From an uncultured Gammaproteobacteria bacterium (GTDB lineage: Bacteria > Patescibacteriota > Microgenomatia > UBA10105 > UBA927): 64,000 bases of DNA. How positions within the stretch are numbered: the stretch's first letter is position 1; each line of letters begins with the position of its first letter. The notes below the pieces were generated by a model, which was not told where the DNA came from, made no database searches, and saw nothing but the letters and a program-made list of their open reading frames with translations. Positions 1 through 64,000 of the stretch are shown here, one piece after another. The DNA lies in assembly GCA_964621305.1 (NCBI GenBank), contig CAZUOM010000002.1:73733-137732 (forward strand), written 5' to 3'. The position numbers and the translations under genes were made by a program.

Positions 1-997
1 CCTTCTGAATTTTTATGCCCGTATCCGGGAACAGAATAAGAGTTTTGAGACTTTTTCGTTTGGCAAGAAACCTTCCGAGACCGCTGTAGTCCAGCCTCCT
101 GTCAAATCCGCCGGCGATGAGCGTAGCGACGTCATCACCCAGCGCCTCAAGAGCATAGATGGTTGCCTCCGGGATAGTAGCAAGCGAGTCATTGTAAAAC
201 TTAATTCCCTTAAATTCTCCCACAAACTCCAGCCGGTGCGGGAGCGGTTTAAATTGTCCGATCGCCTGTTCTGTTAGTTTGCGACTCACTCCAAAAAATT
301 GGCCAACAGCAGTTGCGGCCGCAATGTTTTTATTGTCGCCATAAAATGCAACCTTGTTTCCCTTGCTGCTATTGGCAATTTTTGCTGACAGTTTGTTTGT
401 GCGGTCGTAAACAACAACGTCTTTTACCGTTTGGAATTTGACGATATTAGCTTTAGCAGCAACATACTGGTCAAAAGAAGAGTAATAATCCAGGTGTTCA
501 GGAAAAACATTGAGGACAACGGCAACATGGGGACTAAACTTAATATCGGCGAGTTGATGGCTAGATAGTTCTATGACGAATACCGTTTTTTGGGTCGCGG
601 CGCCTAGGTGGTCAAGCGCCGGGTTGCCGATGTTGCCGACGAGCCGCACATCGGCAAATTTCTGCTTGAGGATATCGGCAATAAGAGCTGATGTTGTACT
701 TTTTCCCTTGGTGCCAGTGACGCCGACGGTGACTCCCCGACACAGAGAAAAAAAGATGTTTACTGCTGTGGTGACAAATGGAGCGCGAACTTTTTCAGGT
801 GGAATTCCGGGGGTGCGCACGACGGTGTCATACAGCTGGAGATTATCTAAATAATTATCGCCGTCTTTTTTATCAGCGATACTTATAGACAGACTTGAAT
901 AGTTCTTGCGCAAAAACCGTTCCACGCTTTGGTTTTCTCGTCCGTAGCCAAGGAGAATTATTTTGTCCCCCCTAATTTCACTTGAGTAGTTTTTCAT
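1..997 (-). CDS. murD: UDP-N-acetylmuramoylalanine--D-glutamate ligase MurD (C-terminus runs off left window edge)
   Basis: Manual minus-strand translation from ATG (rc of cat 995-997): [25 protein letters not shown]...GVTGTKGKST (Mur-ligase P-loop)...PHRLEFV... Absent from the ORF track because the ORF runs past position 1. Start overlaps the stop of the upstream gene by about 20 nt. Confidence 0.8.
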   Translation of the reverse strand, partial: MKNYSSEIRGDKIILLGYGRENQSVERFLRKNYSSLSISIADKKDGDNYLDNLQLYDTVVRTPGIPPEKVRAPFVTTAVNIFFSLCRGVTVGVTGTKGKSTTSALIADILKQKFADVRLVGNIGNPALDHLGAATQKTVFVIELSSHQLADIKFSPHVAVVLNVFPEHLDYYSSFDQYVAAKANIVKFQTVKDVVVYDRTNKLSAKIANSSKGNKVAFYGDNKNIAAATAVGQFFGVSRKLTEQAIGQFKPLPHRLEFVGEFKGIKFYNDSLATIPEATIYALEALGDDVATLIAGGFDRRLDYSGLGRFLAKRKSLKTLILFPDTGIKIQK

Positions 998-2336
998 ATT
1001 CAGGCGGCAGAAAGTGATTTGTGTTCCAACCAGAAAGGGAATAATTTTCGCCGGCCAACATGGCGACTGCCGCTTGTGCCTCTTCCGGCGCCCCCACGCA
1101 TTCAAATGGCTTCTTGTCCCCTGCTCCGGCCAAATCTAAAAAATGTTGTTGTAGCTCTTTTTTTTCCAAAAAATTGCTGCCGAAAACCGATTTCATTTGA
1201 TAGTTCGAAAGAAATGGGGATAAAATGAGATACACAAAGGCGCACTTGGCGCAGGCTCCGCACCAGTCGCGGCCGCGGAGCTTGTTGCAACTTGCAAAAA
1301 CCGGGTGATATTTTGGCATTTTTGCAAAAATAGAGGCGACTTGGATCTCGGAAAGCGGACGAAGAAAACTGAAGTACTCGGGTTTTCTTAAGGTCTCCCC
1401 CTGCCATGCAGGGAGAGACCTTGTAAAATATTCCCTGAATTTTTTCTCAAACTCATAACTTTTGGAGTACTGGTGGTTGATGATTTTGCCCAGATATTCT
1501 ATGTTTCCCTCTGAAGCACTTGATTCATTTGAGGCAATGACATGTTGAAAACTGTGGAGCTTAGCAACCATTGAGCCGAGGAATGCAAGGTAGGCAGAAA
1601 ACGGCGTATGTCCGTTGAGATATCCTTGATGGTTAAGTTCAAGCAAAGCAGCATCAATTGTTCGCTTAACAATTATCGGATTTTCGTATCCTGCGACCTC
1701 GACAACCCTTATGGCAGCGGGAGTTGGGTTGAGAAGAAGAACGTTTTTTCGAGTCGGCATTTTTTTGAGAAGCTCAATGGTTACCACCGAGTCTTTGCCG
1801 CCACTGGCGAGGATGAGATCACCACGAGAAGCAGGGCTAGTAACACGAGCAGGGCTAGTAACACGAGAAACGCTGGAAATAGTAAGAAAGCCAGAACCGG
1901 TAAAGTCGATCGCGTTTTTGTAGAAAAATTCACCGAGGCCGTTTATGAATAAATCGTGCCACCAATCAATTTGTTCAGGGGTCAAACTCCCCGCTTTGAC
2001 AATCAACTCCGGCGGGCAGGCGGCTTTCCAGTAGCTGATTGCCTCTACCATGCCGAGGTTGAAAACCAACGGGTCGATAAGTGATCGATTGATTTCTCCC
2101 CTAACCGGAATTGTTATTTCCGGAGAAAATCGAATATCTGGTTCGAGAAGAAAATAGAATCGGACAACTAGTTTCTCGTTGGCTTCAGAAATCTCGTAGG
2201 ATTGGTAGACCAACCGAGGATGTTTAGCGCGCAATTTTTCGACATTCATCTTGCGTATTATACCATCGACCTCTATAATAGACGCATGCCGAAGCGAATA
2301 TATCAACCCAAAAAGAAAAAGCGAGCGCAAAAGCAC
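978..2336 (-). CDS. PP-loop (SGGKDS) ATP-pyrophosphatase family protein with C-terminal CxxC; candidate MurL-like UDP-MurNAc-L-Ala-L-Glu epimerase
   Basis: 452-aa [13 protein letters not shown]-loop motif and C-terminal CGACAKC. Lies immediately upstream of murD, is co-oriented with it and overlaps it. Contains an in-frame 18-bp tandem duplication ([13 protein letters not shown]) and a diverged palindromic insertion at 1389-1423. The functional assignment is inference. Confidence 0.55.
1389..1423. repeat. diverged copy of the in-frame palindromic element (AAGGTCTCCCCCTGC catg GCAGGGAGAGACCTT)
   Basis: 15-bp inverted repeat with 1 mismatch and a 4-nt loop, located inside the coding sequence. 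Encodes [11 protein letters not shown] on the minus strand, similar to the peptides encoded by the copies at 14415 and 60308. Confidence 0.6.
1831..1866. repeat. perfect 18-bp tandem duplication (GCAGGGCTAGTAACACGA x2) inside the PP-loop gene
   Basis: Read directly in the sequence. It is in frame and duplicates the hexapeptide (SRVTSP)ARVTSP just upstream of the SGGKDS motif. Confidence 0.9.
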
Positions 2337-2423
2337 GGGTTCCGGCAGCGGATGGCATCCCGAGGAGGCCGAAAAGTGCTGGCGCGCCGCCGCCTCGCGG
2401 GCCGAAGAAGGTTAACTGTATGA
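2286..2423 (+). CDS. rpmH: 50S ribosomal protein L34
   Basis: [45 protein letters not shown], the typical L34 sequence. The stop overlaps the hicB start (ATGA). Confidence 0.9.
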
Positions 2424-2662
2424 AAATTCACCACTATACCGCAGTTTTTCAAAAAGAACCGACCGGAGGATATACTGTCATTGTCCCTTCGCTGCCGGGA
2501 TGTGTGACGTGGGGGAAAACCACGGAAGATGCTATTGCTGCAGGAAAAGAAGCAATCGAATCATATCTGGGGAGCTTGGCAAAAGATAAACAAAATCCTC
2601 CGCCGGACATCAGTTTTGTTTCGACCATTGATGTTCCCCCGTCTGCAGCGGCATATGCCTAA
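2420..2662 (+). CDS. hicB: HicB-family antitoxin (UPF0150)
   Basis: 80 aa, [39 protein letters not shown]..., the HicB/UPF0150 fold signature. Confidence 0.75.
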
Positions 2663-2879
2663 ATTGCCATCGTATAAACCCCGCGACGTAGTAAAGAAGC
2701 TAGAAAAATTAGGATTTATCAAGCATCACCAAGTTGGCAGTCACCTGACCATGCGTCACCCTACAACTTATCAACGAGCAGTTATACCGCTTCACTTGAA
2801 AGATATAGCAAAGGGCACGCTTCTTTCTTTGCTTCGGGAAGCAGGTATTGACCGAGATACCTTTATTGCAACTAAGTAA
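2655..2879 (+). CDS. hicA: HicA-family mRNA interferase toxin
   Basis: Internal ATG at 2655 gives [36 protein letters not shown]..., which resembles HicA/YcfA. Overlaps the hicB stop (ATGCCTAA). Confidence 0.75.
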   Translation: MPKLPSYKPRDVVKKLEKLGFIKHHQVGSHLTMRHPTTYQRAVIPLHLKDIAKGTLLSLLREAGIDRDTFIATK

Positions 2880-2881
2880 TT

Positions 2882-3232
2882 ATGTTATCGCGGCCACATC
2901 GTCTTCCCGCTTCTGAGATAAAGAATATTCTTCGGAGTAAAGAAAGATTCTCCAGCAGAGAGTTCCATATTGTGTTTGCCAAAAACAATCTGACTGTTTC
3001 CCGTTTCGCCGTAGTTGTTTCAAACAAAATTGATAAGCGCGCAACCGTACGAAATCGCACCAAGCGCCTCATCCGTGAGTCGGCGCGGCATCTGCTTCCG
3101 CGTCTCGTAAGAGGCCGGGATGTCGTGATCATTGCAAAAAAAGCGCTTGGGGAGATTGGTCAGTCGCAGGCGCAAAAAATTGTCCAAGAAGCCTTTTCCC
3201 GTGGCAGTCTTTTCAACAATGCAACAATGTAA
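2882..3232 (+). CDS. rnpA: ribonuclease P protein component
   Basis: 116 aa, basic, RHRL...[25 protein letters not shown]. Sits in the conserved rpmH-rnpA-yidD-yidC-jag context. Confidence 0.85.
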
Positions 3233-3234
3233 CA

Positions 3235-3477
3235 ATGAAACAATTTGTTCTTTCATCGATCCGCTTCTACCAGCGCTACCTATCTTTTGATACGGGACTG
3301 CTTAAGTTTTTGTTTCTGACCGATAAAGCCTGCAGGTTTACACCCAGATGCAGTCAGTACACACATGAAGCAATCAGCCGCTATGGTATAATCATGGGAT
3401 TGACCTTGGGAGTGAGACGTATTCTTCGTTGTCATCCCTGGAATAAAGGCGGATACGATCCCGTGCCAAAAGTATGA
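3235..3477 (+). CDS. yidD: membrane protein insertion efficiency factor YidD
   Basis: 80 aa. YQRYLS...[19 protein letters not shown]...[17 protein letters not shown] is a classic YidD sequence. Confidence 0.9.
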
Positions 3478-4292
3478 CTGATCCAAACCTCTGGAACCAA
3501 CTGCTTATCTGGCCGATTGTTAATCTGTTGGTGGCCTTTTATAAATTGTTTGAGCTTTTGCACATTCCCGGCCCGTTGGGATGGGCAATCATACTTATGA
3601 CGATTGCCATTCGGCTTCTCCTTTATCCCCTCATGGAAAAGCAGCTTGCTTCAGCCAAAAAGATGGCGTCGCTCAAGCCCCACATGGATGCACTTTCCGC
3701 AAGACACAAAGACGATAAAAAGGCCCTCCAACAAGCACAACTTGCGCTTTATAAAGAGCACGGGGTAAATCCTGCCGCCGGATGTCTCCCTCTCCTGATT
3801 CAAATGCCGGTTTTGATTGCCCTCTACAACGTGTTTTATCAAATATTAAGCAACGGAAATTTGGAAAAAATGGTGGAAACCATCAATCAAGTTGTCTATC
3901 TGCCGCTATTGAAGCTGACGTCGCTTGACCCGACGTTTTTCGGAGTCAATCTCGGCATCAAACCTGAGCAGTGGCAGACACATGGCGTATGGCTTCTTTC
4001 CGTGCCGGTTATAACCGGCGCCCTCCAGTGGTGGCAATCTAAGTTGATGATCCCTCCTTCGTCGGGACAAGTGCCAAGCACTGCGTTAGCCAGCAATAAA
4101 GAAGAAAAGAAGCCGGAAGATACGGCGATGGAGATGCAAAAGCAGATGGCCATAATCATGCCCCTCATGTTTGGCTACTTCTCGCTTCAGTTTCAGTTGG
4201 GCCTGGCGCTTTACTGGAATATGTTTGGAGCGCTTGGTATTATTCAGCAATTGTCTGTGAACAGACAAAACACGGAATATGGAAGCAATTGA
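3474..4292 (+). CDS. yidC: membrane protein insertase YidC (short form)
   Basis: 272 aa, multi-TM, LYPL...QMPVLIALY, located after yidD. Confidence 0.85.
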
Positions 4293-4734
4293 TCAAGTTA
4301 AACAACTGACCGAAGATTTGCTTAAGCGCTTGGGAGTAAGCGGCACGGTTAGTGTGGACACTGACGAGGCCGGAGCCTACCGCGTTCACATTGAGACAGA
4401 AGAGACGGGTCTTCTTATTGGTTTCCACGGCAGAACGCTTGAGAGTTTTCAGATTATTTTAAGCATTCTCGTTTCCAAAAAACTAGACTCTTGGGTTAAA
4501 ACTTACGTTAATGTTGGCGATTATCGCGAGAAGCGCGAAGAAGCGCTCATGATAATGGCCCAGCGGGCCGCCGAGCGCGCGCTCTCCCTCAACCGTCCGG
4601 TGGAGCTTTCCCGTCTCTCCCCTTCCGAGCGGCGCGTCATTCACCTGACACTTTCAGGCGACGAGCGCATTGAGACAGAATCAGTGGGAGAAGGCAACAG
4701 TCGGACGCTTCTCGTCAAGCCGCGAACGCCATGA
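4279..4734 (+). CDS. jag: Jag/KhpB-like RNA-binding protein (KH/R3H)
   Basis: 151 aa. R3H-like C-terminus (RRVIHLTLSGDERIETESVGEG) and synteny after yidC. Confidence 0.8.
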   Translation: MEAIDQVKQLTEDLLKRLGVSGTVSVDTDEAGAYRVHIETEETGLLIGFHGRTLESFQIILSILVSKKLDSWVKTYVNVGDYREKREEALMIMAQRAAERALSLNRPVELSRLSPSERRVIHLTLSGDERIETESVGEGNSRTLLVKPRTP

Positions 4735-5291
4735 AAATAGGTCTCCTCGGCGGCGTTTTTAATCCTCCGCACGTCGGACATCTCATTATCGCCCAGCAGG
4801 TTTTAGATTTTACAGACATTGAAGAGATTTGGTTTGTCCCCAATTACGGCCAGCTTCCCCCCAAGCCCAACATTGCTTCCTCGGTTGATCGGTTGGCTAT
4901 GACGAAATTTTTGGTGTTGCCGAGGACGCGAATTTCGACGCTTGAAATCGACCATAAACTTGACGGTAACACTATTAATCTTCTCCCTTATTTACCCAAA
5001 GAACATTCATATCAATTTATCATGGGCAGCGACTGGTTATCGTATTTTAGGCAGTGGGGTCAATGGGAAGAGCTTATTGAACAATTGCCCTTTCTTGTGT
5101 TTCCCCGTAGCGGCCACCCCATGGAACCGCTGTATAAAAACATGACACCACTCAAACACGAACTGTTAGTCACCACGAACATTTCCGCGACCAAAATCCG
5201 CGAGCGCATAAGACGAGGGTTGCCCATCGACCAGTTGGTGCCGCGGGAGATTGCCGAATATATAAAGAGGCATGGATTATATTTGACTTGA
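4731..5291 (+). CDS. nadD: nicotinate-nucleotide adenylyltransferase
   Basis: GGVFNPPHVGHL (the (H/T)xGH motif) and overall NadD-like sequence. Confidence 0.85.
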   Translation: MKIGLLGGVFNPPHVGHLIIAQQVLDFTDIEEIWFVPNYGQLPPKPNIASSVDRLAMTKFLVLPRTRISTLEIDHKLDGNTINLLPYLPKEHSYQFIMGSDWLSYFRQWGQWEELIEQLPFLVFPRSGHPMEPLYKNMTPLKHELLVTTNISATKIRERIRRGLPIDQLVPREIAEYIKRHGLYLT

Positions 5292-5316
5292 AACGGCAAT
5301 TTGCTACACTGGCATC

Positions 5317-5649
5317 ATGCATTTGCCCGCTTTTCTTCAGCCTTCTCTTTGGAGTTATGATTTATCAACAATAGATCCAGAGAAAAGCGCTCACTTTATT
5401 ATCTCGCAGGTGTTAAATTACGGCGACGAGCGGCAGCTTAAATGGCTCTTTTCCCATTACGGAAAAGACACTGTACAGGAGGTGTTGCTCCATCCGTCGC
5501 GCGGCATTTGGCACCGGGAAAAATTAAGGAAATGGTTGGGAGTTTTTCGTCTGATGATCGACCCCTTAGTGTTTGAATCGGCGATTGTTGACCTCGCGCC
5601 GCGAATCAAACTCCACGAGGCGTTTTTTGAGCGGAAGGAGACTTCTTAA
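5317..5649 (+). CDS. hypothetical protein; putative partner/antitoxin of the downstream AbiEii-like nucleotidyltransferase
   Basis: 110-aa ORF located 7 nt upstream of the AbiEii-family gene. No motif recognised. Confidence 0.4.
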   Translation: MHLPAFLQPSLWSYDLSTIDPEKSAHFIISQVLNYGDERQLKWLFSHYGKDTVQEVLLHPSRGIWHREKLRKWLGVFRLMIDPLVFESAIVDLAPRIKLHEAFFERKETS

Positions 5650-5655
5650 GCAAGA

Positions 5656-6300
5656 ATGACGTTTCATCCAGACATACTGCACCCGAGACAACAACGCGTG
5701 TTGAGGAAACTGGCTGTTTTTCGCACGTTTGGGTATTACCTCGCGGGTGGGACCGCGCTGGCGTTGCAGCTTGGACACAGAACGTCATTGGATTTTGATT
5801 TTTACAGCAAGGAGAAACTTGAGCGTGAAACGTTCGCGGTTGGCCTCAAGCAATCGTTGTCAACGGTAAAAATATTGCGTCAAACCCATGATGCATTTCA
5901 GGCTGTTACCGAGGGCGTTAACGTGTCCGTGTTTTACTATCCGTATCAACTATTGCATGCGTTGGTTGATTTTCCACCCATTCAGCTTGCTAGCCTTGAG
6001 GATATTGCGGCCATGAAAATCGTGGCCCTCGTGCAAAGGGCTAGACAACGGGATTTTTGGGACGTCTATTATTTGGCAGAGCGCTTGGGAATAGCAAACG
6101 TAATAGCGTCTGCCTACAGGAAATACCCGTGGTATGAAGAGAACAACCAGATCATACTGCGCGCGCTCACCTATTTTGATGATGCGGACACCGATGACGA
6201 GGTCGGGAGAATAACAATTGTTGACAGAAATCTTCGATGGAAAGACGTGAAGGAGAAGATACGGCGTGCGGTGGAAGCATACCGTAAGGAGACAGCGTGA
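5656..6300 (+). CDS. nucleotidyltransferase AbiEii/AbiGii toxin family (DUF1814)
   Basis: YYLAGGTALALQLGHRTSLDFDFYS matches the GGTAL...R.S.D.DF signature of AbiEii. Confidence 0.7.
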   Translation: MTFHPDILHPRQQRVLRKLAVFRTFGYYLAGGTALALQLGHRTSLDFDFYSKEKLERETFAVGLKQSLSTVKILRQTHDAFQAVTEGVNVSVFYYPYQLLHALVDFPPIQLASLEDIAAMKIVALVQRARQRDFWDVYYLAERLGIANVIASAYRKYPWYEENNQIILRALTYFDDADTDDEVGRITIVDRNLRWKDVKEKIRRAVEAYRKETA

Positions 6301-6419
6301 CGGCAGACGAAGATATATACTGAAAAAACTCAGGTTTGCAATTCGTTTTTCCAGTATATACCCATCTAATCAGCTTTTTCGCCCTAACCGGCTGCAAACC
6401 TGAGTAAGATGGGTATAGC

Positions 6420-7184
6420 ATGATGAGCATAAAGCAAACAGCTGGCCGGCTCGTGGAGTTTTTAAAAGTTTCGTTCCAAGACTCTGGATTTACTCGGGCG
6501 GTCATCGCCCTCTCCGGCGGGGTGGACTCAAGTACTAGCTGCGCGCTGACTGCCCAAACAATCGGAAAAGAAAACGTCTATCCCCTTCTTCTTCCCTACG
6601 GGAACCTCAATAAAAAGAGTATGACCGACGCGTGGTTAGTGACAAAAGTCGTCGGAATTCCGAAAAAAAATGTTACAGAAAAAAATATTGCCCCATTGGT
6701 TGACCCGGTTCTTGCAACAGATCCGACGATGGATAACGTTCGTCGCGGCAACATCATGGCCCGCGTGCGGATGATACTCCTTTATGACTGGGCCAAAAAA
6801 CACAATGCGCTCGTAGTTGGGACGGAAAACAAAACCGAGCATCTCTTGGGATACTTTACTCGCTTCGGTGATGAGGCAAGCGACATTGAGCCGCTGCGGA
6901 GCCTTTACAAAACAGAGGTTTATGAACTTGCAAAATTACTGAAACTGCCGAAAGCAATCTTAACCAAGGCGCCAACCGCTGGTTTATGGGAAGGCCAAAC
7001 AGATGAAGGAGAGTTTGGTTTTACTTACAAAGAAGCGGATGAGATTTTGACCCTGTTGGTTGATAAGGGCCTCGCCATTGCCGATGTCATTCTAAAAGGA
7101 TATGATCGAACCACCGTTGAGAAGGTGGCGACCCGCATGAAAGCTAACAACTTTAAGCACAATCTTCCCCTCGTTCCCCTATGA
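6420..7184 (+). CDS. nadE: NH3-dependent NAD+ synthetase
   Basis: ALSGGVDSS PP-loop motif, 254 aa, NadE-like throughout. Confidence 0.85.
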   Translation: MMSIKQTAGRLVEFLKVSFQDSGFTRAVIALSGGVDSSTSCALTAQTIGKENVYPLLLPYGNLNKKSMTDAWLVTKVVGIPKKNVTEKNIAPLVDPVLATDPTMDNVRRGNIMARVRMILLYDWAKKHNALVVGTENKTEHLLGYFTRFGDEASDIEPLRSLYKTEVYELAKLLKLPKAILTKAPTAGLWEGQTDEGEFGFTYKEADEILTLLVDKGLAIADVILKGYDRTTVEKVATRMKANNFKHNLPLVPL

Positions 7185-8431
7185 GGTGGCACCAAATATT
7201 TTTTTTCCTCCTTCTTGTTTTTTTACCTACGCAATTGGGTTACCACTTTTGGCCTGACTGGGCGATGGTGTTGGGAAGGAGAGTCGACTACTTATCTCCT
7301 ACCGTTTTCTTGACGGACCTTCTCATTTTGTTAACAGTTGGCAGCTGGTTTTTTACAGAAATATCAAATATCAAAAATCAAAAATCAAAAATACAAATTA
7401 AAAATCAAAAACTTAAGTTACTTTTCTTAGCTGTTGTGTTTGTATTAATCAATATTTTTGTTTCTGAAGAGAGACCGGTTGCTATTTATAAATGGTTGAA
7501 GGTTGCGGAATTTGTTGCGCTGGGATGGTATGTAGTAAAAACAAAGCCACCTTTATCGTTTATCGCTTATCCCATGTCGCTTGGCCTTTTGTATTCATCT
7601 GTTCTGGCCATTGCACAATTTTTGCTCCAGCATTCTATCGGCGGCCCACTGTGGTGGCTTGGCGAAAGAATCTTCAATCTCGATACACCGGGTATTGCAC
7701 GTTTTGGCTGGTTTGGTCGGGAAATTCTCAGACCCTACGCAATGTTTCCACACCCGAACGTATTGGGAGGCTACCTCGCGGCAATTCTGCCGCTCATAAT
7801 TATCCAATTAACCAATAATCCAATTCTCAAATTATCCAATATAAAAAAGACGTTTTACCTTACAACTTTGGCGTTGGGGATGGTTGCGCTTGGGTTGACG
7901 TTTAGCAGGAGCGCAATTACTGTCGGAATATTTGCCATTGGACTAACGCTGTGGCAAACATTCAGAAAAAAAAGATATTTGGTTTTGTTTTTTGCCTTTG
8001 TATTGCTTATTGCTTATTGCTTATTGATTATTGCTCCCAATGGCGAGTCGTTTGTCGTTCGGCAGCAGCTTAACGATGCGGCGATAAAAATTTGGCAGCA
8101 ATCCCCCATTATTGGTGTTGGACTTGGAAACTTTCTTGTTGAGTTGCCAAAAGCACTAACCTCCCGATCCGTGTATTTTTTGCAGCCGGCGCACAACATT
8201 TACATTTTGGTTTTAGCAGAAACAGGTGTCGTTGGATTAATATTGCTTCTTTATTTACTTTGGAGAGTCTTTCGAAAAAGACCATTTGGCATTTATCATT
8301 TGTCATTTGGCATTTTGTTAATTCTGGGTCTCGTCGACCACTATCTCCTCACACTCCAACAAGGGCAATTACTGTTGACGCTTTTTGTTTCTTTGAATCT
8401 CTTCGGCTCACACAATACAATACGCTCATGA
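7181..8431 (+). CDS. O-antigen ligase-like (Wzy_C/WaaL family) polytopic membrane protein
   Basis: 416 aa, about 10 TM segments, large loop ...GLGNFLVELPKAL...PAHNIYILVLAETG typical of O-antigen ligase. Contains three to four short tandem-repeat tracts. Confidence 0.65.
   Translation: MRWHQIFFFLLLVFLPTQLGYHFWPDWAMVLGRRVDYLSPTVFLTDLLILLTVGSWFFTEISNIKNQKSKIQIKNQKLKLLFLAVVFVLINIFVSEERPVAIYKWLKVAEFVALGWYVVKTKPPLSFIAYPMSLGLLYSSVLAIAQFLLQHSIGGPLWWLGERIFNLDTPGIARFGWFGREILRPYAMFPHPNVLGGYLAAILPLIIIQLTNNPILKLSNIKKTFYLTTLALGMVALGLTFSRSAITVGIFAIGLTLWQTFRKKRYLVLFFAFVLLIAYCLLIIAPNGESFVVRQQLNDAAIKIWQQSPIIGVGLGNFLVELPKALTSRSVYFLQPAHNIYILVLAETGVVGLILLLYLLWRVFRKRPFGIYHLSFGILLILGLVDHYLLTLQQGQLLLTLFVSLNLFGSHNTIRS
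7360..7408. repeat. heptanucleotide tandem repeat tract (AATATCA x2, AAAATCA x2-3, degenerate units) inside the ligase gene
   Basis: Read directly. Encodes SNIKNQKSKIQIKNQK. Confidence 0.85.
7802..7841. repeat. five imperfect octamer units (ATCCAATT/AACCAATA/ATCCAATT/CTCAAATT/ATCCAATA)
   Basis: Read directly. Encodes IQLTNNPILKLSNI. Confidence 0.75.
8001..8035. repeat. five tandem heptamers TATTG(C/A)T
   Basis: Read directly: tattgct tattgct tattgct tattgat tattgct. Encodes LLIAYCLLIIA. Confidence 0.9.
8284..8318. repeat. five tandem heptamers CATTTNN
   Basis: Read directly: catttgg catttat catttgt catttgg cattttg. The tract straddles the 3' part of the ligase gene. Confidence 0.85.
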
Positions 8432-9642
8432 TTTCCGTATTCACAAACACCGCTTGGCAGGTGTTGGGAAAAGCAGCAACCGCAGGAACTACCTTTCTTT
8501 TGACCATCCTTATTGCCAGCGCATTTGGCGTGGAGGGCTACGGAGACTTTACCAAAATTACCACCTACGTTGCGCTCTTTTTTCTGCTCGCTGATTTTGG
8601 CCTCAATGCTGTTTATCTGCAGAAATCGACGGACTGGAGAGCCCTGTTGGGATTGCGGATTGTGGCAAGCACACTCCTCACATTTTTTGCAATCGCAACG
8701 CTTTCGTTTTTGCCGCAAGGCACGATCAACGGCTTCACGGGTCTTGTGCGCCTGGGCATTGTCCTCTACTCCCCCGCCATCATCTTTCAGGCGCTCCTTA
8801 TGACAGCCAACGCATATTTTCAAAAAAATTTACGCTACCGGTTTTCAACCGTTGCTGTAGCTAGTGGATCGATTGTTTCGCTTGTCCTCATTTGGATTGC
8901 CTCCGGTATGTTTACACCTGCAGCCGGAACGCTTGCCAGCGTTGTTGCATTGCTCGTTGGGTCGGTCGTGACTGCGGTGATTGCCCTTGCTTTCATTCAA
9001 CGACTCAAACAAAACACCTCTCCCTTGTTCAGTCGTTTTATGGCGCGTGAACTTCTGGTCGGCGCACTTCCCCTTGGGGCAACATTGATTTTTAACGTCG
9101 TGTATTTTCGGATCGACAGCCTGATTATGACCGTATCCAGAACAACTGCGGAAGTTGGCATTTACGGACTTGCATACAAATTTTTTGAACTGCCTGTTGT
9201 TTTGCCCACATTTTTTATGAACACCGTCTATCCGTTGATGCTGACAAGTCAAAAATTAATTTCCGTGGTGAAGCGGTCAGCAGTTGTCTTGCTTATTGCT
9301 TCTCTTTTATCGCTTGTCACACTCTGGCTGGCTGCCCCCCTCCTTTCTCTTATCAAATCCGATTTTGGGGCAAGCGTGCCGGCGCTTCGCGTGCTTTCGC
9401 TGGGGCTGCCTTTTTTCTTTCTTACAAGCCTTACGATGTGGACGATAATTGCACTAAAAAAACAAACAGCACTGGTTTTTATTTACGGGGTGTCGATGAT
9501 CGGCACGATTCTTGCTGACCTTCTGTTTATCCCCACGTTGGGGATGATCGCGGCGGCGTGGATTACGGTTATTTCAGAGGCGGCAGTTTTGTTAATGTCT
9601 GGATTTTTTCTTGTTCGATATTTAAAAAAAATCCAAATATGA
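8428..9642 (+). CDS. Wzx-like polysaccharide flippase (MOP superfamily)
   Basis: Start at ATG 8428 (ATGA overlap with the ligase stop). 12-TM protein, MISVFTNTAWQVLGKAATAGTTFLLTILIASAFGVEGYGDF, typical Wzx N-terminus. Confidence 0.7.
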   Translation: MISVFTNTAWQVLGKAATAGTTFLLTILIASAFGVEGYGDFTKITTYVALFFLLADFGLNAVYLQKSTDWRALLGLRIVASTLLTFFAIATLSFLPQGTINGFTGLVRLGIVLYSPAIIFQALLMTANAYFQKNLRYRFSTVAVASGSIVSLVLIWIASGMFTPAAGTLASVVALLVGSVVTAVIALAFIQRLKQNTSPLFSRFMARELLVGALPLGATLIFNVVYFRIDSLIMTVSRTTAEVGIYGLAYKFFELPVVLPTFFMNTVYPLMLTSQKLISVVKRSAVVLLIASLLSLVTLWLAAPLLSLIKSDFGASVPALRVLSLGLPFFFLTSLTMWTIIALKKQTALVFIYGVSMIGTILADLLFIPTLGMIAAAWITVISEAAVLLMSGFFLVRYLKKIQI

Positions 9643-10100
9643 AATTTATCGTGCATACTGATGGGGGAGCCAGGGGCAATCCTGGCCCAGCGGCAATAGG
9701 GGTCCTTATTGAAATGACCAATGAAAAGAAAAAAATTGTAGAAATTAGCAAAAAAATAGAGGAGGCGACGAATAATGTGGCGGAATACACCGCAGTGCTA
9801 GAGGCACTGCGGAATATCAAATATCAAATATCAAATATCAAATATGAAGAAAGAAAACAAATGCAGATTGCTTTTTTTCTCGATTCGGTGCTGGTTGTTA
9901 ATCAACTCAACGGAAAATTTAAAGTTAAAGATCCGCAATTGAGAGAGCTACTACTGGCGGTCAGACTCCTTGAACAAGAGGTTGGGGGACTGATTAGATA
10001 TGCAGCGGTTCCTCGTGAGCAAAATCAGTGGGCGGACTTTTTGGTAAATAAGGCCCTGGATGGGGATAAACTCATGTCTCTTTCTTCTTTTGCGAAATAA
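9639..10100 (+). CDS. rnhA: ribonuclease H
   Basis: MKFIVHTDGGARGNPGPAAIGVLI...NNVAEYTAVLEAL matches the RNase H fold motifs. ATGA overlap with the flippase gene. Carries an internal low-complexity insertion made of 5 heptamer repeats. Confidence 0.8.
   Translation: MKFIVHTDGGARGNPGPAAIGVLIEMTNEKKKIVEISKKIEEATNNVAEYTAVLEALRNIKYQISNIKYEERKQMQIAFFLDSVLVVNQLNGKFKVKDPQLRELLLAVRLLEQEVGGLIRYAAVPREQNQWADFLVNKALDGDKLMSLSSFAK
9813..9847. repeat. five tandem heptamers AATATCA (last unit AATATGA) inside rnhA
   Basis: Read directly. Encodes NIKYQISNIKYE. The first two units are identical to the start of the 7360 tract. Confidence 0.9.
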
Positions 10101-10162
10101 AAGGGAATCTTGACGCTGTTGTTTTCGTATCAGCCTTTTGCCATAATGGGCCAAGACTTCTT

Positions 10163-12679
10163 ATGGCTCCTGTAAGCAACCGTATCACTGAGGATGCTTT
10201 CGCTGCATCCACTTTAGCCCGTTTAGACGTGCAGGAAGTGGAGCTCGGAGTACCGATTCGTGAATTTTTAACGACGTCCGGATGTGTCGTTTTCATTAAC
10301 AAAGATCCGCCGACAACCGCAGACTATCACATCATTTATGGTGACGAATCATTTGTGAAACATATACTTTCTGTGCTTGAGACGTATCACAATAAGACCC
10401 TTATTATACTCTCTGGAGAAACCGCGCAAACTGCTGAAAATATTTCTCACAAAAAGATCGGAAAAGTTGCTTTGGTCGGAACACACTTTCTTTCTTCACG
10501 TCAAACAAGAGGCATCTTTGCATTTTTTTTTACAAGTCGGAAATTCGTAGAGATTTTTGAAGAAACACAAAGAGACACAACGAGCAAAGAACTAGAAAAA
10601 GAAAGACCTTCGAAAAATCGCCTCCTACGATCAATTGAGGACGATGATAGGCTCCGTATCGCTGACGTGATATCTCGTACGTATTGGGATCAAAGCCACG
10701 AGCGTTTAGCATTGACTCGACGAAAAGGAAAAAAGAGTGTTCAGTCTACAATCATTAAGATTTTTATGAGGTTAAAGATCAACGCTTTGTACCTTGCCGC
10801 GTTTACTATTGTATTACCGTTTATTTGGTACTTCACGTCGGTTTCTGTTGCTGCATGGTTTCTCTATTATGGATCACATCAGTTAATTAACGGACATGCA
10901 GATGCGGCAGCGGCTTCAGCCGTTGCTGGACATCAATGGACAAATAGAGCGGCATGGACATTGTCATATATTGCTCTTCCATTTCAATTGGTAGGAACTG
11001 GTGGGTGGTTTCGAAATCAAGAACGAGTCGTATCTCTTCTTCGTAATCTAGTTGATGCGGGACAAAGCGCAGCAATTCTGGTTGCCTCAGGGAAAGATAT
11101 GATTGCATCGATACTAGAGCCATTCGGCACATCGACGGCGTATGGTTCTTCGGCTGTTGCCAGCGATAGACTTAAACAAGAGCTTCTCGTTCTTGGCGGT
11201 ACACTTGGTCTTGCACAGGGAGAGCTCGACATCATACTCCGAAACGAAATATTTCCTTTCAATATAAGTGCCATAAAAAAACGTGGAGAAGCGGGGCGAT
11301 ATTCACTTTCGCACCTGCGACTGATTATGGGCGAACTGAAAGGATTTGTTTCTCTTTATCCAGCAGTTGCTGGATTTAAAGATAAGAAAGTCTACCTCGT
11401 TCTTCTTCAAAATAGTATGGAATTGCGTCCAACCGGCGGCTTTATAGGCTCTGTTGCTTCAGTCACGTTTTCAGAGGGAACGCTTTTGGATTTCGTTATA
11501 CAGGATGTCTATGATTTGGATGGACAATTGAAGGGCCATGTAGACCCGCCGGAACAGATTCGGCAGTTATTGCAACAAGAGCGCTGGTACTTGCGGGATT
11601 CTAACTGGGATCCAGACTTTGCGGTTTCCGCTCATCGTGCAGCATGGTTTTATGAGAAGGAAGCCGGGCATCAAGTTGATGGGGTCATCGCCATAAATGT
11701 ACCATTTCTTATAGATATTCTTAAGGCAGTTGGATCCGTCGAGGTCTCAGATTACAACGATCGGGTGACCGCAGAGAATTTTTTTGGTAAATCGCTCTAC
11801 TATACGCAAGCAAATTTTTTCCCTGGTTCCACCCAAAAAAAGGATTTTCTTGGGGCACTGGCGAATGCACTATTGACAAAAGTTACAAGCAACAAAAGCG
11901 TCCAGCCGCCTATTCTGTCTGCAATTGCCAAGGCGCTTAGGTCGGGCAATCTTTTACTATGGTTTACCGATCCTCAAATCCAACAAGTAGTAGAACAGCT
12001 TGGATGGGCAGGGAGAGTTCCAGCCGGTAACCAATGCAAAGGTCAGGAATTGAGCAGCTGCCTTGCTGATCGAGCCATGTTTGTTGAGGCTAATCTTTCT
12101 GTGAATAAAGTCAATTACTTTCTCAAACGAAACATTCGTCACCGGGTGGTTTTGGCAGAAGATGGTTCAGTCACAGAGACCGTGAGCGTACTATACACCA
12201 ATAACTCTCCGTCTGATGACCGAACAGGCGGCGGAACGTATCGCGCCTACGGTAGGCTGATTGTTCCAGCAGACGCTGTCGTTGAATCTGTGACACTGGA
12301 TGGAGTTGCATTGTCCGAGCCAAGCAACAAAGTGAACGCAACATTCGAGCCGCCGTATTTGGTCAACGAAAACACCTACGAGAGCAGTATCTTTGGCGTT
12401 GCGTTGGATGTGCCACGTGGACAACAACGGCAGTTGGTTCTTTCGTATCGCCGCCGAGCCCTCGTGGTATTTGTTGCTAACCGAGGCGTCTACGATTTGT
12501 ATCTGCAGAAGCAGCCGGGACTCATTAATACCGATCTGGTTGTCGATGTTTCCTTCCCCATTTTTTGGCAGCCAGAAACAACAGGTGGCAAGCTTTCGTT
12601 TCTTGCCAATCAAGCCAGGCTCGAGTACAATATGCCTTTATTACAAAACGAGCAATTTAAAATTGTTTTTACAAAATGA
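10163..12679 (+). CDS. large membrane-anchored extracytoplasmic protein (possibly DUF4012 family)
   Basis: 838 aa. One TM near residue 200 (LYLAAFTIVLPFIWYFTSVSVAAWFLYY). LLQNSMELRPTGGFIGS motif. The family assignment is from memory only. Confidence 0.5.
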   Translation: MAPVSNRITEDAFAASTLARLDVQEVELGVPIREFLTTSGCVVFINKDPPTTADYHIIYGDESFVKHILSVLETYHNKTLIILSGETAQTAENISHKKIGKVALVGTHFLSSRQTRGIFAFFFTSRKFVEIFEETQRDTTSKELEKERPSKNRLLRSIEDDDRLRIADVISRTYWDQSHERLALTRRKGKKSVQSTIIKIFMRLKINALYLAAFTIVLPFIWYFTSVSVAAWFLYYGSHQLINGHADAAAASAVAGHQWTNRAAWTLSYIALPFQLVGTGGWFRNQERVVSLLRNLVDAGQSAAILVASGKDMIASILEPFGTSTAYGSSAVASDRLKQELLVLGGTLGLAQGELDIILRNEIFPFNISAIKKRGEAGRYSLSHLRLIMGELKGFVSLYPAVAGFKDKKVYLVLLQNSMELRPTGGFIGSVASVTFSEGTLLDFVIQDVYDLDGQLKGHVDPPEQIRQLLQQERWYLRDSNWDPDFAVSAHRAAWFYEKEAGHQVDGVIAINVPFLIDILKAVGSVEVSDYNDRVTAENFFGKSLYYTQANFFPGSTQKKDFLGALANALLTKVTSNKSVQPPILSAIAKALRSGNLLLWFTDPQIQQVVEQLGWAGRVPAGNQCKGQELSSCLADRAMFVEANLSVNKVNYFLKRNIRHRVVLAEDGSVTETVSVLYTNNSPSDDRTGGGTYRAYGRLIVPADAVVESVTLDGVALSEPSNKVNATFEPPYLVNENTYESSIFGVALDVPRGQQRQLVLSYRRRALVVFVANRGVYDLYLQKQPGLINTDLVVDVSFPIFWQPETTGGKLSFLANQARLEYNMPLLQNEQFKIVFTK

Positions 12680-13389
12680 AAAAGCATTCATTATCCGCTC
12701 AGAAACGAGATTTGGTCGGTCGCAAGGTCAAACAATTAAGAAAGCAAGGAATACTGCCGGCTTCCCTGTATGGCAAAAAAGTCAAAAGCGCTTCGCTTTC
12801 GGTAAAACTTGATGACTTTGAAAAAGTTTACAAAGAAGCAGGGGAGTCGGGACTGGTGGATCTAAAAGTCGATAGCGAGGTTAAACCCGTCCTAATTCAC
12901 AACGTCCAAAAAGATCCGGTAAAAGGATTTCCACTTCATGTTGAGTTTTTCCAGGTAGATCTTAAAGCAAAAGTCCAGACACGGGTGCCGATTGAGCTTG
13001 TGGGTGAATCTGCCGCTGTAGCGCAAAAACAGGGAGTGCTCCTTACTATTCTTGACGAGATCGAAGTTGAGGCTCTGCCGACTGATTTACCGGAAAAAAT
13101 TACGGTCGATGTTTCAGGCTTGGCCGCAGTTGATCAGGAAATAAAAGTTAGTGACCTCAATGTGTCGTCGGGAGTTGCTGTTCTAACTGACGCCGGTCAA
13201 ACTCTTGTGAAAGTTGGAGCGTTGGTTACCAAACAAGCAGAAGCTGAGGTCGCGGCCGAAGAAGCAGCCAAGGCCGCAGCAGCCGCTGAGGCTGCCACTG
13301 AGGCGAAAGCCGAAGTGCCGGCAGCCCAAGAGAAACCGGCCGAGCCAGCAGCCAAAGAAGAAAAAACCCCGGAGGAGAAGAAAGAATAA
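12676..13389 (+). CDS. rplY: 50S ribosomal protein L25/general stress protein Ctc with Ala/Glu/Lys-rich C-terminal tail
   Basis: MKKHSLSAQKRDLVGRKVKQLRKQGILPASLYGK is an L25/Ctc N-terminus. The low-complexity tail is encoded at 13240-13389. Confidence 0.8.
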   Translation: MKKHSLSAQKRDLVGRKVKQLRKQGILPASLYGKKVKSASLSVKLDDFEKVYKEAGESGLVDLKVDSEVKPVLIHNVQKDPVKGFPLHVEFFQVDLKAKVQTRVPIELVGESAAVAQKQGVLLTILDEIEVEALPTDLPEKITVDVSGLAAVDQEIKVSDLNVSSGVAVLTDAGQTLVKVGALVTKQAEAEVAAEEAAKAAAAAEAATEAKAEVPAAQEKPAEPAAKEEKTPEEKKE

Positions 13390-13896
13390 CTATTTTTTTA
13401 TTAGCTCCTCAAATTTTTTTGCAACTTTGTTATTTGAATCTAAAGCAATGGCCTGATTTAGCAGCCTTTTTGTTTCCTCGGTTTTTCCTAATTGGTAGGC
13501 GAGAGAGGCCAAAGTTATATACGCGTCGCGGTAGTCGGGGTGGGCGAGTGCAACAGATTGCCAGAATTGGTAGGCTTGCGCAAGCGTCTCTGAGGCGTTT
13601 TTCCATTGGTTTAGTAAATCCTCGGTGCTGGCTCCAAGGATAGCCTCTTTTTTGGCTGTATTTCGCAGTCCCTCCTGCCAAAGCTCCTGCGCAAGTAGCC
13701 TGTGTCTCGTTGTCGAAAAAGGTTCTTGCAGCGCAGCCTCAAGTTTGCTCCAGTAGCTTGGCGCGCGATAGGTTCGCGCAAAGACATTGACCGCAAACAG
13801 AGCCGTCAGGCCGGCCCACAAAATCGAAGAAATTGACGATGCAATCAAACTTGCGGTAAATTTTCGGCTAAAGCGCGGGAATTCTAGCTTTAACAT
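13390..13896 (-). CDS. tetratricopeptide-repeat protein with N-terminal TM anchor
   Basis: 168 aa, N-terminal hydrophobic helix, TPR-like A/L/Y periodicity (AYQFWQSVALAHPDYRDAYITLASLAYQLGK). Confidence 0.6.
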   Translation of the reverse strand: MLKLEFPRFSRKFTASLIASSISSILWAGLTALFAVNVFARTYRAPSYWSKLEAALQEPFSTTRHRLLAQELWQEGLRNTAKKEAILGASTEDLLNQWKNASETLAQAYQFWQSVALAHPDYRDAYITLASLAYQLGKTEETKRLLNQAIALDSNNKVAKKFEELIKK

Positions 13897-13918
13897 AGGA
13901 TTATGCTATAGTGTAGGC

Positions 13919-14650
13919 ATGAACAGGAAGAAAACGCAACAGGTTATTGAGCTTCTTAAGAAAGAATATCCCAACGCAAAGATAGTCCTCAAGTTTAGTA
14001 ACCCGTGGGAACTTTTGGTAGCGGTGGTTTTATCAGCCCAATGCACAGACGCGGTAGTCAATAGGGTGACAGAGAAGCTTTTTGCCAAATACAAAACCCT
14101 TGATGGCTATCTAAAGGCAGACATAAAAACCTTCGAACAGGAGATAAGATCCACAGGCTTTTACCACAACAAAGCGAAAAATATTTTGGCCGCGGCAAAA
14201 CTCGTCAAGGAAAAATTTGGTGGCGAGGTGCCAAGCACGATGAGCGAGCTTTTGACGCTTCCCGGTGTGGCGAGAAAAACAGCAAACATCATTTTGGGCA
14301 ACGCGTTTAACATTATAGAGGGCATCGCTGTCGATACCCACGTGTCGCGCCTGAGCCAGCGCTTGCGGCTGGTTAATGTAGACACAATCGGCGGGAAGAA
14401 AGTTATTTTTTTCAAAAGGGGTCCCCTTGCAGCTTTGCAAGGGGACCCCTTGAAGAGAGAGATCGTAGATTATAAAAAGGACGCCGACCCGGTCAAAATA
14501 GAACGCGAGCTGATGGCGGTCGTGCCCAAACCAGATTGGTTCAAGCTCACGTATTTGTTGATCGATCACGGCCGGGCAATCTGCAAAGCCCAAAATCCCA
14601 ACTGCAGCGCCTGTGTCCTTAATAAACTTTGTCCGGCGTCACGGCTTTAA
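13919..14650 (+). CDS. nth: endonuclease III (Nth) carrying an in-frame ~36-aa insertion encoded by a palindromic element
   Basis: Start chosen at MNRKK (13919). LSAQCTD, LPGVARKTANIIL, VDTHVSRLSQRL and a C-terminal CKAQNPNCSACVLNKLCP 4Fe-4S loop. The insertion lies between the HhH-GPD core and the FeS loop and contains a 16-bp perfect inverted repeat. Confidence 0.85.
   Translation: MNRKKTQQVIELLKKEYPNAKIVLKFSNPWELLVAVVLSAQCTDAVVNRVTEKLFAKYKTLDGYLKADIKTFEQEIRSTGFYHNKAKNILAAAKLVKEKFGGEVPSTMSELLTLPGVARKTANIILGNAFNIIEGIAVDTHVSRLSQRLRLVNVDTIGGKKVIFFKRGPLAALQGDPLKREIVDYKKDADPVKIERELMAVVPKPDWFKLTYLLIDHGRAICKAQNPNCSACVLNKLCPASRL
14415..14454. repeat. palindromic in-frame element AAGGGGTCCCCTTGCA-gctt-TGCAAGGGGACCCCTT
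   Basis: Perfect 16-bp inverted repeat with a 4-nt loop inside the nth coding sequence. A near-identical copy lies in trpS at 60308-60350. Confidence 0.9.
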
Positions 14651-14653
14651 TCT

Positions 14654-14926
14654 ATGAAGATCGTTTATACTAAACACGCAGCAAAGAAGTTTAAAGATCT
14701 TAAGCGTCTGGGCTTATTTGTTTCTCGCTTACTTGTTAAGAGTATAATCGAGCATCCCCTTCACCTGGACGAAATGACGGGCTTTCCCAAAAAAATTGCC
14801 AATGGAGTACTCGATCAAACCCATGTTCTTCGCGTTGTGTACAGGCAGGAAGGTGATATAATTATGGTGATTACATTTTACCAACAAAGAAAGGCAGGTA
14901 CACGTCATGAGAATTCGTTACGATAA
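14654..14926 (+). CDS. DUF4258-like toxin-type small protein
   Basis: 90 aa, immediately followed by and overlapping a DUF2283-type gene. The family assignment is from memory. Confidence 0.45.
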   Translation: MKIVYTKHAAKKFKDLKRLGLFVSRLLVKSIIEHPLHLDEMTGFPKKIANGVLDQTHVLRVVYRQEGDIIMVITFYQQRKAGTRHENSLR

Positions 14927-15122
14927 AGAAGATGATGCGCTGATGATCTGGTTTTCGCGGGAAGCCGTGGATTTTGCCGAGCAAAAAAAGGACGTCATTG
15001 CGCACTTTTCCAAAAAGAATAAGTTGGCACTTCTGGAGATTTTAGAAGCATCGAAGTTTCTTAAAGAAGCCTCCGATGTCTTTCCTCCAAATATCAAGCA
15101 GCGTGTTTTTGCAGGCGCATAA
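14907..15122 (+). CDS. DUF2283-family small protein (putative antitoxin partner)
   Basis: MRIRYDKEDDALMIWF matches the M.I.YD.E.DALYI signature of DUF2283. Confidence 0.55.
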   Translation: MRIRYDKEDDALMIWFSREAVDFAEQKKDVIAHFSKKNKLALLEILEASKFLKEASDVFPPNIKQRVFAGA

Positions 15123-15152
15123 TATTTTAGTAGCAGATAAAGACGACTAGGT

Positions 15153-15977
15153 ATGAAAGTCGCTCTAGACATCGGCGGAACAAATTTACGCGCTGGTCTT
15201 TTTTCGGATGATCAGAGGCTGGTTGCAAAACACGTGGAGTCAACCCCCGAGAATTATCGAGATGGCCTACAACGCATCTGTTCTTTAACTAACGAGTTTC
15301 ATACAAAAGGGAACATCGAGGGGGTTGCGGTGGCTATTGCAGGCGTGCTTGATCGGCAGAAGGGGAAAATGTTAGTCAATCCAAATCTTATGGGCTGGAA
15401 CAATGTCTCCATTGGTCCAGACATCGCCAAGAAGACTGGCGTGAGAGTCGTTTTGGAAAACGATGCAGTTGCAGCAGGACTAGGGGAGGCAAACTTTGGC
15501 GCAGGGAAAGGCAAGCGGATCGTAGCGTTTCTCACCATAAGTACCGGGATCGGCGGGGCACGGATTGTCGACGGGAAGACCGATGAAAACACCTGGGGTT
15601 TTGAACCTGGGCATCAAGTCATCAGTGTTGAAGAGATAACAGCAGTTGATGGACGAGTACATGGATGGTTTGAGCGATACGCTTCCGGTTCAGCATTCGA
15701 GGCTCGCTATGGGGTGTCACCGAAGCTCTGCACCGATGGGTCCACATGGAAAGACTTTGCCAAATATTTGTCAGCCGGCATTGTCAACATTATGGTTTTG
15801 TGGTCACCGGACATTGTTGTTCTTGGAGGAGGCGTGAGTAGGAGCGCGGAAAAATTCTTTCCAGCACTTCGGGAATATCTGGATCAGGCAGTTATTTTCC
15901 CCCAAAAACCGCCGGTCGTTGCCGGAACGCTTGGCGATGAAGCTGGGTTATATGGAGGGTTAGTATTACTATCCTAG
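15153..15977 (+). CDS. ROK-family sugar kinase (glucokinase-like)
   Basis: MKVALDIGGTNLRAGLF... and ENDAVAAGLGE are ROK motifs. Confidence 0.8.
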   Translation: MKVALDIGGTNLRAGLFSDDQRLVAKHVESTPENYRDGLQRICSLTNEFHTKGNIEGVAVAIAGVLDRQKGKMLVNPNLMGWNNVSIGPDIAKKTGVRVVLENDAVAAGLGEANFGAGKGKRIVAFLTISTGIGGARIVDGKTDENTWGFEPGHQVISVEEITAVDGRVHGWFERYASGSAFEARYGVSPKLCTDGSTWKDFAKYLSAGIVNIMVLWSPDIVVLGGGVSRSAEKFFPALREYLDQAVIFPQKPPVVAGTLGDEAGLYGGLVLLS

Positions 15978-15982
15978 ACGTA

Positions 15983-16122
15983 TGACTTGGAAAGTTAGAT
16001 CGTTTCAAACATCACGAGGGGATTGTCCTGTTGAGGAATTTTTTAAGAAAAAACAGAGAAAACTCCCCCAAAGGAGCTGAAAGTCGCCATTGACAGGCTG
16101 AAGGAGATGATATAGCATATAT
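15983..16122 (+). pseudogene. degraded HigB/Gp49-like toxin gene (internal deletion plus frameshift)
   Basis: MTWKVRSFQTSRGDCPVEEFFKKKQ then a frameshift at an A-run into ...KTPPKELKVAIDRLKEMI*. Aligns to the N- and C-termini of the intact paralog at 58599-58952 with about 60 aa missing. Confidence 0.65.
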
Positions 16123-16127
16123 GCTAT

Positions 16128-16418
16128 ATGACAAGACGTCACGCTGACTTTGAAGTTTTTCTGAAAAAATCTTTAAAAGATCCAAAACTTAAAGCAGAAT
16201 TTGATAAACTTCAGCCGGAATTTGCCGCAATTGAAGCAATGCTTCGGGCACGGGTAGAAAAAGGATTGCGCCAACAAGACCTTGCCCGAAGAATGAAAAC
16301 CAAGCAGTCAGTGATTTCTCGGGTAGAGGCAGGCAAAACCAGCCCGACCGTCTCATTTCTCCAGCGGCTTGCACAGGCGCTTGATAGCAGGCTTGAAATC
16401 CGATTCATTCCTCAGTAA
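16128..16418 (+). CDS. HTH XRE-family antitoxin (HigA-like)
   Basis: 96 aa, LRQQDLARRMKTKQSVISRVEAGKTSPTVSFLQRLAQAL. Paralogous to 58990-59274 and 18599-18886. Confidence 0.75.
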   Translation: MTRRHADFEVFLKKSLKDPKLKAEFDKLQPEFAAIEAMLRARVEKGLRQQDLARRMKTKQSVISRVEAGKTSPTVSFLQRLAQALDSRLEIRFIPQ

Positions 16419-16421
16419 CCC

Positions 16422-17135
16422 ATGAAGCTTTCGCTTCAAACAATCCGTCGAGAGACTGCCGACGCCTCGACGTTTATTTTTACGCCGGATGTCGTCTTCC
16501 AGTATTTAGCCGGTCAGCACGTGAGCATGATGCTGCCAGTTGAAAATCCTGATGAGCGCGGAAAAGTACGCACGTTTACTTTGAGTTCCTCGCCGACAGA
16601 GGAAGGGATAGTTAGTATTACCACCAAGGACGGACCAAGTGCATTTAAGCAAACTCTTTTTGCATTGCCAATTAGGACGACTATTGAAGCGCGCGGGCCA
16701 ACTGGATCAATGGTTCTTGATGAGGCCGATCAACGTCAAAAAATTTTGCTTGCCGGCGGCATTGGAATTGCTCCGTTTAGATCGATGATCAAATACGCTG
16801 CGGACAAAACATTGAGCATGCCGATCGTTCTTCTCTACTCCAACAAAACTCCGGAAGAGATTGTTTTTTGCGCTGAACTCGACGAACTGCAAAAACAGCT
16901 TTCGAATTTGACAATTGTTCACACCATTACGCAACCAGAAGCTAGTCAGGAGATTTGGGAAGGAAGAAGTGGAAGAATTGATGAATCTCTCATCGGCGAG
17001 CATGTCAGTGACATTAACCAGTCTATTTTTATGACTGCCGGCCCAACAGCCATGGTGGAGGCGATGATTGCCATACTTGCCTCGATGGGAGTCCCGCCGG
17101 AAAATGTGAAGTTTGAAAAGTTTTCGGGTTATTAG
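16422..17135 (+). CDS. ferredoxin-NADP reductase-like FAD/NAD(P)-binding oxidoreductase
   Basis: RTFTLSSSP (RxYS-like FAD motif) and LLAGGIGIAPFRSMI (NAD-binding). Confidence 0.65.
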   Translation: MKLSLQTIRRETADASTFIFTPDVVFQYLAGQHVSMMLPVENPDERGKVRTFTLSSSPTEEGIVSITTKDGPSAFKQTLFALPIRTTIEARGPTGSMVLDEADQRQKILLAGGIGIAPFRSMIKYAADKTLSMPIVLLYSNKTPEEIVFCAELDELQKQLSNLTIVHTITQPEASQEIWEGRSGRIDESLIGEHVSDINQSIFMTAGPTAMVEAMIAILASMGVPPENVKFEKFSGY

Positions 17136-17181
17136 AGCTACAATTTGACAACTATAAAGTATCACGTTATACTTTATTGCT

Positions 17182-18171
17182 ATGAATACACTGCTTGACG
17201 CCATTGATCAAAAGAAGCGGATCCTCGACGCGCGGCGCCCTTTCCCGGTTGATCTCGTGAAAAACTTAGACCAGTGGTTTACCGTCGAGTTGACCTATAA
17301 CTCTAATGCCATCGAAGGCAATACGCTTTCTCGGGCAGAAACCGCCTTGGTTGTAGAAAAGGGGATCGTCGTAGAAGGCAAGACGCTCGTTGAGCATCTG
17401 GAGGCCGTCAACCATGCTGCTGCGTTTTCCTGGGTGAGGGAGCGGGCGGTGAAACGCACAAGGGTGTCTCTGCAGGATGTTTTGGAACTGCATCGGTTGA
17501 TACTCTCAAAAATCGACGATAGCAATGCCGGCCGTTACCGCACTGTATCGGTGCGTATTGCCGGCTCTCGGGTAGTGCTTCCCAATCCTGCCAAAATTTC
17601 CACGCTCATGGGTGATTTTTCCCTGTGGCTGGGCAAGGCAGCCGGCCACCCGGCCACCGTTGCAAGCCAAGCTCACCTCAAGCTCGTTACCATCCATCCG
17701 TTTGTCGACGGCAACGGGAGAACGGCGCGTCTCCTCATGAATCTTCTTCTTCTGGCGTCCGGCTATCCGCCGGCCATTATTAGAACCCAAGACCGGAGGC
17801 GCTACATTACCAGCATTGAAGCGGCCCAACTGGGGGGTGAGGTCGCCGAGTATTATTCCCTCATGTATGAGTCGGTTGATCGGTCGCTCTCCACCTATCT
17901 GGAAGCTTTAGATGAAAAAAGCGACAGGATAAAACTTGAAAGCAAGCCGTTTTTGACCATCGGGCAAGTAGCTAAGCTCACTGGCGAAACCGTTCCCACA
18001 ATCCGATTTTGGACCACGCAAGGGCTTCTCAGCGCTACCGGCCGCTCTGCCGGCGGTTATCAGCTCTACGGGCGCGATGTCGTTGGTCTGGCACAAAAAA
18101 TTCGCACGCTGCAGAGATCAAAACGTTTATTGCTGTCTGAAATTAAGAGCGAGCTTGCCAGAAGTATGTAA
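17182..18171 (+). CDS. Fic-family protein with C-terminal MerR-like HTH
   Basis: HPFVDGNGRTARLLMNLLL is the Fic motif. C-terminal LTIGQVAKLTGETVPTIRFWTTQGLL is a MerR-type HTH. Confidence 0.8.
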   Translation: MNTLLDAIDQKKRILDARRPFPVDLVKNLDQWFTVELTYNSNAIEGNTLSRAETALVVEKGIVVEGKTLVEHLEAVNHAAAFSWVRERAVKRTRVSLQDVLELHRLILSKIDDSNAGRYRTVSVRIAGSRVVLPNPAKISTLMGDFSLWLGKAAGHPATVASQAHLKLVTIHPFVDGNGRTARLLMNLLLLASGYPPAIIRTQDRRRYITSIEAAQLGGEVAEYYSLMYESVDRSLSTYLEALDEKSDRIKLESKPFLTIGQVAKLTGETVPTIRFWTTQGLLSATGRSAGGYQLYGRDVVGLAQKIRTLQRSKRLLLSEIKSELARSM

Positions 18172-18389
18172 AGTTTGAAAATCAACCGCGCAACTAGGAC
18201 GAATTTATTTTTTTCTTCGGAGACTTGCCTTCTCCTGCTACCTCCCAGAATTTCCAAAACAGTTGGCGCTGGGTATTGGCATAGACTGCGTTGACGATCT
18301 CAATGCCCACCGGCTCGTTTTCGATCCAGTTGGCAATGGCGTACGTAAAGAAACGATGTGTTGTATTATAGAAGCAGATCTAATCGACT

Positions 18390-18539
18390 ATGAACATTTT
18401 TGCTGGTGACCCAGTGTCCGGCGACATTGACGCGCTGATGGATGAGACCAGAAGCCATGCGCGAGCGCAAGGCATTTCTTATTTGAAGATACAACTTTCG
18501 GCGCACAATACCGATGCCTTGAACTTTTACAGAAAGTAA
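18390..18539 (+). pseudogene. C-terminal fragment of a GNAT acetyltransferase
   Basis: 49-aa ORF ...AHNTDALNFYRK*. Only the last motif of the GNAT fold is present. Confidence 0.4.
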
Positions 18540-18598
18540 GGCTTTAAACCCTCACAACTGATTGCGTTTCAGAAAGTCGGATAGGGTCATGAGTGTGA

Positions 18599-18886
18599 TT
18601 ATTTTAACGAAAAGCGAATATCCAGCGTGGCATTGAGGGCTTTTGCGAAGCGTTTTAAGAGGGAAACTGTAGGTGTCGATGCCATCGACTCAATTCTGGA
18701 CACCACAGGCTGCTTTGTGTCCATTTTTTTGGCTAGCTGCGCCTGGGTCATCTTGCGGGCCAGTCGAGCTCCAATCAGAGCGCGTGTGAGCTGATAGTCA
18801 GGTTCAATCCGTTCGGCCTCACGCCGAAATGCCGGATCTTTCATCCGCTTTTTTTCGGATCGCCGCCAGTTTGTATATTTTTTCAT
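18599..18886 (-). CDS. HTH XRE-family antitoxin (HigA-like)
   Basis: Start taken at MKKYTNWRRSEKKRMKDPAFRREAE (AGGAG 8 nt upstream). LTRALIGARLARKMTQAQLAKKMDTKQPVVSRIE. The longer N-terminal extension in the ORF track is rejected. Confidence 0.75.
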   Translation of the reverse strand: MKKYTNWRRSEKKRMKDPAFRREAERIEPDYQLTRALIGARLARKMTQAQLAKKMDTKQPVVSRIESMASTPTVSLLKRFAKALNATLDIRFSLK

Positions 18887-18972
18887 ATGCGTTTCTCCTT
18901 TAGCATATTTGCTCGATGCACTGCCGTGTCTATGTCTTGTTTTGGCGTTTTTTGGAACTGTTTTCCTTTCAT
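18883..18972 (-). pseudogene. 5'-truncated HigB/Gp49-like toxin remnant (last ~28 aa only)
   Basis: MKGKQFQKTPKQDIDTAVHRANMLKEKRI* aligns to the C-terminus (KKTQKTPTKEIATALARLRDYEQKER) of the intact paralog. Its stop overlaps the antitoxin start (ATGA). Confidence 0.55.
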
Positions 18973-19077
18973 AATTTATAACAAAAAAGTTATAAAATGT
19001 CAAGAGTTTCTTCTCCTTTAGCATCACGAGCGTATTACTTGTTGCAGCCAGTAAGGTCAATGTGCTATGCTCCAAAA

Positions 19078-19722
19078 ATGGCAAAGAAAAAGACCGCGGA
19101 AGAGACTTTGTCTCCGGCACAAACTCCCCCGGGATCGCCTTTGAAAGAACTGTTTCATAGTCCCAGGCGCTTGTACCTTATCGTTGCGCTCTTGGCCGTT
19201 TCTGCTTTCGTTATTGCCAATAAAAGCTGGCTAGTTGCCGGCGTCGTCAATGGCAAGCCCATCTGGAGCTGGGAACTTAACAAGGTTATGTCTGATCGCT
19301 TCGGCAAGCAGACGCTTGAGGGGATAATTTCCGAGCGGCTCATTGGCGATGAAGCTGCCAAACTGGGCGTCGAGGTAACCAAAGAAGACATTGATAAAAA
19401 ACAGGGAGAGATTCTCAAAACGCTCGGTGGCAACCTGGGCGTTGACGAGCTTTTGAAATATCAGGGAATTTCTCGCAGCGACTTTGACAACCAGATCCGA
19501 TTGCAACTGACGGTGCAAAAAATTTTAGGCAAGGACGTAGTGATTACCGAGGACGACGTCACACGATTTATTGCTACCAATAGCGCAACGCTCACGGCTA
19601 CAGAGCCGGCAGCGCTTCGCGCCGAAGCTCGCCAGGCGATTTTGGATGCCAAGGTAGGCGAGAAGCTCCAAGGCTGGTTCCTCGAGCTCAAAAACAAAGC
19701 CAAGATCCTACGATTCCTCTGA
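19078..19722 (+). CDS. SurA N-terminal-domain-like secreted chaperone (no PPIase domain)
   Basis: Start at MAKKKTAEE. Signal/TM helix LYLIVALLAVSAFVIA and SurA-N-like helical region. Confidence 0.5.
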   Translation: MAKKKTAEETLSPAQTPPGSPLKELFHSPRRLYLIVALLAVSAFVIANKSWLVAGVVNGKPIWSWELNKVMSDRFGKQTLEGIISERLIGDEAAKLGVEVTKEDIDKKQGEILKTLGGNLGVDELLKYQGISRSDFDNQIRLQLTVQKILGKDVVITEDDVTRFIATNSATLTATEPAALRAEARQAILDAKVGEKLQGWFLELKNKAKILRFL

Positions 19723-19911
19723 ATCACTTTTTCAAATGAGTCCTATTGCATGAACTACGTTAATAAGGTCGGCAACCGCTTTTCCTCGGGCGGAAATTGC
19801 GAGGGTTTGATATAACGGCTTAACGGCTGTAATCCGTCAGATGCGGGAGGAGCGGTTTGGTAGAATAGATTTTCTATTGACAAAGTGTACGTTTGGCAGT
19901 AATATTTAAGC

Positions 19912-20196
19912 ATGAACACGATGACGGTTTCAGCAACACACGCTAGAAACAATTTTTTTGAGCTGCTTGATCTGGTCGTAAGCGGCAGGACCATCGTGGT
20001 AAAAAAGGATACAAAGGAAGTAGCAGAAATCGTCCCGCGCAAACAAGTTTTAGACTGGCAGGGACTACTTAGGGCATCGAAAGCAAGCCAAGGCATACTC
20101 AGAAACTTCAAGCTGAGCGACAGTCCATTGAGAAAACCGCAAGCCTGGAAGCGTCTTGGGACGTGGGATAGGGGGATGCGGAAGCAAAACACATGA
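19912..20196 (+). CDS. Phd/YefM-family antitoxin
   Basis: MNTMTVSATHARNNFFELLDLVVSGRTIVVKKDTKEVAEIVP is a Phd N-terminus. Confidence 0.75.
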   Translation: MNTMTVSATHARNNFFELLDLVVSGRTIVVKKDTKEVAEIVPRKQVLDWQGLLRASKASQGILRNFKLSDSPLRKPQAWKRLGTWDRGMRKQNT

Positions 20197-20570
20197 AGGT
20201 CGTTGTTGACACGAGTATTCTTGTAGATCATCTGCGAGGAGGGGATCAATGGGTGGATTTCATTCAAAAAGCAGAACGCACGGCCTCTTTGTGTCTTCCA
20301 ACAATTGTCATCTATGAGCTTTGTGCAGGGAAAAGCGCGGAGACATTAATGGTACAGGAAAAAATTTATGAGCTTACCAGGAGGCTCCAAAAAGTTGATC
20401 TGACAGAAGAGATAGCCAGGGAAGCCGGAAGGCTCTATCGCAGCGTCACATCGAATCTGGAAGCGCCGGATTATATTATTGCAGCAAGTGCTCTTACCCT
20501 TGGGGCTTCCGTCCTGACGCTCAACCGCAAACACTTCCGCCAGGTCCCCGGCTTAGTAATCGCCTCATGA
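20193..20570 (+). CDS. vapC: PIN-domain toxin (VapC)
   Basis: MKVVVDTSILVDHL... with acidic PIN residues. ATGA overlap with the phd gene. Confidence 0.8.
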   Translation: MKVVVDTSILVDHLRGGDQWVDFIQKAERTASLCLPTIVIYELCAGKSAETLMVQEKIYELTRRLQKVDLTEEIAREAGRLYRSVTSNLEAPDYIIAASALTLGASVLTLNRKHFRQVPGLVIAS

Positions 20571-21652
20571 AAACGTGGCAAAAACTTAAACAAGACCCAA
20601 AACTCTGGGAGCGGTATTTTGTGAGGGAGAAGGTAATAAAGGCTATCCGCAGGTTTTTTTTTGACCGGGGGTTTCACGAAGTGGAAACGCCCTACCTGAC
20701 AGGGAGCCTGCCTCCCGAATCATACCTTGATGTTTTTGAGACCATTCTCCTTGACCGGCATCGCCGGCCGAAACAAGCGTTTTTACCCACATCTCCGGAG
20801 CCGTTTCTCAAAAAACTCCTCGTTGCCGGCATTGGGAATTGCTTTGCTCTTCCCAAAAGCTTTCGCAACACCGAAGACATGAGCCGGACGCACAATCCGG
20901 AGTTTACGATCCTCGAGTGGTATCGGGTTAACAGTGATTACACCGATATCATGGCCGACTGCGAGGAGCTTCTTGTTTTTATAAATGCCTATTTACAAAG
21001 GAGTAGCTCAGGTCACGGCTCCGTGAAATTAACCGACCTTTTCTACCAAAAAAAACGAGTTGATCTCTCCGGCCCGTGGGAGCGGCTCTCTATGGTTGAG
21101 GCATTCCACCGGTACGCAAAGATAGATCTTACCCGCGCTTTAACCCGCCACACTCTGGCCCCGATTGCCAAGAAGAAAGGATATACTGTGGACGAAGCCT
21201 ATGGATGGGAGGAGCTATTTGACCAGATATTTCTCAATGAGGTTGTGCCGCACCTGGGGCGGGGGAGGCCGACCATCGTCTATGATTATCCGCTCGCACT
21301 TGCCGCGCTTTCGCAGAAGAAAAAATCCGATCCACGGTTTGCAGAACGGTTCGAGTTTTACATTGAAGGGCTTGAGCTTGGAGACGCATACACAGAGCTC
21401 ACTGACTGGAAAGAGCAGCTAGAGCGGTTTCGACTGGAAGAGAGGGAGCGTAAACGTCTGGGAAAGGTGGAGCACCCCATAGACATGGACTTTATTGAAG
21501 CGCTCAAGGTAGGATTGCCTCCCTCCAGCGGGATTGCGGTAGGTGTGGATCGCCTCGTGATGCTATTTGCGGATACAAACGACATTGCTAACACGCTGTT
21601 TTTCCCAGGGAAAGAATTATTTCTTAACCGCCCTGGCAAGCTCTCCAAGTAA
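20567..21652 (+). CDS. epmA: EF-P lysine aminoacylase EpmA/PoxA-like (class II LysRS catalytic-domain paralog)
   Basis: Class II motifs FHEVETPYLT, FRNTEDMSRTHNPEFTILEWY and GIAVGVDRLVMLF. No anticodon-binding domain is present. Confidence 0.7.
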   Translation: MKTWQKLKQDPKLWERYFVREKVIKAIRRFFFDRGFHEVETPYLTGSLPPESYLDVFETILLDRHRRPKQAFLPTSPEPFLKKLLVAGIGNCFALPKSFRNTEDMSRTHNPEFTILEWYRVNSDYTDIMADCEELLVFINAYLQRSSSGHGSVKLTDLFYQKKRVDLSGPWERLSMVEAFHRYAKIDLTRALTRHTLAPIAKKKGYTVDEAYGWEELFDQIFLNEVVPHLGRGRPTIVYDYPLALAALSQKKKSDPRFAERFEFYIEGLELGDAYTELTDWKEQLERFRLEERERKRLGKVEHPIDMDFIEALKVGLPPSSGIAVGVDRLVMLFADTNDIANTLFFPGKELFLNRPGKLSK

Positions 21653-22072
21653 TTCTTTTGGATTAACAATACGCAAAGGCGCAACGTTTTTTCGGACCTC
21701 TGCTCGCAGAAGGTGTTTTTTGTCGAGCGTGACCAGATATGTACACTGTGCTCCTTGTGCGCCCACCAACAGGTGCGCATCCGTCGATTCGACGATGCCT
21801 GAGACCTTTTCTATTTCCGCCTGGGTTACCCGTTCCCGAACCATCAGACCGGAGTTTTTGATAAACCAGGAGATTTCTTCGGGAGTTTGTTGGATTTTTT
21901 CCGCGTGATCGGCCACTTCATCAATAACCGTTTGTGAAGTAATGGCGACAATGGCTTTATTTTTTGTCAGCATGAGGAGTTTGGCGGATCCCCCGGTTGG
22001 CGAAAGGATGGCCGCGATTATGACGGACGCATCAAAGAATACGGTCGTCTTTGAGGAATGTTTTGATTTCAT
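21617..22072 (-). CDS. PIN-domain protein (toxin)
   Basis: ...VFFDASVIIAAIL... is PIN-like. Overlaps the upstream AbrB-type gene. Confidence 0.65.
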   Translation of the reverse strand: MKSKHSSKTTVFFDASVIIAAILSPTGGSAKLLMLTKNKAIVAITSQTVIDEVADHAEKIQQTPEEISWFIKNSGLMVRERVTQAEIEKVSGIVESTDAHLLVGAQGAQCTYLVTLDKKHLLRAEVRKNVAPLRIVNPKELLGELARAVKK

Positions 22073-22274
22073 CGTCGGTGTAGATCCTGTAGGGGGCAGG
22101 TGGTGATTTGGGAAACGTAAGCACGACGTTTTTGCCCCGCTTACTTGCTTTTATCACGTCGCCCTCGGCAATTCCGAGATCTATCCGCCATTTTTTCGGG
22201 ATGGTAATCATGCCTTTTCCGAGAATTTTGAGCCACTCGTCTTGGGCTATGTTTGAAGTCAGTTGTAGTGCCAT
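22032..22274 (-). CDS. AbrB/MazE/SpoVT-type antitoxin
   Basis: 80 aa, ITIPKKWRIDLGIAEGDVI looped-hinge helix motif. Confidence 0.7.
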   Translation of the reverse strand: MALQLTSNIAQDEWLKILGKGMITIPKKWRIDLGIAEGDVIKASKRGKNVVLTFPKSPPAPYRIYTDDEIKTFLKDDRIL

Positions 22275-22388
22275 AGGTTTAACTTTCTACATTGTAAACT
22301 TTCTAACTTTGGCTGTCAAGAGCCTAGTTTGTTTGGCAATAGTCCCTATTGCAGTATAATAAACATGTCTCCAAGGGGGGGGATTTTT

Positions 22389-22952
22389 ATGTCAACGATC
22401 ACTACCGCACAATTTAAAAAAGGGATATTTATTGAGTTTAAAGGTGAGCCGCACCAGATTGTGGACATGCAGTTTGTCAATCCTGGCAAAGGGAGTGCAT
22501 TTGTGCGGACGAGCCTCAAGTCCCTCAAAACCGGCAAAGTCCAAGACTTTACCTATAAATCCGGTGAATCTGCGGCGGAAGTGCCCATCCAAACCCACGA
22601 AATGCAGTATCTCTATAAAGAGGGGAACCGCTATGTATTCATGGACAATTTTACCTATGATCAAGTATCAGTTGCCGAAGCAATTCTTGAGGATTATCTG
22701 GACTATTTAAAACCCAACGAGGCGTACCAGGTACTCCTGCATGGGGAAACACCCATGGGCATTCGGTTTCCGAAGAAAGTACGCTTGAAGGTAACCCACG
22801 CAGAGGAGGGGGCACGCGGCAACACAGTCTCCGGAGCTGGGAAGGTCGTGGAAGTCGAAACCGGAAAAAAAGTGACAGTGCCGCTGTTTATCAAAGAGGG
22901 CGATACTATTGCCATTGATACCGAAACCGGTGCCTACCTCGAGCGGGCGTAG
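22389..22952 (+). CDS. efp: elongation factor P
   Basis: MSTITTAQFKKGIFIEFKGEPHQIV..VNPGKGSAFVRT with the conserved modifiable Lys in the PGKG loop. Confidence 0.9.
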   Translation: MSTITTAQFKKGIFIEFKGEPHQIVDMQFVNPGKGSAFVRTSLKSLKTGKVQDFTYKSGESAAEVPIQTHEMQYLYKEGNRYVFMDNFTYDQVSVAEAILEDYLDYLKPNEAYQVLLHGETPMGIRFPKKVRLKVTHAEEGARGNTVSGAGKVVEVETGKKVTVPLFIKEGDTIAIDTETGAYLERA

Positions 22953-22955
22953 CTC

Positions 22956-22992
22956 TTGACAACATATACACCATCTGTTATGGTGTATATGT
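22956..22992. promoter_or_regulatory. TTGACA -35 box followed by a 13-bp inverted repeat (ACATATACACCAT ctgtt ATGGTGTATATGT); candidate autoregulatory operator of the RHH-PIN module
   Basis: Read directly. Lies immediately upstream of the RHH gene start at 22997. Confidence 0.55.
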
Positions 22993-22996
22993 ATAT

Positions 22997-23254
22997 ATGC
23001 AGCGATACCAAATATACCTTGATCCACACACCGTAACTATTTTGGATGATGCTTAATCTATAAGCAACGCTTCTCGTTCTCAACTCATCCGTATGGCAGC
23101 CGAAGCGGTGAGCGAAAATTTTGCAAAAATTCTAGCCGTGGTCAAGCCTGCAAATGATCGGTACACCCACCTTAATAATCTCGCTGGATTCATCAAGCCC
23201 AAAACTAAACAACCGACCAACTATGCCACGAAACGTGACCGTGACTATCTCTGA
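22997..23254 (+). pseudogene. RHH (CopG-family) antitoxin gene with in-frame TAA nonsense codon at 23054-23056
   Basis: MQRYQIYLDPHTVTILDDA*SISNASRSQLIRMAAEAV... is continuous and RHH-like across the stop. The downstream PIN gene is intact. Confidence 0.6.
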
Positions 23255-23259
23255 GGCGA

Positions 23260-23688
23260 ATGAAAGTTTTTATTGATACCAGCGCCTTCATTGCCCACTT
23301 TGTTGCAAGCGAACAACACCACCGCATCGTAGAAGAACGATTCCGGCAGAATTTCAGAGAGCGTGCTATATTCCTCACATCCGACTACGTTCTGTCTGAA
23401 CTCTTTACGCGCGTTGTCTACGATTTTGGACGAAATGCACCGGAGAAAACAATCAAGGAAATACGAGCAGCTCTATCCAAAGGTGAAATTCAAATACTTA
23501 CCATTGACGCCGCAACGTTTTCCCGATCCATGGATGTTATGATAAAGTTTTCCGATCACCCGATCTCACTCACAGACGCATCCATTGTCGTACTATACAA
23601 AAATCTGGCACTTGATGAAATGTTTACTCTTGATTCGGACTTCAAAAAACTCAAACTGACGGTTTCTTTTCCCCGTCTATCAACATAA
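23260..23688 (+). CDS. PIN-domain toxin (VapC-like)
   Basis: MKVFIDTSAFIAHF...LTSDYVLSEL... Confidence 0.75.
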   Translation: MKVFIDTSAFIAHFVASEQHHRIVEERFRQNFRERAIFLTSDYVLSELFTRVVYDFGRNAPEKTIKEIRAALSKGEIQILTIDAATFSRSMDVMIKFSDHPISLTDASIVVLYKNLALDEMFTLDSDFKKLKLTVSFPRLST

Positions 23689-23832
23689 GACAGTGCGTAA
23701 CCAGCTTGGTCGCCATCGACACCGAGACTGGACAGTGCTTGGAGCGGGCGTAAACATGGAAAAATATATCATTTTGAGGACTTAAATTCCCAATTACTTG
23801 ATATTTTTTAGGACATATGATATGCTGGGGGC

Positions 23833-24963
23833 ATGTTGTACCGGCACTATCAGGACATTGAGAAACTCCTGGAGGCCAACAAAGCGCTCATTCTGCTTGG
23901 TCCACGACGCGTAGGGAAGACGACTATTCTTACAGAGTTTCTCAAAAACACATCACTCAAGTATCGTTTAGACAATGGAGACAATCTTGCCACTCGGGAC
24001 ATTTTGGGATCTCAACGCTTTGATCGAATTTTTCGATATGCCGAAGGATATGAGCTCATTGCCATAGACGAGGCCCAGCGTATTTCCAATGTGGGAATGG
24101 GTATCAAAATCTTAGTTGATCAAATTCCTGGTATTCGGGTCATTGCGACCGGTTCAGCAAGTTTTGATTTGTCGCATCAGGTGGGCGAACCGTTAGTCGG
24201 GAGAAAACGGACACTTACCATATATCCTCTGGCTCAACAGGAATTATTACATGGTGCAAGCCCTCATGATTTGGAGCAGCAAAAAGAAGATTATCTAGTT
24301 TTTGGGAGCTACCCTGAGGTATTGACTGCAAAAACCGAAGGAGAGAAGCGTGATATTCTTACTGATATTGCCCAGTCTTATCTACTCAAAGACATACTGG
24401 AATTAGACCGGGTCCGCGGATCCGCAACACTTGTTCGGCTTGTTCAACTTTTAGCGCTGCAAGTTGGGAGCGAGGTTTCTCGCTTGGAACTTGCAAGCAA
24501 TCTTGAAATTGATGTCAAAACTGTGACGCGCTATTTAGATTTATTAGAGAAGGCGTTTGTAATTTTCGAGGTTAGAGCGTATCACCGGAATCTTCGGAAA
24601 GAGCTCATGAAGAAAAGTAAGTATTTTTTTTATGATACAGGGATCAGGAACGCAGTCATTTCAAACTTTAACCGCATGTTTGTTCGTGATGACGTAGGGA
24701 GGCTATGGGAAAATTTTTGCATTGTGGAGCGGCGGAAAAAGCAAGAGTATTCCCGCCTGTACGCCAACAATTACTTTTGGCGGACGTGGGATCAAAAAGA
24801 GATAGACTGGGTGGAGATGCGGGAAGGGAAACTGTTTGGCTATGAGATAACGTGGGGGACGCAGAAAAAAATGAGGTCGAAGAACGCATGGCTTGCCGCG
24901 TATCCGAATGAAGCGGAATTTGAACTTATTAACCAGGAGAACTATCTTTCGTTTATCACATAA
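23833..24963 (+). CDS. AAA-family ATPase with DUF4143-type C-terminal domain
   Basis: ALILLGPRRVGKTT Walker A, AIDEAQ Walker B, about 376 aa. Confidence 0.7.
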   Translation: MLYRHYQDIEKLLEANKALILLGPRRVGKTTILTEFLKNTSLKYRLDNGDNLATRDILGSQRFDRIFRYAEGYELIAIDEAQRISNVGMGIKILVDQIPGIRVIATGSASFDLSHQVGEPLVGRKRTLTIYPLAQQELLHGASPHDLEQQKEDYLVFGSYPEVLTAKTEGEKRDILTDIAQSYLLKDILELDRVRGSATLVRLVQLLALQVGSEVSRLELASNLEIDVKTVTRYLDLLEKAFVIFEVRAYHRNLRKELMKKSKYFFYDTGIRNAVISNFNRMFVRDDVGRLWENFCIVERRKKQEYSRLYANNYFWRTWDQKEIDWVEMREGKLFGYEITWGTQKKMRSKNAWLAAYPNEAEFELINQENYLSFIT

Positions 24964-25061
24964 TATCAGAAGATATTATCGCAATTCTTCTTCTACATTA
25001 CCCGTTAGGCTTATAAACTGATGCTTTTCACTTATCGCTTTTCAATTTATACTAAGTCTAT

Positions 25062-26546
25062 ATGCCCGAAGAATTTTTTGGTGATATCAGCGATCAAAAG
25101 ATGCCGCCGACGTACAGATTTTTCAATGGTACACAATGGGTACAAAGCGCAAGCGGAAAAACCACCGAAGTAAAATCTCCTATTGATAACTCCGCTCTCG
25201 GCAGCCTTCAAGTTGTTTCAACTGCAGAAATTGACGCTGTGATGGGAAAGGCCGTTGCGGCTCAAAAGACCTGGGAAGTAACACCTCTTAATCGGCGCGT
25301 CAAAATAATGCATTTGGCGGCTGATTGGATTCGACATTTTGAGGACTATCTAACTAACCTCCTTGTCTGGGAAATCGGCAAAACCAGCGAAGAGGCAAAG
25401 AGTGAAATCAAGCGGACAGCTGACCTGACTGATTATTTCGCCGATGAAGCACAATCCATCCGAGGAGAGGGGTTGGATAGTGACAACTTTCCGGGCTACG
25501 ATAAAGGACGAATTGCCATTGTGGAGCGCGTAGCCCACGGGGTGGTAGTGGCTATCGCTCCTTTTAACTATCCGGTTAACCTTGCCGCAAGCAAGATTGC
25601 CCCCGCTTTACTCATGGGAAATAGTGTTGTTTTTAAGCCACCCACACAGGGCGGCATAAGTGGCGTTCACTTGGCGCAGATTTTCAGGAAAGCCGGAGTG
25701 CCGGATGGAGTTTTATCCTGTATTACCGGAGGTGGCGCGGATATCGGCAATTATCTGGTCGGACACAAAAGGGCAGACATGATTGCATTTACCGGCTCCT
25801 CAGACACGGGGGTTGCGATAGCAAAAGTAGCCGGAATGAAGCCGCTGCTTTTTGAATGCGGAGGCAATAACCCGGCAGTGGTTTTGCCTGATGCGGACGC
25901 CAACCTTGCAGCACGGGAAATTGTCAAAGGGGCATTTTCTTACGCAGGGCAACGGTGCACGGGGATAAAATACGTTTTAGGAACCCGAGAAATACTAGAA
26001 ACACTAGAAACTCTGGTGGTAAAAGCGCTCGGCGAACTCGTGCATAAGGGCGATCCAAGAAGTCCGGAAACGAAAATGGTAGGACCGGTGATTTCGGAAG
26101 CTGCAGCCATCCACATTGAGGAATTGATTAATGCATCAGTGAAGGCCGGGAGCAAGATTTTGGTTGGAGGTAAACGCAACAAGGCTTATATCGAGCCAAC
26201 GATTCTAGTTAATGTCAATCCAATAATGCCAACGGTTACCAATGAAGTCTTTGGCCCGGTCGTTTCGTTTGTTACCCTAGCTGATTACGGAGAAGCAGCC
26301 AAAATCATCAATGACTCACGGTTCGGCTTGCAAGCGTCTGTGTTTACCAAGGACGTAGGCACTGGGTTAACCTTTGCCAAGCAACTTAATGTGGGAACTG
26401 TTCAAATTAACGGTTCTCCACAAAGGGGCCCGGACCATTTTCCTTTTCTCGGCGTCAAACAGTCCGGCGTCGGGGTCCAGGGAGTACGCTATTCCCTCGA
26501 GGCCATGTCCCGCTTGCGGCCGATTGTGATCAATAAACCCGCTTGA
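25062..26546 (+). CDS. aldehyde dehydrogenase family, GapN-like (non-phosphorylating G3P dehydrogenase)
   Basis: FNYPVNLAASKIAPALLMGNSVVFKPP, FTGSSDTGVAI, FECGGNNP and GQRCTG (catalytic Cys). Confidence 0.75.
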   Translation: MPEEFFGDISDQKMPPTYRFFNGTQWVQSASGKTTEVKSPIDNSALGSLQVVSTAEIDAVMGKAVAAQKTWEVTPLNRRVKIMHLAADWIRHFEDYLTNLLVWEIGKTSEEAKSEIKRTADLTDYFADEAQSIRGEGLDSDNFPGYDKGRIAIVERVAHGVVVAIAPFNYPVNLAASKIAPALLMGNSVVFKPPTQGGISGVHLAQIFRKAGVPDGVLSCITGGGADIGNYLVGHKRADMIAFTGSSDTGVAIAKVAGMKPLLFECGGNNPAVVLPDADANLAAREIVKGAFSYAGQRCTGIKYVLGTREILETLETLVVKALGELVHKGDPRSPETKMVGPVISEAAAIHIEELINASVKAGSKILVGGKRNKAYIEPTILVNVNPIMPTVTNEVFGPVVSFVTLADYGEAAKIINDSRFGLQASVFTKDVGTGLTFAKQLNVGTVQINGSPQRGPDHFPFLGVKQSGVGVQGVRYSLEAMSRLRPIVINKPA

Positions 26547-26571
26547 CATGTGCATAATTATTTTGTAATAT
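26543..26571 (+). promoter_or_regulatory. sigma70-like promoter (TTGACA-17-TAATAT) upstream of the RHH-PIN module
   Basis: Read directly. Confidence 0.45.
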
Positions 26572-26574
26572 GTA

Positions 26575-26832
26575 ATGCGTATGACACAACTTGTAGTCCG
26601 CATCAGCGATGATCAACAAAGACAATTAATGCTTCTTGCACATCGAGAGCAGAAGCGTATTTCTGACGTGGTTCGCGATGCGCTGGAGGAGCATTTCCGG
26701 TCCAAAATGAAGACAGGGAAAAACGAACTCCTGGCGCTTGCTGAGATTGGCAAACGGTATAAAGGGAAGAAGTATCCGGCGGATCTCTCTACCAACTACA
26801 AGCGCTATCTGTATGGGGACAAGCGGATATGA
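26575..26832 (+). CDS. RHH (CopG-family) antitoxin
   Basis: ...MTQLVVRISDDQQRQLMLLAHREQKRISDVVRDALEEHF. Confidence 0.7.
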   Translation: MRMTQLVVRISDDQQRQLMLLAHREQKRISDVVRDALEEHFRSKMKTGKNELLALAEIGKRYKGKKYPADLSTNYKRYLYGDKRI

Positions 26833-27218
26833 TTTTTGTCGACGCTTCATTTTACGTGAGTCTCCTCAAGCCTTCTGACAGAAACCACGATAATGCAGTA
26901 GCGCTCGCCAGAGAGCACGGCATGGCCCCGAAAATTACATCGCAAGCAGTGTTGGGAGAGCTGGCAACAGTAGGATCGCAGCGATTCAGCAAGGAAGCGA
27001 CGATTGTATTTATTGAAGACATACTTCGCGGCAGCACGACGACGATTCTTTTTGACACACACGAGTTTGTGACCCGAGCGTTGGAGATTTTCAAGAAAGT
27101 CAAAAACAAGAATATAAGCTGGGTGGACTGCTATTCGCGAGCAATCATCGAAGCATACAAGATTGAAACGGTTTTGACGTTTGATAAGGACTTCCAAAAA
27201 ATGGCCCGTGCGAAGTAA
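26829..27218 (+). CDS. PIN-domain toxin
   Basis: MIFVDASFYVSLL.... Paralog of 29759-30148. Confidence 0.75.
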   Translation: MIFVDASFYVSLLKPSDRNHDNAVALAREHGMAPKITSQAVLGELATVGSQRFSKEATIVFIEDILRGSTTTILFDTHEFVTRALEIFKKVKNKNISWVDCYSRAIIEAYKIETVLTFDKDFQKMARAK

Positions 27219-27339
27219 ATTTCCCTGTTTTAACAACTCCATATCGTTATCCCTAAGCGCATCGTATGTGCAGCAGACCGTATCGCTCAAGAGGCATATG
27301 CCGTACAGGCAGAGAGAAGGAGCTAGTCGGGTTAAAGGG

Positions 27340-28857
27340 TTACTCCCATTCCATTGTCGCTGGGGGTTTAGTCGTAATGTCGTAGACGACGCGAGAAACT
27401 CTTGGGACCTCATTGACTATTCTTGATGACATAGCTGCGAGTACTTCGTACGGAAGATGCGACCACTGGCTGGTCATGATGTCCACAGATTCATACGCCC
27501 GGATGGCGACCACCTCGCCGAATACGCGGCCGTCGCCCTTGACTGCTGTGGAGTACGCGCCGGTCATGACGGCAAAGCACTGAAAAACGCTATCGTAAAG
27601 TTTTGCGGCTTTGACTTCTTCAACAACAATCCGATCCGCAATTTTTACCTGCGCGAGCCGAGCCTCGGTTACTTCGCCGCGGATCCTGACTGCGTAGCCC
27701 GGACCGGGAAAAGGATGTTCGGCGATGATGTCTTCCGGAAGCCCAGCGAGGCGGCCCAACTCACGCACTTCGTCTTTGTAGTAGTTGCGCAACGGCTCAA
27801 GAAGGGTAAGCTTTAAACTTTTTGGCAAGCCCCCAACATTGTGATGCGACTTGATATGGGAGGCGTGTTTGGTGCCTCTAGACTCAATCACATCAGAATA
27901 AATCGTCCCTTGGCCCAAAAAAGCGGCGTCTTTATATTTATTTGCCTCTTTTTGAAAAATGTCGATATAAAGTTTACCAATGGTTTTTCTTTTCGCTTCG
28001 GGATCTGTAACTCCCTTAAGCGCTGTTAAGAATCGTTTTTTTGCGTCAACAATAGTTAGTTTAGCCTTAATTAATTTATTAAAAATATACCGCACGCGTG
28101 CATCTGTTTCCGGACGCATGAGGCCACTATCAACGTAGATGGGAATAAGATTTTTGCCAATAGCTTTTCCAATTAAAAATGCGGCGACTGTTGAGTCGAC
28201 ACCTCCAGATACTGCACAGATAGCTTTTTTATTTCCAACTGACTCTTTAATACCCTGGATTATTTTTTGTAGACTAAGCGAAAGAGGGGTAAGTGTTTCA
28301 CCACAGACATCGCACGCAAAATTTTGAAGCATGGTAAGGCCCTGCTCTGTATGGTGTGCCTCCGGGTGAAATTGAACGCCAAACAACTGCCTGGTTAGGT
28401 CTACAACAGCGGCATTGATGACGCTTCTAGTTGAACCAGCGACCTCAAACCTCTTAGGCAGTCGGACGACCGTGTCTCCATGAGACATAAAAACAGAGCA
28501 GGATCGTTTCGGTAAAGAAAAAACGCCATCCTTTTTCTTAAACTGCACTTGTTGGGGGCCATATTCTTTCTGAGTGTTGCGAACTTCACCGCCCAAAAGT
28601 TTTGCCATCAGTTGCCAGCCGTAGCAGATAGCCAAAATGGGGATACCGGCATCAAATATTTCCGGATCAATTGTGGGCACTCCCTTGTCATAGACGCTCG
28701 CCGGCCCGCCGGAGAGGATTAACCCCTTCGGTTTCAGTAAAGAAATTTGTTCAAGCACATCCTCCGGATTTATAATGTTGACCGCAACACCTATGTCCCG
28801 TATCCGCCGGGCAATAAGATGCGCCATCTGTGAACCGAAGTCAACGATGAGAATCAT
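27340..28857 (-). CDS. guaA: GMP synthase (glutamine-hydrolysing)
   Basis: N-terminal GATase (MILIVDFGSQMAHLIARRIRDIGV) and SGGVDSTV PP-loop. Confidence 0.9.
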   Translation of the reverse strand: MILIVDFGSQMAHLIARRIRDIGVAVNIINPEDVLEQISLLKPKGLILSGGPASVYDKGVPTIDPEIFDAGIPILAICYGWQLMAKLLGGEVRNTQKEYGPQQVQFKKKDGVFSLPKRSCSVFMSHGDTVVRLPKRFEVAGSTRSVINAAVVDLTRQLFGVQFHPEAHHTEQGLTMLQNFACDVCGETLTPLSLSLQKIIQGIKESVGNKKAICAVSGGVDSTVAAFLIGKAIGKNLIPIYVDSGLMRPETDARVRYIFNKLIKAKLTIVDAKKRFLTALKGVTDPEAKRKTIGKLYIDIFQKEANKYKDAAFLGQGTIYSDVIESRGTKHASHIKSHHNVGGLPKSLKLTLLEPLRNYYKDEVRELGRLAGLPEDIIAEHPFPGPGYAVRIRGEVTEARLAQVKIADRIVVEEVKAAKLYDSVFQCFAVMTGAYSTAVKGDGRVFGEVVAIRAYESVDIMTSQWSHLPYEVLAAMSSRIVNEVPRVSRVVYDITTKPPATMEWE

Positions 28858-29093
28858 GGTGTTTGTCGAGAAAACCAGTAGATGGTTTTCTGGTCACGTG
28901 TGTTCACTACAAAGGCCGATGGCGTTTCAAAAGCTTGGTGGTAGACCTGCGGAGGCTCTGCATCTCGTTTTAGTGTCCACTCTTCAATGTGGAGCGACCC
29001 TTCACCTTTCTCCGCTGAAACCGTTACTGTTTCACCTGGACCGATGGCGACGGTGACCACTGTACTATCGATATAGATGTTCTTTTCTTCCAT
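28854..29093 (-). CDS. hypothetical small protein co-transcribed upstream of guaA
   Basis: 79-aa ORF overlapping the guaA start. No motif recognised. Confidence 0.35.
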   Translation of the reverse strand: MEEKNIYIDSTVVTVAIGPGETVTVSAEKGEGSLHIEEWTLKRDAEPPQVYHQAFETPSAFVVNTRDQKTIYWFSRQTP

Positions 29094-29129
29094 AGTTCAG
29101 ACGCAGCGCTAATACTGCAGCTTATATAG

Positions 29130-29711
29130 TCATTTAAGATAGTATTTTTTGACGAATTGTAGTTCTTGATCCGTATAGCCGAGCGTGTGTAAAAATCGCC
29201 GTGCTTCGGCGCTTGGTTTTTCTTCCTTTTTTAATTGTTTGCTAATAAGAATGGTCATTTCGGTGGGTTCATAAGGGAAAAGGATCCAACGGCTGGTTTG
29301 TTTGACGAAAAAGTCTGGTCGGTACACCGAGTGCGGCTTGTAAAAGAGCGTGGCGCTGGTTACAGTTGCCGGTCGGAAGCGGGAGAGATAGCGAAGAGCG
29401 CGTTTAAGGGTTTTGCCTGAGTCGGCGACGTCGTCGACGATCAGGACCTGCTTCCCACCAACTGGAGCGGTGAGTTTTCCGGTGATCTTCAACTCCCCCT
29501 GCGTTTGAATATCCGTGTAGCTTTGGATGGTGATGGTGGAGATGGGGATTTGGAGGAGATCGCTCATGAGGTGGCCAAGCGTCAAGCCGCCGCGGGCAAT
29601 GGCGACGATTTCATCTGGTTTATTCTTTTGCGCGAGGATTTTTTCCGCGAGGGATTGCGAGAGAGAGTGATATTCGTTCCACGAAACCGGTAGGTATTTT
29701 ATATCCGGCAT
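29130..29711 (-). CDS. hpt: hypoxanthine/xanthine-guanine phosphoribosyltransferase
   Basis: VLIVDDVADSGKTL is the PRT motif. Confidence 0.75.
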   Translation of the reverse strand: MPDIKYLPVSWNEYHSLSQSLAEKILAQKNKPDEIVAIARGGLTLGHLMSDLLQIPISTITIQSYTDIQTQGELKITGKLTAPVGGKQVLIVDDVADSGKTLKRALRYLSRFRPATVTSATLFYKPHSVYRPDFFVKQTSRWILFPYEPTEMTILISKQLKKEEKPSAEARRFLHTLGYTDQELQFVKKYYLK

Positions 29712-29758
29712 AAGCTATTATGCATCTGAAGACGTTTCGTTGTCAATCTGTTTGTGCA

Positions 29759-30148
29759 TTAGGGGAGGGGGCGGAGGCCGAAGAATTTGAAGTGGCGGTC
29801 AAAGGTGAGGATTTTTTTGGTTTTCAATTCTTTGCAGATTGCCACGGTGATGCAGTCAATAAGGGAGACATCTTTTTGGACTTTTGGATTGAGGAAAAGT
29901 GCGAGACCGGCCTGAAAACGTTCATGAGAGACTGGAAGGATGGTGTAATCGGCTAAAATTTTTTGGCATGCATCGATGCTCGCGATTTTTCCCATCCGTT
30001 GGCTCACGACGGTGAGCGTTTCTTTTATAACGTCTTCGGACGTGACGAGTTCGTTTTCGTCGGTGGGATAAAGACGCATGGCCCGAGAGAAGTTTCGGTC
30101 CGTGGTAAAGAAAAATGATACAAAAAAACTCGCGTCAACGAATATCAT
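29759..30148 (-). CDS. PIN-domain toxin
   Basis: MIFVDASFFVSFF.... Paralog of 26829-27218. Confidence 0.75.
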   Translation of the reverse strand: MIFVDASFFVSFFFTTDRNFSRAMRLYPTDENELVTSEDVIKETLTVVSQRMGKIASIDACQKILADYTILPVSHERFQAGLALFLNPKVQKDVSLIDCITVAICKELKTKKILTFDRHFKFFGLRPLP

Positions 30149-30426
30149 TGGTTTGCGTGCTTCTTCGGCGTTCCGTATACGTAGTGGTCAAGTTCAATAG
30201 AGACATCCGTGGGTGTTCCCGGCGGGGTAGGGTGTTTTTTATGAAATGCATCAAGCCACTTCAGAAAGTCCTGGCGGCGCTGTTTAGGCGTCAGCTTGGG
30301 TTCCACGTAGTGTTTGATAGACCTGCGTATGACGTCAGAGACAGAGGTGCCTTCTCGTTTGGCTTGCTCCTGGGCGAGTCGGTAAGTGGCCGGATCGATA
30401 TAGAGTTGCGTGCGTTTCATTAGCAT
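30145..30426 (-). CDS. RHH (CopG-family) antitoxin
   Basis: MLMKRTQLYIDPATYRLAQEQAKREGTSVSDVIRRSIKHYV. Confidence 0.7.
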   Translation of the reverse strand: MLMKRTQLYIDPATYRLAQEQAKREGTSVSDVIRRSIKHYVEPKLTPKQRRQDFLKWLDAFHKKHPTPPGTPTDVSIELDHYVYGTPKKHANQ

Positions 30427-30465
30427 ACATCATTAACATACATCATCAAATACTGTATGTCAAGT

Positions 30466-30493
30466 GCTTGACGGGTATCAAAGGGAGAATATA
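30466..30493 (+). promoter_or_regulatory. sigma70-like promoter TTGACG-16-TATAAT followed by AGGAG and ATG
   Basis: Read directly: ttgacgggtatcaaagggagaatataataggagcATG. Confidence 0.55.
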
Positions 30494-30501
30494 ATAGGAG
30501 C

Positions 30502-31101
30502 ATGCAAGCCCTGAAGTATGCCTCTGTCGCCATCTCCGGCAGGCCCGGGGCGGGTAGATCAACGCTTCTAAAAAATCTCCGGCAATACCTTGAGCCTCTC
30601 GGTTGGGAATTTTTTTCCGGTGGCGACTGGTCGCGGCAGTTTTCCATAGCCGCCGGCAAGCAGGATCCCAATGACCCCAAACATCATGTTGCCACTGACT
30701 ATGGAGACGAGATTGATCATCAAATTGATGCAGCGATGCGGCAGAAAGTTTCTGACCCAAATGTCCACATGGCAATTGAGTCCTGGATTGCAGGCTGGAA
30801 TGCACGAGAGATACAGCATGTTCTGCGTGTTCTTTTGATGTGCGATGACGCACTGCGTATAGACCGAATTGTCAACCGAGATGGAGTTGCTGTGGAAGAA
30901 GCAAAAAAACACTTGCGGGAGCGGGAGGAAACAAACCTTGGAAAATGGAAGCGTATGTACGGAGTCGACGACTTTTGGGACCCAAAACACTATGATCTGA
31001 TAATAAACACTTACTCACATAGCCCCAAAGAAACTCTTGATCTTGTCCTTCAGGCCCTCGGCTACTTTTCCGCAAACGGACAGCAAAAAGAGACAATATG
31101 A
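30502..31101 (+). CDS. cytidylate-kinase-like AAA-family nucleotide kinase
   Basis: ISGRPGAGRSTL is a P-loop. About 199 aa, resembling archaeal-type CMP kinase. Confidence 0.55.
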   Translation: MQALKYASVAISGRPGAGRSTLLKNLRQYLEPLGWEFFSGGDWSRQFSIAAGKQDPNDPKHHVATDYGDEIDHQIDAAMRQKVSDPNVHMAIESWIAGWNAREIQHVLRVLLMCDDALRIDRIVNRDGVAVEEAKKHLREREETNLGKWKRMYGVDDFWDPKHYDLIINTYSHSPKETLDLVLQALGYFSANGQQKETI

Positions 31102-31155
31102 CTCCGAAGACATAAATTTGACAATTTGTACATATTGTACTAATATAGATTTTGT

Positions 31156-31437
31156 ATGACGATTACTGTCTCCATCAGCCAGTTTCGACAAAACATGTCA
31201 AAGTACCTTCTCGGGAGGCAGGAAGGTGACATCATTAGGCTTAAAGACGACAAGCGGGGAGTGTATATTGCTGACGTTATTCCTAGAAAAACGTTTGATC
31301 CTGTGGCTTTTGAGAGAGCACTGCAGGAGTCGGCAGGAGTATTCACTGCAAAGAACCATCCTGAATGGCGTACCAAAAGAGATGTGATCAGGTGGGTGCG
31401 AAAAGAACGGAAAGCCGCGGATCGCTGGTTTAATTGA
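31156..31437 (+). CDS. Phd/YefM-like antitoxin
   Basis: MTITVSISQFRQNMSKYLLGRQEGDIIRLKDDKRGVYIA. Confidence 0.6.
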   Translation: MTITVSISQFRQNMSKYLLGRQEGDIIRLKDDKRGVYIADVIPRKTFDPVAFERALQESAGVFTAKNHPEWRTKRDVIRWVRKERKAADRWFN

Positions 31438-31441
31438 GGGT

Positions 31442-31822
31442 ATGTTTCTTATAGACACGGACATTCTTATATGGGTGCTGCGAGGAAACAAAGAGCATGT
31501 TGAGCTGCTCCGGCATCTCAAGGAGCAAAAACCACTTTCCATATCAGCTATAACGGTCGCGGAAGTATACAAAAACACTTTTGCCGTAGAACTTCATCGT
31601 ACAGAGAAGATGTTAAACGAATTATATTTATGGGATGTAAACCGGCCCATTGCCAGACAGGCAGGGTTATATTGGCAGCAATTTGCCAAGCAGTTTAAAA
31701 ATCTTCATATCCTCGATTGTATTATAGCCGCGACGGCTCGAGAGCACAATCTTGAGCTCATAACACTCAACACGAGGCATTTCCCCATGGCAGATATCAT
31801 TGTGGGGAAGTTTCACGCCTAA
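31442..31822 (+). CDS. vapC: PIN-domain toxin (VapC)
   Basis: MFLIDTDILIWVLRGN... Confidence 0.8.
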   Translation: MFLIDTDILIWVLRGNKEHVELLRHLKEQKPLSISAITVAEVYKNTFAVELHRTEKMLNELYLWDVNRPIARQAGLYWQQFAKQFKNLHILDCIIAATAREHNLELITLNTRHFPMADIIVGKFHA

Positions 31823-32360
31823 ATGTATGATTCCGACGGAAGAACAGATAAAGGCGCTATGGATAAAGTACCGGCTGCCGGTGGGGAAACGAAAACATAT
31901 GGAGGTTGTGGCGCGGGTCGCTGGATTTATTGCAGACAAATTAGACCAATTAGGCAAATTTGACAAATTAGATAAACCACTATTAATTGCTGGCGCACTT
32001 CTTCACGACATTGACAAAAAAGTTCCACGGTCCCCGGGTGAGCAGCATCCGGATACTGCGGTGAGAATTCTTAAAGAAGAGGGAATGGATGAGGTGGCGC
32101 TGTTGGTCGAGAAACACCCGCTTCATGTCATACTTGATCCGGCCGTCGCGTCCACGACACTAGTTGAAAAAATACTTTTTCTTGCAGACAAGATGGTTAA
32201 ATTTGATTACATTGGCGTCGACGAACGATTTAGACTTTGGAACGAGGAACACTTAGCTCCCGATGCGCAAAAAATCCTTGACACCGCGTACCCAAAAGTG
32301 AAAGCACTTGAACAGGAAATTTTCTCACTTTGCAAAATTGGTCTTCGTGATATAAAATAA
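31800..32360 (+). CDS. HD-domain phosphohydrolase
   Basis: LLHDIDK is the HD motif. Confidence 0.7.
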   Translation: MWGSFTPKCMIPTEEQIKALWIKYRLPVGKRKHMEVVARVAGFIADKLDQLGKFDKLDKPLLIAGALLHDIDKKVPRSPGEQHPDTAVRILKEEGMDEVALLVEKHPLHVILDPAVASTTLVEKILFLADKMVKFDYIGVDERFRLWNEEHLAPDAQKILDTAYPKVKALEQEIFSLCKIGLRDIK

Positions 32361-32369
32361 AAAACGCTT

Positions 32370-32909
32370 ATGAACATAAAACCATTTTTGGCTGTTTCTT
32401 CTCTAGTTATAACTCTTTTATCTACGCCATTTTTAATAGCAGCAAAAACTCCAGTGTCAGTCGTTGTACAAAAGTCAGAATATGTCCTTCCATACCCCGG
32501 AATTTTGCCAGATCATCCGCTATATTTTCTAAAACAGGCGCGAGACAAAATTTTAGATTTTCTCATTGTTGACCCGCTGCGAAAAGCAGAATTTTATATC
32601 CTCCAGGCAGACAAGCGGCTCGGCATGGGGATGATGCTTTTGGATAAAGGCATTGGTGCGCTTGCTGAAACGACGATGTCCAAGGGCGAAAACTATATGG
32701 AGCAGGCGATTTCATCACTTGTTAACCTGAAAGCAAGCGGAAAAGAAACCCCTGGTTATCTAGTTGATCGCCTTGAGCGCTCAGTAGATAAACACATTGA
32801 AGTTATTGCCGCCCGATCATCAAATGAAAGCGGTCCAGTTAAAGACGCACTGACTGGGCTTTTGGAAAGAGTAAAAAAATTGCGGACACAAGCGGCGAAA
32901 GTAAAATAA
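32370..32909 (+). CDS. secreted DUF5667-like protein
   Basis: Signal peptide, then LPYPGILPDHPLYFLK. The family assignment is from memory. Confidence 0.5.
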   Translation: MNIKPFLAVSSLVITLLSTPFLIAAKTPVSVVVQKSEYVLPYPGILPDHPLYFLKQARDKILDFLIVDPLRKAEFYILQADKRLGMGMMLLDKGIGALAETTMSKGENYMEQAISSLVNLKASGKETPGYLVDRLERSVDKHIEVIAARSSNESGPVKDALTGLLERVKKLRTQAAKVK

Positions 32910-33030
32910 TCGAACACAGATTTTTTTCTTTGTTTTTTTGACATTAGTTTTTTGCCGTACTTTTTCCTCACAAAAAGTCTCCTGAAGCTAAAAAATCCTG
33001 TTGATTTTTTTTGATATAGAAATTGCCAGT

Positions 33031-33060
33031 TGACGAGGTTTTATTTGCCTTATATAGTGG
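33031..33060 (+). promoter_or_regulatory. candidate promoter of nrdR (TTGACG ... TTATATAG)
   Basis: Read directly. Confidence 0.35.
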
Positions 33061-33106
33061 CTAATTGTTTACCCATGCCACACATATAGCGTTTGAGTTT
33101 TCATTC

Positions 33107-33553
33107 ATGAAATGTCCGTATTGCAACAATCATGACAGTGATGTAATAGAAACGCGAGACAGTGAAGACTTAACGGTTACACGAAGAAGAAGGGTTTGTC
33201 CCAAGTGTGCGAAGAGGTTTACGACCTACGAGAGAGTTGAAACAGTACCGCTAACAGTCATAAAAAAAGACGAGCGGCGAGAAACATTTGACAGGGAAAA
33301 ACTGCGACGCGGCATTTGGCGGGCAAGCGGTAAAACAAAGATAAAAGCCGACGACGTTGACCGAATTGTTGATGAAGTCGAACGTGAACTAATCGCCGGC
33401 GAGACGACCGAAGTATCTAGCAAAAAAATAGGAGAGCTGGTTGCCAGGCGACTTAAGAGACTCGATAAGGTGGCATACATCCGATTTGCTAGTGTATTTA
33501 GAAGATTTGTAGATGTTGAAGATTTTGAGAAAGAAGTAAAAAAATTGCTTTGA
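33107..33553 (+). CDS. nrdR: transcriptional repressor NrdR
   Basis: MKCPYCNNHDSDVIETRDSEDLTVTRRRRVCPKCAKRFTTYE carries the Zn ribbon and ATP-cone. Confidence 0.9.
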   Translation: MKCPYCNNHDSDVIETRDSEDLTVTRRRRVCPKCAKRFTTYERVETVPLTVIKKDERRETFDREKLRRGIWRASGKTKIKADDVDRIVDEVERELIAGETTEVSSKKIGELVARRLKRLDKVAYIRFASVFRRFVDVEDFEKEVKKLL

Positions 33554-33600
33554 GCACAATGCCAATCAACTAATGATATGCCAATACAACGAATAAAATA

Positions 33601-33660
33601 ACGAATGCAACAAATTTGTAGATTGGTTATGCATTCGTAGCATTGGTACAGATTTGTAGA
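33601..33660. promoter_or_regulatory. candidate NrdR operator: perfect palindrome ACAAATTTGT plus second box ACAGATTTGT within 13-bp direct repeats ATTTGTAGATTGG, 38 bp apart
   Basis: Read directly in the nrdR-nrdJ intergenic region. Box 1 is flanked by the inverted repeat ACGAATGCA/TGCATTCGT. Confidence 0.45.
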
Positions 33661-33673
33661 TTGGATTATAAAT

Positions 33674-36079
33674 ATGCAACTTACCGGTATTCGTCAACAA
33701 GTATTTCTTGACCGATACGCCAAGAAGGATGAGGCGGGTAAGCCCATTGAGCAAACGCCTGAGGAAATGTGGCGAAGGGTTGCTCATGCCATTGCCCAGG
33801 TGGAGTCAAAAGCCAAGCGTGATGAGTGGGAAGAAAAATTTTACAACGCGATGCAGGACTTCGTTTTGGTTCCAGGCGGACGGATTCTTTCCGGGGCAGG
33901 AACCGGATACAAGGTGACGTTTTATAATTGCTTCGTAATTCCCAGCCCGCAGGATTCCCGTTCCGGCATCCTCAAAACGCTTGCCCAGATGGTGGAGATT
34001 ATGTCCCGCGGTGGGGGGGTAGGGATCAACCTCTCCAGTCTCCGTGGCAGGGGGACTCGGGTGAAGAAGGTCAACGGGTTTTCCTCCGGCCCCTGCAACT
34101 GGGCGGAGCTTTTTTCCGTAGCAACAAAGGACATCATCCAACAGGGTGGCAGTCGTAGGGGCGCCCTCATGCTTATGCTCTGGGACTGGCATCCGGATAT
34201 TGAAGAATTTATTACGGTCAAGCAGGACCTTTCTCGCATCAACGGCGCAAACCTATCCGTTTGCGTGTCTGACGCATTCATGGAGGCGGTCAAAAACGAT
34301 AGGGACTGGGAGTTGGTTTTCCCGGACATTGATGATCCGGAGTATGACGAAGAGTGGGATGGGTATTTGCCCAACTGGATAGCGCTTGGCAAAAAAGTTA
34401 TCGTCCACAAAACTGTCAAAGCACGTACTATTTGGGACATGATTGCTCAGGCGGCATGGAGAAGTGCCGAGCCAGGTGTCGTCTTTATGGAACGGTACAA
34501 CAAGTGGTCTAACAATTATTACTGGGAATATATCAACTGTGTTAATCCTTGCGGTGAAGAGGGGCTTCCGAACTACGGGGTCTGCAATCTTACCTCCATT
34601 AATCTTTCAGCGCTCGTAAATGATCAGGGGGAGATGAATTATGAAAAACTTGCTGAAATTGCAAAAATCGGCGTCCGGTTTCAGGATGATGTCGTTGACG
34701 GAGACTTCTATGTATTTCCGGAAATTAAAAAGCGCCAGGTCGAAGGGGAGCGCCGGATCGGTCTTGGAACCGTGGGATTAGGGGATGCGCTTATCAAAAT
34801 GAAACTCCGTTACGGCTCCAAAGAAAGCCTGCCGGTGATTGACAGAATTTACCGGACGGTTCGCGACGCAGCCTATGCGACATCTGTTGATTTGGCTCGC
34901 GAAAAAGGCCCTTTTCCGGCAATTGACAAGAAAAAACACCTGGAGGGGTATTTTGTGAAACAGTTGCCGGAGGAAATACGCGAGAAAATGAAGAAGTGGG
35001 GAGTGCGCAACTCTGTCATTCTCCAACAGGCACCAACAGGCACAACGTCTCTTCTTTCCGGGGTTTCCAGCGGGATTGAGCCTGTGTATGAGTTCGAGAT
35101 GATCCGACACGACCGGCTAGGCGAGCACATCCTTCGGCACCCACTTTATGAAGCGTGGCATGAGGAGTTTAAAAAAATTCATGGTCGGGAGCCTGCAAGA
35201 GAAAGCCGGCCGGCACATTTTGTTTCCGCAAACGACTTATCACCTGAAGACCATGTTTCCGTACAGGCAACCATTCAGAAATACGTGGATGCTTCAATCA
35301 GTAAAACCGTGAATGCCCCCAACAGTCATACGGTTGAGGATGTGAAAAAACTTTACACTCTGGCTTACGAGCTTGGGTGCAAAGGCATTACCTACATGCG
35401 CGAAGGGAGCCGCCCGGGAGTCCTTTCCCGGCCGGATGAAAAAAACGGAGTTTCGCCGAATGGACAGGTGGCGGTAAAAGTTGAAGGCCACTACGTGCCG
35501 GAAGTCAAACCTCGTCCAGTGGTCGTGCACGGTTCCACCTACCAGGTAGAAACGCCCGTAGGTCAAGCGTACGTGACGATCAATACCAATGGCGGCAACC
35601 AGCCGGTGGAGTTATTTGTTAATGTGGGCAAAGCAGGAAGTGACGTGACGGCGATGGCGGAGGCGCTGGGACGCTTAGCATCCCTCATGCTTAGGATTGC
35701 TTCGCCAATAACTCCCATGGACAGGGTGCATAAAATCGCCTCAGAATTGATTGGCATCGGCGGCGCCCGTTCCCTGGGGTTTGGTGAAAATCGGGTGCGG
35801 AGCTTGCCGGATGCAGTTGCCAAAGTGATAGACCGGCACTTTGGGTTTTTTAAAAAACAGGAGATTGGGACAACTCTACCAACAAATGGACAGAAAAACG
35901 GACGCGTGCAGCCCGTTGTTGAGCCGGCGGAAAAACCGTTTGATCCGCGGCCCCAACAGATGGTGGTTACCGAAAAACGGGTAGTGACGGTGGACTTGTG
36001 CCCCAACTGCGGGGAAGGAAGTTTGGTTTTTGAGGAATCCTGCAAAAAATGTTACTCGTGTGGATACTCCGAGTGCTAA
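33674..36079 (+). CDS. nrdJ: class II (adenosylcobalamin-dependent) ribonucleotide reductase
   Basis: 801 aa. GVCNLTSINLS active-site region and C-terminal CPNCGEGSLVFEESCKKCYSCGYSEC Zn ribbon. Context: NrdR and a PduO-type adenosyltransferase. Confidence 0.8.
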   Translation: MQLTGIRQQVFLDRYAKKDEAGKPIEQTPEEMWRRVAHAIAQVESKAKRDEWEEKFYNAMQDFVLVPGGRILSGAGTGYKVTFYNCFVIPSPQDSRSGILKTLAQMVEIMSRGGGVGINLSSLRGRGTRVKKVNGFSSGPCNWAELFSVATKDIIQQGGSRRGALMLMLWDWHPDIEEFITVKQDLSRINGANLSVCVSDAFMEAVKNDRDWELVFPDIDDPEYDEEWDGYLPNWIALGKKVIVHKTVKARTIWDMIAQAAWRSAEPGVVFMERYNKWSNNYYWEYINCVNPCGEEGLPNYGVCNLTSINLSALVNDQGEMNYEKLAEIAKIGVRFQDDVVDGDFYVFPEIKKRQVEGERRIGLGTVGLGDALIKMKLRYGSKESLPVIDRIYRTVRDAAYATSVDLAREKGPFPAIDKKKHLEGYFVKQLPEEIREKMKKWGVRNSVILQQAPTGTTSLLSGVSSGIEPVYEFEMIRHDRLGEHILRHPLYEAWHEEFKKIHGREPARESRPAHFVSANDLSPEDHVSVQATIQKYVDASISKTVNAPNSHTVEDVKKLYTLAYELGCKGITYMREGSRPGVLSRPDEKNGVSPNGQVAVKVEGHYVPEVKPRPVVVHGSTYQVETPVGQAYVTINTNGGNQPVELFVNVGKAGSDVTAMAEALGRLASLMLRIASPITPMDRVHKIASELIGIGGARSLGFGENRVRSLPDAVAKVIDRHFGFFKKQEIGTTLPTNGQKNGRVQPVVEPAEKPFDPRPQQMVVTEKRVVTVDLCPNCGEGSLVFEESCKKCYSCGYSEC

Positions 36080-36092
36080 AGACAGTTACAAG

Positions 36093-36136
36093 TTCATAAA
36101 GTTATAAAGTTTGTAAAGAGATTGCTTTATGAACTT
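36093..36136. terminator. 11-bp inverted repeat AGTTCATAAAG ... CTTTATGAACT (23-nt loop) in an AT-rich repeat region after nrdJ
   Basis: Read directly. Surrounded by TTATAAAGTTT/TTATAAACTTT repeats. No clear T-run, so its role as a terminator is uncertain. Confidence 0.3.
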
Positions 36137-36169
36137 TATAAACTTTCTACTTTATAACTCTTATCTTTT

Positions 36170-36709
36170 ATGTCGATCTACACCCGTACCGGTGACGACG
36201 GAACGACCGCGCTTTTTGGCGGAAAGAGGGTCTTAAAATGCGAAGATCTCGTGGATGCCTATGGTTCTTTAGATGAGCTCAATTCGTGGGTTGGATTCAT
36301 CGCCTCGCAGAGTAAAGAACAGAGCGAGAAAAAATTTCTTCAAACAATACAATCAGACCTTTTTACCATTGGGAGTACGCTGGCCGGATGGAAGGGGGAT
36401 ATAACACAACTGGGCAAACGCGTTATAGAAATGGAACAATGGATCGACCGGATGGAAAAAGTCCTGCCAGAACTTACGAACTTTATTCTTCCCGGCGGGT
36501 CAACCAACGGAGCACGAGTTCATTTGGCGCGAAGCGTTTGCCGGCGGGTTGAACGAAAAATTGTTGCGTTGAAGAAAAAACAAGAGGTTGATCTATCTAT
36601 TATTGAATATCTTAACCGTTTTTCGGACTTGCTATTTACTCTGGCGCGAATTATAAATAAGGACGCAAACGTACCAGAAATAATTTGGAATAGTAGAAAA
36701 AAAGCTTGA
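36170..36709 (+). CDS. PduO-type ATP:cob(I)alamin adenosyltransferase
   Basis: MSIYTRTGDDGTTALFGGKRVLKCEDLVDAYGSLDELNSWVG is the PduO-family N-terminus. Confidence 0.85.
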   Translation: MSIYTRTGDDGTTALFGGKRVLKCEDLVDAYGSLDELNSWVGFIASQSKEQSEKKFLQTIQSDLFTIGSTLAGWKGDITQLGKRVIEMEQWIDRMEKVLPELTNFILPGGSTNGARVHLARSVCRRVERKIVALKKKQEVDLSIIEYLNRFSDLLFTLARIINKDANVPEIIWNSRKKA

Positions 36710-36877
36710 TTGGGGGAATCGTGGTGCAATCCCACGGCTGTGCCGCAACTGTATAGCCAGACTACCCAATCACGCGTCATCCCAGCATCACCAGAATGTG
36801 CTGGGTAAACCTTCGAGCAAAGGGCAGTTTTTATACGCGCCTTCTCGCTCGAGGAGGTTTTTTGATGGGAAATAGAT

Positions 36878-38728
36878 ATGGGTAAATTTAATAAGGAAGT
36901 TTTTAGGATATCCTACGAGGTTTTGAAAAAAAAAGTTGTTGCGGCAAACCCCGACTTTTCCGAGCACGACATTAACATCGAAACGGCTCAGCGGTTCCGC
37001 CCGCGGTTTTTCCTTGACATGGCAACTGTTCGCCACGAAGATCGGGGGACAAAAAAATACGCCGTTGGCGACATAGAGCTTTTATCTACCGGAGACATTT
37101 ACTATAGGCAATATGGCGTAACCTTAGAAGAACTTAATGAAAATACTCGATTATATAATCCAAACGCTTACTTAGTAACTGACCATCAAGCCTCACGGCT
37201 GGCGGCACAAAGGTTACACGCAGGAGCTTCAATCGTAGCTTTTGCTTCCGCTAGGAAAGGCAGCGATAACCGGGATATTCAGGTTCTCACAATTGATCCG
37301 GTAACAAAAAAAGGAATATCCATAACCATAAACGCCGCCTCAGACGGAGGGCTTCATACGTTTTCAGAAATGCAGAGAGTGATTCAAAACTTATTTCCAG
37401 AGCTCACTCAAGTTCAACCTCAAGAGAATGTAAGCATTTTTACTGATAGACCAACTTCTGTTGAAAGAGCTCGCCAGATTGTTTCAAGAGTCAATTTTAG
37501 CCAGCAGCTGCGGACAGGAAAAGTAGTTAGGGAAAACAATCATGATATGCAGAAAAGGACTAATGATTTTAGAGCGTTTAGGTCACAAGACGACAAAAAG
37601 TTAACAGTCGTGAAAACAGAGACAAAAATAGCAAATGACCGACGCCGAGCGATACGTGACATTTTTGTCTATCGTCAAAAAGGCTGGATAGAGTTACAAC
37701 CGAATCAATCGATAAACCGAGGTTATGAAAAAATAAAACATATTATTATTGATGCAAACCAAAGGCGTTACACCGACATGAAAAAAACGGCTCTTACGCT
37801 TTGGTTTGCAGGTAAAACTCAGGTTGCCATTGGTGCTGTTCCACTGTTGGTTGCCTCTTTGGCAAAAGAAATACCCCAGCCGCTGCGAGCGGTTGAAAAA
37901 AGCATTGCGCGGCATCAAAAGAAAGAGGCAAAAAGGCTCTATAAAGAAAAAAAGAAGATTAGGGAACGACAAAAAAGGCATGCTCAAGAGAGCATTGAGA
38001 GAGGTAGAAAGATGGATATTGAAGATAAACTGAGAAGGCGCGAACCGAAACAAAAAAGAAAAAAGTCACAAAAAGAACGCACCGTTTTTTCTAAAGAAAC
38101 GCAGCGAAAAAAGAAAAAAGATAAGCCATTTCAATTCAAGGAGCAACGGGAGAAGAAACAAACGAAATATGTAGAAAGGTCAAAGATGAAAAAGGGAAAA
38201 GAAAGGTTTGTTAAAAAAGAAAAAAGGCTTACCAAGAATACGGAAAAAATGAAGAGGGGCGTTGTTAAGATGTGCACAGAAAAGGCATTAATACGAGCCC
38301 TTACTTTATGGGCAAAAAAATTGAAACAGAAGCGAGAAGAAGGCGAGAGCAGGGCAATTAGAACGGTATCAAAAAAAATAGAGGAATTGTTACGGTCACC
38401 AACTCTTTCCAAAAAAGCTGGGAAAGAACAAATCCCCACTGTAGGTTTTTCTTTTGCCTGGATTTTATGGCTTTTATTTGAACCATCGAGAAGAAGGCGG
38501 CTACGCCCAAAAGTAGGTAGGGCTGACAACTTAGGAAAGACAGAAATTATTCCAGAGGGGATAATAACTCAAGAGCAGAGACAGTGGCTGCTTTTGTGTA
38601 TCATTTGGTATTTGACTATGATACAGGAGACGGGATTAGGAAACAAAAAAAATTACAAACATGCTGGACATCATTTGCCCAAGCCTTTTGCCCAAACAGG
38701 CGTAATTTTTGCGTATCAATCGTGGTAG
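36878..38728 (+). CDS. hypothetical 616-aa protein with ~350-aa N-terminal domain and a long K/R/E-rich low-complexity segment
   Basis: No recognised motif. First gene of a three-gene cluster ending in a VirD4/TraG-like ATPase. Confidence 0.6.
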   Translation: MGKFNKEVFRISYEVLKKKVVAANPDFSEHDINIETAQRFRPRFFLDMATVRHEDRGTKKYAVGDIELLSTGDIYYRQYGVTLEELNENTRLYNPNAYLVTDHQASRLAAQRLHAGASIVAFASARKGSDNRDIQVLTIDPVTKKGISITINAASDGGLHTFSEMQRVIQNLFPELTQVQPQENVSIFTDRPTSVERARQIVSRVNFSQQLRTGKVVRENNHDMQKRTNDFRAFRSQDDKKLTVVKTETKIANDRRRAIRDIFVYRQKGWIELQPNQSINRGYEKIKHIIIDANQRRYTDMKKTALTLWFAGKTQVAIGAVPLLVASLAKEIPQPLRAVEKSIARHQKKEAKRLYKEKKKIRERQKRHAQESIERGRKMDIEDKLRRREPKQKRKKSQKERTVFSKETQRKKKKDKPFQFKEQREKKQTKYVERSKMKKGKERFVKKEKRLTKNTEKMKRGVVKMCTEKALIRALTLWAKKLKQKREEGESRAIRTVSKKIEELLRSPTLSKKAGKEQIPTVGFSFAWILWLLFEPSRRRRLRPKVGRADNLGKTEIIPEGIITQEQRQWLLLCIIWYLTMIQETGLGNKKNYKHAGHHLPKPFAQTGVIFAYQSW

Positions 38729-38737
38729 AATGATCGT

Positions 38738-39178
38738 ATGTATACGTCTGCCCGATCTTCTTCGGACGATCAAACAGTAAGCTTGCCACAACAGTCGGTT
38801 TCTGGGGGTGGAGTGGCAATTGGTAAAGAGGTTGAGGTGGTAGGAGTTAGTAGGGTAGAAGCGGCTGCCATCAAAGAGATCGGACGAGAGATTGAGTTGC
38901 CGCCAAATGTCACAAACGCCGGTGTTCAAGTGCGCCCAACAACAGTGCAGATTCCCAAGCCAGTTGCCCAGATGGGAGTAAAACCAGCTGGCCAAACAGT
39001 TATGCCGCCTGCTGTTTCGGTTTCCTTACCGCTTTCCGATGAGCAGATTGCTAAGGGGATGCACCAGGGCATCACAAGTTCCTGGCGCTGGCTTGCCGAG
39101 TGGTGCCGCCGACGGCTCAAACAGGCCCACATTGTGCTCAAAACTTTTCATGGGAAGATTGCGCGGGTGAAATCATGA
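38738..39178 (+). CDS. hypothetical 146-aa protein
   Basis: ORF with ATGA coupling to the downstream ATPase gene. Confidence 0.5.
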   Translation: MYTSARSSSDDQTVSLPQQSVSGGGVAIGKEVEVVGVSRVEAAAIKEIGREIELPPNVTNAGVQVRPTTVQIPKPVAQMGVKPAGQTVMPPAVSVSLPLSDEQIAKGMHQGITSSWRWLAEWCRRRLKQAHIVLKTFHGKIARVKS

Positions 39179-41523
39179 ACGACCAATTTTTAGATCTTAT
39201 CTATAGACTTGAGGTTTTTGGTATAAGCCTACTGCTTATGATCCTCTTCATTGTTGGGTTTATTGTCTTGGGCTATATGTTATTTCTTGCTTGGAAATAT
39301 CGTAATCGAGAACAACACAGCTTGGACACTGTGCTCTTGCAGGTGGCAGTTCCCAGAGACAATGAGATAAAAATTGACGCGGCAGAGCAGATGTTTGCTA
39401 GCCTCCATAGTCTGTATCACGATGATAAATTGGCATTTCTTAAACCTCAAGAACATCTTTCTTTTGAGATTGTTGCAAAGCGGGAGGACGTCCGTTTTTA
39501 TGTGGCCATTCCCAAAAAACATAAAGATTTAGTTGAAAAACAGATCCATGGGTCTTATCCTGGAGCCGACGTCCGTGAGGTCGAAGAATACAATATCTTT
39601 TCAGAAAATGGTAAGGTAGCCTTTGCGGCTCTCCGGCTAAAAAACGCAAATTTTTGCCCAATTCGTATCTACAAAGATTTGCCGGTTGATCCATTATCCA
39701 CAATCACGTCAGTGCTTGCTAAAATGGGGGAGGGGGAGGGAGCAGCCATTCAAGTTCTGGTTCAACCAACCGGCGGAAAATGGAGAAGACAAGGTAGAGG
39801 ATATATTGCTCACGTTAAAAAAATCGAAGCAAACCCAGAAAAAGCGAGCTTTAAAGTTGACCAAAAAACGCTAGAAGCAATCGAACACAAAATTAGCAAA
39901 TCCGGTTACCACGTGGTCGTGCGGCTTGTAGTTTCTTCAACGAGCGAAGAGGGAGCCAAGCATCATCTGGAAAATCTCATTACTGCATTCGGACAGTTTG
40001 TCAGCGACCAGAACCATTTTTTCAAAGTCAAATTTCCCATTAAAAAACTGTTCATGGTGGATTTTGTTTACCGCTACTTTCCATATATTAACCCGCCAAT
40101 TTTTTCCCAATACAGCGTTCTTAACAGCGATGAGTTGGCAACCATTTATCATTTCCCCAACAAGTCTATTGAAACACCCCACATATTTTGGCTTAATGCG
40201 AAACGCGCTCCAGCTCCCATGCAAATTCCCCAGTCGGGATTGTTTTTAGGCATTTCTCGTTACCGGGGGGTTGACCGGTCGATTTATATAAGCGATGAAG
40301 ATCGAAGGCGCCACATGTATGTGATTGGGAAAACCGGGACTGGCAAATCGCAATTACTTGAGGAGATGATCATGCAGGACATTAAAAATGGAAAAGGCCT
40401 GGCGGTTGTAGATCCTCATGGAGATCTTATTGACGGGATTATGTCGAGGATGCCGCCGGATCGGGCAGAGGACATTATTTATTTTGACCCGGCCGATGAA
40501 GAACGGCCTATGGGACTCAACATGTTGGAAGCAAAAACCGAGCAGCAGAAACATTTCGTAGCAACAGCTATTGTAGGCCTCATGTATAAACTTTATGATC
40601 CGCAAAAGACCGGCATAATTGGTCCCCGATTTGAACACGCTATCCGAAATGCGATGCTTACGGTTATGTGCGAGCCGGGCAACACGTTTGTGGAAATCGT
40701 ACGGGTTTTGACTGACAGTGCATTCGTCCAAGAGTTATTGCCCAAAGTGCAGGATCCGATTATCCGTCGATATTGGACCGATCAAATAGCGCAAACGGCA
40801 GACTTTCATAAATCCGAGGTCCTTGACTACATCGTATCCAAGTTCGGTCGGTTCGTTACCAACAAGCTTATGCGCAACATCATCGGTCAGTCTGTTTCCA
40901 GCTTTGATATGCGAAAAGTAATGGATGAGGGAAAAATTCTTTTAGTGAATCTATCGAAAGGAAAAATGGGAGAGGAAAATAGTAATTTTTTGGGGCTTAT
41001 TCTCGTACCTCGCATCTTGATTTCCGCTATGAGCAGACAAGAGATCCCCGAGGATCAACGGCGGGATTTTTACCTCTATGTTGATGAGTTCCAAAATTTT
41101 GCGACTCCTGACTTTGCTCAGATACTCTCCGAAGCTCGTAAATACCGGCTCAATTTGGTTGTTGCCAATCAATTTATTGGGCAAATGGAGGAGGAGGTCA
41201 AAAATGCCATTTTTGGTAACGTAGGGACCGTGACAGCCTTTCGCGTTGGGGTAACGGATGCTAATTATCTTCAGCACGAGTATCAACCGACGTTTAATGA
41301 GACCGACCTCATCAATATTGAAAAATATAATGCCTATATTAAGACAACTGTCCATAACGAACCAGTGAAACCATTTAGTATAGATTTGACTAAGGACATG
41401 AAAAAGGTCACTGCCGAGCGAAATTCACAAATCGGCAAAGCGATTGTGGAACTATCCCGCCTCAAATACGGTCGGAGCAAAGAGTTGGTGGAAGCAGAAA
41501 TTGCGCAACGGGCACGCCTCTGA
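39176..41523 (+). CDS. VirD4/TraG/TraD-like type IV coupling-protein-family ATPase with two N-terminal TM helices
   Basis: Start MNDQFLD at 39176. TM region FGISLLLMILFIVGFIVLGYMLFLAW. Walker A VIGKTGTGKSQLL, Walker B LYVDEFQNF, and a TraG-D_C-like ARKYRLNLVVANQ segment. Confidence 0.7.
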
Positions 41524-41572
41524 TTTATGTTCCCCCTTTACATTCTTCAGAAATATTATATTGTTGATACTT

Positions 41573-42601
41573 ATGCGCATTGCTTTTACGTTTAATGTCA
41601 GACATGTTGCTGCCGCCCTTGAAGGGCAGGCGCAGGACGAGGCCGAATTTGATGAGCCTGCTACAATTGCGGCAATTCACAATGCTATCGTATCCAATGG
41701 ATACGAATGTGTAGACGTAGAAGCAAACGAAGAAGCTTATCTCAAATTAAAAAAGTTAAAAGGGAGTATAGACTTGGTTTTCAACATTGCCGAGGGGCTC
41801 CGCGGCGAGATCCGCGAGGCACAGATTCCGGCAATACTTGAGATCCTCGGGATCCCTTATACTCACTCCGGAGCTCTAACCCAAGCGATTAACCTTGATA
41901 AATCCCTCACCAAAAAAATTTGGCAGTACCACGGGGTGCCAACGCCTAGGTTTGTTGAGATAGGGCCAAAAGATAAACCATACGTTGAGGGTCTGCGTTT
42001 TCCGGTTATAGTCAAACCCAACAGTGAAGGATCCAGCAAGGGAATCTTTAACGATAGTCTTGTCGAAGTTGCGCAGAATTTACCAGCTAAAATTCACCAG
42101 ACCCGCAAGGCTTTTGGCAACGGCGTGCTTGTCGAAGAGTTTATGCCGGGGCGGGAATTTACTATTACAGTAATGGGCAACCCGGGGACAGGGAAGGGGG
42201 TTTATATGCTTCCGACTGTCGAACAGAATTACGACGTGGTGCCGGCAAAATATAAAAAATTTGCCTCCTACGAGGTAAAATGGCTTTTTGAGGATAAGTT
42301 GCCGGACGTGCGGGCAGCCTACATTTGTCCGGCCAAGCTTGATGCGAAGTTGGAAAAGCTTATTGCCGAGCATTGCATAAAAGCATTCACTGTTCTTAAT
42401 TGCCGTGACATTGCGCGCATAGACATTCGGCTAGATCTTTCCGGCAATCCTCACCTGCTTGAGCTTAACACGCTTCCTGGCATGATGCCGGACCCCAATG
42501 TTGTTTCCTATTTCCCCGTTGCGGCCCGAGCAGCCGGTTGGGATTTTAACCGGATGATTGGGCAAATCATTATTCACGCGAAAGAACGCCTTGGAATGTG
42601 A
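41573..42601 (+). CDS. ddl: D-alanine--D-alanine ligase family ATP-grasp enzyme
   Basis: Start MRIAFTF at 41573. ...FPVIVKPNSEGSSKGI... and LNTLPGM are ATP-grasp motifs. Confidence 0.75.
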   Translation: MRIAFTFNVRHVAAALEGQAQDEAEFDEPATIAAIHNAIVSNGYECVDVEANEEAYLKLKKLKGSIDLVFNIAEGLRGEIREAQIPAILEILGIPYTHSGALTQAINLDKSLTKKIWQYHGVPTPRFVEIGPKDKPYVEGLRFPVIVKPNSEGSSKGIFNDSLVEVAQNLPAKIHQTRKAFGNGVLVEEFMPGREFTITVMGNPGTGKGVYMLPTVEQNYDVVPAKYKKFASYEVKWLFEDKLPDVRAAYICPAKLDAKLEKLIAEHCIKAFTVLNCRDIARIDIRLDLSGNPHLLELNTLPGMMPDPNVVSYFPVAARAAGWDFNRMIGQIIIHAKERLGM

Positions 42602-42652
42602 TTTTGGTATAATACCGTGAGATTTACCAGAAGATTTCGCAATAGTTGTTTT

Positions 42653-42725
42653 GGGCCGGTAGCTCAGTGGTAGTAGCACTACTCTTATAAAGTAGGGGTC
42701 GATGGTTCGATCCCATCCCGGCCCA
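42653..42725 (+). tRNA. tRNA-Ile (anticodon UAU)
   Basis: Cloverleaf folded by eye: acceptor GGGCCGG/CCGGCCC, anticodon stem CTACT/AGTAG, loop cTTATaa, T-arm GATGG-TTCGATC-CCATC, discriminator A. No CCA is encoded. Confidence 0.7.
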
Positions 42726-42763
42726 CATAAGCAAAGAGAACACATCATACATCTAAAGAGCAT

Positions 42764-44578
42764 ATGCCAACCGAAAGAGCAGAAGCCAATTTGTTGCCTG
42801 ACTTAACGCCGAATCAGGTACAAGCAAAAAAGCAAATCCTCAATTTATTGAAATCGTTTTCTCCTACAAAGAAAGCGCTTGTGGTCGTTGAGGGGTTTTC
42901 TGGTGTCGGTAAATCGTTTGTTCTCCAACATCTTGAGGCGGAAGCTATGGAAAAAAAATTTATAACGCCTGGTGAGCGAAGGGACATTCAAAGTCTTTTA
43001 GGACAGATAATCTCTGATGCTAGCTGCGCAGGAGCAGTTATAAGTGTTGGTCCAGGTGAAACTAGACTTGGCAAAGAAAATATAGATTTTCTAGCTAGTC
43101 AAGCAGGGCTTAAGACGATTTCTGTCATTTTGCCAGGAATGGACAGAAAAGAAACGGAGGAATATCTTAAAAAAAATTTTTTAACAGTAGCCGAAGCACC
43201 GCTATCAAAAGATCAGTTAGCACGTTATTCTTTAGGGATTCCGTTGTTGGCGAGACGTTTGGTTGAGGGGGCGGTGAACGATCAACAAGCAATAGAATTA
43301 GTTGCCGAATATCTCTACGAAGTCACGCCAAAAGCGCTGTTAGACCCTGAAGTCGGAGTTTTAGAAAATTTTAGACAAGGGTTTTTTCGTCAACCTTTTC
43401 CTCAAGAGATAATTACTCGGCTTACAACAATTATCGTGGAAAAACGGAAACAGTTTTTGACAGAAGGAATACGATCGTATTTGGCAAAAACGAGAGACCG
43501 ATGGAATAAATTAAAAGAAGAGGGAATTGATGAAATTCCTGCCACTCCGCTAACAGAAGAAACCACTCAGATGTATATTCTTTCGGCCATAAATCGGCCC
43601 GAAGCAGCACTTTTCGGAATGATGCGGCACATAGAAATATTGGCGCCCGGCCTAAGCCAAGAAACATTCGAAAAAATACAACACAGTTTGGGGTTTGAGG
43701 TCGGTCGCTATGGTAAGCCAGAGAAGATTCCGAGAGGAAAGATATTTACTATAGAGGACGATAGATTGATTATTGCCGCATTTACCACCGATGGTACAGT
43801 ATACCTTCACGAAGGAAGGAGGGCGCATCAAGAGAACGGAGTTCACGTTGTCACTAACAGCGCAAAAAAAATCGTAGATCGAGCAAGAGCTGCAACATTA
43901 ATCCCAACAGAAACTCCACTTGGTAATGCAATCTATATGGAATATTTTGATCACGGCAATCTTCCAAACGACGCCATCAAAGCCGGCCTCATGGTAGAGA
44001 CGCTTTTGCAACACGTAGGCGTACCCTACTACGCGGTAAATACGTACGCGGGCAAAGAGTACGCGTATGTTCCGGAAGAAAATCGTTATTATATGCCACT
44101 AACTGAACAGACTCTATCTATCCGGGATATCCTTAATAACAAGGGTTTATCTGGTGTTGAAGAAGAGCTTAAAAGCCGAGGTGCTGACGAAGGCGTCATA
44201 CGAGAACACCTAGCTAAAGATCCACGAACGCGGCGGTTGCTTTTCGGAATTCCTAAAAACGTGTCGCTTTCATCCCTTCGGTCTATTTTGGAACAAAAAA
44301 TCAAGTTAGAGACAAATCCTGAGAGGCTGAAGGGGTTTGAATATTTGCAAGAAGATATTAAATTTAGCAGTAGTAGTTCATGGTCACTCTTAAGCGCTAG
44401 AGCAAAACTTGAAGTTTATGAGTTTGAGGCGATCGAAAAATTGAGAAAGATACTGTTTAGCGAGAATTTAGAGGAAAGAGCGAAAGTTGAAAACGGGTTA
44501 GATATGGCCACGGATTATGCCGTTATTCAAAAATTAAAAACTGAGATCACTGCGAAAATAATGAAGACAAGAAAGTAA
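42764..44578 (+). CDS. hypothetical 604-aa protein with N-terminal P-loop NTPase-like domain
   Basis: VVVEGFSGVGKSFVL is Walker A-like. The rest is unrecognised. Confidence 0.55.
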   Translation: MPTERAEANLLPDLTPNQVQAKKQILNLLKSFSPTKKALVVVEGFSGVGKSFVLQHLEAEAMEKKFITPGERRDIQSLLGQIISDASCAGAVISVGPGETRLGKENIDFLASQAGLKTISVILPGMDRKETEEYLKKNFLTVAEAPLSKDQLARYSLGIPLLARRLVEGAVNDQQAIELVAEYLYEVTPKALLDPEVGVLENFRQGFFRQPFPQEIITRLTTIIVEKRKQFLTEGIRSYLAKTRDRWNKLKEEGIDEIPATPLTEETTQMYILSAINRPEAALFGMMRHIEILAPGLSQETFEKIQHSLGFEVGRYGKPEKIPRGKIFTIEDDRLIIAAFTTDGTVYLHEGRRAHQENGVHVVTNSAKKIVDRARAATLIPTETPLGNAIYMEYFDHGNLPNDAIKAGLMVETLLQHVGVPYYAVNTYAGKEYAYVPEENRYYMPLTEQTLSIRDILNNKGLSGVEEELKSRGADEGVIREHLAKDPRTRRLLFGIPKNVSLSSLRSILEQKIKLETNPERLKGFEYLQEDIKFSSSSSWSLLSARAKLEVYEFEAIEKLRKILFSENLEERAKVENGLDMATDYAVIQKLKTEITAKIMKTRK

Positions 44579-44580
44579 TT

Positions 44581-44652
44581 ACAATTCTTCTAGTTTTACT
44601 CTCTCCGCTGGCTGGTCCTTGACAAATTCTGAATTTCTGATATTCTGAAAAT
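44581..44652 (-). pseudogene. duplicated 3'-end remnant of the tyrosine recombinase gene
   Basis: Minus-strand translation FQNIRNSEFVKDQPAERVKLEEL* matches the C-terminus of the intact recombinase (LEFIKGQPAERVKLEEL*). There are synonymous differences. Confidence 0.6.
44598..44632. repeat. left copy of ~35-bp imperfect direct repeat AGTTTTACTCTCTC(C/T)GCTGGCTGG(T/C)CCTTGA
   Basis: Matches 45362-45396 with 3 mismatches. Together they flank the AbrB-PIN cassette. Confidence 0.85.
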
Positions 44653-44913
44653 ATGATCTATACTGCGGTGATTAGACAGCGGGGACAACTCACGGTTCCC
44701 GACCGGATACGGGACATCCTGTCTTGGCTTCGGACCGGATCGGTAGTTGGCATTGAAGTGACTGGTGACGAATTACGCCTTACCCCTCATACGAAGACCA
44801 TGAAACCTATTGACTGGGACGCCTTTTTTTCCAAAATTCACTTAGCACGGTCATTTCGGGGGAAACGGGGAAACCTTTCTGCTGCGGTGGCAGAAGATAG
44901 AGAGAATCATTAG
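44653..44913 (+). CDS. AbrB/MazE-type antitoxin
   Basis: MIYTAVIRQRGQLTVPDRIRDILSWLRTGSVVGIEV is the SpoVT/AbrB motif. Confidence 0.7.
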   Translation: MIYTAVIRQRGQLTVPDRIRDILSWLRTGSVVGIEVTGDELRLTPHTKTMKPIDWDAFFSKIHLARSFRGKRGNLSAAVAEDRENH

Positions 44914-44914
44914 C

Positions 44915-45343
44915 ATGGTCAAACCGACAAAATTAGTCGTCGACTCTTCAGTATTGGTGAAGTGGGTAAATAGCCAGGATGAACAATATCTTGCACAAGC
45001 CGACGCCATAGCCCGCGACTGCAGAAGGGGAAAAGTCCTCTTGCTAGCCCCGGAATTAGCAAAGTACGAAGTAGCTAATGCACTGTGGAAAAAGGGGCTG
45101 CCGGCGCCGCAAGCCCAAGCATCTCTGGGAACGATTTACGTCTCCCCAGTAGAGTTTGTGAAGCAGGATGAGCAACAGGCGATGCGAGCAATGGAGATAG
45201 CCATCGCCACCCCGATGACCTTTTACGACGCCTCATCTTTAAGCCTTGCGGAATCTGTTGGAGCCACACTCGTTACAGATAATCCAAAACATCAGAAGAA
45301 GGTAAAAGGAGTAAAAGTAGTTTCGCTCAAAGACTATCAGTAA
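44915..45343 (+). CDS. PIN-domain toxin
   Basis: LVVDSSVLVKWVNSQDE... Confidence 0.75.
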   Translation: MVKPTKLVVDSSVLVKWVNSQDEQYLAQADAIARDCRRGKVLLLAPELAKYEVANALWKKGLPAPQAQASLGTIYVSPVEFVKQDEQQAMRAMEIAIATPMTFYDASSLSLAESVGATLVTDNPKHQKKVKGVKVVSLKDYQ

Positions 45344-45348
45344 TTTCT

Positions 45349-46215
45349 CTAGAGCTCCTCGAGTTTTACTCTCTCTGCTGGCTGGCCCTTGATGAACTCG
45401 AGGTATTTTTCCGTCGTCGAGAGGCGCTTGTGGCCGACGAGTTTACTTAGGGTGGTGATTGGCGTTCCCGCCATCAGGTGGTGGGCGATGAATGTGTGAC
45501 GGAGGTCGTTAACCTTGGCATCCTCAATGCCTGCCACTTTGAAATATCGGTCTATAGCGGTCCGGATATTACGGATAAGAAGAGGCTTGCCGGTTTTGGT
45601 AATAAAGAGTGCTTTACTCTTGATATTATCGCCGCGTATTATGACATAACGAGCGATTGCGTCCTTGGCTGCTTTGTTTAGCGGGATGCTTCGTTCCGCA
45701 TGCCCCTCTTGCGCGGCGATGTGGAGCTGGTTGTCTTTGATATCTTCAGTTGCCAAGTTAGCTAGTTCGCCGATACGTATACCGGTTTGCAAAAACAGCT
45801 CGACGATGGCATAAGTACGAATGTCTCCGCGGCAGGCATCACGAAGCGCCCGGTATTCCAGTTTGGACAAAATGCGGGGCGGCTTGATCTCATACTTGGG
45901 ATGCTCAATTTCTCTAGCCGGATCTACAGCGATAGCACCGCCTGACTTGAGGAACCGGAAAAAAGTTTTGATCGAGTTGATTTTGCGAGAAATGGACTTG
46001 GCCTTGTAATTGTCGCTTCCTAGTTTTTTGATGAATGCCTCTAATTCGTCCAGTGATACATCTAGTACAGCTTTTACCCCCATATTCTCGAGGAATGAGA
46101 CTAACTGTTCAATATCTTTGTGATATGCTACGATTGTGGCTTTGGCACGGCGGCGGCTACCGAGGTAGTCGGTAAATTGGGCATGTGCGGCTCGAAGGTC
46201 GGGTGTAGTAGCCAT
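45349..46215 (-). CDS. tyrosine site-specific recombinase (XerC/XerD-like)
   Basis: 288 aa. N-terminal core-binding domain and catalytic region with R...HxxR...Y (DLRHTFIAHHLMAGTPITTLSKLVGHKRLSTTEKYLEF). Confidence 0.85.
   Translation of the reverse strand: MATTPDLRAAHAQFTDYLGSRRRAKATIVAYHKDIEQLVSFLENMGVKAVLDVSLDELEAFIKKLGSDNYKAKSISRKINSIKTFFRFLKSGGAIAVDPAREIEHPKYEIKPPRILSKLEYRALRDACRGDIRTYAIVELFLQTGIRIGELANLATEDIKDNQLHIAAQEGHAERSIPLNKAAKDAIARYVIIRGDNIKSKALFITKTGKPLLIRNIRTAIDRYFKVAGIEDAKVNDLRHTFIAHHLMAGTPITTLSKLVGHKRLSTTEKYLEFIKGQPAERVKLEEL
45362..45396. repeat. right copy of the direct repeat, lying in the 3' coding end of the recombinase gene
   Basis: See 44598-44632. Confidence 0.85.
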
Positions 46216-46264
46216 AGAATGTACCCTATAATATCATACACCAAGACACTACGCAAGCACCACA

Positions 46265-46636
46265 ATGTTATACGTTTACAGAAAAACCCATTTAGTTCAT
46301 ATCCTCATAGTTGGGGTGAGTTTGCTTGTGGCTGTTACACTTTCTCGATCGGTATACAACCTTTGGAAGAAACATAACGTTGTCGGCAAGCGCGCAGAAA
46401 TACTTGCGATGGAACAAAGAGAGAACGAACGATTACAACAAGAGCTAATTGACGTACAAAAGCCAGAATTTATAGAAAAAGAAGTTCGTGAGAAGTTGGG
46501 CATGGCACGGGATGGGGAGGTAGTCGTCATACTACCGAAAGTACAGCCACCAGCTGACAAATTAGGCCTTAGAGATGGCAAAAAACAAACAAAAGAGACT
46601 TTTTATTGGTTACAATGGTGGGAAATTTTCTTTTAG
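46265..46636 (+). CDS. FtsB/DivIC-like septum formation initiator
   Basis: N-terminal TM then coiled coil (ENERLQQELIDVQKPEFIEKEVREKLGM). Confidence 0.6.
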   Translation: MLYVYRKTHLVHILIVGVSLLVAVTLSRSVYNLWKKHNVVGKRAEILAMEQRENERLQQELIDVQKPEFIEKEVREKLGMARDGEVVVILPKVQPPADKLGLRDGKKQTKETFYWLQWWEIFF

Positions 46637-48345
46637 CATATATGGTCAATCTCTTGTTTATTTTTTTATGGTTTTTTATGGCTCTGCCTGTGTACGCTCA
46701 AACATGCGACCCCGTGTGTACCAATGCAGACGAGTGTAAAGAGAAAATTGCCAAGTGCCAGGAAGCGTGGAACATGATGGAGTCAGCTAAAAAGCCTCAC
46801 GTTGATACATTGAAAAAAGTGGAAGCGGACATTGTCTCATTTCAGGAGCGCATTAAGGCGTTAGAAGTGGACATTGCCCGGAAGGCAGCTGCAATTGTTG
46901 TAAGAGAAAAAGAGCTTATTGGTTATCTGGTCGTTACCACGCGACGAGTACGACAGTTTTATATTCGAAGCTTTGCTGCAAATCCTTTAACTCTCTTTTT
47001 TTCATCAACATCAGCTGGATCGTTTCTTCGGACACTGGGCTACCAACAGACAGTTATTAATGAAGACAAGAAGGTAATAACCCAGACAGCTGTTTCTGTC
47101 CATGATTTGGAGGAACGCAAGCAGAGGTTAGAAAAAGAACGAGGCGCGCTTGCGTACATTAAAGCAGAAACAGATCGACGAGCAGAGTCTGTGAGAAAAC
47201 TCGTAGGGGAAGCAACAGCATATCAGTTAAAAGTATCCGGCATTATCGTAAGGCTCACCACCCAACAACAGGCGATACTCACTGCCCGATCGGGAACATT
47301 CACAACGAGCGTTGGAGATGTTCCTTTGGCGGACGACCCAAACTCAAGTCCTGAGTATGATCCGGGCTTTCGTCCTGCTTATGCGGGTTTTTCGTTTGGT
47401 GCCTATACGCACAAAAAAGGCATGAGCCAGTATGGAGCCAAAGGGAGAGCCGATTCTGGACAAAACTATCGGGACATATTACGAGCATATTATGGCAGAG
47501 AACCGTCGGAGAAGGATACAGGAGGATCAATTAGCGTTGCTGGGTTTGGCAGCATGGATTTTGAAACGAATTATCTTCTGGGTATAGCCGAGATGCCGTC
47601 GAATTTTCCTAAAGAGGCGCTGAAGGCTCAAGCAGTTGCCGCCAGAACATATGCTTGGCGGTACAAAAATTCGGGACAAACGATTTGCACGACGCAATCG
47701 TGTCAGGTGTTTTCTAAATCAAAAGCAGAGAACCCACCGGGCGAGTGGCGCTCAGCTGTTGAAGAAACACGGGGGCAGGTGTTGGATGAGGTTGTCGGTT
47801 ACTACTCATCCACAACTGGTGGCTATATCAACACTATTGGTTGGGATACCACATGTGGAAACGGCGGTTGTTGGACCGGCGGAGCGTATGAAAAAATAGC
47901 CGGATCGCCGTGGTTTTACAAAGGTTGGTATACGGCCGATTACTACAATTCGTCTGGTAAATGTGGTCGGTCGCACCCGTGGCTCACAGTCGAAGAATTT
48001 GCCGATATTATAAATTCATGGATTGTTCGTAAAAACGGGTCAGTTGATGATGCGAGCCATATTTTGCCAACTACGATAAACAGTTGTCCGATAGCTGGAA
48101 CAAGTGGCAATCCTTACTCTATGGAGGAGATGCGTACGAAAGCCTCTAGCATGGGAGGAGCAGTGACGTCTATTGCCAGTGTTTCAGTTTCCTACAACAG
48201 CGGTGGTTATACGGAAAACGTCATACTGCAAACCAATCGCGGTGGCTTGACGATACCCGGAGGCGAATTTAAAGAATCATTTAACTTACGAGCCCCAGGA
48301 TACATTTCCATCAGAAGCGCGTTATTTAATATAGAAAAAAAGTAG
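46606..48345 (+). CDS. secreted SpoIID/LytB-domain protein with N-terminal coiled coil
   Basis: Signal peptide. ...EALKAQAVAARTYAWRYKN...CTTQSCQVF...YYSSTTGGY is the SpoIID/LytB signature. Confidence 0.75.
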   Translation: MVTMVGNFLLAYMVNLLFIFLWFFMALPVYAQTCDPVCTNADECKEKIAKCQEAWNMMESAKKPHVDTLKKVEADIVSFQERIKALEVDIARKAAAIVVREKELIGYLVVTTRRVRQFYIRSFAANPLTLFFSSTSAGSFLRTLGYQQTVINEDKKVITQTAVSVHDLEERKQRLEKERGALAYIKAETDRRAESVRKLVGEATAYQLKVSGIIVRLTTQQQAILTARSGTFTTSVGDVPLADDPNSSPEYDPGFRPAYAGFSFGAYTHKKGMSQYGAKGRADSGQNYRDILRAYYGREPSEKDTGGSISVAGFGSMDFETNYLLGIAEMPSNFPKEALKAQAVAARTYAWRYKNSGQTICTTQSCQVFSKSKAENPPGEWRSAVEETRGQVLDEVVGYYSSTTGGYINTIGWDTTCGNGGCWTGGAYEKIAGSPWFYKGWYTADYYNSSGKCGRSHPWLTVEEFADIINSWIVRKNGSVDDASHILPTTINSCPIAGTSGNPYSMEEMRTKASSMGGAVTSIASVSVSYNSGGYTENVILQTNRGGLTIPGGEFKESFNLRAPGYISIRSALFNIEKK

Positions 48346-48358
48346 TATACTAGCCCAA

Positions 48359-48943
48359 ATGACTACGCATTTTGCCGGTGGCAAGCACATGGGACCGCTA
48401 GCTGCCTTTGCAATTAATCCGAAAGGACTGCGGTTCGAGACCCAGCAAGAAGATGAGACGGTGCTGTTGTTTTTACGGCAGCACTTGGTGGTTAATGTAC
48501 CCTGGATTTTTTTGACTATTTTTTTGCTGGTTGCCCCTTTTGTTTTATTTCCGACGGTCGTAGGGTCTATTGCTCCGATCATAATTCCGGCAAATTATAG
48601 CACCGTGAGCATTCTTGTTTGGTATTTAGTGACATTTGGATTTGCTTTTAGTAGCTTTTTGAAGTGGTTTTTTAATATTTACATCGTTACCAACGAGCGG
48701 ATTGTAGATATAGATTTTCTTCATCTTCTCTATAAACAGTTTTCTGAGGCAAGACTTGTCAACATACAAGACATCACCTATAAAACCGGTGGCATTATAG
48801 AAACGATGTTTAATTTTGGTACCGTGCTCGTTCAGACTGCCGGGACGGCTCCTAATTTTGAGTTTGGCGCAGTTCCCAATCCAGACCAGATTGTCAAAAT
48901 CATCTCTGAAGCCGCCGAGGAGGCAAAAAAACGAGGTGTATGA
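48359..48943 (+). CDS. bacterial PH-domain (YdbS/YdbT-like) membrane protein
   Basis: Two TM helices followed by a bPH_2-like domain (TNERIVDIDF). Confidence 0.55.
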   Translation: MTTHFAGGKHMGPLAAFAINPKGLRFETQQEDETVLLFLRQHLVVNVPWIFLTIFLLVAPFVLFPTVVGSIAPIIIPANYSTVSILVWYLVTFGFAFSSFLKWFFNIYIVTNERIVDIDFLHLLYKQFSEARLVNIQDITYKTGGIIETMFNFGTVLVQTAGTAPNFEFGAVPNPDQIVKIISEAAEEAKKRGV

Positions 48944-49161
48944 TCATCAGTCAACTACCAACGGTTGCGCTTTTTGGGTTTAAAATCCTCCTCCTTGTTG
49001 GTCTTGGGGTTTACACGATTTTTGCCATGGTCATGATGCAGCAGACGCGGCTCATGACCAACGTGTTTAACGATTCTTTTGAAACAGTGCTTAAGATCAT
49101 TTCACTTTTCCATTTGGTTGCCGCAATTGCTCTCCTTCTTCTGGCAACGGTTATCTTATAA
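48940..49161 (+). CDS. small membrane protein
   Basis: 73 aa, two hydrophobic helices, ATGA-coupled to the upstream gene. Confidence 0.4.
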   Translation: MIISQLPTVALFGFKILLLVGLGVYTIFAMVMMQQTRLMTNVFNDSFETVLKIISLFHLVAAIALLLLATVIL

Positions 49162-49176
49162 CGATTATAATGATTC

Positions 49177-50973
49177 TTGATGAGAATCAAACCAACGGTT
49201 GATCCTGTGGTTGGACCAACTGATGATACACACTGGGGACAGGTTCTTATTCTCCCAAATGCCTATGGTGTTATTGAGGTTTTTGATCTCGATGGAGCTG
49301 CGCGCGATATCGGACTTCGTCTCTTGAGTACTCTTTCCGATCAGCTGGCTGAGCCAGTCGTAAGCCTTATAGACGTTGAAACGTGTGTTCAGCGGGTGGT
49401 CGATCCCAAACTGACAAGCCTCATCGTTCTTGTGCCTGTAGGAGTGGTGGCGTATCTAGTCTGTAAAGATAGCGGCGCCGTATATTTGAAGCGCGATGGA
49501 AGGATCGCAAGATTGTTAGCTAATACAGGATCAGTTTCCGGAAAGCTTGTTGTTGGAGATACATTACTTGTTATGACAAAGCGATTTGTAGAAACCATAG
49601 GGGAAGCAGAGATCGCATTAATATTTGATCACGAAGACCCAAAGACCATCTCTGAGAAACTGACAGTACAACTATCAAGATCAGAAAGCGCGGCTGGTGC
49701 TGCTGGTTTGGTTTTCGGTGTTAGGAGTCTCATGCCCATGGAGGGCGAAGAGAGCGTATCAATGGTACCAAAAAAAGCGCTAGCGGGACGCGTCGGGCGC
49801 ATGATCCACAAGACAATGCCAAAAGCAACTCACTTTTGGCATACTGTGCGTGATCGAGCGCGAAGGAAAAACAGTGCGATTTTAGCCATTGCAATTTTTT
49901 CTTTCATACTCTTTATTGGGAGTGTACTATTGGGTGTGAAAAAACAGCTGAGGTTAAGGGTCGACACGCAGATCGTTGGAGCAATGATTGAAGCTCAGCA
50001 TGCATTCAATGAAGGGGTGGCACTTTTAGATCTTAACTCCGTAAAGGGCAGAGAGCGACTGAGTCAAGCAAAGAGGATTCTGGATCCCTTGGCTGCCACG
50101 GTTTCTGCAAAAACAAAAACCGGCAGGCACATCGTGGCGCTTTCGAAGGAAGTTGATAGTCGGCTGAGTCTGGCCATGCAGGTTCATCGTGGAGAGCCTC
50201 AGTTATTTTATGATACTGGGCTTCTTAAAAAGGGTGCCGTCGCATCCTCGGTTGCCCTTGTATCAGAGCGCATGGCGTTGCTGGATGCCAGCGGAAAAAC
50301 TGTGTTTTTTCTTAACTTGGTATCAAAAAACGGTCAAATCGTCGCTGGCGGTGAACAGTTTTCCGGTTCCCGTTTCGTCGCCATGCAAGGAGACAAGGTT
50401 TATGTGCTCGTTGCCGATGGCATTCATATGATCCGTACAGAAGACAAAAAGACCGAGCCGCTCATTGTCAAAAGAGACAGCGAGTGGGGCAGCATTGCTG
50501 ACCTTGTCGCTTATGGAGGCAATCTCTATCTTCTCGACCTTGCCCGCGGCCGGATCTGGAAATATGTGTCAACCGGAGCAGGTTTCAGCGAGCGCCGCGA
50601 ATACTTAAATCCCGATACTCTTCCAGATTTTACTTGGGCGACTACCATGGTTATTGACGGATCGGTGTGGCTGGGAACCAACGAGGGCAAAATCCTACGA
50701 TTTACCCAGGGACAGGAACAGACGTTTTTGCCCAAAGGGGTTGCGCCGCCCCTTGGCAGAGATCTTGCCGTCTATACAAGCGACGAGGCATCGCGTGTCT
50801 ACATTTTAGACCGAGAGAATAAGCGGGTGGTTATGCTTGAAAAAGACGGCACGTATCTGTCTCAATACGTTTGGGAAGGCGCTATCAAACCAACACAATT
50901 TGTTGTTTCTGAAATCCTCAAAACTATTTTTCTCCTTTACGATGGTAAAGTTTACAACCTGGAGCTCAAATGA
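49177..50973 (+). CDS. hypothetical 598-aa membrane protein (central TM; C-terminal repeat-rich, possibly beta-propeller-like extracytoplasmic domain)
   Basis: Long ORF, TM helix SAILAIAIFSFILFIGSVLLGV, repeated G..YLLD/GS.WLGT motifs. Confidence 0.55.
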   Translation: MMRIKPTVDPVVGPTDDTHWGQVLILPNAYGVIEVFDLDGAARDIGLRLLSTLSDQLAEPVVSLIDVETCVQRVVDPKLTSLIVLVPVGVVAYLVCKDSGAVYLKRDGRIARLLANTGSVSGKLVVGDTLLVMTKRFVETIGEAEIALIFDHEDPKTISEKLTVQLSRSESAAGAAGLVFGVRSLMPMEGEESVSMVPKKALAGRVGRMIHKTMPKATHFWHTVRDRARRKNSAILAIAIFSFILFIGSVLLGVKKQLRLRVDTQIVGAMIEAQHAFNEGVALLDLNSVKGRERLSQAKRILDPLAATVSAKTKTGRHIVALSKEVDSRLSLAMQVHRGEPQLFYDTGLLKKGAVASSVALVSERMALLDASGKTVFFLNLVSKNGQIVAGGEQFSGSRFVAMQGDKVYVLVADGIHMIRTEDKKTEPLIVKRDSEWGSIADLVAYGGNLYLLDLARGRIWKYVSTGAGFSERREYLNPDTLPDFTWATTMVIDGSVWLGTNEGKILRFTQGQEQTFLPKGVAPPLGRDLAVYTSDEASRVYILDRENKRVVMLEKDGTYLSQYVWEGAIKPTQFVVSEILKTIFLLYDGKVYNLELK

Positions 50974-51413
50974 CCATCATTAACCGCCGCGCCACACATG
51001 ACTACACTATTCTTGACCGCTTCGAGGCGGGGATCCATCTCGTGGGCGCTGAAGTAAAATCTCTTAAAGGCGGCCATGCGTCACTTGACGGTGCGTTTGT
51101 CCGGCTGATTGGTTCTGAAGCATACCTGGTCAACGCTCAAATTTTTCCATACATTTACGCGCGTCCTGAGGGCTACGACCCAAAGCGCACCAGAAAACTT
51201 CTCCTTCATAAAAAAGAAATCATGAGCTTGAGAGGAAAAATTGAAGGAGCAAATTTGACTCTCGTCCCCCTTTCTTGGTATACTAGAGGGCCCTTAGTCA
51301 AGCTCGAAGTTGGCCTAGCCCGCGGCAAGAAGCAGTTCGAAAAACGCGAAGCAAAGCGTCATGCCGACATTAAGCGAGAGCTGGAGCAGGATTATCGGGG
51401 GAAAGTAAAGTAA
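50970..51413 (+). CDS. smpB: SsrA-binding protein SmpB
   Basis: INRRATHDYTILDRFEAGIHLVGAEVKSLK is a classic SmpB sequence. Confidence 0.9.
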   Translation: MTIINRRATHDYTILDRFEAGIHLVGAEVKSLKGGHASLDGAFVRLIGSEAYLVNAQIFPYIYARPEGYDPKRTRKLLLHKKEIMSLRGKIEGANLTLVPLSWYTRGPLVKLEVGLARGKKQFEKREAKRHADIKRELEQDYRGKVK

Positions 51414-51418
51414 ATTTT

Positions 51419-51811
51419 GGGGATGAGTGATTCGACGGGGAGAGCACGTTAAAAACTGCAAGCCGGCGATGACAAAAGAGCCGTAAAAATTTGTCAAATC
51501 TAACTGCTAATATTATTAGCGAGGAAGACGAGCAAGCGCTTCTTGCGTTAGCTCTCTCCCGACGTCAAGCACGATTGGCTTTTGCCTATCAAGCGTAAAC
51601 GTCCATCTCTAAAGTTGTTTTCTCGGTGACTCTCTTGAGGTGTAAAAACAGCCGAGGCGTCAGGAGTCAATTGACCGATTGATTCCGGAGTAAAAGGTCA
51701 AACCATTGTACGGTTTTTGTCCGTTTTTATCGTATAATGTATCAAACGGACTACGCTTGTAGATGTTTAGATGTGCTCCTTCGGACCCGGGTTCATTACC
51801 CGGCATCTCCA
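51419..51811 (+). ncRNA. ssrA: tmRNA (ssrA)
   Basis: 5' GGGGATGAGTGATTCGACGGGG (canonical GGGG.UG...GAUUCGACGGGG). 3' tRNA-like end GGACCCGGGTTCATTACCCGGCATCTCC-A with acceptor pairing GGGGATG/CATCTCC including the G3-U70 Ala identity pair. About 393 nt, immediately downstream of smpB. GCT resume codon at nt 88. Confidence 0.85.
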
Positions 51812-51813
51812 CA

Positions 51814-52437
51814 GTGGGAATTTTAGATTTTATTTTTCCGAAGCGCTGCCTGGGGTGCGGGAGGACCGGAAAATATTTTTGTGACAGGTGCAGAAGAGAG
51901 ATCAGAACAATTGAAACGCGCGAGAGGGCAACAGGCAGCCTCGACGGCTTGACAAGCTTTTTTCGTTACGACAGTCTTGTCAGACAAGCAATAAAAGCGC
52001 TCAAATATAGCTTCGTCTCCGACCTTGCTCACGAATTTATTTCTCTTATCCCACAATCATCGTTTTTTCGTCTCCCTAAGTACTCTGTTCTCGTGCCGAT
52101 TCCATTGCATTCGGCACGGTTGCGGCATCGCGGTTTTAACCAAGCAGAACTTTTAGGAAATTTGATTGCACAAAAGCTATCTATTCCGATGCGAACTGAC
52201 ATATTGGTCCGTACGCAAAAAACCACTCCCCAAGTAGAAATGAAGGATAGAGAAAAAAGGCTAAAAAATATGCATAATGTTTTTTCGGTTAGCTCTTCAA
52301 CAATTCAACAATTTAACAATGCAACAATTTTTCTTTTCGACGATGTCTTCACCACCGGTGCCACCATGCGCTCAGCAGCAACCGCGCTTAAGCGGAACGG
52401 GGTAGGATTTGTTTTGGGTATCACGATGGCACGGTGA
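51814..52437 (+). CDS. comF: ComF-family phosphoribosyltransferase (competence protein ComFC)
   Basis: GTG start taken so the gene does not overlap tmRNA. ...ILDFIFPKRCLGCG...CDRC is the Zn-finger N-terminus. PRT motif IFLFDDVFTTGATM. Confidence 0.7.
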   Translation: MGILDFIFPKRCLGCGRTGKYFCDRCRREIRTIETRERATGSLDGLTSFFRYDSLVRQAIKALKYSFVSDLAHEFISLIPQSSFFRLPKYSVLVPIPLHSARLRHRGFNQAELLGNLIAQKLSIPMRTDILVRTQKTTPQVEMKDREKRLKNMHNVFSVSSSTIQQFNNATIFLFDDVFTTGATMRSAATALKRNGVGFVLGITMAR

Positions 52438-52452
52438 TATAATAGAGGGAAA

Positions 52453-52539
52453 GGAGGGTTGGCTGAGCGGTCCAAAGCGAAAGGTTGCTAACCTTTTGAG
52501 CCGAATAAGCTCGCACAGGTTCAAATCCTGTACCCTCCG
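52453..52539 (+). tRNA. tRNA-Ser (anticodon GCU)
   Basis: Type II cloverleaf: acceptor GGAGGGT/ACCCTCC, anticodon stem AAAGG/CCTTT, loop ttGCTaa, long variable arm, T-arm ACAGG-TTCAAAT-CCTGT. No CCA is encoded. Confidence 0.8.
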
Positions 52540-52617
52540 CAGAACAATTTTCTACAAAAATTTTCTGCGTAAACGCCCTTTTGGGTTTACCCGGAAAATT
52601 TTTCTGAAATTTGTTCC

Positions 52618-52704
52618 GGGAGAGTTGGCCGAGCGGTTCATGGCGCTGGTCTTGAAAACCAGTGAGCGAAAGCTTTCGCAGGTTCGAATCCTGCACTCTC
52701 CGCC
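52618..52704 (+). tRNA. tRNA-Ser (anticodon UGA), CCA encoded
   Basis: Acceptor GGAGAGT/ACTCTCC, anticodon stem CTGGT/ACCAG, loop ctTGAaa, long variable arm, T-arm GCAGG-TTCGAAT-CCTGC, discriminator G plus CCA. Confidence 0.8.
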
Positions 52705-53499
52705 ATGGCTAAAATTGCCCCTTTCATTGCTAGGCTGCGAGATTTAACTAATCCCCCAAAACAAATGTATTATCAGGGTAAGTGGAACGAATCACTGTTT
52801 AATAAGTGCGCGGCGATCGTCGGCACCAGGCGAATGACCCAGTATGGCAGGATGGTGATAGAGAAACTCGTACCTCGCCTGGTTGCGGACGGATATACTA
52901 TTGTCTCTGGTTTTATGTACGGCGTAGACCAGGCAGCCCACCGCGAGTGCATTACCTGCGGCGGCAGAACAATAGCGGTGTTGGGGTGGGGAATTAACTG
53001 GAACGGGATTGACGACGATGATACGAAACTACTGGCTGAAGTTGAAAAAAACGGATTAGTGATTTCCGAATGGGAAGAGCAAAAGCCAGCCCTCTGGACG
53101 TTTCCTCAGCGAAACCGTATTGTTGCAGCTATCGCACAAGATGTATTCGTGATTGAGGCGGCGGTCAAAAGCGGTGCACTAATCACCGCCCATATTGCGC
53201 AAAAACTCAAAAGAACCATTTGGGCTGTCCCCGGACCAGTCACCTCCAGCCTATCGGAGGGGACCAATAGGTTAATCGTTGAAGGCATCGCCCGCATGTG
53301 GCTGCCGAACATAGACTCTCGTGCGCCGTCTGCGCCATCAACAAACCCCATCATAGAGCTTTTGGAAAGGCAGGCGCTGGATGCCTCAGCAATTGCCAGA
53401 TTGCTCCATCAGCCGGTTGATGTCGTCGGGGCACAATTGTCTCTGTTGGTCCTTTCCGGTGAGATTATCTACGAAGAGGGGACATATTATGTTAATTAA
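52705..53499 (+). CDS. dprA: DNA-processing protein DprA (Smf)
   Basis: ...AAIVGTRRMTQYGR...VSGFMYGVDQAAHREC... is the DprA Rossmann-fold signature. Confidence 0.75.
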   Translation: MAKIAPFIARLRDLTNPPKQMYYQGKWNESLFNKCAAIVGTRRMTQYGRMVIEKLVPRLVADGYTIVSGFMYGVDQAAHRECITCGGRTIAVLGWGINWNGIDDDDTKLLAEVEKNGLVISEWEEQKPALWTFPQRNRIVAAIAQDVFVIEAAVKSGALITAHIAQKLKRTIWAVPGPVTSSLSEGTNRLIVEGIARMWLPNIDSRAPSAPSTNPIIELLERQALDASAIARLLHQPVDVVGAQLSLLVLSGEIIYEEGTYYVN

Positions 53500-55018
53500 C
53501 ATTGCTTCGGTGGCAAACATAGGACTTGAGACTATTGGGGTGGAGGTGGAAGTTGATGTTGCTACTCAGGGTTTTCCCGGTTTTACCATCGTGGGTTTGG
53601 CGGGAAAGGCTGTAGAGGAGGCGCGTGAGCGGGTAAAAACAGCAATTGTCAACTCAGGCATGGAATTTCCGGGGAAAAAAATAACGGTTAATTTGGCCCC
53701 TGCTGATCTGCCTAAGGATGGAGGAGCCTACGACCTGCCGATAGCAATGGGCATTTTGATAGCGTCGGGACAGGTGGATTTCGGAGTCTGTAAACCTTCC
53801 GATGCCGTATTTTACGGAGAGCTGGGACTAGACGGAGGATTACGTACCACAAAAGGCGTTTTACTTGTGGGTTTATACGCCAAGAGGCAAAAGATGAGAG
53901 AGCTTTTCGTCCCCATGGCATCGGCAGGAGAAGCAGCGGTCGTTTCCGGTATCCGCGTTTATCCTTTACGGAATTTACGAGAGTGTGCCGATCACCTTTC
54001 GGGCACAAAACTTCTCAATCCGGCCAAACCACAAAAGCAGTTGTACAGCCCAAATGACGACATTGTTGAATTTGACCTGTCGGAAATATCCGGTCAAGAA
54101 CAGGCCAAGCGGGCCATGCTCATTGCCGCTGCAGGCGGGCACAATCTTCTCATGTCTGGTCCTCCGGGAGCCGGCAAGACGATGCTTGCGCGGGCCATGC
54201 CCGGCATATTGCCGCCGCTTGATTTTTCCGAGTCCCTCGAGGTGACTAGAATCTATTCTGTTGCCGGTCTTTTGCCGTCTGGAACATCTCTCGTAAGAGC
54301 GCGGCCGTTTCGGAGTCCTCATCACGGCATATCGGCTGCCGGAGTCATTGGCGGAGGGAGTAATCCGTTGCCCGGAGAGGTGAGTCTAGCGCATTTGGGT
54401 GTGCTGTTTTTGGACGAGATGCCGGAGTTTCCGCGATCGGTTCTGGAGTCCTTACGTCAACCCATGGAAGACGGCGTAGTATCCATTGTTCGAGTGGGAG
54501 CCCGCGTGACCTATCCGGCCAGTTTCACTCTCCTTGCGGCGGTCAACCCGTGTCCGTGCGGATATCTGGGGCATCCGACGCGTGCATGCAAGTGCTCGGA
54601 AAAGCAAGTGCGCAAGTATAGGTCTCGTCTTTCCGGCCCGATTTTGGACAGAATTGATCTGCATGTTCTCGTACCGTCCGTTGAAACGGGAAAACTGTCT
54701 GGTTTGGTGGCAGATGGGATGAATTCATCGGCCATGCGGGCCATGGTTTTAGACGCCCGAGCTAGGCAAACGAAGCGGTTTGCCGCCGATGGCATCTATA
54801 CCAACTCGCAGATGAAAAATAAACATGTCAAGATGTATTGCCACCTGGATGGAGAAACCCAGAAGCTTTTAAAGCTTGCTCTAGAGGCATATGATATGTC
54901 TGCACGGTCATATTTCCGTTTGATAAAAATTGCCCGAACAATTGCAGATTTGGCCAACAGTAGTGCGATTTCCGTCTCGCACATGGCAGAAGCATTGCAG
55001 TATCGGTCTGGACTGTAA
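53489..55018 (+). CDS. comM: Mg-chelatase-like AAA+ ATPase ComM/YifB
   Basis: Start MLINIASVAN at 53489. Lon-like N-terminal domain, MSGPPGAGKTMLA Walker A, LFLDEMPEF Walker B. Confidence 0.8.
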   Translation: MLINIASVANIGLETIGVEVEVDVATQGFPGFTIVGLAGKAVEEARERVKTAIVNSGMEFPGKKITVNLAPADLPKDGGAYDLPIAMGILIASGQVDFGVCKPSDAVFYGELGLDGGLRTTKGVLLVGLYAKRQKMRELFVPMASAGEAAVVSGIRVYPLRNLRECADHLSGTKLLNPAKPQKQLYSPNDDIVEFDLSEISGQEQAKRAMLIAAAGGHNLLMSGPPGAGKTMLARAMPGILPPLDFSESLEVTRIYSVAGLLPSGTSLVRARPFRSPHHGISAAGVIGGGSNPLPGEVSLAHLGVLFLDEMPEFPRSVLESLRQPMEDGVVSIVRVGARVTYPASFTLLAAVNPCPCGYLGHPTRACKCSEKQVRKYRSRLSGPILDRIDLHVLVPSVETGKLSGLVADGMNSSAMRAMVLDARARQTKRFAADGIYTNSQMKNKHVKMYCHLDGETQKLLKLALEAYDMSARSYFRLIKIARTIADLANSSAISVSHMAEALQYRSGL

Positions 55019-55021
55019 TAC

Positions 55022-55378
55022 ATGAAGGCGCTCAATAAAGATACTGGCCGGCTCGGAGAGCAGCTTGCCGAGCACCTGCTGGCAGAGAAGGGGTATCGGA
55101 TTGTAAAGAGAAATTTTTTCACACGTTTCGGTGAGATCGACATAATCTGTCTGGACAAAGACACGACGGTGTTTGTTGAAGTAAAGACCAAACGAGGCGT
55201 AGATTTTGGGACGCCGGAGGAAATGTTTACGAAAGGAAAGGCAGGACAAGTAAAGCGGATGGCCTCGGTGTACTTACAGGGGAAAGAAGTTAACTGCAGG
55301 ATTGACATGGTCGCCATTGTGTTGGGAGATGATAACCAGCCGCAGCGTATGACCCACTATATTAATGTTGTATTGTGA
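55022..55378 (+). CDS. yraN: YraN-family (UPF0102) endonuclease
   Basis: LGEQLAEHLLAEKGYRIVKRNF..GEIDIIC...VFVEVKTKR is a classic YraN sequence. Confidence 0.8.
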   Translation: MKALNKDTGRLGEQLAEHLLAEKGYRIVKRNFFTRFGEIDIICLDKDTTVFVEVKTKRGVDFGTPEEMFTKGKAGQVKRMASVYLQGKEVNCRIDMVAIVLGDDNQPQRMTHYINVVL

Positions 55379-55423
55379 CCAAATATGCTTGCACTGAGGA
55401 TCTGCCAGCCGGCGGAGGCCAAG

Positions 55424-55495
55424 TGCCAGCGGCAGGGATTGAACCTGCTACCCTCGCCTTATGAAGACGGTGCTCTACCAATGAGCTACGCTGGC
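55424..55495 (-). tRNA. tRNA with CAU anticodon (Met or Ile2-lysidine type)
   Basis: Reverse complement GCCAGCG-TA-GCTC-ATTGGTA-GAGC...ttCATaa...GCAGG-TTCAATC-CCTGC-CGCTGGC-A. The anticodon stem is only 4 bp with a U-G pair. Confidence 0.65.
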
Positions 55496-55923
55496 TCAGC
55501 CTCATTGTATGAAACTTGAGCTAGAAAGGCAATTCTGGTATAGTAGTGATGTTCATTTACCGCGGGGTAGTGTACAGTTGCACAGAAGGCTTAAGTATGG
55601 GCTCATCGGTAAGAAATTACTGTATGATAATTCGGCTATATCGGTGAAACCCGGATATTATGACTTTGTCACCGTCCGGGCAATACCGAGGAAAGATCCC
55701 GAGTAGAATCGAGGGAAATCCGTAGAGACTATACGCCGAACCCTTCGTCGCTTCGCTCCTCAGGGCAAGTCCTGTCGAGCGAAATTGACAAGGTGATGAT
55801 ATAGTCCGACACTCTCAGTAATGGGAGCCCGTGAAGCAGAACAAGTACGCTTCAGGGTAAAAAACACGTGCATAATCTTCTAGGCTGGGTGCGACTCCCA
55901 GCCCCGCAACCCAGGCTATTAAA

Positions 55924-55954
55924 CAAAAAACCACTCATTATGAGTGGTTTTTTG
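55924..55954. terminator. bidirectional intrinsic terminator hairpin AAAAAACCACTCAT-ta-ATGAGTGGTTTTTT
   Basis: Read directly: perfect 13-14-bp stem flanked by an A-run and a T-run. Confidence 0.75.
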
Positions 55955-56090
55955 TTCCAGCCTGGTGGGGTCGGTCCCGCCGATGGCGAAGCCATAATGG
56001 CGGGATAATGACCCCAACTCTTTTTCTTCCAGCCTCATCGGGTCGGTGTGCGCAAAGCGCACATAATGACCCGAACAGGATTACAATAAC
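55954..56090. repeat. two tandem hairpin repeat units sharing TTCCAGCCT..GGGTCGGT..ATAATGACCC flanks with different internal stems
   Basis: Unit 1 GGGGTCGGTCCCGCC...GGCGGGATAATGACCCC. Unit 2 CGGGTCGGTGTGCGCaaaGCGCACATAATGACCCG. Confidence 0.6.
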
Positions 56091-56093
56091 CTA

Positions 56094-56363
56094 ATGTATT
56101 ACGTTTACGTTCTTCAATCACAAAAGAAATCTAAATGGCTATATAAAGGTTCAACTTCGGATCTCAAAAGACGCCTTGCCGAACATAACGCAGGTAAAAA
56201 TTTTTCTACCGCTCCATATATTCCATTTACGCTTATTTATTACGAGGCTTATCTTCTAAAATCTGATGCAGAAGCAAGAGAGCAATATTTAAAAACATCA
56301 ATGGGAATGAGGGTTTTGAAGAAACAATTATCAAATCTGTTGAAAATTGGAGAGAAAGCATGA
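56094..56363 (+). CDS. GIY-YIG nuclease-family protein
   Basis: YYVYVLQS...LYKGSTSDLKRRLAEHN is the GIY-YIG motif. Confidence 0.75.
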   Translation: MYYVYVLQSQKKSKWLYKGSTSDLKRRLAEHNAGKNFSTAPYIPFTLIYYEAYLLKSDAEAREQYLKTSMGMRVLKKQLSNLLKIGEKA

Positions 56364-56378
56364 TACATTACTCGCCAT

Positions 56379-56696
56379 ATGCTGAAATTTGAAGATTTCG
56401 CAAAATTAGAAATAAAAATGGGTACTGTTCTTGAAGCAGAACGAGTAGCTGGTACAGATAAATTGTTAAAAATTGTAGTAGACATGGGTAATGAAAAGCG
56501 CCAGGTAATTGGGGGATTTGGAAATAAATACACACCAGAAAGCCTAATAGGAAAACAAGTGCCCATTGTTTTAAACATTGAGCCAGCAGTTATAAGAGGC
56601 GTTGAAAGTAATGGTATTTTTATGGCTATTGACGCAAATGAACCAATGCTTCTTTTACCCGAAAATTCAGTTCCCAACGGAAGTAAAGTAAAATAG
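56379..56696 (+). CDS. stand-alone tRNA-binding (EMAP/CsaA/Trbp111-like) domain protein
   Basis: FAKLEIKMGTVLEAERVAGTDKLLKIVVDMGNEKRQVIGG is an OB-fold tRNA-binding domain, as found at the C-terminus of MetRS. Confidence 0.7.
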   Translation: MLKFEDFAKLEIKMGTVLEAERVAGTDKLLKIVVDMGNEKRQVIGGFGNKYTPESLIGKQVPIVLNIEPAVIRGVESNGIFMAIDANEPMLLLPENSVPNGSKVK

Positions 56697-56767
56697 CTTA
56701 TTCCAATTGAAAATAATACGTTCTAATTTCCTGTAATCCCCGCAACAAAATACAGGCGGACGCCCAT

Positions 56768-56793
56768 ATGGCGTCCGTTTTTACCCCAGCACC
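56768..56793 (+). terminator. intrinsic terminator GGACGCC-cata-TGGCGTCC followed by GTTTTTA
   Basis: Read directly. Lies downstream of the tRNA-binding protein gene. Confidence 0.6.
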
Positions 56794-56971
56794 AGAATGC
56801 CCCGAGCGTAAGCTTGGGGGACTAGTGGTTTCAAAAGGCATTCGGTGCGGGGTTTCGCGCTCCGAATGAACCAGCCGATGCCCCGACCGTAAGGAGTGGG
56901 AGCGCTTCACTTATAAAAACCACGGGACTCTTTTGTATCGCATAGCATTGTTTGTGCGATATACTGGATTT

Positions 56972-57465
56972 ATGGCCAAAAAGAAAGCAGTGCGCTGGAG
57001 GCGGAAAAAATTGCTCGCGCTCGGGATCCCCGCAGTTTTTGATACCAGGTTTATTAATGGCAATGGTGTTGGGGTGGAATCCGAAAGAATTGACGAGGAC
57101 AAAAGATTATTACGCCAATAAAACATTGTTTCCCAAATCCGGTGAGGCAGTTGAATTCTATGATGGCGACACGTTCCGGCTAAAAAGTGGCGTGGAAGTG
57201 CGGCTTATTGGCGTCGATGCGCCCAACAAGGGAGAGGCTAATTGGCAGGCGTCGCGGATAGCGCTAGAAGATATGATCAGAAATAAACTAGTGTATTTGG
57301 AATATGACCGGTATTCAGTCTCGCCCTGGGCTTATGGAAAACCCCGACGGGTGTAATAAGGGGAAGTTGGTTAATGAAGAGTTGGTCCGGGCTGGCTTGG
57401 TAGCTGCGGAGCGGTATAAAGACCGAGGGGCGCTCAAATACGAACAAAGAATATCGAGGTTATAA
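56972..57465 (+). pseudogene. staphylococcal-nuclease (SNase/thermonuclease)-like gene broken by two homopolymer frameshifts
   Basis: Frame A MAKKKAVRWRRKKLLALGIPAVF. Frame B ...LIPGLLMAMVLGW...VEFYDGDTFRLKSGVEVRLIGVDAPNKGE (SNase motif)...AYGKPRRV*. Frame C KGKLVNEELVRAGLVAAERYKD... The shifts fall at a T5 run and an A4/C4 run. Confidence 0.55.
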
Positions 57466-57482
57466 GGCAAAGAGGGGCAGGA

Positions 57483-57866
57483 CTAACGTTTGTGGGAGTG
57501 GGATTTGAGCCAAGAGGCAATGGTGTCGAGAGAAAAATTCTTTACATCGACGGATACCATAAACGGGACAACCTCTTTTTTTGATCCACGCAGGGTATAT
57601 CCATTGAGGAAAAGAAACCGTTTGGTTGAGTAATATGCGGTCCGCTTATTCCCATCATCAAAGGGATGATTTTTTACTAACGAGTGGAGAAGTGCAGCCG
57701 CTTTTTGCCAAATCGTCGGGTACAACTCTTGACCGCCGAAGGTAACTTTTGGTCGTTCAACTGCAGAGTGGAGAAGTGTAAAGTCGTGAATATCACCTCT
57801 GCCGCCACCTACCGCAATCATACGCTGATGGATTGCGTATACATCCTCAAGCGTCAAGTACTTCAT
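57483..57866 (-). CDS. doc: Doc (death-on-curing) Fic-family toxin
   Basis: HPFDDGNKRTAY is the Doc variant of the Fic motif. 127 aa. Confidence 0.8.
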   Translation of the reverse strand: MKYLTLEDVYAIHQRMIAVGGGRGDIHDFTLLHSAVERPKVTFGGQELYPTIWQKAAALLHSLVKNHPFDDGNKRTAYYSTKRFLFLNGYTLRGSKKEVVPFMVSVDVKNFSLDTIASWLKSHSHKR

Positions 57867-58108
57867 ACCGCAGCCAGCGCTTTAATAATGTCGGCGTCTT
57901 CTTTGACCACTTGATCTAGCCACGCTTTAAACTCCGGTGTCAGCGTGGGGCTGGCGTCTACTTTGTCTTTCCGCACATAGACAGCAGGAATATCAGCATT
58001 TGCTTCTACAAGGACTTTATCGCCAGCCTTGAATTTTGCTTTTTGCGTAAATGCTTTTGGTAGCGTGATGGCAAGCGAATTGCCTACCTGAAAAACAGTT
58101 TGTAACAT
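57863..58108 (-). CDS. AbrB/MazE/Phd-type antitoxin of Doc
   Basis: MLQTVFQVGNSLAITLPKAF is the looped-hinge-helix motif. Overlaps the doc start. Confidence 0.7.
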   Translation of the reverse strand: MLQTVFQVGNSLAITLPKAFTQKAKFKAGDKVLVEANADIPAVYVRKDKVDASPTLTPEFKAWLDQVVKEDADIIKALAAV

Positions 58109-58598
58109 GCTATATCCTCCTTGTTATAACGAATTATAACATGACGTATTTGACAAAGTCAAGATTTACGATATACTCCTTTTCACAATTGAATAAAAGC
58201 GTTGAGGAGGCGTGGATGGAGCCTCTGAGCTGACGCTAATCACGTACGGAGGTGAAACCGTAAAAAGTCTGTCAACGGGTGTCGTACTAATGGAGCTCGT
58301 CAAGAATGAGGTTATCCTCAACTGACGTCCCGCTTACGCGGGATTATTTGTGGGTAACAAAGCAAGGTGGCAACGCCATAGCAGGCCCTTGCAAGCCGTC
58401 TACGTTTATCGTGGATGATTTGCAAGGGCTTTTAGGTGGTAGTTGCAAATCCGCCAGCCGACGGAGAAGCTTACTGCCACCTATGGTGAGTAGCGAAGCG
58501 ACGTACCATTTATTGGGTGAGTAGTTTAGTTGGAAAAATGTCTGTTTCACCTTCGATTCTCGCAAAGAGTCTGTTACAGAGATATTATGGAGGAATAC

Positions 58599-58952
58599 AT
58601 GAATGAAACGTGGCGTGTGACGTATTATGTTACTGCCGGCGGAAACATTCCCGTGAGGGATTTTTTAAATGCGGCGGCGCCAACGCTAAAAGTCAAAGCC
58701 TTGCGACTCTTTTTGCATTTGAGCGAATATGGATTGCAAGGAGTTATTCCGCACCTGAAGAAACTAACCGGCACGCCGTTGTGGGAGCTACGGATTATGG
58801 GCGGGGAGAGCGTGAGAATTCTGTTTGTGACGCAGGTGGGAAAGAAAATTATTTTGTTGCATGGGTTTTATAAGAAGACGCAAAAGACGCCAACTAAGGA
58901 GATTGCCACGGCTCTGGCTCGACTGCGGGACTACGAACAAAAAGAACGATAG
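58599..58952 (+). CDS. higB: HigB/Gp49-like (DUF891) RelE-superfamily toxin, intact
   Basis: MNETWRVTYYVTAGGNIPVRDFL...LWELRIMGGESVRILFVTQVGKKIILLHGFYKKTQKTPTKEIATALARLRDY. Confidence 0.75.
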   Translation: MNETWRVTYYVTAGGNIPVRDFLNAAAPTLKVKALRLFLHLSEYGLQGVIPHLKKLTGTPLWELRIMGGESVRILFVTQVGKKIILLHGFYKKTQKTPTKEIATALARLRDYEQKER

Positions 58953-58989
58953 TTGACAGAATATATCTTTTGAGATATATTCTTCTCAT

Positions 58990-59274
58990 ATGGCACGGAG
59001 AGTATATACACTAGAAGATCATTTGAGAGAATCCTTAAAAGACCCTGAGTTTCGCAAGGCATGGGAAGCCAGTGAAGTAGAGTACCAACTGTCCCGGCAG
59101 ATTATCGCCCAGCGTTTGCGAAGAAAAATGACGCAGGGGCAGCTTGCACAAAAAGCGCAGACGACACAAGCAGTTATTTCTCGCATAGAGCGAATGACTG
59201 AAAACGTGTCAGTAGAGCTCCTCAAGAGGATTGCTGGAGCATTTGGATCACGATTAAAAGTCGGATTTGAATAA
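58990..59274 (+). CDS. higA: HTH XRE-family antitoxin (HigA-like)
   Basis: LSRQIIAQRLRRKMTQGQLAQKAQTTQAVISRIE. Confidence 0.75.
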   Translation: MARRVYTLEDHLRESLKDPEFRKAWEASEVEYQLSRQIIAQRLRRKMTQGQLAQKAQTTQAVISRIERMTENVSVELLKRIAGAFGSRLKVGFE

Positions 59275-59284
59275 AGGAAACCTT

Positions 59285-60733
59285 ATGAAACGATTTATTT
59301 CTGGTATTACGCCGAGCGGGGATGGGAGTTTACATATTGGCAATTATTTGGGTGCCGTGCGGCAGTTTATTGATCTTGCTCGATCAAATGAGACGTATCT
59401 CATGGTTGCAGACCTTCACGGCTTGACGACGATCCAGGATAAACAGCAGTTGATTCATAACATCGAAACATTGGTCCTCAATGAATTGGCACTCCTGCGC
59501 GGGTTTATGACAGCGAAAGAATTTAGCAAAATTGTCTTTTTTCGCCAATCTGATGTACTCATGCACGCCGAGTGCCAGTCGATTCTCAACAACGTCACCC
59601 CTCTGGGGTTACTTAAGCGCGCGCACGCGTACAAAGATAAGCTTGGTAAGGATACAGTGAAGGACGACATCAACGTTGGCCTCTTTTCCTATCCGATGCT
59701 CATGGCTGCAGACATACTCCTCTACCAGCCGGATCTAGTGCCGGTTGGTAAAGATCAAAAGCAACACATAGAAATAACGCGTGATATCGCCGATCGGTTC
59801 AACAAAATTTTTCGAGCAAAAGTCTTTAAACTTCCTGAGCCGTATATTCCAGAGGAAGTTGCTGTGGTATTGGGGACAGACGGGAAGCGCAAGATGAGTA
59901 AATCCCTCGGAAACATTATTGCTATGTTTGAGCCGGAAGAGGTCATCAAAAAACAGGTGATGGAAACCTACACGGATCCGGCCCGAGCTCACGCCACCGA
60001 TCCAGGGCACGTAGAAGGGAATATGGTGTTTGCATATCTGGATTTTTTCGGAGAACCGCGTAGCGTTGCGAAACTAAAAGAAAAATACCGTCGCGGAACC
60101 GTCGCGGACGTAGAGGTGAAAGAGTATTTGTTTAAAACTTTAATTGAGTATTTTGCTCCAGCCCGCAAAGCATATGAGCAGTTAAAGGCTAATCCAGTAA
60201 TGGTCAAAAAAATTCTTGCCGACGGAGCCCAAAAGGCCAGTGCGGTTGCCAGTCAAACCATGATGGCGGTGCGAGAGGCGATAGGGTTGACGAACAAGTA
60301 CTCAATAAGGGGTCCCCTTGCGGGGCCATCTTTGCAAGGGGACCCCTTGCAAAAAACGATTAGTATCGATGAATTTGCGCGGGTGGAGGAACGGGTGGGG
60401 AAGGTAATCGAGGCGACGAATGTCGAAGGGAGCGAGAAGCTCATTCGATTGGTGGTTGATTTTGGCCCCGCCTTCGCTGAAGCTACGGCGGGCGAGGGAA
60501 AGCGGATTATTTTCACCGGCGTGCGGGGATTTGGTTATACGCCGGAAGATTTTCTCAACAAACAATTTTTGTTTGTCACCAATCTTGCGCCGAGAAAGAT
60601 GCCCTCCTACGTTGAAACTCCGGCGGGTAAAATGGGGGAAGAATCACAAGGCATGATTTTAGCCGTAGACGGACCTGGTAAACCAATCTTTGTTTCCGCC
60701 GAAGAAATGCCATTGGGAGCAAAAGTCAGATAA
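59285..60733 (+). CDS. trpS: tryptophan--tRNA ligase fused to a C-terminal EMAP/Trbp111-like tRNA-binding domain, with in-frame palindromic insertion in the linker
   Basis: Start MKRFISGITPSG..HIGNYLGAV (HIGH-type) and KMSKS. C-terminal ~110 aa VGKVIEATNVEGSEKLIRLVVDFG... is the OB tRNA-binding domain. Confidence 0.85.
   Translation: MKRFISGITPSGDGSLHIGNYLGAVRQFIDLARSNETYLMVADLHGLTTIQDKQQLIHNIETLVLNELALLRGFMTAKEFSKIVFFRQSDVLMHAECQSILNNVTPLGLLKRAHAYKDKLGKDTVKDDINVGLFSYPMLMAADILLYQPDLVPVGKDQKQHIEITRDIADRFNKIFRAKVFKLPEPYIPEEVAVVLGTDGKRKMSKSLGNIIAMFEPEEVIKKQVMETYTDPARAHATDPGHVEGNMVFAYLDFFGEPRSVAKLKEKYRRGTVADVEVKEYLFKTLIEYFAPARKAYEQLKANPVMVKKILADGAQKASAVASQTMMAVREAIGLTNKYSIRGPLAGPSLQGDPLQKTISIDEFARVEERVGKVIEATNVEGSEKLIRLVVDFGPAFAEATAGEGKRIIFTGVRGFGYTPEDFLNKQFLFVTNLAPRKMPSYVETPAGKMGEESQGMILAVDGPGKPIFVSAEEMPLGAKVR
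60308..60350. repeat. palindromic in-frame element AAGGGGTCCCCTTGC-ggggccatcttt-GCAAGGGGACCCCTT inside trpS
   Basis: Arms identical to the nth copy. Encodes IRGPLAGPSLQGDPLQ. Confidence 0.9.
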
Positions 60734-60740
60734 TGAAATC

Positions 60741-61550
60741 ATGGAAGGCGCTCGCGGCCATTTAGCATCAGGAGAAATACTCGGAAATAACGCGTCTTTA
60801 ATACCAGTTTACTCAATGGAATATCTTCATGGTTCTTTAGCGGTCAATAAACGGAATCATGAATTAAGAACTCAACTACAACAGATGCGTAAAATCGCCT
60901 CGACGATGGGTGAAAGTCTTGCTGCATTATTGGGAGGAGAAACCAAGCTGCATAATCCAATCTACCCATACGAGGTAGACTACAATTCTGTTTTAGATGA
61001 ATTTCGCAAAAGAAATGTTGCTTCCGTGACCCGGTTACCTAGAGGAAAAACAATGGCATTTACAATCCAAACCGGATGGGATTATATAGACTTAATAGGA
61101 GCATATCCTAATGCAAGGTGGAAATTTTACATTTCTTGCATACAAGATACGGACGTCCGCCGCGCTTTGGGAAAAAAATTCGTTCGGATGCTCATTGGTG
61201 ATGTATTCAAATCGCATCTAACATTACAGATAAAAAGCATGGATCATACCTACGACAGCCTCGATCTTTATACATGGCACCCAAAAGAACTTTCACAAAT
61301 TCTAATAAAATTATATACCAGCCATAAGGATATGTTTATTGATGCACCCCGTGTATTTCAACGAATAATAGATCCATCGGTGCCAGTAAACCAGATCGGG
61401 TTAGTACAAGAGCCCGCGGGAGGAAAGGGCGGTTCTCATTCAAATAGAATGGGACGACTAGGAAAAGCACTAGATGAAGGACGTTCTTTTGAGGAGGCTT
61501 GCAAGTTTGCGAGAGTCAAGCAGTTGGCGCCGTGGGAAGTAGAGATCTGA
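60741..61550 (+). CDS. hypothetical 269-aa protein
   Basis: ORF immediately after trpS. No recognised motif. Confidence 0.5.
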   Translation: MEGARGHLASGEILGNNASLIPVYSMEYLHGSLAVNKRNHELRTQLQQMRKIASTMGESLAALLGGETKLHNPIYPYEVDYNSVLDEFRKRNVASVTRLPRGKTMAFTIQTGWDYIDLIGAYPNARWKFYISCIQDTDVRRALGKKFVRMLIGDVFKSHLTLQIKSMDHTYDSLDLYTWHPKELSQILIKLYTSHKDMFIDAPRVFQRIIDPSVPVNQIGLVQEPAGGKGGSHSNRMGRLGKALDEGRSFEEACKFARVKQLAPWEVEI

Positions 61551-61636
61551 CTACCCGTTTCCGCTGAAGGTATACCGTTGGGGGCAAAGATGCGGTGATT
61601 CTTGACATGTTTCGTTACGTTTAGTACAATGTCGTC

Positions 61637-61891
61637 ATGTTAAGTACAAAAGTATATACCCCGGAACAGGTGGCTGAAATGCTGCAATTGTCCAAAAATA
61701 CGGTGTACGGGCTCATAAACCGAGGTGAAATTGTAGCTAAAAAAATCGGCAAGGTGTACCGGATTCCCGCGCGGTCGATTTCATTCATGTTTACCGGACT
61801 CGACTGGGACCTCTACGAAGCGCAAAAAGAGGATGAAGCGCGCCTTGCGGAAACAGAATCAGCCATTGCGACCGTTCGATCTACCCATTGA
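61637..61891 (+). CDS. excisionase-family HTH DNA-binding protein (putative antitoxin)
   Basis: YTPEQVAEMLQLSKNTVYGLINRGEIVAKKIGKVYRI is an Xis/MerR-like HTH. ATGA-coupled to the PIN gene. Confidence 0.65.
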   Translation: MLSTKVYTPEQVAEMLQLSKNTVYGLINRGEIVAKKIGKVYRIPARSISFMFTGLDWDLYEAQKEDEARLAETESAIATVRSTH

Positions 61892-62319
61892 TCATGCCTG
61901 TCCGCGTTTTTGTCGATTCTGACGTCATCATCTCTTCCATCATTTCCCAAAAAGGCGCAGCATATCTTCTTATGCGTGACAGCAGAATAACCCGTTTTGT
62001 GTCCGACGTCTTGATTGCTGAAGTGACGCGCGTGGCGAGTATTTTAAATTTATCACAGACAGAGTTACGGCGGATGGTACATAAACAATGCACAAAAGTT
62101 GTTCTTGGCGCAAAGAAAGAGACTCTGTTAAAGCGTGTGGATGCCTATTGTCGCGACGACAATGACAGGCACATCGTGGCAGGCGCGAAAGCCGCAAAAG
62201 CGCGGTTTCTGGTCACGTACAACATAAAGCACTTTAATGTGGAGAACATACGGGAAGAATTAGGAATCATCGTTTTGCCGCCGGCATTTCTCCTCCAGTA
62301 CATGCGGAGTCTCAATTAA
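61888..62319 (+). CDS. PIN-domain toxin
   Basis: VRVFVDSDVIISSI... Confidence 0.7.
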   Translation: MIMPVRVFVDSDVIISSIISQKGAAYLLMRDSRITRFVSDVLIAEVTRVASILNLSQTELRRMVHKQCTKVVLGAKKETLLKRVDAYCRDDNDRHIVAGAKAAKARFLVTYNIKHFNVENIREELGIIVLPPAFLLQYMRSLN

Positions 62320-62552
62320 AAGACCCAATAGAGCTTACCATGCCCGGGCCGTTGATTATCCGGTGGCGGTTGCGAAAAAAAAGACTTTGCCAAAGGGTAA
62401 GATTTTGAAAAAGTGGCAAAAGAGTTGGTGATATGACGAGATTGCAATTGTCCAAAAAATTAGAACCCCTTCTCCGGACGATCGTTTCCGGCGAATAAAA
62501 GCTCTCTAGATCTTCCAAAAAGAAATCAGCCTCTACAAGCCAACGAAGTGAG

Positions 62553-63401
62553 TTATAAAAGAAGAACGACTCCTATTAAGCTGAGCACTGCCCCCCCTAC
62601 TTTCCTTACTAGATTTTTTCTTTCTCCCAGAAGAAAAATTGCAAGTAAAACGGTGAGGACGGCCGAGGTTTGGCTGAGTGGCGCTATTTGAGCTGCATTT
62701 CTTCCAACCTGATAAGCAAGAAAAATGGTTATTGCAGACAGTGAATAGAGAATTGAAAGAACAGTCATTTTTAAGCCCGCTGATTTTGTAAAAAAATGCC
62801 GCATCGACAGCGTAGAAGAAGGATAAATGAGCCAAACAAACAATGCGGGCACCAAGAATGCGATAACAAGGTAGGAAGGAACGTCACTAGATCGTATGAT
62901 AAATGCATCGTTAGTAAAGGCAAGTCCATAACAACTTGCTGCTCCAAGAGCGAAGAGTGCACTTTTTGATAGTTGCAACCCCCTTTTTGTCCATGAGACT
63001 AATATGACGCTTGAAACGATAAGCAAGGCACCAAGAGATTGCTTAACCGAAAAGGATTCATCCAGAAAAGCCATCGCAGCTAAAATGGTCCAAATCATGC
63101 GTGTAGTAAAAATGATTGTAAATTGAGAGGCCTCTCCCGTTTGTAAAGACTTAAAAACAAACACGTTTCCTGCTCCATATAAAATCATCATGAAAATAAA
63201 ATTGAGTGGGAGATTTTGGACGGGCGGCATATAAAAGCCGCGGAATGCTGTATATAAGAAGATAACTACCCCAACAAATATTTGGAAAAGTATGGAAAAT
63301 GCGACCGGATCAACCTTGTTATCTTTAAGAAGCTTTTTTTGGATAAGAATAGAAAATGAATAAGTGATAACACTTATAACGATCAAAAATTGCCAAGTCA
63401 T
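62553..63401 (-). CDS. EamA/DMT-family transporter
   Basis: 282 aa, 10 TM helices, two EamA-like halves. Confidence 0.75.
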   Translation of the reverse strand: MTWQFLIVISVITYSFSILIQKKLLKDNKVDPVAFSILFQIFVGVVIFLYTAFRGFYMPPVQNLPLNFIFMMILYGAGNVFVFKSLQTGEASQFTIIFTTRMIWTILAAMAFLDESFSVKQSLGALLIVSSVILVSWTKRGLQLSKSALFALGAASCYGLAFTNDAFIIRSSDVPSYLVIAFLVPALFVWLIYPSSTLSMRHFFTKSAGLKMTVLSILYSLSAITIFLAYQVGRNAAQIAPLSQTSAVLTVLLAIFLLGERKNLVRKVGGAVLSLIGVVLLL

Positions 63402-63463
63402 TAGGTCATTTTAACATTCCATTCGTGGCAATAATAGCCCACTTCATGATATACTTGAGACTT

Positions 63464-64000
63464 ATGCCGAAGCAAAACGGTAAAAATCAGTTGATGAAGA
63501 AAAACGGTAATGGCAAGCGCAATGGGAACGGATTTCCGCGGGGGATGAAAATCTTTGAGCTCAAGCTCAACCTCAATCCGAAAAACATCTTTATTGGCCT
63601 CTTTGTTGCGTTTCTTCTTTTTTCGATGCTAGGGAGCTTGGGACGGGAGGCGAGCCTGTACCCGGAAAAACCATTGTCAACGGTTATTACAGATGTCAAA
63701 GAGGGTAAAGTAGAAAAAATTGAAATTGAGGAGAGTAAACTCACCGTAGTCTATAAAGGAGGAGAGAAAGTTACCAGCCACAAAGAGCCCCAGGAGTCCC
63801 TCATTAAAACCTTTGAGAGCGCTGGGGTGGACCCCAAAAACGTAGAGATAAAAGTCAAGGATCTGTCTATGGGTCAGATTTGGTTGGGGCTAATCAGTAA
63901 CGTACTGCCGCTTCTTCTTACTGTTTTGTTTTTTCTTATGATTTTTCGCCAGGCACGGGGAGCCCAAGACAGCATTTTTTCCTTTGGTCAATCGCGTGCG
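63464..64000 (+). CDS. ftsH: ATP-dependent zinc metalloprotease FtsH (N-terminal part; continues beyond window)
   Basis: N-terminal TM, periplasmic domain, second TM then ...FGQSRA, as at the start of the FtsH AAA module. Absent from the ORF track because it runs off the window. Confidence 0.6.
   Translation, partial: MPKQNGKNQLMKKNGNGKRNGNGFPRGMKIFELKLNLNPKNIFIGLFVAFLLFSMLGSLGREASLYPEKPLSTVITDVKEGKVEKIEIEESKLTVVYKGGEKVTSHKEPQESLIKTFESAGVDPKNVEIKVKDLSMGQIWLGLISNVLPLLLTVLFFLMIFRQARGAQDSIFSFGQSRA

Follow-up and report, generated by a model that had tools for sequence, protein, structure and literature searches.

A tRNA(CAU) gene very probably split by a group I intron, followed by a terminator, a bulged hairpin pair and a small GIY-YIG gene, in a Microgenomates-type Patescibacterium

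Introduction

The site between positions 33 and 34 of tRNA-fMet, designated fMet.2Ug, is one of the four classical sites at which introns interrupt bacterial tRNA genes (Williams 2020). Group I introns of this class, first described in cyanobacteria, are small, are inserted at CU|CAUAA with a U-1 and an omega-G at their borders, and form their P1 helix from the anticodon stem and loop; the classical cases belong to subgroup IC3, and two cyanobacterial members encode PD-(D/E)XK endonucleases. Introns at position 33/34 of Met(CAU) genes are also listed for two Patescibacteria genomes, GCA_001029755.1 and GCA_013426185.1 (Nakagawa 2026); in that work such genes are labelled 'Met', and IC-subgroup tRNA introns are not reported in the phylum. 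The group I introns of Azoarcus tRNA-Ile2(CAU) and Agrobacterium tRNA-Arg(CCU), which are compact, ORF-less and self-splicing, likewise lie in the anticodon loop of a bacterial tRNA, inserted after position 36.

Here we describe a segment (55496-56093) of a 64-kb window, by which we mean the whole stretch of DNA that was analysed, from a Microgenomates-type Patescibacterium. We conclude that the features described for this segment in an earlier, sequence-only reading are real and, for the most part, have an ordinary explanation. The segment's core (55561-55909, plus strand) is very probably a tRNA(CAU) gene split by a self-splicing group I intron, an arrangement that is already known; downstream lie a terminator, a pair of bulged hairpins and then a small nuclease gene. 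Related loci used for comparison are designated by L numbers.

Results and Discussion

RNA matches and reading frames in the segment

The open reading frames that overlap 55496-56093 are all 65 aa or shorter, overlap one another on both strands and are positioned over RNA features, in agreement with the earlier statement that no credible ORF exists there. A cmsearch against Rfam, the check that the sequence-only reading had called for, matched a tRNA and a group I intron: what had been described as structured, non-coding DNA with a possible ncRNA is RNA-encoding. The intron family RF00028 was found, in a search of the whole window, at 62.1 bits (gathering threshold 50; E = 2.4e-13), with a match that spans the full model (positions 1-253) and covers 55582-55828. 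Rfam also confirmed the tmRNA previously placed at 51419-51811, at 51419-51814.

Two strings had been noted for their likeness to regions CR-V and CR-I of RNase P RNA. Both ACAGAAGGCTTA and GAGGAAAGATCCCGAG are indeed present, but neither RNase P nor SRP or 6S RNA was matched by Rfam, whether the whole window was searched at the gathering threshold or 55400-56200 at E<=1. The strings fall in the tRNA anticodon stem/P1 and in intron P4'/P6, and their resemblance to RNase P is coincidental. That the region encodes RNase P RNA or another stand-alone ncRNA, as the presence of these strings might suggest, is refuted to near certainty: Rfam found nothing there besides tRNA and the group I intron, both strings lie in the assigned parts just named, and the core helices of the intron covary.

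Structure of the intron and the predicted splice junction

The intron (279 nt; 55592-55870, plus strand) is inserted between U33 and C34 of the tRNA(CAU) anticodon loop. On the plus strand we assigned P1 to 55588-55592/55599-55603, P2 to 55604-55626, P3 to 55631-55636/55735-55740, P4 to 55641-55646/55684-55689, P5 to 55650-55654/55676-55680, P6 to 55690-55692/55719-55721, P7 to 55727-55731/55802-55806, P8 to the stretch between 55741 and 55797, and P9 to 55812-55817/55822-55827; an extra 3' hairpin lies at about 55832-55856, and omega-G is 55870. The guide sequence UAUG|GGCU (55596-55603) pairs with GGCU|CAUA of the exons to form P1 and P10. Read directly from the sequence, P1 comprises the pairs G.U, G-C, C-G and U.G, with U-1 held in a G.U wobble (U55591.G55600), and P10 comprises 4 bp. 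Among the homologous introns P10 ranges from 2 to 5 bp, the U-1.G pair is invariant in the six aligned homologues (6/6), and in all seven introns the terminal G stands directly before CATAAT. We assessed covariation of the core in a six-sequence MAFFT alignment that was not fitted to the structure, the structure itself being derived from the window sequence. Across core helices P3-P9, including the P3/P7 pseudoknot, 95.4% of cells are paired, compared with 30-49% when the partners are slid; 45 core pairs were counted, 15 of which show compensatory change on both sides, P3 and P7 included.

The 5' exon (55561-55591, plus strand), delimited by ARAGORN on the spliced construct, supplies the acceptor 5' strand, the D arm, the 5' strand of the anticodon stem, C32 and U33, ending with U-1, and is identical or near-identical in 10 orthologues. 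The 3' exon (55871-55909, plus strand) supplies C34, A35, U36, A37 and A38, the 3' strand of the anticodon stem, the variable region, the T arm, the acceptor 3' strand and the discriminator A; CCA is not encoded. Within this exon, CTGGG-TGCGACT-CCCAG followed by CCCCGCA-A (55884-55909) is a genuine T arm and acceptor 3' strand. The sequence-only reading had described this piece as T-arm-like and acceptor-like; it missed the intron and so did not see that this T arm is part of a split tRNA gene, with the 5' exon 310 nt upstream.

Among the candidate junctions, only 55591|55871 gives U-1, omega-G and a 7-nt anticodon loop, and ARAGORN identifies the construct spliced at this junction as tRNA-Met(cat). 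The predicted junction reads ...GAAGGCU|CAUAAUCUUC..., exactly as in the intronless orthologues of the related Microgenomates L086, L097, L100 and L102 (...GGCTCATAATCT...), and the predicted ligated tRNA matches those of L086, L097 and L100 column for column. In the orthologue alignment the cloverleaf is 100% paired, with five compensated pairs. Other junctions were rejected: they yield Cys or Ala anticodons or 8-nt loops and depart from the U-1/omega-G rule, and the orthologues read CTCATAA. ARAGORN in default mode does not find the split gene, and in intron mode it reports a tRNA-Leu(UAA) with a 37/38-type intron position. We rejected this tRNA-Leu(taa) call as well: its junction has A at -1 and T at omega, the long variable arm is absent, and the orthologues again read CTCATAA. 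The correct tRNA call hinges on the U-1/omega-G rule together with the intronless orthologues. Standard annotation tools miss the gene, and the genome would therefore seem to be without its probable initiator tRNA.

The window intron is longer than those of its relatives (279 vs 193-262 nt) because of three lineage-specific insertions, and on this account we considered whether it is a decayed relic and the tRNA a pseudogene. Such decay is very improbable: the insertions are confined to peripheral loops (in P5, in P8 and after P9), all core helices are intact and covarying, U-1 and omega-G are retained in seven genomes, and the exons, which match those of L096 exactly, form a perfect cloverleaf. 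Given the match to the covariance model, the splice-site nucleotides, P1/P10, the covariation of the core and the identity of the junction with that of the intronless orthologues, each of which is observed directly, we infer that splicing of the precursor takes place.

The steps would be as follows. The precursor is probably transcribed from a candidate promoter (55516-55544, plus strand) that was found by consensus scan, reads TTGAGC-17-TATAGT with a TG extension and lies 16 nt upstream of the split tRNA. An external guanosine would attack after U55591, and the freed 5' exon would then attack after omega-G55870. Ligation of the exons would create the anticodon loop CUCAUAA in a 70-nt tRNA, to which CCA would be added later, and the transcript would be ended by the A-run, hairpin and T-run enclosed by a stem at 55911-55965.

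Distribution of the intron and its known relatives

Homologous introns occupy the same site in six relatives: L004, L095, L096, L098, L099 and L103. RF00028 scores are 63.2 bits for L004, 70.4 for L095, 67.5 for L098 and 63.9 for L103; the L096 intron was identified by ARAGORN intron mode together with alignment, and that of L099 by alignment only. The intron is therefore found in seven genomes, at 6 of the 11 GIY-YIG-linked loci that retain the tRNA and at L004, which has no GIY-YIG gene. This distribution shows that the intron is no single-genome oddity, and extends the published record of two complete Patescibacteria genomes.

The insertion site is the classical tRNA-fMet 33/34 site, already reported for Patescibacteria Met(CAU) genes. 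The window intron resembles the fMet.2Ug introns in its small size, in the anticodon of its host, in its insertion at CU|CAUAA with U-1 and omega-G, and in a P1 formed from the anticodon stem and loop. It differs from them in that its host is a Microgenomates-type Patescibacterium, that the host tRNA lacks the three G-C pairs, and that, unlike the two endonuclease-encoding cyanobacterial members, it contains no ORF. P2 is present and, as in IC3, there is no P7.1/P7.2 between P7 and P3', a combination compatible with IC3. The Patescibacteria introns of Nakagawa 2026 share its phylum, anticodon and insertion site and probably represent the same lineage, as judged by site and host; they are set apart by the naming of the tRNA as 'Met' and by the lack of IC-subgroup tRNA introns in that account of the phylum. 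The Azoarcus and Agrobacterium introns are similarly compact and ORF-less, but are inserted after position 36 rather than 33, in different host tRNAs. A global alignment to an Azoarcus intron sequence did not stand out from shuffles (score 78 versus 66 +/- 5.5) and carries no information on subgroup.

Identity of the split tRNA

In addition to its CAU anticodon, the window tRNA has a C1xA72 mismatch and A73. The combination of C1xA72 with A73 is the signature of bacterial initiators, and we consider it likely that the split tRNA(CAU) is the initiator tRNA-fMet. Other positions are less typical. The mismatch occurs in 8 of 11 orthologues, and the other 3 have U1-A72. Three consecutive G-C pairs (29-31:39-41) are absent: the anticodon stem consists of A29-U41, G30-C40 and G31.U39, and the same A-U, G-C and G.U pairs are present in each of the nine distinct sequences of the alignment (L102 was inspected visually). 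In the D stem, 11:24 is U11:A24, not the A11:U24 of canonical bacterial initiators.

The missing G-C pairs and A11:U24, together with U1-A72 in 3 of the 11 orthologues, would fit an elongator tRNA-Met or a lysidine-modified tRNA-Ile2 instead of an initiator; comparable Patescibacteria genes have been assigned 'Met' (Nakagawa 2026), and the host of the Azoarcus intron is tRNA-Ile2, though at site 36/37 (Williams 2020). We regard a non-initiator identity as unlikely. It is at odds with the C1xA72 and A73 signature; a normal elongator tRNA-Met adjoins the gene in the window and its orthologues in L086, L095, L097, L100 and L102; and a tRNA-Ile2(CAU) is unnecessary because these genomes carry tRNA-Ile(UAU). 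In the window, an elongator-type tRNA-Met and a tRNA-Ile(UAU) both lie near the split gene, in an inventory that covers 64 kb of the genome, beyond which there may be a further initiator gene. If tRNA-fMet is the correct assignment, the presumed initiator of this lineage is without the otherwise near-universal three anticodon-stem G-C pairs, a point of specialist interest.

The neighbouring tRNA-Met(CAU) (55423-55495, minus strand) is uninterrupted and elongator-type (G1-C72), as found by ARAGORN and by Rfam (tRNA, 62.4 bits). It is this gene to which the "tRNA(CAU)" in the title of the sequence-only reading refers. A candidate promoter for it, TTGCCT-17-TACAAT (55504-55532, minus strand), was also found by consensus scan, with a -10 that ends 9 nt before the 5' end of the tRNA; 55496-55560 therefore holds divergent promoter-like sites, both of which are consensus matches only.

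Terminator and hairpins downstream of the tRNA

Immediately downstream, on the plus strand, stem S1 (CCAGGCT, 55911-55917, with AGCCTGG, 55959-55965) surrounds a bidirectional intrinsic terminator. S1 is 100% paired across the loci, with five of its seven pairs compensated. The terminator consists of two perfectly complementary 17-nt arms (55922-55938/55940-55956) separated by a single nucleotide; an A-run precedes it, a T-run follows it, and its 3' arm ends in TTTTTTGTT. The earlier description of a perfect bidirectional terminator at 55924-55954 holds, with a 17-bp stem and coordinates corrected to 55922-55956. Our consensus scan, which requires a loop of 3-8 nt, does not list this terminator, probably because the perfect palindrome leaves a 1-nt loop. 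Equivalent hairpins with T-runs occur in 11 related GIY-YIG loci.

Two further hairpins follow on the plus strand. H1 (55967-56015) has a 7-bp outer stem ending in G.U, an AA bulge on its 3' strand, a G.U pair and an inner stem, with a second copy of the module nested at 55976-56004; it is an extra copy that arose from a 72-nt tandem duplication. H2 (56039-56073), whose 3' strand carries CATAAT, is orthologous to the single hairpin, H, found at the same position in 11 related loci. As the sequence-only reading had noted, the tandem units have TTTTTnTTCCAGCCT..GGGTCGGT and ATAATGACCCnAAC in common and unrelated self-complementary interiors. The pattern GGGTCGGT..ATAATGACCC occurs twice, with 0 occurrences expected, and the 190-nt stretch folds at -97.7 kcal/mol (z = -11.5 vs shuffles).

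The layout of S1, terminator and H is present in 12 loci, in which H stands between the tRNA and a conserved 89-aa GIY-YIG gene and shows compensatory changes: it is 98% paired, 7 of its 11 pairs are compensated, and two G.U pairs persist, one in 10/10 and the other in 9/10 distinct sequences. On the minus strand (55964-55912), S1 and the terminator have the same architecture as H, and the two may be inverted copies of a single bulged-hairpin module, in which a GAGGnn outer stem is followed by a G.U pair, an AA bulge and a variable top. Pairing is better on the minus strand for the left hairpin and on the plus strand for H. Long-range pairing between S1 and H was considered and rejected: the covariation of the variable 'nn' positions is internal to S1 and internal to H, and does not link the two.

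The GIY-YIG gene and the role of the hairpins

The gene that follows (56094-56363, plus strand) encodes an 89-aa stand-alone GIY-YIG domain protein (UPF0213-like), which is 75-88% identical across Microgenomates and consists of the catalytic domain only, without a DNA-binding domain. Six nucleotides before its ATG lies a -10-like box, TACAAT (56082-56087, plus strand), a candidate promoter for a leaderless transcript. In 12/12 loci a TAnnAT box begins at -12 to -14, and the 45 nt upstream contain no other, save for a second, TAATAT, that overlaps it by 4 nt in L095. To judge from the sequence, the gene seems to be expressed as a leaderless mRNA from this box, 6-8 nt before the ATG. We rejected collaborative homing of the intron and the GIY-YIG gene for want of a co-occurrence pattern: the gene is equally present beside the intronless alleles L086, L097, L100 and L102, and L004 has the intron without the gene, so there is no intron-endonuclease association.

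With low confidence, we interpret the terminator and H as a terminator and promoter-proximal insulator of the GIY-YIG cassette. A plain role of this kind leaves three observations unexplained: the strand asymmetry; the block of L101, in which the hairpins precede the GIY-YIG gene without an upstream tRNA; and the H-like modules that occur inside the intron, in P5 in the window and in P8 in L096.

Might the hairpins act as RNA? On transcriptional read-through from the tRNA, S1, the terminator and H would form a regulatory leader, an attenuator or translational operator, of the GIY-YIG mRNA. The covariation of H and S1 indicates that single-strand pairing is under selection, and H is specific to the plus strand, the strand of both genes, because of its two near-invariant G.U pairs. 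Only 1 nt separates H from the ATG in L095 and L103, and in L101 the block stands before the gene with no tRNA. We nonetheless judge an RNA leader unlikely: the -10-like box that every locus has 6-8 nt from the ATG points to a leaderless transcript, which would lack H; no alternative (antiterminator) pairing is shared among the loci; pairing of the left element is better on the minus strand; and no Rfam family is matched.

The sequence-only reading had compared the hairpins to attC-like or REP-like elements. They do resemble integron attC sites and REP/BIME elements in being imperfect palindromes whose base is conserved, whose top varies and which carry bulged bases, arranged as an inverted pair at gene-cassette boundaries. 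The attC comparison fails on the core consensus RYYYAAC/GTTRRRY: the flanks of H are CAT...nnCCYC-AAC, in which GTTRRRY is absent and the 7-mer opens with C where the consensus has R. The REP comparison fails on dispersal. In the 64-kb window all convincing copies lie within 55651-56073, other matches being at shuffle level; in 1.4 Mb of loci no copies beyond chance were found apart from the orthologous locus; and, unlike either family, H occupies one orthologous locus across several Microgenomates candidate phyla. A metagenome scan with the hairpin pattern gave 7 loci, of which only L084-L086 are homologous (one sequence three times); the other 4, and all 4 viral matches, are without the inner stem and look like chance. 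The only integrase-type gene in the neighbourhood is a Xer-type Phage_integrase about 9 kb away. The hairpins were also rejected as a dif site, as TTATG is absent 6 nt after CATAA, and as a replication origin or terminus, the GC skew being positive through the whole window with no switch.

A possible mobile cassette

A conserved repeat of about 33 nt (56712-56746, plus strand) aligns without gaps to the 3' part of the tRNA and is the candidate right boundary of a cassette at 55911-56746. The repeat and the tRNA gene end plus one base (55902-55910) terminate in the same 9 nt, CCCCGCAAC, and between these ends lie the hairpins and two genes, the GIY-YIG gene and a tRNA-binding-domain gene. The hairpins might serve a small mobile gene cassette, directed at the tRNA-fMet 3' end, as its sites of recombination or recognition. 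S1-terminator and H would be inverted versions of a single bulged-hairpin motif that folds from single-stranded DNA and that either a recombinase or the GIY-YIG nuclease recognises, with the logic of attC or REP/BIME but membership of neither family.

Several features fit such a cassette besides its shared ends. Members of the repeat family also flank GIY-YIG and Fic genes in L094, and in L103 they flank two GIY-YIG genes; L004 resembles an empty site, in which the tRNA end is followed directly by AAAAT and a terminator, as after the second repeat of the window. On the opposite strand the left hairpin mirrors H; H-like modules recur not only in the intron loops but also after the GIY-YIG stop codon in L103; and a tyrosine recombinase gene adjoins the tRNA in several loci. 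The loop of H is in many cases a C-GAA-G triloop, a kind that is unusually stable in DNA. Other observations count against a mobile cassette, which we hold to be rather doubtful: besides the unmatched attC core and the lack of copies elsewhere in the 64-kb window, or beyond chance in the 1.4 Mb of loci, the high identity of the GIY-YIG protein and its synteny are as expected of vertical inheritance, the second repeat is found in only 4 of the 12 loci, and the recombinase may be a housekeeping Xer. Phage or plasmid origin of the boundary repeat was rejected: neither the repeat nor the junction had a viral or plasmid-like match in IMG/VR.

In its most specific form, which we consider improbable, the terminator-hairpin and H (inverted copies of one module), the leaderless GIY-YIG gene and the 33-nt repeat resembling a tRNA 3' half would constitute an undescribed family of small integrative cassettes targeting the tRNA-fMet 3' end in Microgenomates, in which the hairpins would act in single-strand recognition or recombination, and copies of the module would also lie in peripheral loops of the adjacent group I intron. 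In a weaker version of the earlier idea, the hairpins may be part of a small inserted gene cassette. At this possible integration hot spot, a pair of covarying and strand-asymmetric hairpins goes together with a stand-alone GIY-YIG gene of high conservation. In a synteny scan via ComM, L004 was the one locus among the nine closest with the tRNA nearby.

A group I intron interrupts a tRNA gene within the anticodon loop

The sequence-only reading found no credible ORF at 55496-56093, and we agree: the ORFs there are at most 65 aa long, overlap one another on both strands and lie on top of RNA features. Among these features is a full-length Rfam match to a group I intron (55582-55828, + strand; 62.1 bits against a gathering score of 50), flanked by two pieces that jointly form one tRNA. 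The 5' exon, CGCGGGGTAGTGTACAGTTGCACAGAAGGCT, occupies 55561-55591 (+), the 279-nt intron 55592-55870 (+), and the 3' exon, CATAATCTTCTAGGCTGGGTGCGACTCCCAGCCCCGCAA, 55871-55909 (+). We compared 15 candidate junctions, all of which leave an intron ending in G. Only the join of 55591 to 55871 had U as the last 5'-exon base (U-1) together with G at omega and an anticodon loop of 7 nt, and ARAGORN identifies its product as tRNA-Met(cat). The intron mode of the same program placed the junction three bases downstream and reported tRNA-Leu(taa), a call we rejected because it puts A at -1 and T at omega and lacks a long variable arm.

As read from the window sequence, a guide, UAUG|GGCU (55596-55603), pairs with the final four bases of the 5' exon, GGCU, to form P1, in which U55591.G55600 is the wobble, and with the initial four bases of the 3' exon, CAUA, to form P10. 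The steps at sequence level can be followed here, and catalysis we infer: the intron very probably leaves by classical two-step, guanosine-initiated self-splicing, which would restore the anticodon loop. The T-arm- and acceptor-like piece described earlier is thus real, and is the 3' exon of the split tRNA. The RNase P-like strings are likewise present, but a link to RNase P is not sustained: the 'CR-V-like' string maps to the anticodon stem and P1 and the 'CR-I-like' string to P4'/P6, and Rfam gave no RNase P match either across the whole window at the gathering threshold or in 55400-56200 at E<=1. Hidden from standard tools, the split gene is an annotation trap.

The position of the intron is a familiar one. 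Bacterial tRNAs have four classical intron sites, and the 33/34 site of tRNA-fMet is among them (Williams 2020). Introns there are common in both Cyanobacteriota and Pseudomonadota, and a published list includes Met(CAU) 33/34 introns from two complete Patescibacteria genomes (Nakagawa 2026). The window intron therefore belongs to a known kind, and a known class explains the main component of the structured region, whose described features are all present in the sequence. The intron has no P7.1/P7.2 between P7 and P3', which would be compatible with subgroup IC3, whereas no IC tRNA introns were reported in Patescibacteria (Nakagawa 2026).

Orthologous genes with and without the intron

We found orthologous tRNA genes in 10 further loci from related genomes or metagenome contigs. 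Six carry an intron at the same site: L004 (212 nt; Rfam 63.2 bits), L095 (193 nt; 70.4 bits), L096 (213 nt), L098 (207 nt; 67.5 bits), L103 (199 nt; 63.9 bits) and L099 (262 nt, recognized by alignment only). The remaining four (L086, L097, L100 and L102) have no intron; their predicted junction reads ...GGCTCATAATCT..., and the spliced window tRNA aligns to them without gaps. On the tRNA alignment the cloverleaf was 100% paired, compared with 30-56% when partners were slid, and in five pairs both partners had changed. Six precursors were aligned with MAFFT; this alignment, with helices P1-P7 and P9 as defined on the window sequence and P7 entered in the pair count as a pseudoknot with P3, had 95.4% of helix cells paired against 30-49% for slid partners; 15 pairs showed compensatory change, and the U-1.G pair was invariant. 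The window intron is the longest; its extra length comes from insertions in P5 and P8 and 3' of P9.

This tRNA type is easy to overlook even without an intron. ARAGORN finds the intronless orthologue at L086 4681-4751, which the multi-locus scan with the Rfam tRNA model at its gathering threshold does not list, and the equivalent genes in L097, L100 and L102 score merely 45-49 bits. Separately, a structured insertion of ~108 nt lies immediately 5' of the tRNA-fMet gene in L096 (1974-2081) and L103 (1028-1137); bordered by a second copy of the initial ~12 nt of the tRNA, CCGCGGGGTAGT, it resembles a small insertion with target duplication.

Identity of the split tRNA

Within the 64-kb window, we judge the split gene to be probably the initiator. 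It has a C1xA72 mismatch and A73, the bacterial initiator signature, and an ordinary elongator-type tRNA-Met adjoins it at 55423-55495 (-), as in several relatives. In addition, tRNA-Ile(UAU) is present in these genomes and so makes a tRNA-Ile2(CAU) unnecessary. Against an initiator speak three features. Initiators have three G-C pairs in the anticodon stem, whereas the stem here (55585-55589/55876-55880) has A29-U41, G30-C40 and G31.U39 in all 11 orthologues; position 11:24 is U-A; and three orthologues have U1-A72. The tRNA is only 70 nt long, with a 3-4 bp D stem that closes a 6-nt loop and with an unusual T loop (TGCGACT). The non-canonical anticodon stem of this presumed initiator is itself of interest.

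The tRNA-Ile at 42653-42726, which also occurs in L085/L086 and L097, carries UAU, an uncommon anticodon among bacteria; its presence suggests that AUA is read without a lysidine tRNA-Ile2. The 65-nt gap between the two methionine tRNA genes holds two divergent promoter-like sites, both consensus matches only: TTGAGC-17-TATAGT (55516-55544, +) and TTGCCT-17-TACAAT (55532-55504, -).

An inverted pair of hairpins precedes a GIY-YIG gene

The DNA 3' of the tRNA is strongly structured (55911-56100; -97.7 kcal/mol, z = -11.5). The perfect bidirectional terminator reported from sequence alone is there, as an inverted repeat (55922-55938/55940-55956) with an A-run 5' and a T-run 3'; it is enclosed by a 7-bp stem, S1 (55911-17 with 55959-65), that was 100% paired, with compensation in 5/7 pairs. 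Two hairpin units follow, as also reported, sharing TTTTTnTTCCAGCCT....GGGTCGGT and ATAATGACCCnAAC around unrelated, self-complementary interiors: H1 (55967-56015) and H2 (56039-56073). In 12/12 GIY-YIG-linked loci examined, including the window, the order is S1, A-run/hairpin/T-run, a single bulged hairpin (H) and the start of an 89-aa GIY-YIG gene. Only the window has two H copies, which arose by a tandem duplication of 72 nt, in which the T-run and the 3' half of S1 were copied as well; H2, with its prefix TTCCAGCCTCAT, is the counterpart of the relatives' single copy, for example in L094.

In H, an outer stem of seven base pairs, the last of them G.U, is followed by two bulged nucleotides on the 3' strand (AA; in three loci GA or TA), another G.U pair and a variable inner stem. 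In a fixed-length alignment segmented by hand, and so biased towards structure, 98% of cells were paired against 36-50% when slid, and in 7/11 pairs both partners had changed. Both G.U pairs are well kept (10/10 and 9/10 distinct units). On the minus strand, S1 and the terminator share the build of H, with an outer GAGGnn stem, a G.U pair and an AA bulge, so that the block consists of two inverted units that meet head to head at ...CCTCA|TGAGG....

Further modules resembling H lie inside H1 (55976-56004), in a P5 extension that is specific to the window intron (minus strand, 55651-55679), within P8 of the intron in L096 (L096 2250-2282) and immediately past the GIY-YIG stop codon in L103 (1758-1792). 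Many have C-GAA-G or C-AAA-G triloops. The earlier comparison of the hairpins with REP or attC elements was not borne out in the sequence covered. When the rest of the window and 1.4 Mb of loci were scanned with structure taken into account, matches did not rise above the level of shuffled sequence, so the units are not, as far as visible, a dispersed REP-like family, and the integron attC core consensus is missing from them. The exact hairpin pattern matched one further sequence in the metagenome collection, in three identical JGI contigs (L084-L086); the remaining metagenome matches and all viral matches look like chance.

A candidate cassette bounded by tRNA-like repeats

The GIY-YIG gene (56094-56363, +) encodes a UPF0213-like catalytic domain only. 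In 12/12 loci a TAnnAT box begins 12-14 nt 5' of its start codon, unique within 45 nt upstream except in L095, where a second TAATAT overlaps it by 4 nt; in L095 and L103 the box is H's own ATAAT, and the ATG lies 1 nt past H. The conserved box near the start codon suggests that the mRNA may be leaderless. That the hairpins act as an RNA leader is, to us, the least likely of three readings. We tentatively favor the view that the block comprises a terminator and a promoter-proximal structured element of a GIY-YIG expression unit.

The block at 55911-56746 contains the hairpins, the GIY-YIG gene and a gene for a free-standing, 105-aa tRNA-binding protein (56379-56696) that is Trbp111/CsaA-like and scores 102.8 bits to metG_C_term; this gene of the methionyl-tRNA synthetase C-terminal type neighbors two methionine tRNA genes. 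The left boundary is the tRNA end. The right boundary, 3' of the tRNA-binding-domain gene, is a conserved ~33-nt repeat (56712-56746; AATACGTTCTAATTTCCTGTAATCCCCGCAAC), a 'pseudo tRNA-fMet 3' half' that aligns without gaps to the 3' part of the tRNA; its last 9 nt, CCCCGCAAC, equal those at 55902-55910, where the tRNA gene ends, one base beyond the gene included. The repeat recurs in L094 (3 copies), L102 and L103 (3 copies), bounding GIY-YIG and Fic genes, and these copies resemble the boundaries of cassettes or att sites at an integration hot spot in a tRNA gene. The intron is present in L004 and the GIY-YIG gene absent, and this locus has the look of an empty site. Together, the mirror symmetry, the H-like copies at the locus, the TAnnAT box and the boundary repeats suggest, but do not prove, an inserted cassette. 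A role for the hairpins as a single-strand recombination or recognition site of such a mobile cassette is unlikely, if slightly less so than an RNA leader. The covarying hairpin pair, tied to a conserved GIY-YIG cassette, is a further point of interest. 'Collaborative homing' (review PMC3984707) was not supported because the GIY-YIG gene shows no association with intron presence.

Two loci show further arrangements. In L094 an intact tRNA-fMet is missing within 2.5 kb, and the repeat alone is present; three direct repeats (2341-2374, 3481-3514 and 4790-4823) delimit hairpins, GIY-YIG and ORF191 on one side and Fic on the other, and a further S1-like start, TGAGGACATTAA, comes after the third. 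At 2606-2990, L103 has a second, divergent GIY-YIG gene (81 aa) whose layout is the same although the sequence differs: the CCCCGCAAC repeat, a long terminator-enclosing stem, a short hairpin, TATACT 6 nt 5' of the ATG, and a further repeat 3' of the gene.

Source organism

Contig SBBN01000005.1 of GCA_005239695.1 and a Logan contig are both identical to the window over this region. A Candidatus Gottesmanbacteria MAG is among the closest ComM relatives (63-65% identity), and the adjoining GIY-YIG protein is named in Gottesman-, Chisholm-, Blackburn- and Woesebacteria; we therefore infer that the host is a Microgenomates-type Patescibacterium. The closest ComM relatives, L003-L010, are MAGs titled 'uncultured Gammaproteobacteria/Pseudomonadales'; gene content and similarity to the Gottesmanbacteria MAG suggest that these labels are wrong. 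Elsewhere in the window, 36704-36775 matches the AdoCbl-II (cobalamin) riboswitch aptamer at 40.4 bits, against a gathering score of 36.5.

Follow-up and report, generated by a model that had tools for sequence, protein, structure and literature searches.

An in-frame 42-bp palindrome in a patescibacterial TrpRS gene probably belongs to a dispersed family of short, selfish hairpin repeats

The TrpRS gene and its interdomain linker

The window, meaning the whole 64-kb stretch of DNA analyzed here, carries a TrpRS gene whose product is fused to a C-terminal tRNA_bind domain (Table 1). Its open reading frame is extensible upstream to a TTG at 59267 in the ORF listing, and the protein is identical to database protein P0001. 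Comparison of 120 homologues showed that the TrpRS-tRNA_bind fusion is the norm across the whole clade and no peculiarity of the window genome. The AlphaFold2 model places the last helix at residues 304-333, followed by a low-confidence stretch and then by the OB-fold domain; residues 338-346 and 349-359 have pLDDT values under 50 (residues 347-348 being the exceptions) and almost no secondary structure. This linker is also the most length-variable region of TrpRS among the 120 homologues, and a plain example from these reads YSFFEYQRPAAGKTISID.

The linker contains a 42-base perfect inverted repeat at window positions 60307-60348, with 15-bp arms (AAGGGGTCCCCTTGC and GCAAGGGGACCCCTT) that are 100% complementary (15/15 positions) and a 12-nt loop. 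The original prediction had reported a palindrome at 60306-60352, which is real, the bases beyond the repeat proper being a few flanking ones. It had further placed the palindrome between the TrpRS body and the C-terminal domain, in agreement with the position of the element at residues 342-355 between the Pfam domains at 3-290 and 370-477, and had supposed that an extra loop would be tolerated there, as the low pLDDT and the hypervariability of the linker also indicate. From the model, the site is predicted to be a flexible, disordered linker that tolerates an extra loop, and the most likely effect of the element on TrpRS is neutral, namely a disordered tether longer by 14 residues. The copy is in frame within the ORF (59267/59285-60733) and has zero stop codons across six frames. 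The predicted tryptic peptide that would mark translation of the element, rather than bypass, is GPLAGPSLQGDPLQK. A 13-mer inside the left arm, AAGGGG-T-CCCCTT, is a near-palindrome by itself.

Table 1. Coordinates of the two repeat copies and their host genes in the window
Feature	Position	Strand	Evidence
Host gene, TrpRS fused to tRNA_bind (Trbp111/EMAP-like OB-fold), 482 aa	59285-60733	+	ORF, homologues, Pfam
tRNA-synt_1b catalytic domain, residues 3-290	59291-60154	+	Pfam
tRNA_bind domain, residues 370-477	60392-60715	+	Pfam, AlphaFold2
5' flank of TrpRS copy, ctcaat	60301-60306	.	
Left arm, AAGGGGTCCCCTTGC	60307-60321	.	
Loop, GGGGCCATCTTT, 12 nt	60322-60333	.	Sequence
Right arm, GCAAGGGGACCCCTT, exact reverse complement of left arm	60334-60348	.	
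Nested palindrome, TTTGCAAGGG-gac-CCCTTGCAAA, right arm and flanks	60331-60353	.	
3' flank of TrpRS copy, gcaaaa, A-rich mirror of 5' flank	60349-60354	.	
Element-encoded peptide, RGPLAGPSLQGDPL, TrpRS residues 342-355	60308-60349	+	Translation, AlphaFold2
Sister-copy host gene, endonuclease III, nth (HhH-GPD, HHH, EndIII_4Fe-2S)	13919-14650	+	Pfam
Sister copy, 36 bp, identical 15-nt arms, in frame in nth	14416-14451	.	

The repeat is far from random in the window. With up to 3 mismatches, the arm 15-mer has 9 matches against 1.6 expected (0/100 shuffles reach 9), GGGGWCCCC occurs exactly 4 times in 64 kb, these being the four arms of the TrpRS and nth copies, and the paired AAG-N7-CTT hairpin pattern appears in 0/200 shuffles. 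Chance origin of the repeated palindrome is excluded by these tests. Both strands of the TrpRS copy fold much better than shuffles, the RNA at -36.4 kcal/mol (z = -6.2) and the DNA at -19.0 kcal/mol (z = -5.4). The hairpin is not an intrinsic terminator, since no T-run follows its 3' flank; 0 terminator-like sites were found in 59800-60900, the 3' flank is rich in A on either strand and the ORF reads through. No promoter was predicted at the element site. A search of the whole window against Rfam 15 at gathering thresholds returned nothing at the element, and at E up to 10 the region 60200-60450 gave generic hairpin matches only, of which the highest-scoring reached 28 bits where the gathering score is 62.

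The sister copy in nth has the same 15-nt arms, as had been noticed at the outset, together with the shorter of the two loops (GCTT against 12 nt); with the TGCA/TGCA extension included, its stem reaches 16 bp. The encoded peptide, RGPLAALQGDPL, lies at the tip of a beta-hairpin-like insert that is specific to the clade. The two window copies share a reading frame, and their peptides are near-identical.

Conservation, covariation and decay

The original prediction had suggested a comparison with TrpRS relatives that have or lack the C-terminal domain. When run on the 120 homologues, this comparison found the domain clade-wide. The palindrome also lies at the same site in related species (L028, L029, L031 and L039). 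The window and L028 genes share 72% nucleotide identity and 46% at third codon positions, with the same codon for only 48% of identical residues, and 29/30 of the arm bases are identical; conservation of the arms far exceeds that of synonymous sites. One stem pair at this site forms a plausible series across the aligned sequences, from T:A (window) through G.A (L028) to G:C (L029). The loop is kept at 10/12 positions in L028 and is approximately reverse-complemented in L029 and L031.

A similar pattern was seen in nth, where six orthologues carry a 36-bp hairpin with perfect 15-bp stems and arm differences at positions 4-10. In these stems 100% of cells pair and 7/15 pairs have changed on both sides, with one-sided and G-T states absent, although the six DNA sequences were picked for palindromic-looking peptides, a bias that a codon-compatibility test only partly removes. 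In that test, each of the 15 nth peptides of family A, representing 9 distinct arm pairs, was compatible with perfect arms, compared with 16/49 among all possible arm pairings. No G-U/G-T intermediates were found among 13 compensated cells. The base (AAG/CTT) and top (CTTGC/GCAAG) of the stem are invariant and the middle co-varies.

Some copies have decayed, as expected of a selfish element: the TrpRS copy of L031 has 3 mismatches and that of L039 a 1-nt bulge. A G-to-C variant, AAGGCGTCCCCTTGC, is common to the TrpRS gene of L039 and the nth gene of L035. Within-genome concerted evolution was considered for this variant and rejected, as it is not traceable to one genome and L024 mixes canonical and variant copies; with both of these on one contig, simple within-genome homogenization is not the whole story. 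A neighbor-joining tree of 119 nth orthologues has the insert types interleaved, but it is star-like at 64-73% identity and allows no firm conclusion on a single versus recurrent origin. A solo-arm derivative, P0145 (RPGLE), stands beside the two-arm form P0124 (RPGLGGHQRPGLE). Removal of AAGG...CCTT leaves plausible plain sequences in both genes, FFK joined to KREIVDY in nth and YSMQKTISID in TrpRS. Several families of hairpins share two hot spots, the TrpRS linker and the tip of the nth hairpin.

A dispersed family of hairpins

Copies with the exact arms were drawn from Patescibacteria genome and metagenome contigs of several studies. The family has the architecture AAG-N7-CTTGC, a loop of 3-16 nt, and GCAAG-N7-CTT, for a total of 33-46 bp; with GGGWCCC as the canonical N7, each arm is near-palindromic by itself. 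At least 12 unrelated genes and several genomes have the identical 15-nt arms, with in-frame copies in LepA, RecJ, CopA, a class-V aminotransferase, MiaA, a Wzy_C (Wzy-type) ligase, a GT2 enzyme and two unassigned ORFs. Three reading frames are used, giving different peptides (RGPLA; QGDPL/QGVPL; KGTPC), so the common factor among the copies is the DNA and not the peptide. In nearly every copy the stem breaks off after exactly 15 bp. The distance from AAG to CTT is 34, 35 or 37 bp in several of the intragenic copies, which leaves the true ends of the insert not fully defined. Six MAGs titled 'uncultured Gammaproteobacteria' carry the element, and the main one, CAZPNL01, is Gottesmanbacteria-like by its zwf relatives. 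A spread across phyla was considered and dropped, because the named relatives of that zwf are only Gottesmanbacteria/Patescibacteria and the six titles are taken to be mislabels. Four high-G+C actinobacterial or unclassified matches (L010, L012, L017 and L018) lack the 15-bp architecture or the context that goes with it and were set aside as unrelated hairpins.

CAZPNL01 contains at least 7 copies, mostly intergenic, with a common 16-17 nt loop (TGCAGTTTTTTGTGACC); in four of them the shared sequence extends about 20 bp into either flank, and one of these four has its loop flipped. This argues for recent proliferation. Copy density is otherwise low, at 2 per 64 kb in the window and about 1 per 20-30 kb in related loci. 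At 16 independent insertion sites, the flank is pyrimidine/T-rich at -6 to -3 and the 3' mirror is purine/A-rich; pyrimidines occupy -6 to -3 in 26-30/32 independent sides, and P is about 6e-9 for T at -5. This bias reflects either a preference for certain targets or a weak outer portion that belongs to the element itself. No direct repeat or target-site duplication was visible in the flanks of 24 copies, and no filled/empty allele pair was found at high nucleotide identity. The canonical element had 0 matches in a scan of viral contigs, which gives no sign of a phage vector. A crude regex scan of the 83 window ORFs (64 kb only) revealed no credible RAYT/Y1 (YxxNP/HUH) transposase or m5C methyltransferase signature. 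A tyrosine recombinase at 45349-46215 was considered as a mobilizer and rejected: it looks XerC/D-like by eye, and nothing ties it to the element.

Comparison with known repeats

Rickettsia palindromic elements (RPEs) span about 105-146 bp (Ogata et al. 2000, as tabulated in PMC3184786); the element, at 42 and 36 bp in the window and 33-46 bp elsewhere (11-14 codons), is three times shorter. Like RPEs, it is a dispersed palindromic repeat of a reduced-genome bacterium, forms a hairpin (15/15 arm pairs, stable RNA and DNA folds), lies in frame at fold-compatible positions of conserved protein genes (TrpRS, Nth, LepA, RecJ, CopA, class-V aminotransferase, MiaA, Wzy_C and GT2), adds an extra peptide segment without destroying the protein, and has copies that proliferate as well as decay. 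It is set apart by length, by a host of another phylum and by architecture, its arms being nested palindromes with perfect Watson-Crick pairing and compensated changes in orthologues. Common descent with RPE is implausible, given the Gottesmanbacteria-like host.

REPs are palindromes of 20-40 bp, extragenic by definition and tagged at one end by the tetranucleotide GTAG or CGTC (PMC3733652). The element resembles them in size, in its conserved stem and variable loop, and in being non-autonomous. However, its arms begin with AAGG, its flanks read YTYYNY with no GTAG/CGTC at the ends of 24 copies, both window copies and most others lie inside ORFs (only the CAZPNL01 subfamily is mainly intergenic), and its copy density is much below that of classical REP hosts. 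In REPINs, a larger hairpin is built from two small, inversely oriented palindromes, and the element shows this same doublet arrangement. MITEs have terminal inverted repeats around a core, target-site duplications and lengths that range from tens of bp to a few hundred, with 400 bp as the upper limit (PMC3184786), and can insert into ORFs, as in Coxiella burnetii (PMC5896051; reviewed in PMC10969869). They share with the element their small size, lack of autonomy, hairpin formation, host-associated bacterial carriers, and fusion with or interruption of coding sequences, but the whole element is a single hairpin of 33-46 bp with no flank duplication in 24 copies.

Hairpins in coding regions are also found in mitochondria, such as the GC clusters of yeast, the double-hairpin elements of Allomyces and the byp elements of Magnusiomyces. 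Byp elements are skipped by the ribosome, whereas the element described here is open in frame and presumably translated. Coding palindromes of up to 284 bp are found in Nematomorpha (PMC6649704), and repetitive hairpin-forming elements in sponges (PMC2800124). These organellar hairpins are likewise short, G+C-rich, able to invade compact genomes including protein-coding genes, and translatable in both arms; they differ in having a mitochondrial and not a bacterial host. TIGR-Tas arrays, with a 36-nt unit of similar size, were also considered and rejected, as the element copies are solitary and form no tandem arrays. In full-text literature searches, no description of such elements in CPR was found. 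The best reading is that the element behaves like RPE or REP and is a member of neither.

Origin and maintenance of the element

We consider it probable that the 42-bp palindrome is one copy of a non-autonomous, selfish family of hairpin-forming dispersed repeats of 33-46 bp in Gottesmanbacteria and other Patescibacteria. Against the selfish reading, a selected functional hairpin would also be expected to keep perfect, compensated stems while the proteins diverge by about 30%, with arms conserved beyond synonymous sites. Such a cis-acting structure could act in RNA, as a translational pause at a domain boundary, a site for an RNase or RNA-binding protein, or an mRNA stabilizer, or in DNA, as the site of a dimeric or structure-specific protein reading AAGG-N5-CCTT. 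It would account for the same codon position being kept in TrpRS and nth orthologues at 64-79% protein identity with compensation keeping 100% pairing, for arm nucleotides far above synonymous sites in conservation, for an invariant stem base and top around a co-varying middle, as is typical of protein-recognized hairpins, and for the TrpRS copy lying exactly at a domain boundary. We nevertheless find selection for such a structure unlikely. The host genes have no common denominator (TrpRS, Nth, LepA, RecJ, CopA, MiaA and membrane ligases), one MAG has intergenic copies, most TrpRS and nth orthologues have at this spot either no such element or a hairpin of another family, the copies of L031 and L039 are decaying, and there is no Rfam family match or predicted terminator. 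The lack of G-U/G-T states among the 13 compensated cells, and the flipping in other lineages of a loop with a sense-strand-only G.U extension, argue against selection at the RNA level.

The palindrome could instead have arisen locally, as an inverted duplication by template switching, or reflect selection for the peptide RGPLA...LQGDPL, with the identity to nth due to convergence or gene conversion. Template switching is an established creator and perfecter of short inverted repeats, the arms are also near-direct repeats, P0145 beside P0124 shows local rearrangement, and the window copies agree in frame and nearly in peptide. These explanations are largely refuted by the dispersed copies, with identical arms in at least 12 unrelated genes of several genomes, in three frames with different peptides, and at least 7 loop-sharing copies in one MAG; the peptide itself lies within a disordered, hypervariable linker. 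We regard them as very improbable.

Still less credible is a relic of an intergenic terminator, read through after trpS fused with a free-standing gene for the tRNA-binding domain. The hairpin does sit exactly at the two-domain junction, but this origin is contradicted by the lack of a T-tract beyond the stem on either strand and of any predicted terminator, by flanks rich in T on the 5' side and in A on the 3' side, the reverse of what a bidirectional terminator has, by the clade-universal fusion, most fused orthologues having no such hairpin, and by the same element lying mid-domain in other proteins, among them Nth, CopA and LepA. Amplified libraries can yield perfect short palindromes through fold-back chimeras, but a chimeric fold-back read, an adapter-like hairpin or the assembly chimera against which the original prediction had cautioned is the least believable origin of all, given 1) an element in frame and stop-free at two sites on one contig; 2) an identical TrpRS protein on two contigs (NCBI and Logan); 3) orthologous same-site copies with their own substitutions in independent Logan, JGI, ENA and NCBI assemblies; and 4) compensated variants beyond what an artefact can produce.

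As a non-autonomous selfish insertion, the element would enter T-rich/A-rich pseudo-palindromic sites, in keeping with the flank bias, and would probably land through a single-strand hairpin intermediate with an enzyme supplied in trans. Having no stops in any frame, copies that keep the frame would be translated as a Gly/Pro-rich loop. In these gene-dense genomes, the intragenic copies observed sit in surface loops, hairpin tips and interdomain linkers, and they presumably survive only where the extra Gly/Pro loop is tolerated. Once fixed, a copy is inherited vertically, as the TrpRS and nth orthologues show. Arm complementarity may be held by symmetrizing at the DNA level, through template switching or correction templated by the hairpin, through renewal from active copies, or through both routes, a step that would underlie the strict Watson-Crick covariation. 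The loop, as observed, mutates and sometimes flips.

We more tentatively entertain a broader reading, which we find doubtful. The element may represent a class of mobile hairpins in Patescibacteria that are minimal in size, at about 36 bp, not previously described and the shortest in-frame mobile insertions known, with a conserved clamp (AAGG...CCTT-GC) and a freely co-varying center, whose DNA hairpin or cruciform would be recognized by a putative structure-specific enzyme. Together with sister families (AAGGCCWGGCCTT; CCCGCCTTCG...CGGCGGG), it could be the source of many lineage-specific CPR loops and linkers, with hot spots (TrpRS linker, Nth hairpin tip) re-invaded repeatedly.

Significance

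CPR/Patescibacteria have tiny, gene-dense genomes that are usually described as repeat-poor. If the family is real, hairpins of 33-46 bp are translated in their essential genes, including those for an aminoacyl-tRNA synthetase, base-excision repair, a translation factor, a recombination nuclease and a metal pump. Rickettsia-type selfish DNA in coding genes would then not be confined to a single genus, having a counterpart in another, unrelated group of bacteria with reduced genomes and dependence on a host. The hairpins would have practical value as strain and lineage markers, and gene callers can be misled by the alternative-frame ORFs that cross them. The compensated, strictly Watson-Crick evolution of the arms across deep divergence would offer a clean natural system in which to set selection on structure against hairpin-templated mutation. 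The element would also be a concrete mutational source of the many short, clade-specific insertions in CPR proteins, which complicate homology detection, structure prediction and phylogenetic alignment.

A hairpin repeat in TrpRS and nth

The palindrome that the original prediction had placed in the tryptophanyl-tRNA synthetase (TrpRS) gene is a perfect inverted repeat, with the same 15-nt arms as a sister copy in nth (endonuclease III) and, as claimed, a longer loop. Every arm of both copies contains a near-palindromic 13-mer, AAGGGG-W-CCCCTT, and the 4 occurrences of GGGGWCCCC in 64 kb are exactly the 4 arms. No shuffle reached the 15-mer match count of the window, the paired AAG-N7-CTT pattern arose in 0/200 shuffles, perfect hairpins with stems of at least 10 bp number 10 against ~1 expected (the TrpRS and nth copies being the strongest G+C-rich ones), and each strand folds much more stably than its shuffled versions (z -4.7 to -8.1); two palindromes with shared arms are thus not due to chance. 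Free of stop codons in all frames, the element is presumably translated, as RGPLAGPSLQGDPL at TrpRS residues 342-355 and as RGPLAALQGDPL in endonuclease III.

Pfam limits and an AlphaFold2 model (72 homologues as input, mean pLDDT 82.8) agree in placing the element between the TrpRS body and the C-terminal domain. In the model, a helix at residues 304-333 closes the body, the OB-fold starts at residue 361, and residues 338-346 and 349-359 have pLDDT <50, their secondary structure amounting to one three-residue helical turn (354-356). Both the predicted placement and the argument that this position tolerates an extra loop therefore hold, and the insert is probably neutral for TrpRS. Among named homologues, those from Candidatus Gottesmanbacteria match best; in this clade the TrpRS-tRNA_bind fusion is standard (458-465 aa, occasionally with an extra YbaK-type domain), so that the appended domain is nothing special to this genome. 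The nth copy is at the tip of a beta-hairpin-like segment specific to the clade (IGGKK..F-K...VDYKKDADP).

The window TrpRS gene also carries a second short repeat family, whose two copies (21/26 identical) lie in frame within the tRNA_bind domain, in a region of reduced length in most orthologues. A separate hairpin at 55922-55956, not related to the element, resembles a bidirectional terminator.

Features of the window and copies of the element in database loci (L numbers)
Feature	Position	Details
TrpRS ORF	59285-60733	482 aa; element in frame
tRNA-synt_1b	TrpRS residues 3-290	Pfam
tRNA_bind	TrpRS residues 370-477	Pfam
TrpRS element	60307-60348	perfect inverted repeat; arms AAGGGGTCCCCTTGC / GCAAGGGGACCCCTT (15 nt each); loop GGGGCCATCTTT
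Sister copy (nth)	14416-14451	same 15-nt arms, short loop
Nested palindrome	60331-60353	right arm of TrpRS element plus flanks
Second repeat family	60467-60492	CCCGCCTTCGCTGAAGCTACGGCGGG (peptide GPAFAEATAGEGK)
Second repeat family, other copy	60602-60627	CCCTCCTACGTTGAAACTCCGGCGGG (peptide PSYVETPAGK)
Imperfect inverted repeat	58385-58429	GCCCTTGCAAGCCGTCTACG / CGTGGATGATTTGCAAGGGC, 80% complementary, CCTTGCAAG-like motifs; region without convincing ORF, upstream of Gp49/HTH pair
Perfect 16-bp hairpin	55922-55956	AACAAAAAACCACTCA-tta-TGAGTGGTTTTTTGTT; A-run precedes, T-run follows
Group I intron match	55582-55828 (+)	RF00028, 62 bits, full-length model; adjoins tRNA-Met
tRNA-Met	55423-55495 (-)	
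tmRNA gene	51419-51814 (+)	108.6 bits
smpB	50970-51413	apparently directly upstream of tmRNA (sequence judged by eye)
AdoCbl-II (cobalamin) riboswitch aptamer	36704-36775 (+)	40.4 bits, barely over gathering score
TrpRS copy, L028 (Logan)		AAGGGGgCCCCTTGC-GGGGCCCGCTTT-GCAAGGGGACCCCTT; 76-78% protein identity
TrpRS copy, L029/L030 (two further runs)		AAGGGGgCCCCTTGC-AGATCGGGGCCC-GCAAGGGGcCCCCTT
TrpRS copy, L031/L032 (JGI and ENA)		decaying, 3 arm mismatches
TrpRS copy, L039 (ENA)		AAGGCGTCCCCTTGC...GCAAGGG(A)GACGCCTT, 1-nt bulge
nth arm, L033		AAGAGATGGTCTTGC
nth arm, L034		AAGGGGTGGCCTTGC
nth arm, L035		AAGGCGTCCCCTTGC
nth arm, L036		AAGGCCACCCCTTGC
nth arm, L037		AAGGGGACGCCTTGC
CAZPNL01 composite copies	L001:5400-5445; L005:5446-5488; L011:5404-5449; L015:4529-4571	
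Tandem/inverted cluster	L022:7198-7242	three adjoining 13-mers of AAGG-N5-CCTT design (AAGGTCCGACCTT, AAGGTCCGTCCTT, AAGGACGGACCTT)

A dispersed family in Patescibacteria

Exact-arm scans of 185,579 species genomes and JGI metagenomes returned 27 loci; four high-G+C matches were excluded as unrelated. The others share the 15-bp stem, stop sharply at AAG/CTT and carry loops of 3-7 nt that vary from copy to copy, with complementary central bases in 31/31 copies listed. The majority lie inside long ORFs, and host proteins identified by Pfam include LepA, MiaA, a Wzy_C ligase and a GT2 glycosyltransferase, as well as RecJ (between DHH and DHHA1), a CopA-type P-type ATPase (at the actuator domain start) and a class-V aminotransferase, whose domain is split into two. 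Three reading frames are in use (RGPLA; QGDPL/QGVPL; KGTPC), so that the common denominator is the DNA. The metagenome-assembled genome CAZPNL01 holds at least 7 copies, mostly intergenic, with a common 16-17 nt loop, TGCAGTTTTTTGTGACC. Four of these also share ~20 bp of conserved, partly palindromic flank on each side, giving a composite palindromic repeat of ~90-110 bp with the hairpin as its core, and in one (L001) the loop is flipped relative to the flanks. Such shared loops and flanks are the signature of recent copying within one genome.

Named relatives of the CAZPNL01 zwf gene are only Gottesmanbacteria and Patescibacteria, and we therefore treat the family as Patescibacterial. Element-bearing MAGs (L001, L003-L006, L008, L011, L013, L015, L016) are titled "uncultured Gammaproteobacteria", as are CAZPNL01 and five others, or "Pseudomonadales", titles that look like mislabels; a 0.1-um contig from Hainich groundwater (L026) has a locus in common with L008 and L016. 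The IMG/VR viral contigs scanned held no element copy. Further short odd inserts occur in the CopA ORF of L009 (e.g. ...GGRMPALSEVEGDSPEVKG... and ...RGGEPHGRGPLVGGHGAAEWQDP...) and the LepA ORF of L002 (e.g. ...LDIGDCKLEIANS...), and CPR proteins may accumulate several mini-inserts of this kind.

Exact removal of AAGG...CCTT yields FFK|KREIVDY in nth, like the plain orthologue TFKKGTKIIVDY, and YSMQKTISID in TrpRS, like plain orthologues. Across 16 independent sites (32 sides), flank positions -6 to -3 are pyrimidines on 26-30/32 sides and position -5 is T on 25/32 (P ~6e-9), while the 3' flank is purine/A-rich in mirror of the 5' pattern; this suggests insertion into a T-rich/A-rich pseudo-palindromic target. 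The flanks inspected contained no direct repeat. A terminator at the TrpRS element was rejected, since the flanks are arranged in the reverse of what a terminator would have and prediction gave no terminator.

Persistence and compensated evolution

The same TrpRS codon position is occupied in orthologues from independent assemblies. Between the window and L028, TrpRS nucleotides are 72% identical gene-wide and third codon positions 46%, and identical residues share a codon in only 48%, whereas arm bases are identical at 29/30; the arms, conserved beyond the synonymous background, are therefore under constraint or renewal acting on the DNA itself. The central arm pair is T:A in the window, G.A in L028 and G:C in L029, a series that looks like a mismatch subsequently compensated. 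Aligned in reverse complement, the L028 and L029 loops agree at 9/12 positions, against only 3/12 in direct orientation; the loop is thus flipped in one lineage relative to the other. Orthologous copies with their own changes, compensation and flipping cannot come from an assembly artefact, which these sequence comparisons exclude.

At nth, five orthologues compared as DNA (64-73% protein identity) carry hairpins of 36 bp at one shared codon position, all with perfect 15-bp stems but differing arms. All 90/90 cells of the six-sequence alignment pair (100%), although 7/15 pairs are changed on both sides (13 cells); there are no one-sided or G-T states, and neither shuffles nor slid registers come close. 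The stem base (AAG/CTT) and top (CTTGC/GCAAG) are invariant, and positions 4-10 vary. Since this set was picked by palindromic-looking peptides, with the selection bias that entails, all 15 nth proteins with R-x-x-L-A...Q-x-x-x-L were also assessed: 15/15 (9 distinct arm pairs) are codon-compatible with perfect arms, against 16/49 over all possible pairings. The nth site also hosts a sister family (RPGLGGHQRPGLE), AAGGCCAGGCCTT-11 nt-AAGGCCTGGCCTT, likewise of AAGG-NNWNN-CCTT design, and variants of GGTGG/CCACC type look intermediate between these families. In L024, a canonical copy lies 1.5 kb from a variant one.

Both sites are hot spots. Among the 120 best homologues, the TrpRS linker contains nothing, the element or variants (P0003, P0035, P0060, P0020, P0051, P0112, P0113, P0116, P0120), or other hairpin-like inserts, such as CCCTCCTTCGTTAAAGCTACGGAGGG between an 11-bp direct repeat (GCGACAAGCGA/GTGACAAGCGA) in the closest relative (L040, 79%) and a long imperfect hairpin in L041. 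At least 4 insert types occur at the nth hairpin tip, and they are interspersed in a tree of poor resolution. The homologous protein P0145 (RPGLE), beside P0124 (RPGLGGHQRPGLE), shows loss of one arm via recombination between arms, which can happen since they are near-direct repeats as well. The hot spots may have been invaded repeatedly or may stem from one ancient insertion since diversified.

Interpretation

The best-supported reading is a non-autonomous, hairpin-forming selfish repeat: a family with sharp ends sits in frame in unrelated genes and at a disordered host site, one genome harbors a proliferating subfamily, copies persist vertically and some decay, and conservation is at the DNA level, with strictly Watson-Crick covariation and loop flipping. 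Movement might proceed as a single-strand hairpin handled in trans, by analogy with REP/RAYT or IS200/IS605 systems, while arm symmetry could be kept by hairpin-templated correction (template switching) or by replacement from active copies. Intragenic copies are seen at places that can take an extra Gly/Pro-rich loop without harm, other insertions presumably being lost. No mobilizing gene (motif scan of the 64-kb window), target duplication (copies' flanks) or empty allele was found. The lack of any G-T state, together with flipping that is indifferent to strand, favors a DNA-level process over selection on an mRNA hairpin. The main rival, a selected cis-acting structure, seems rather unlikely. 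Perfect stems with invariant ends over deep divergence are what a protein-recognized hairpin would be expected to show.

Like Rickettsia palindromic elements, the selfish repeat proposed here sits in frame in essential genes of a reduced genome, but its 33-46 bp fall short of their size of about 105-146 bp (PMC3184786), and it belongs to a different phylum. REP/REPIN sequences share its size and doublet-hairpin design but are defined by a GTAG/CGTC tag and extragenic location (PMC3733652), both of which it lacks; unlike MITEs, it has no terminal repeats plus duplication, and organellar hairpin elements and the coding palindromes of Nematomorpha (PMC6649704) are analogues only. No description of elements like these in CPR/Patescibacteria came up in full-text literature searches. 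The family appears to be undescribed, as do its nested architecture, its compensated evolution and the hot spots that it reveals in CPR proteins; all are directly testable.
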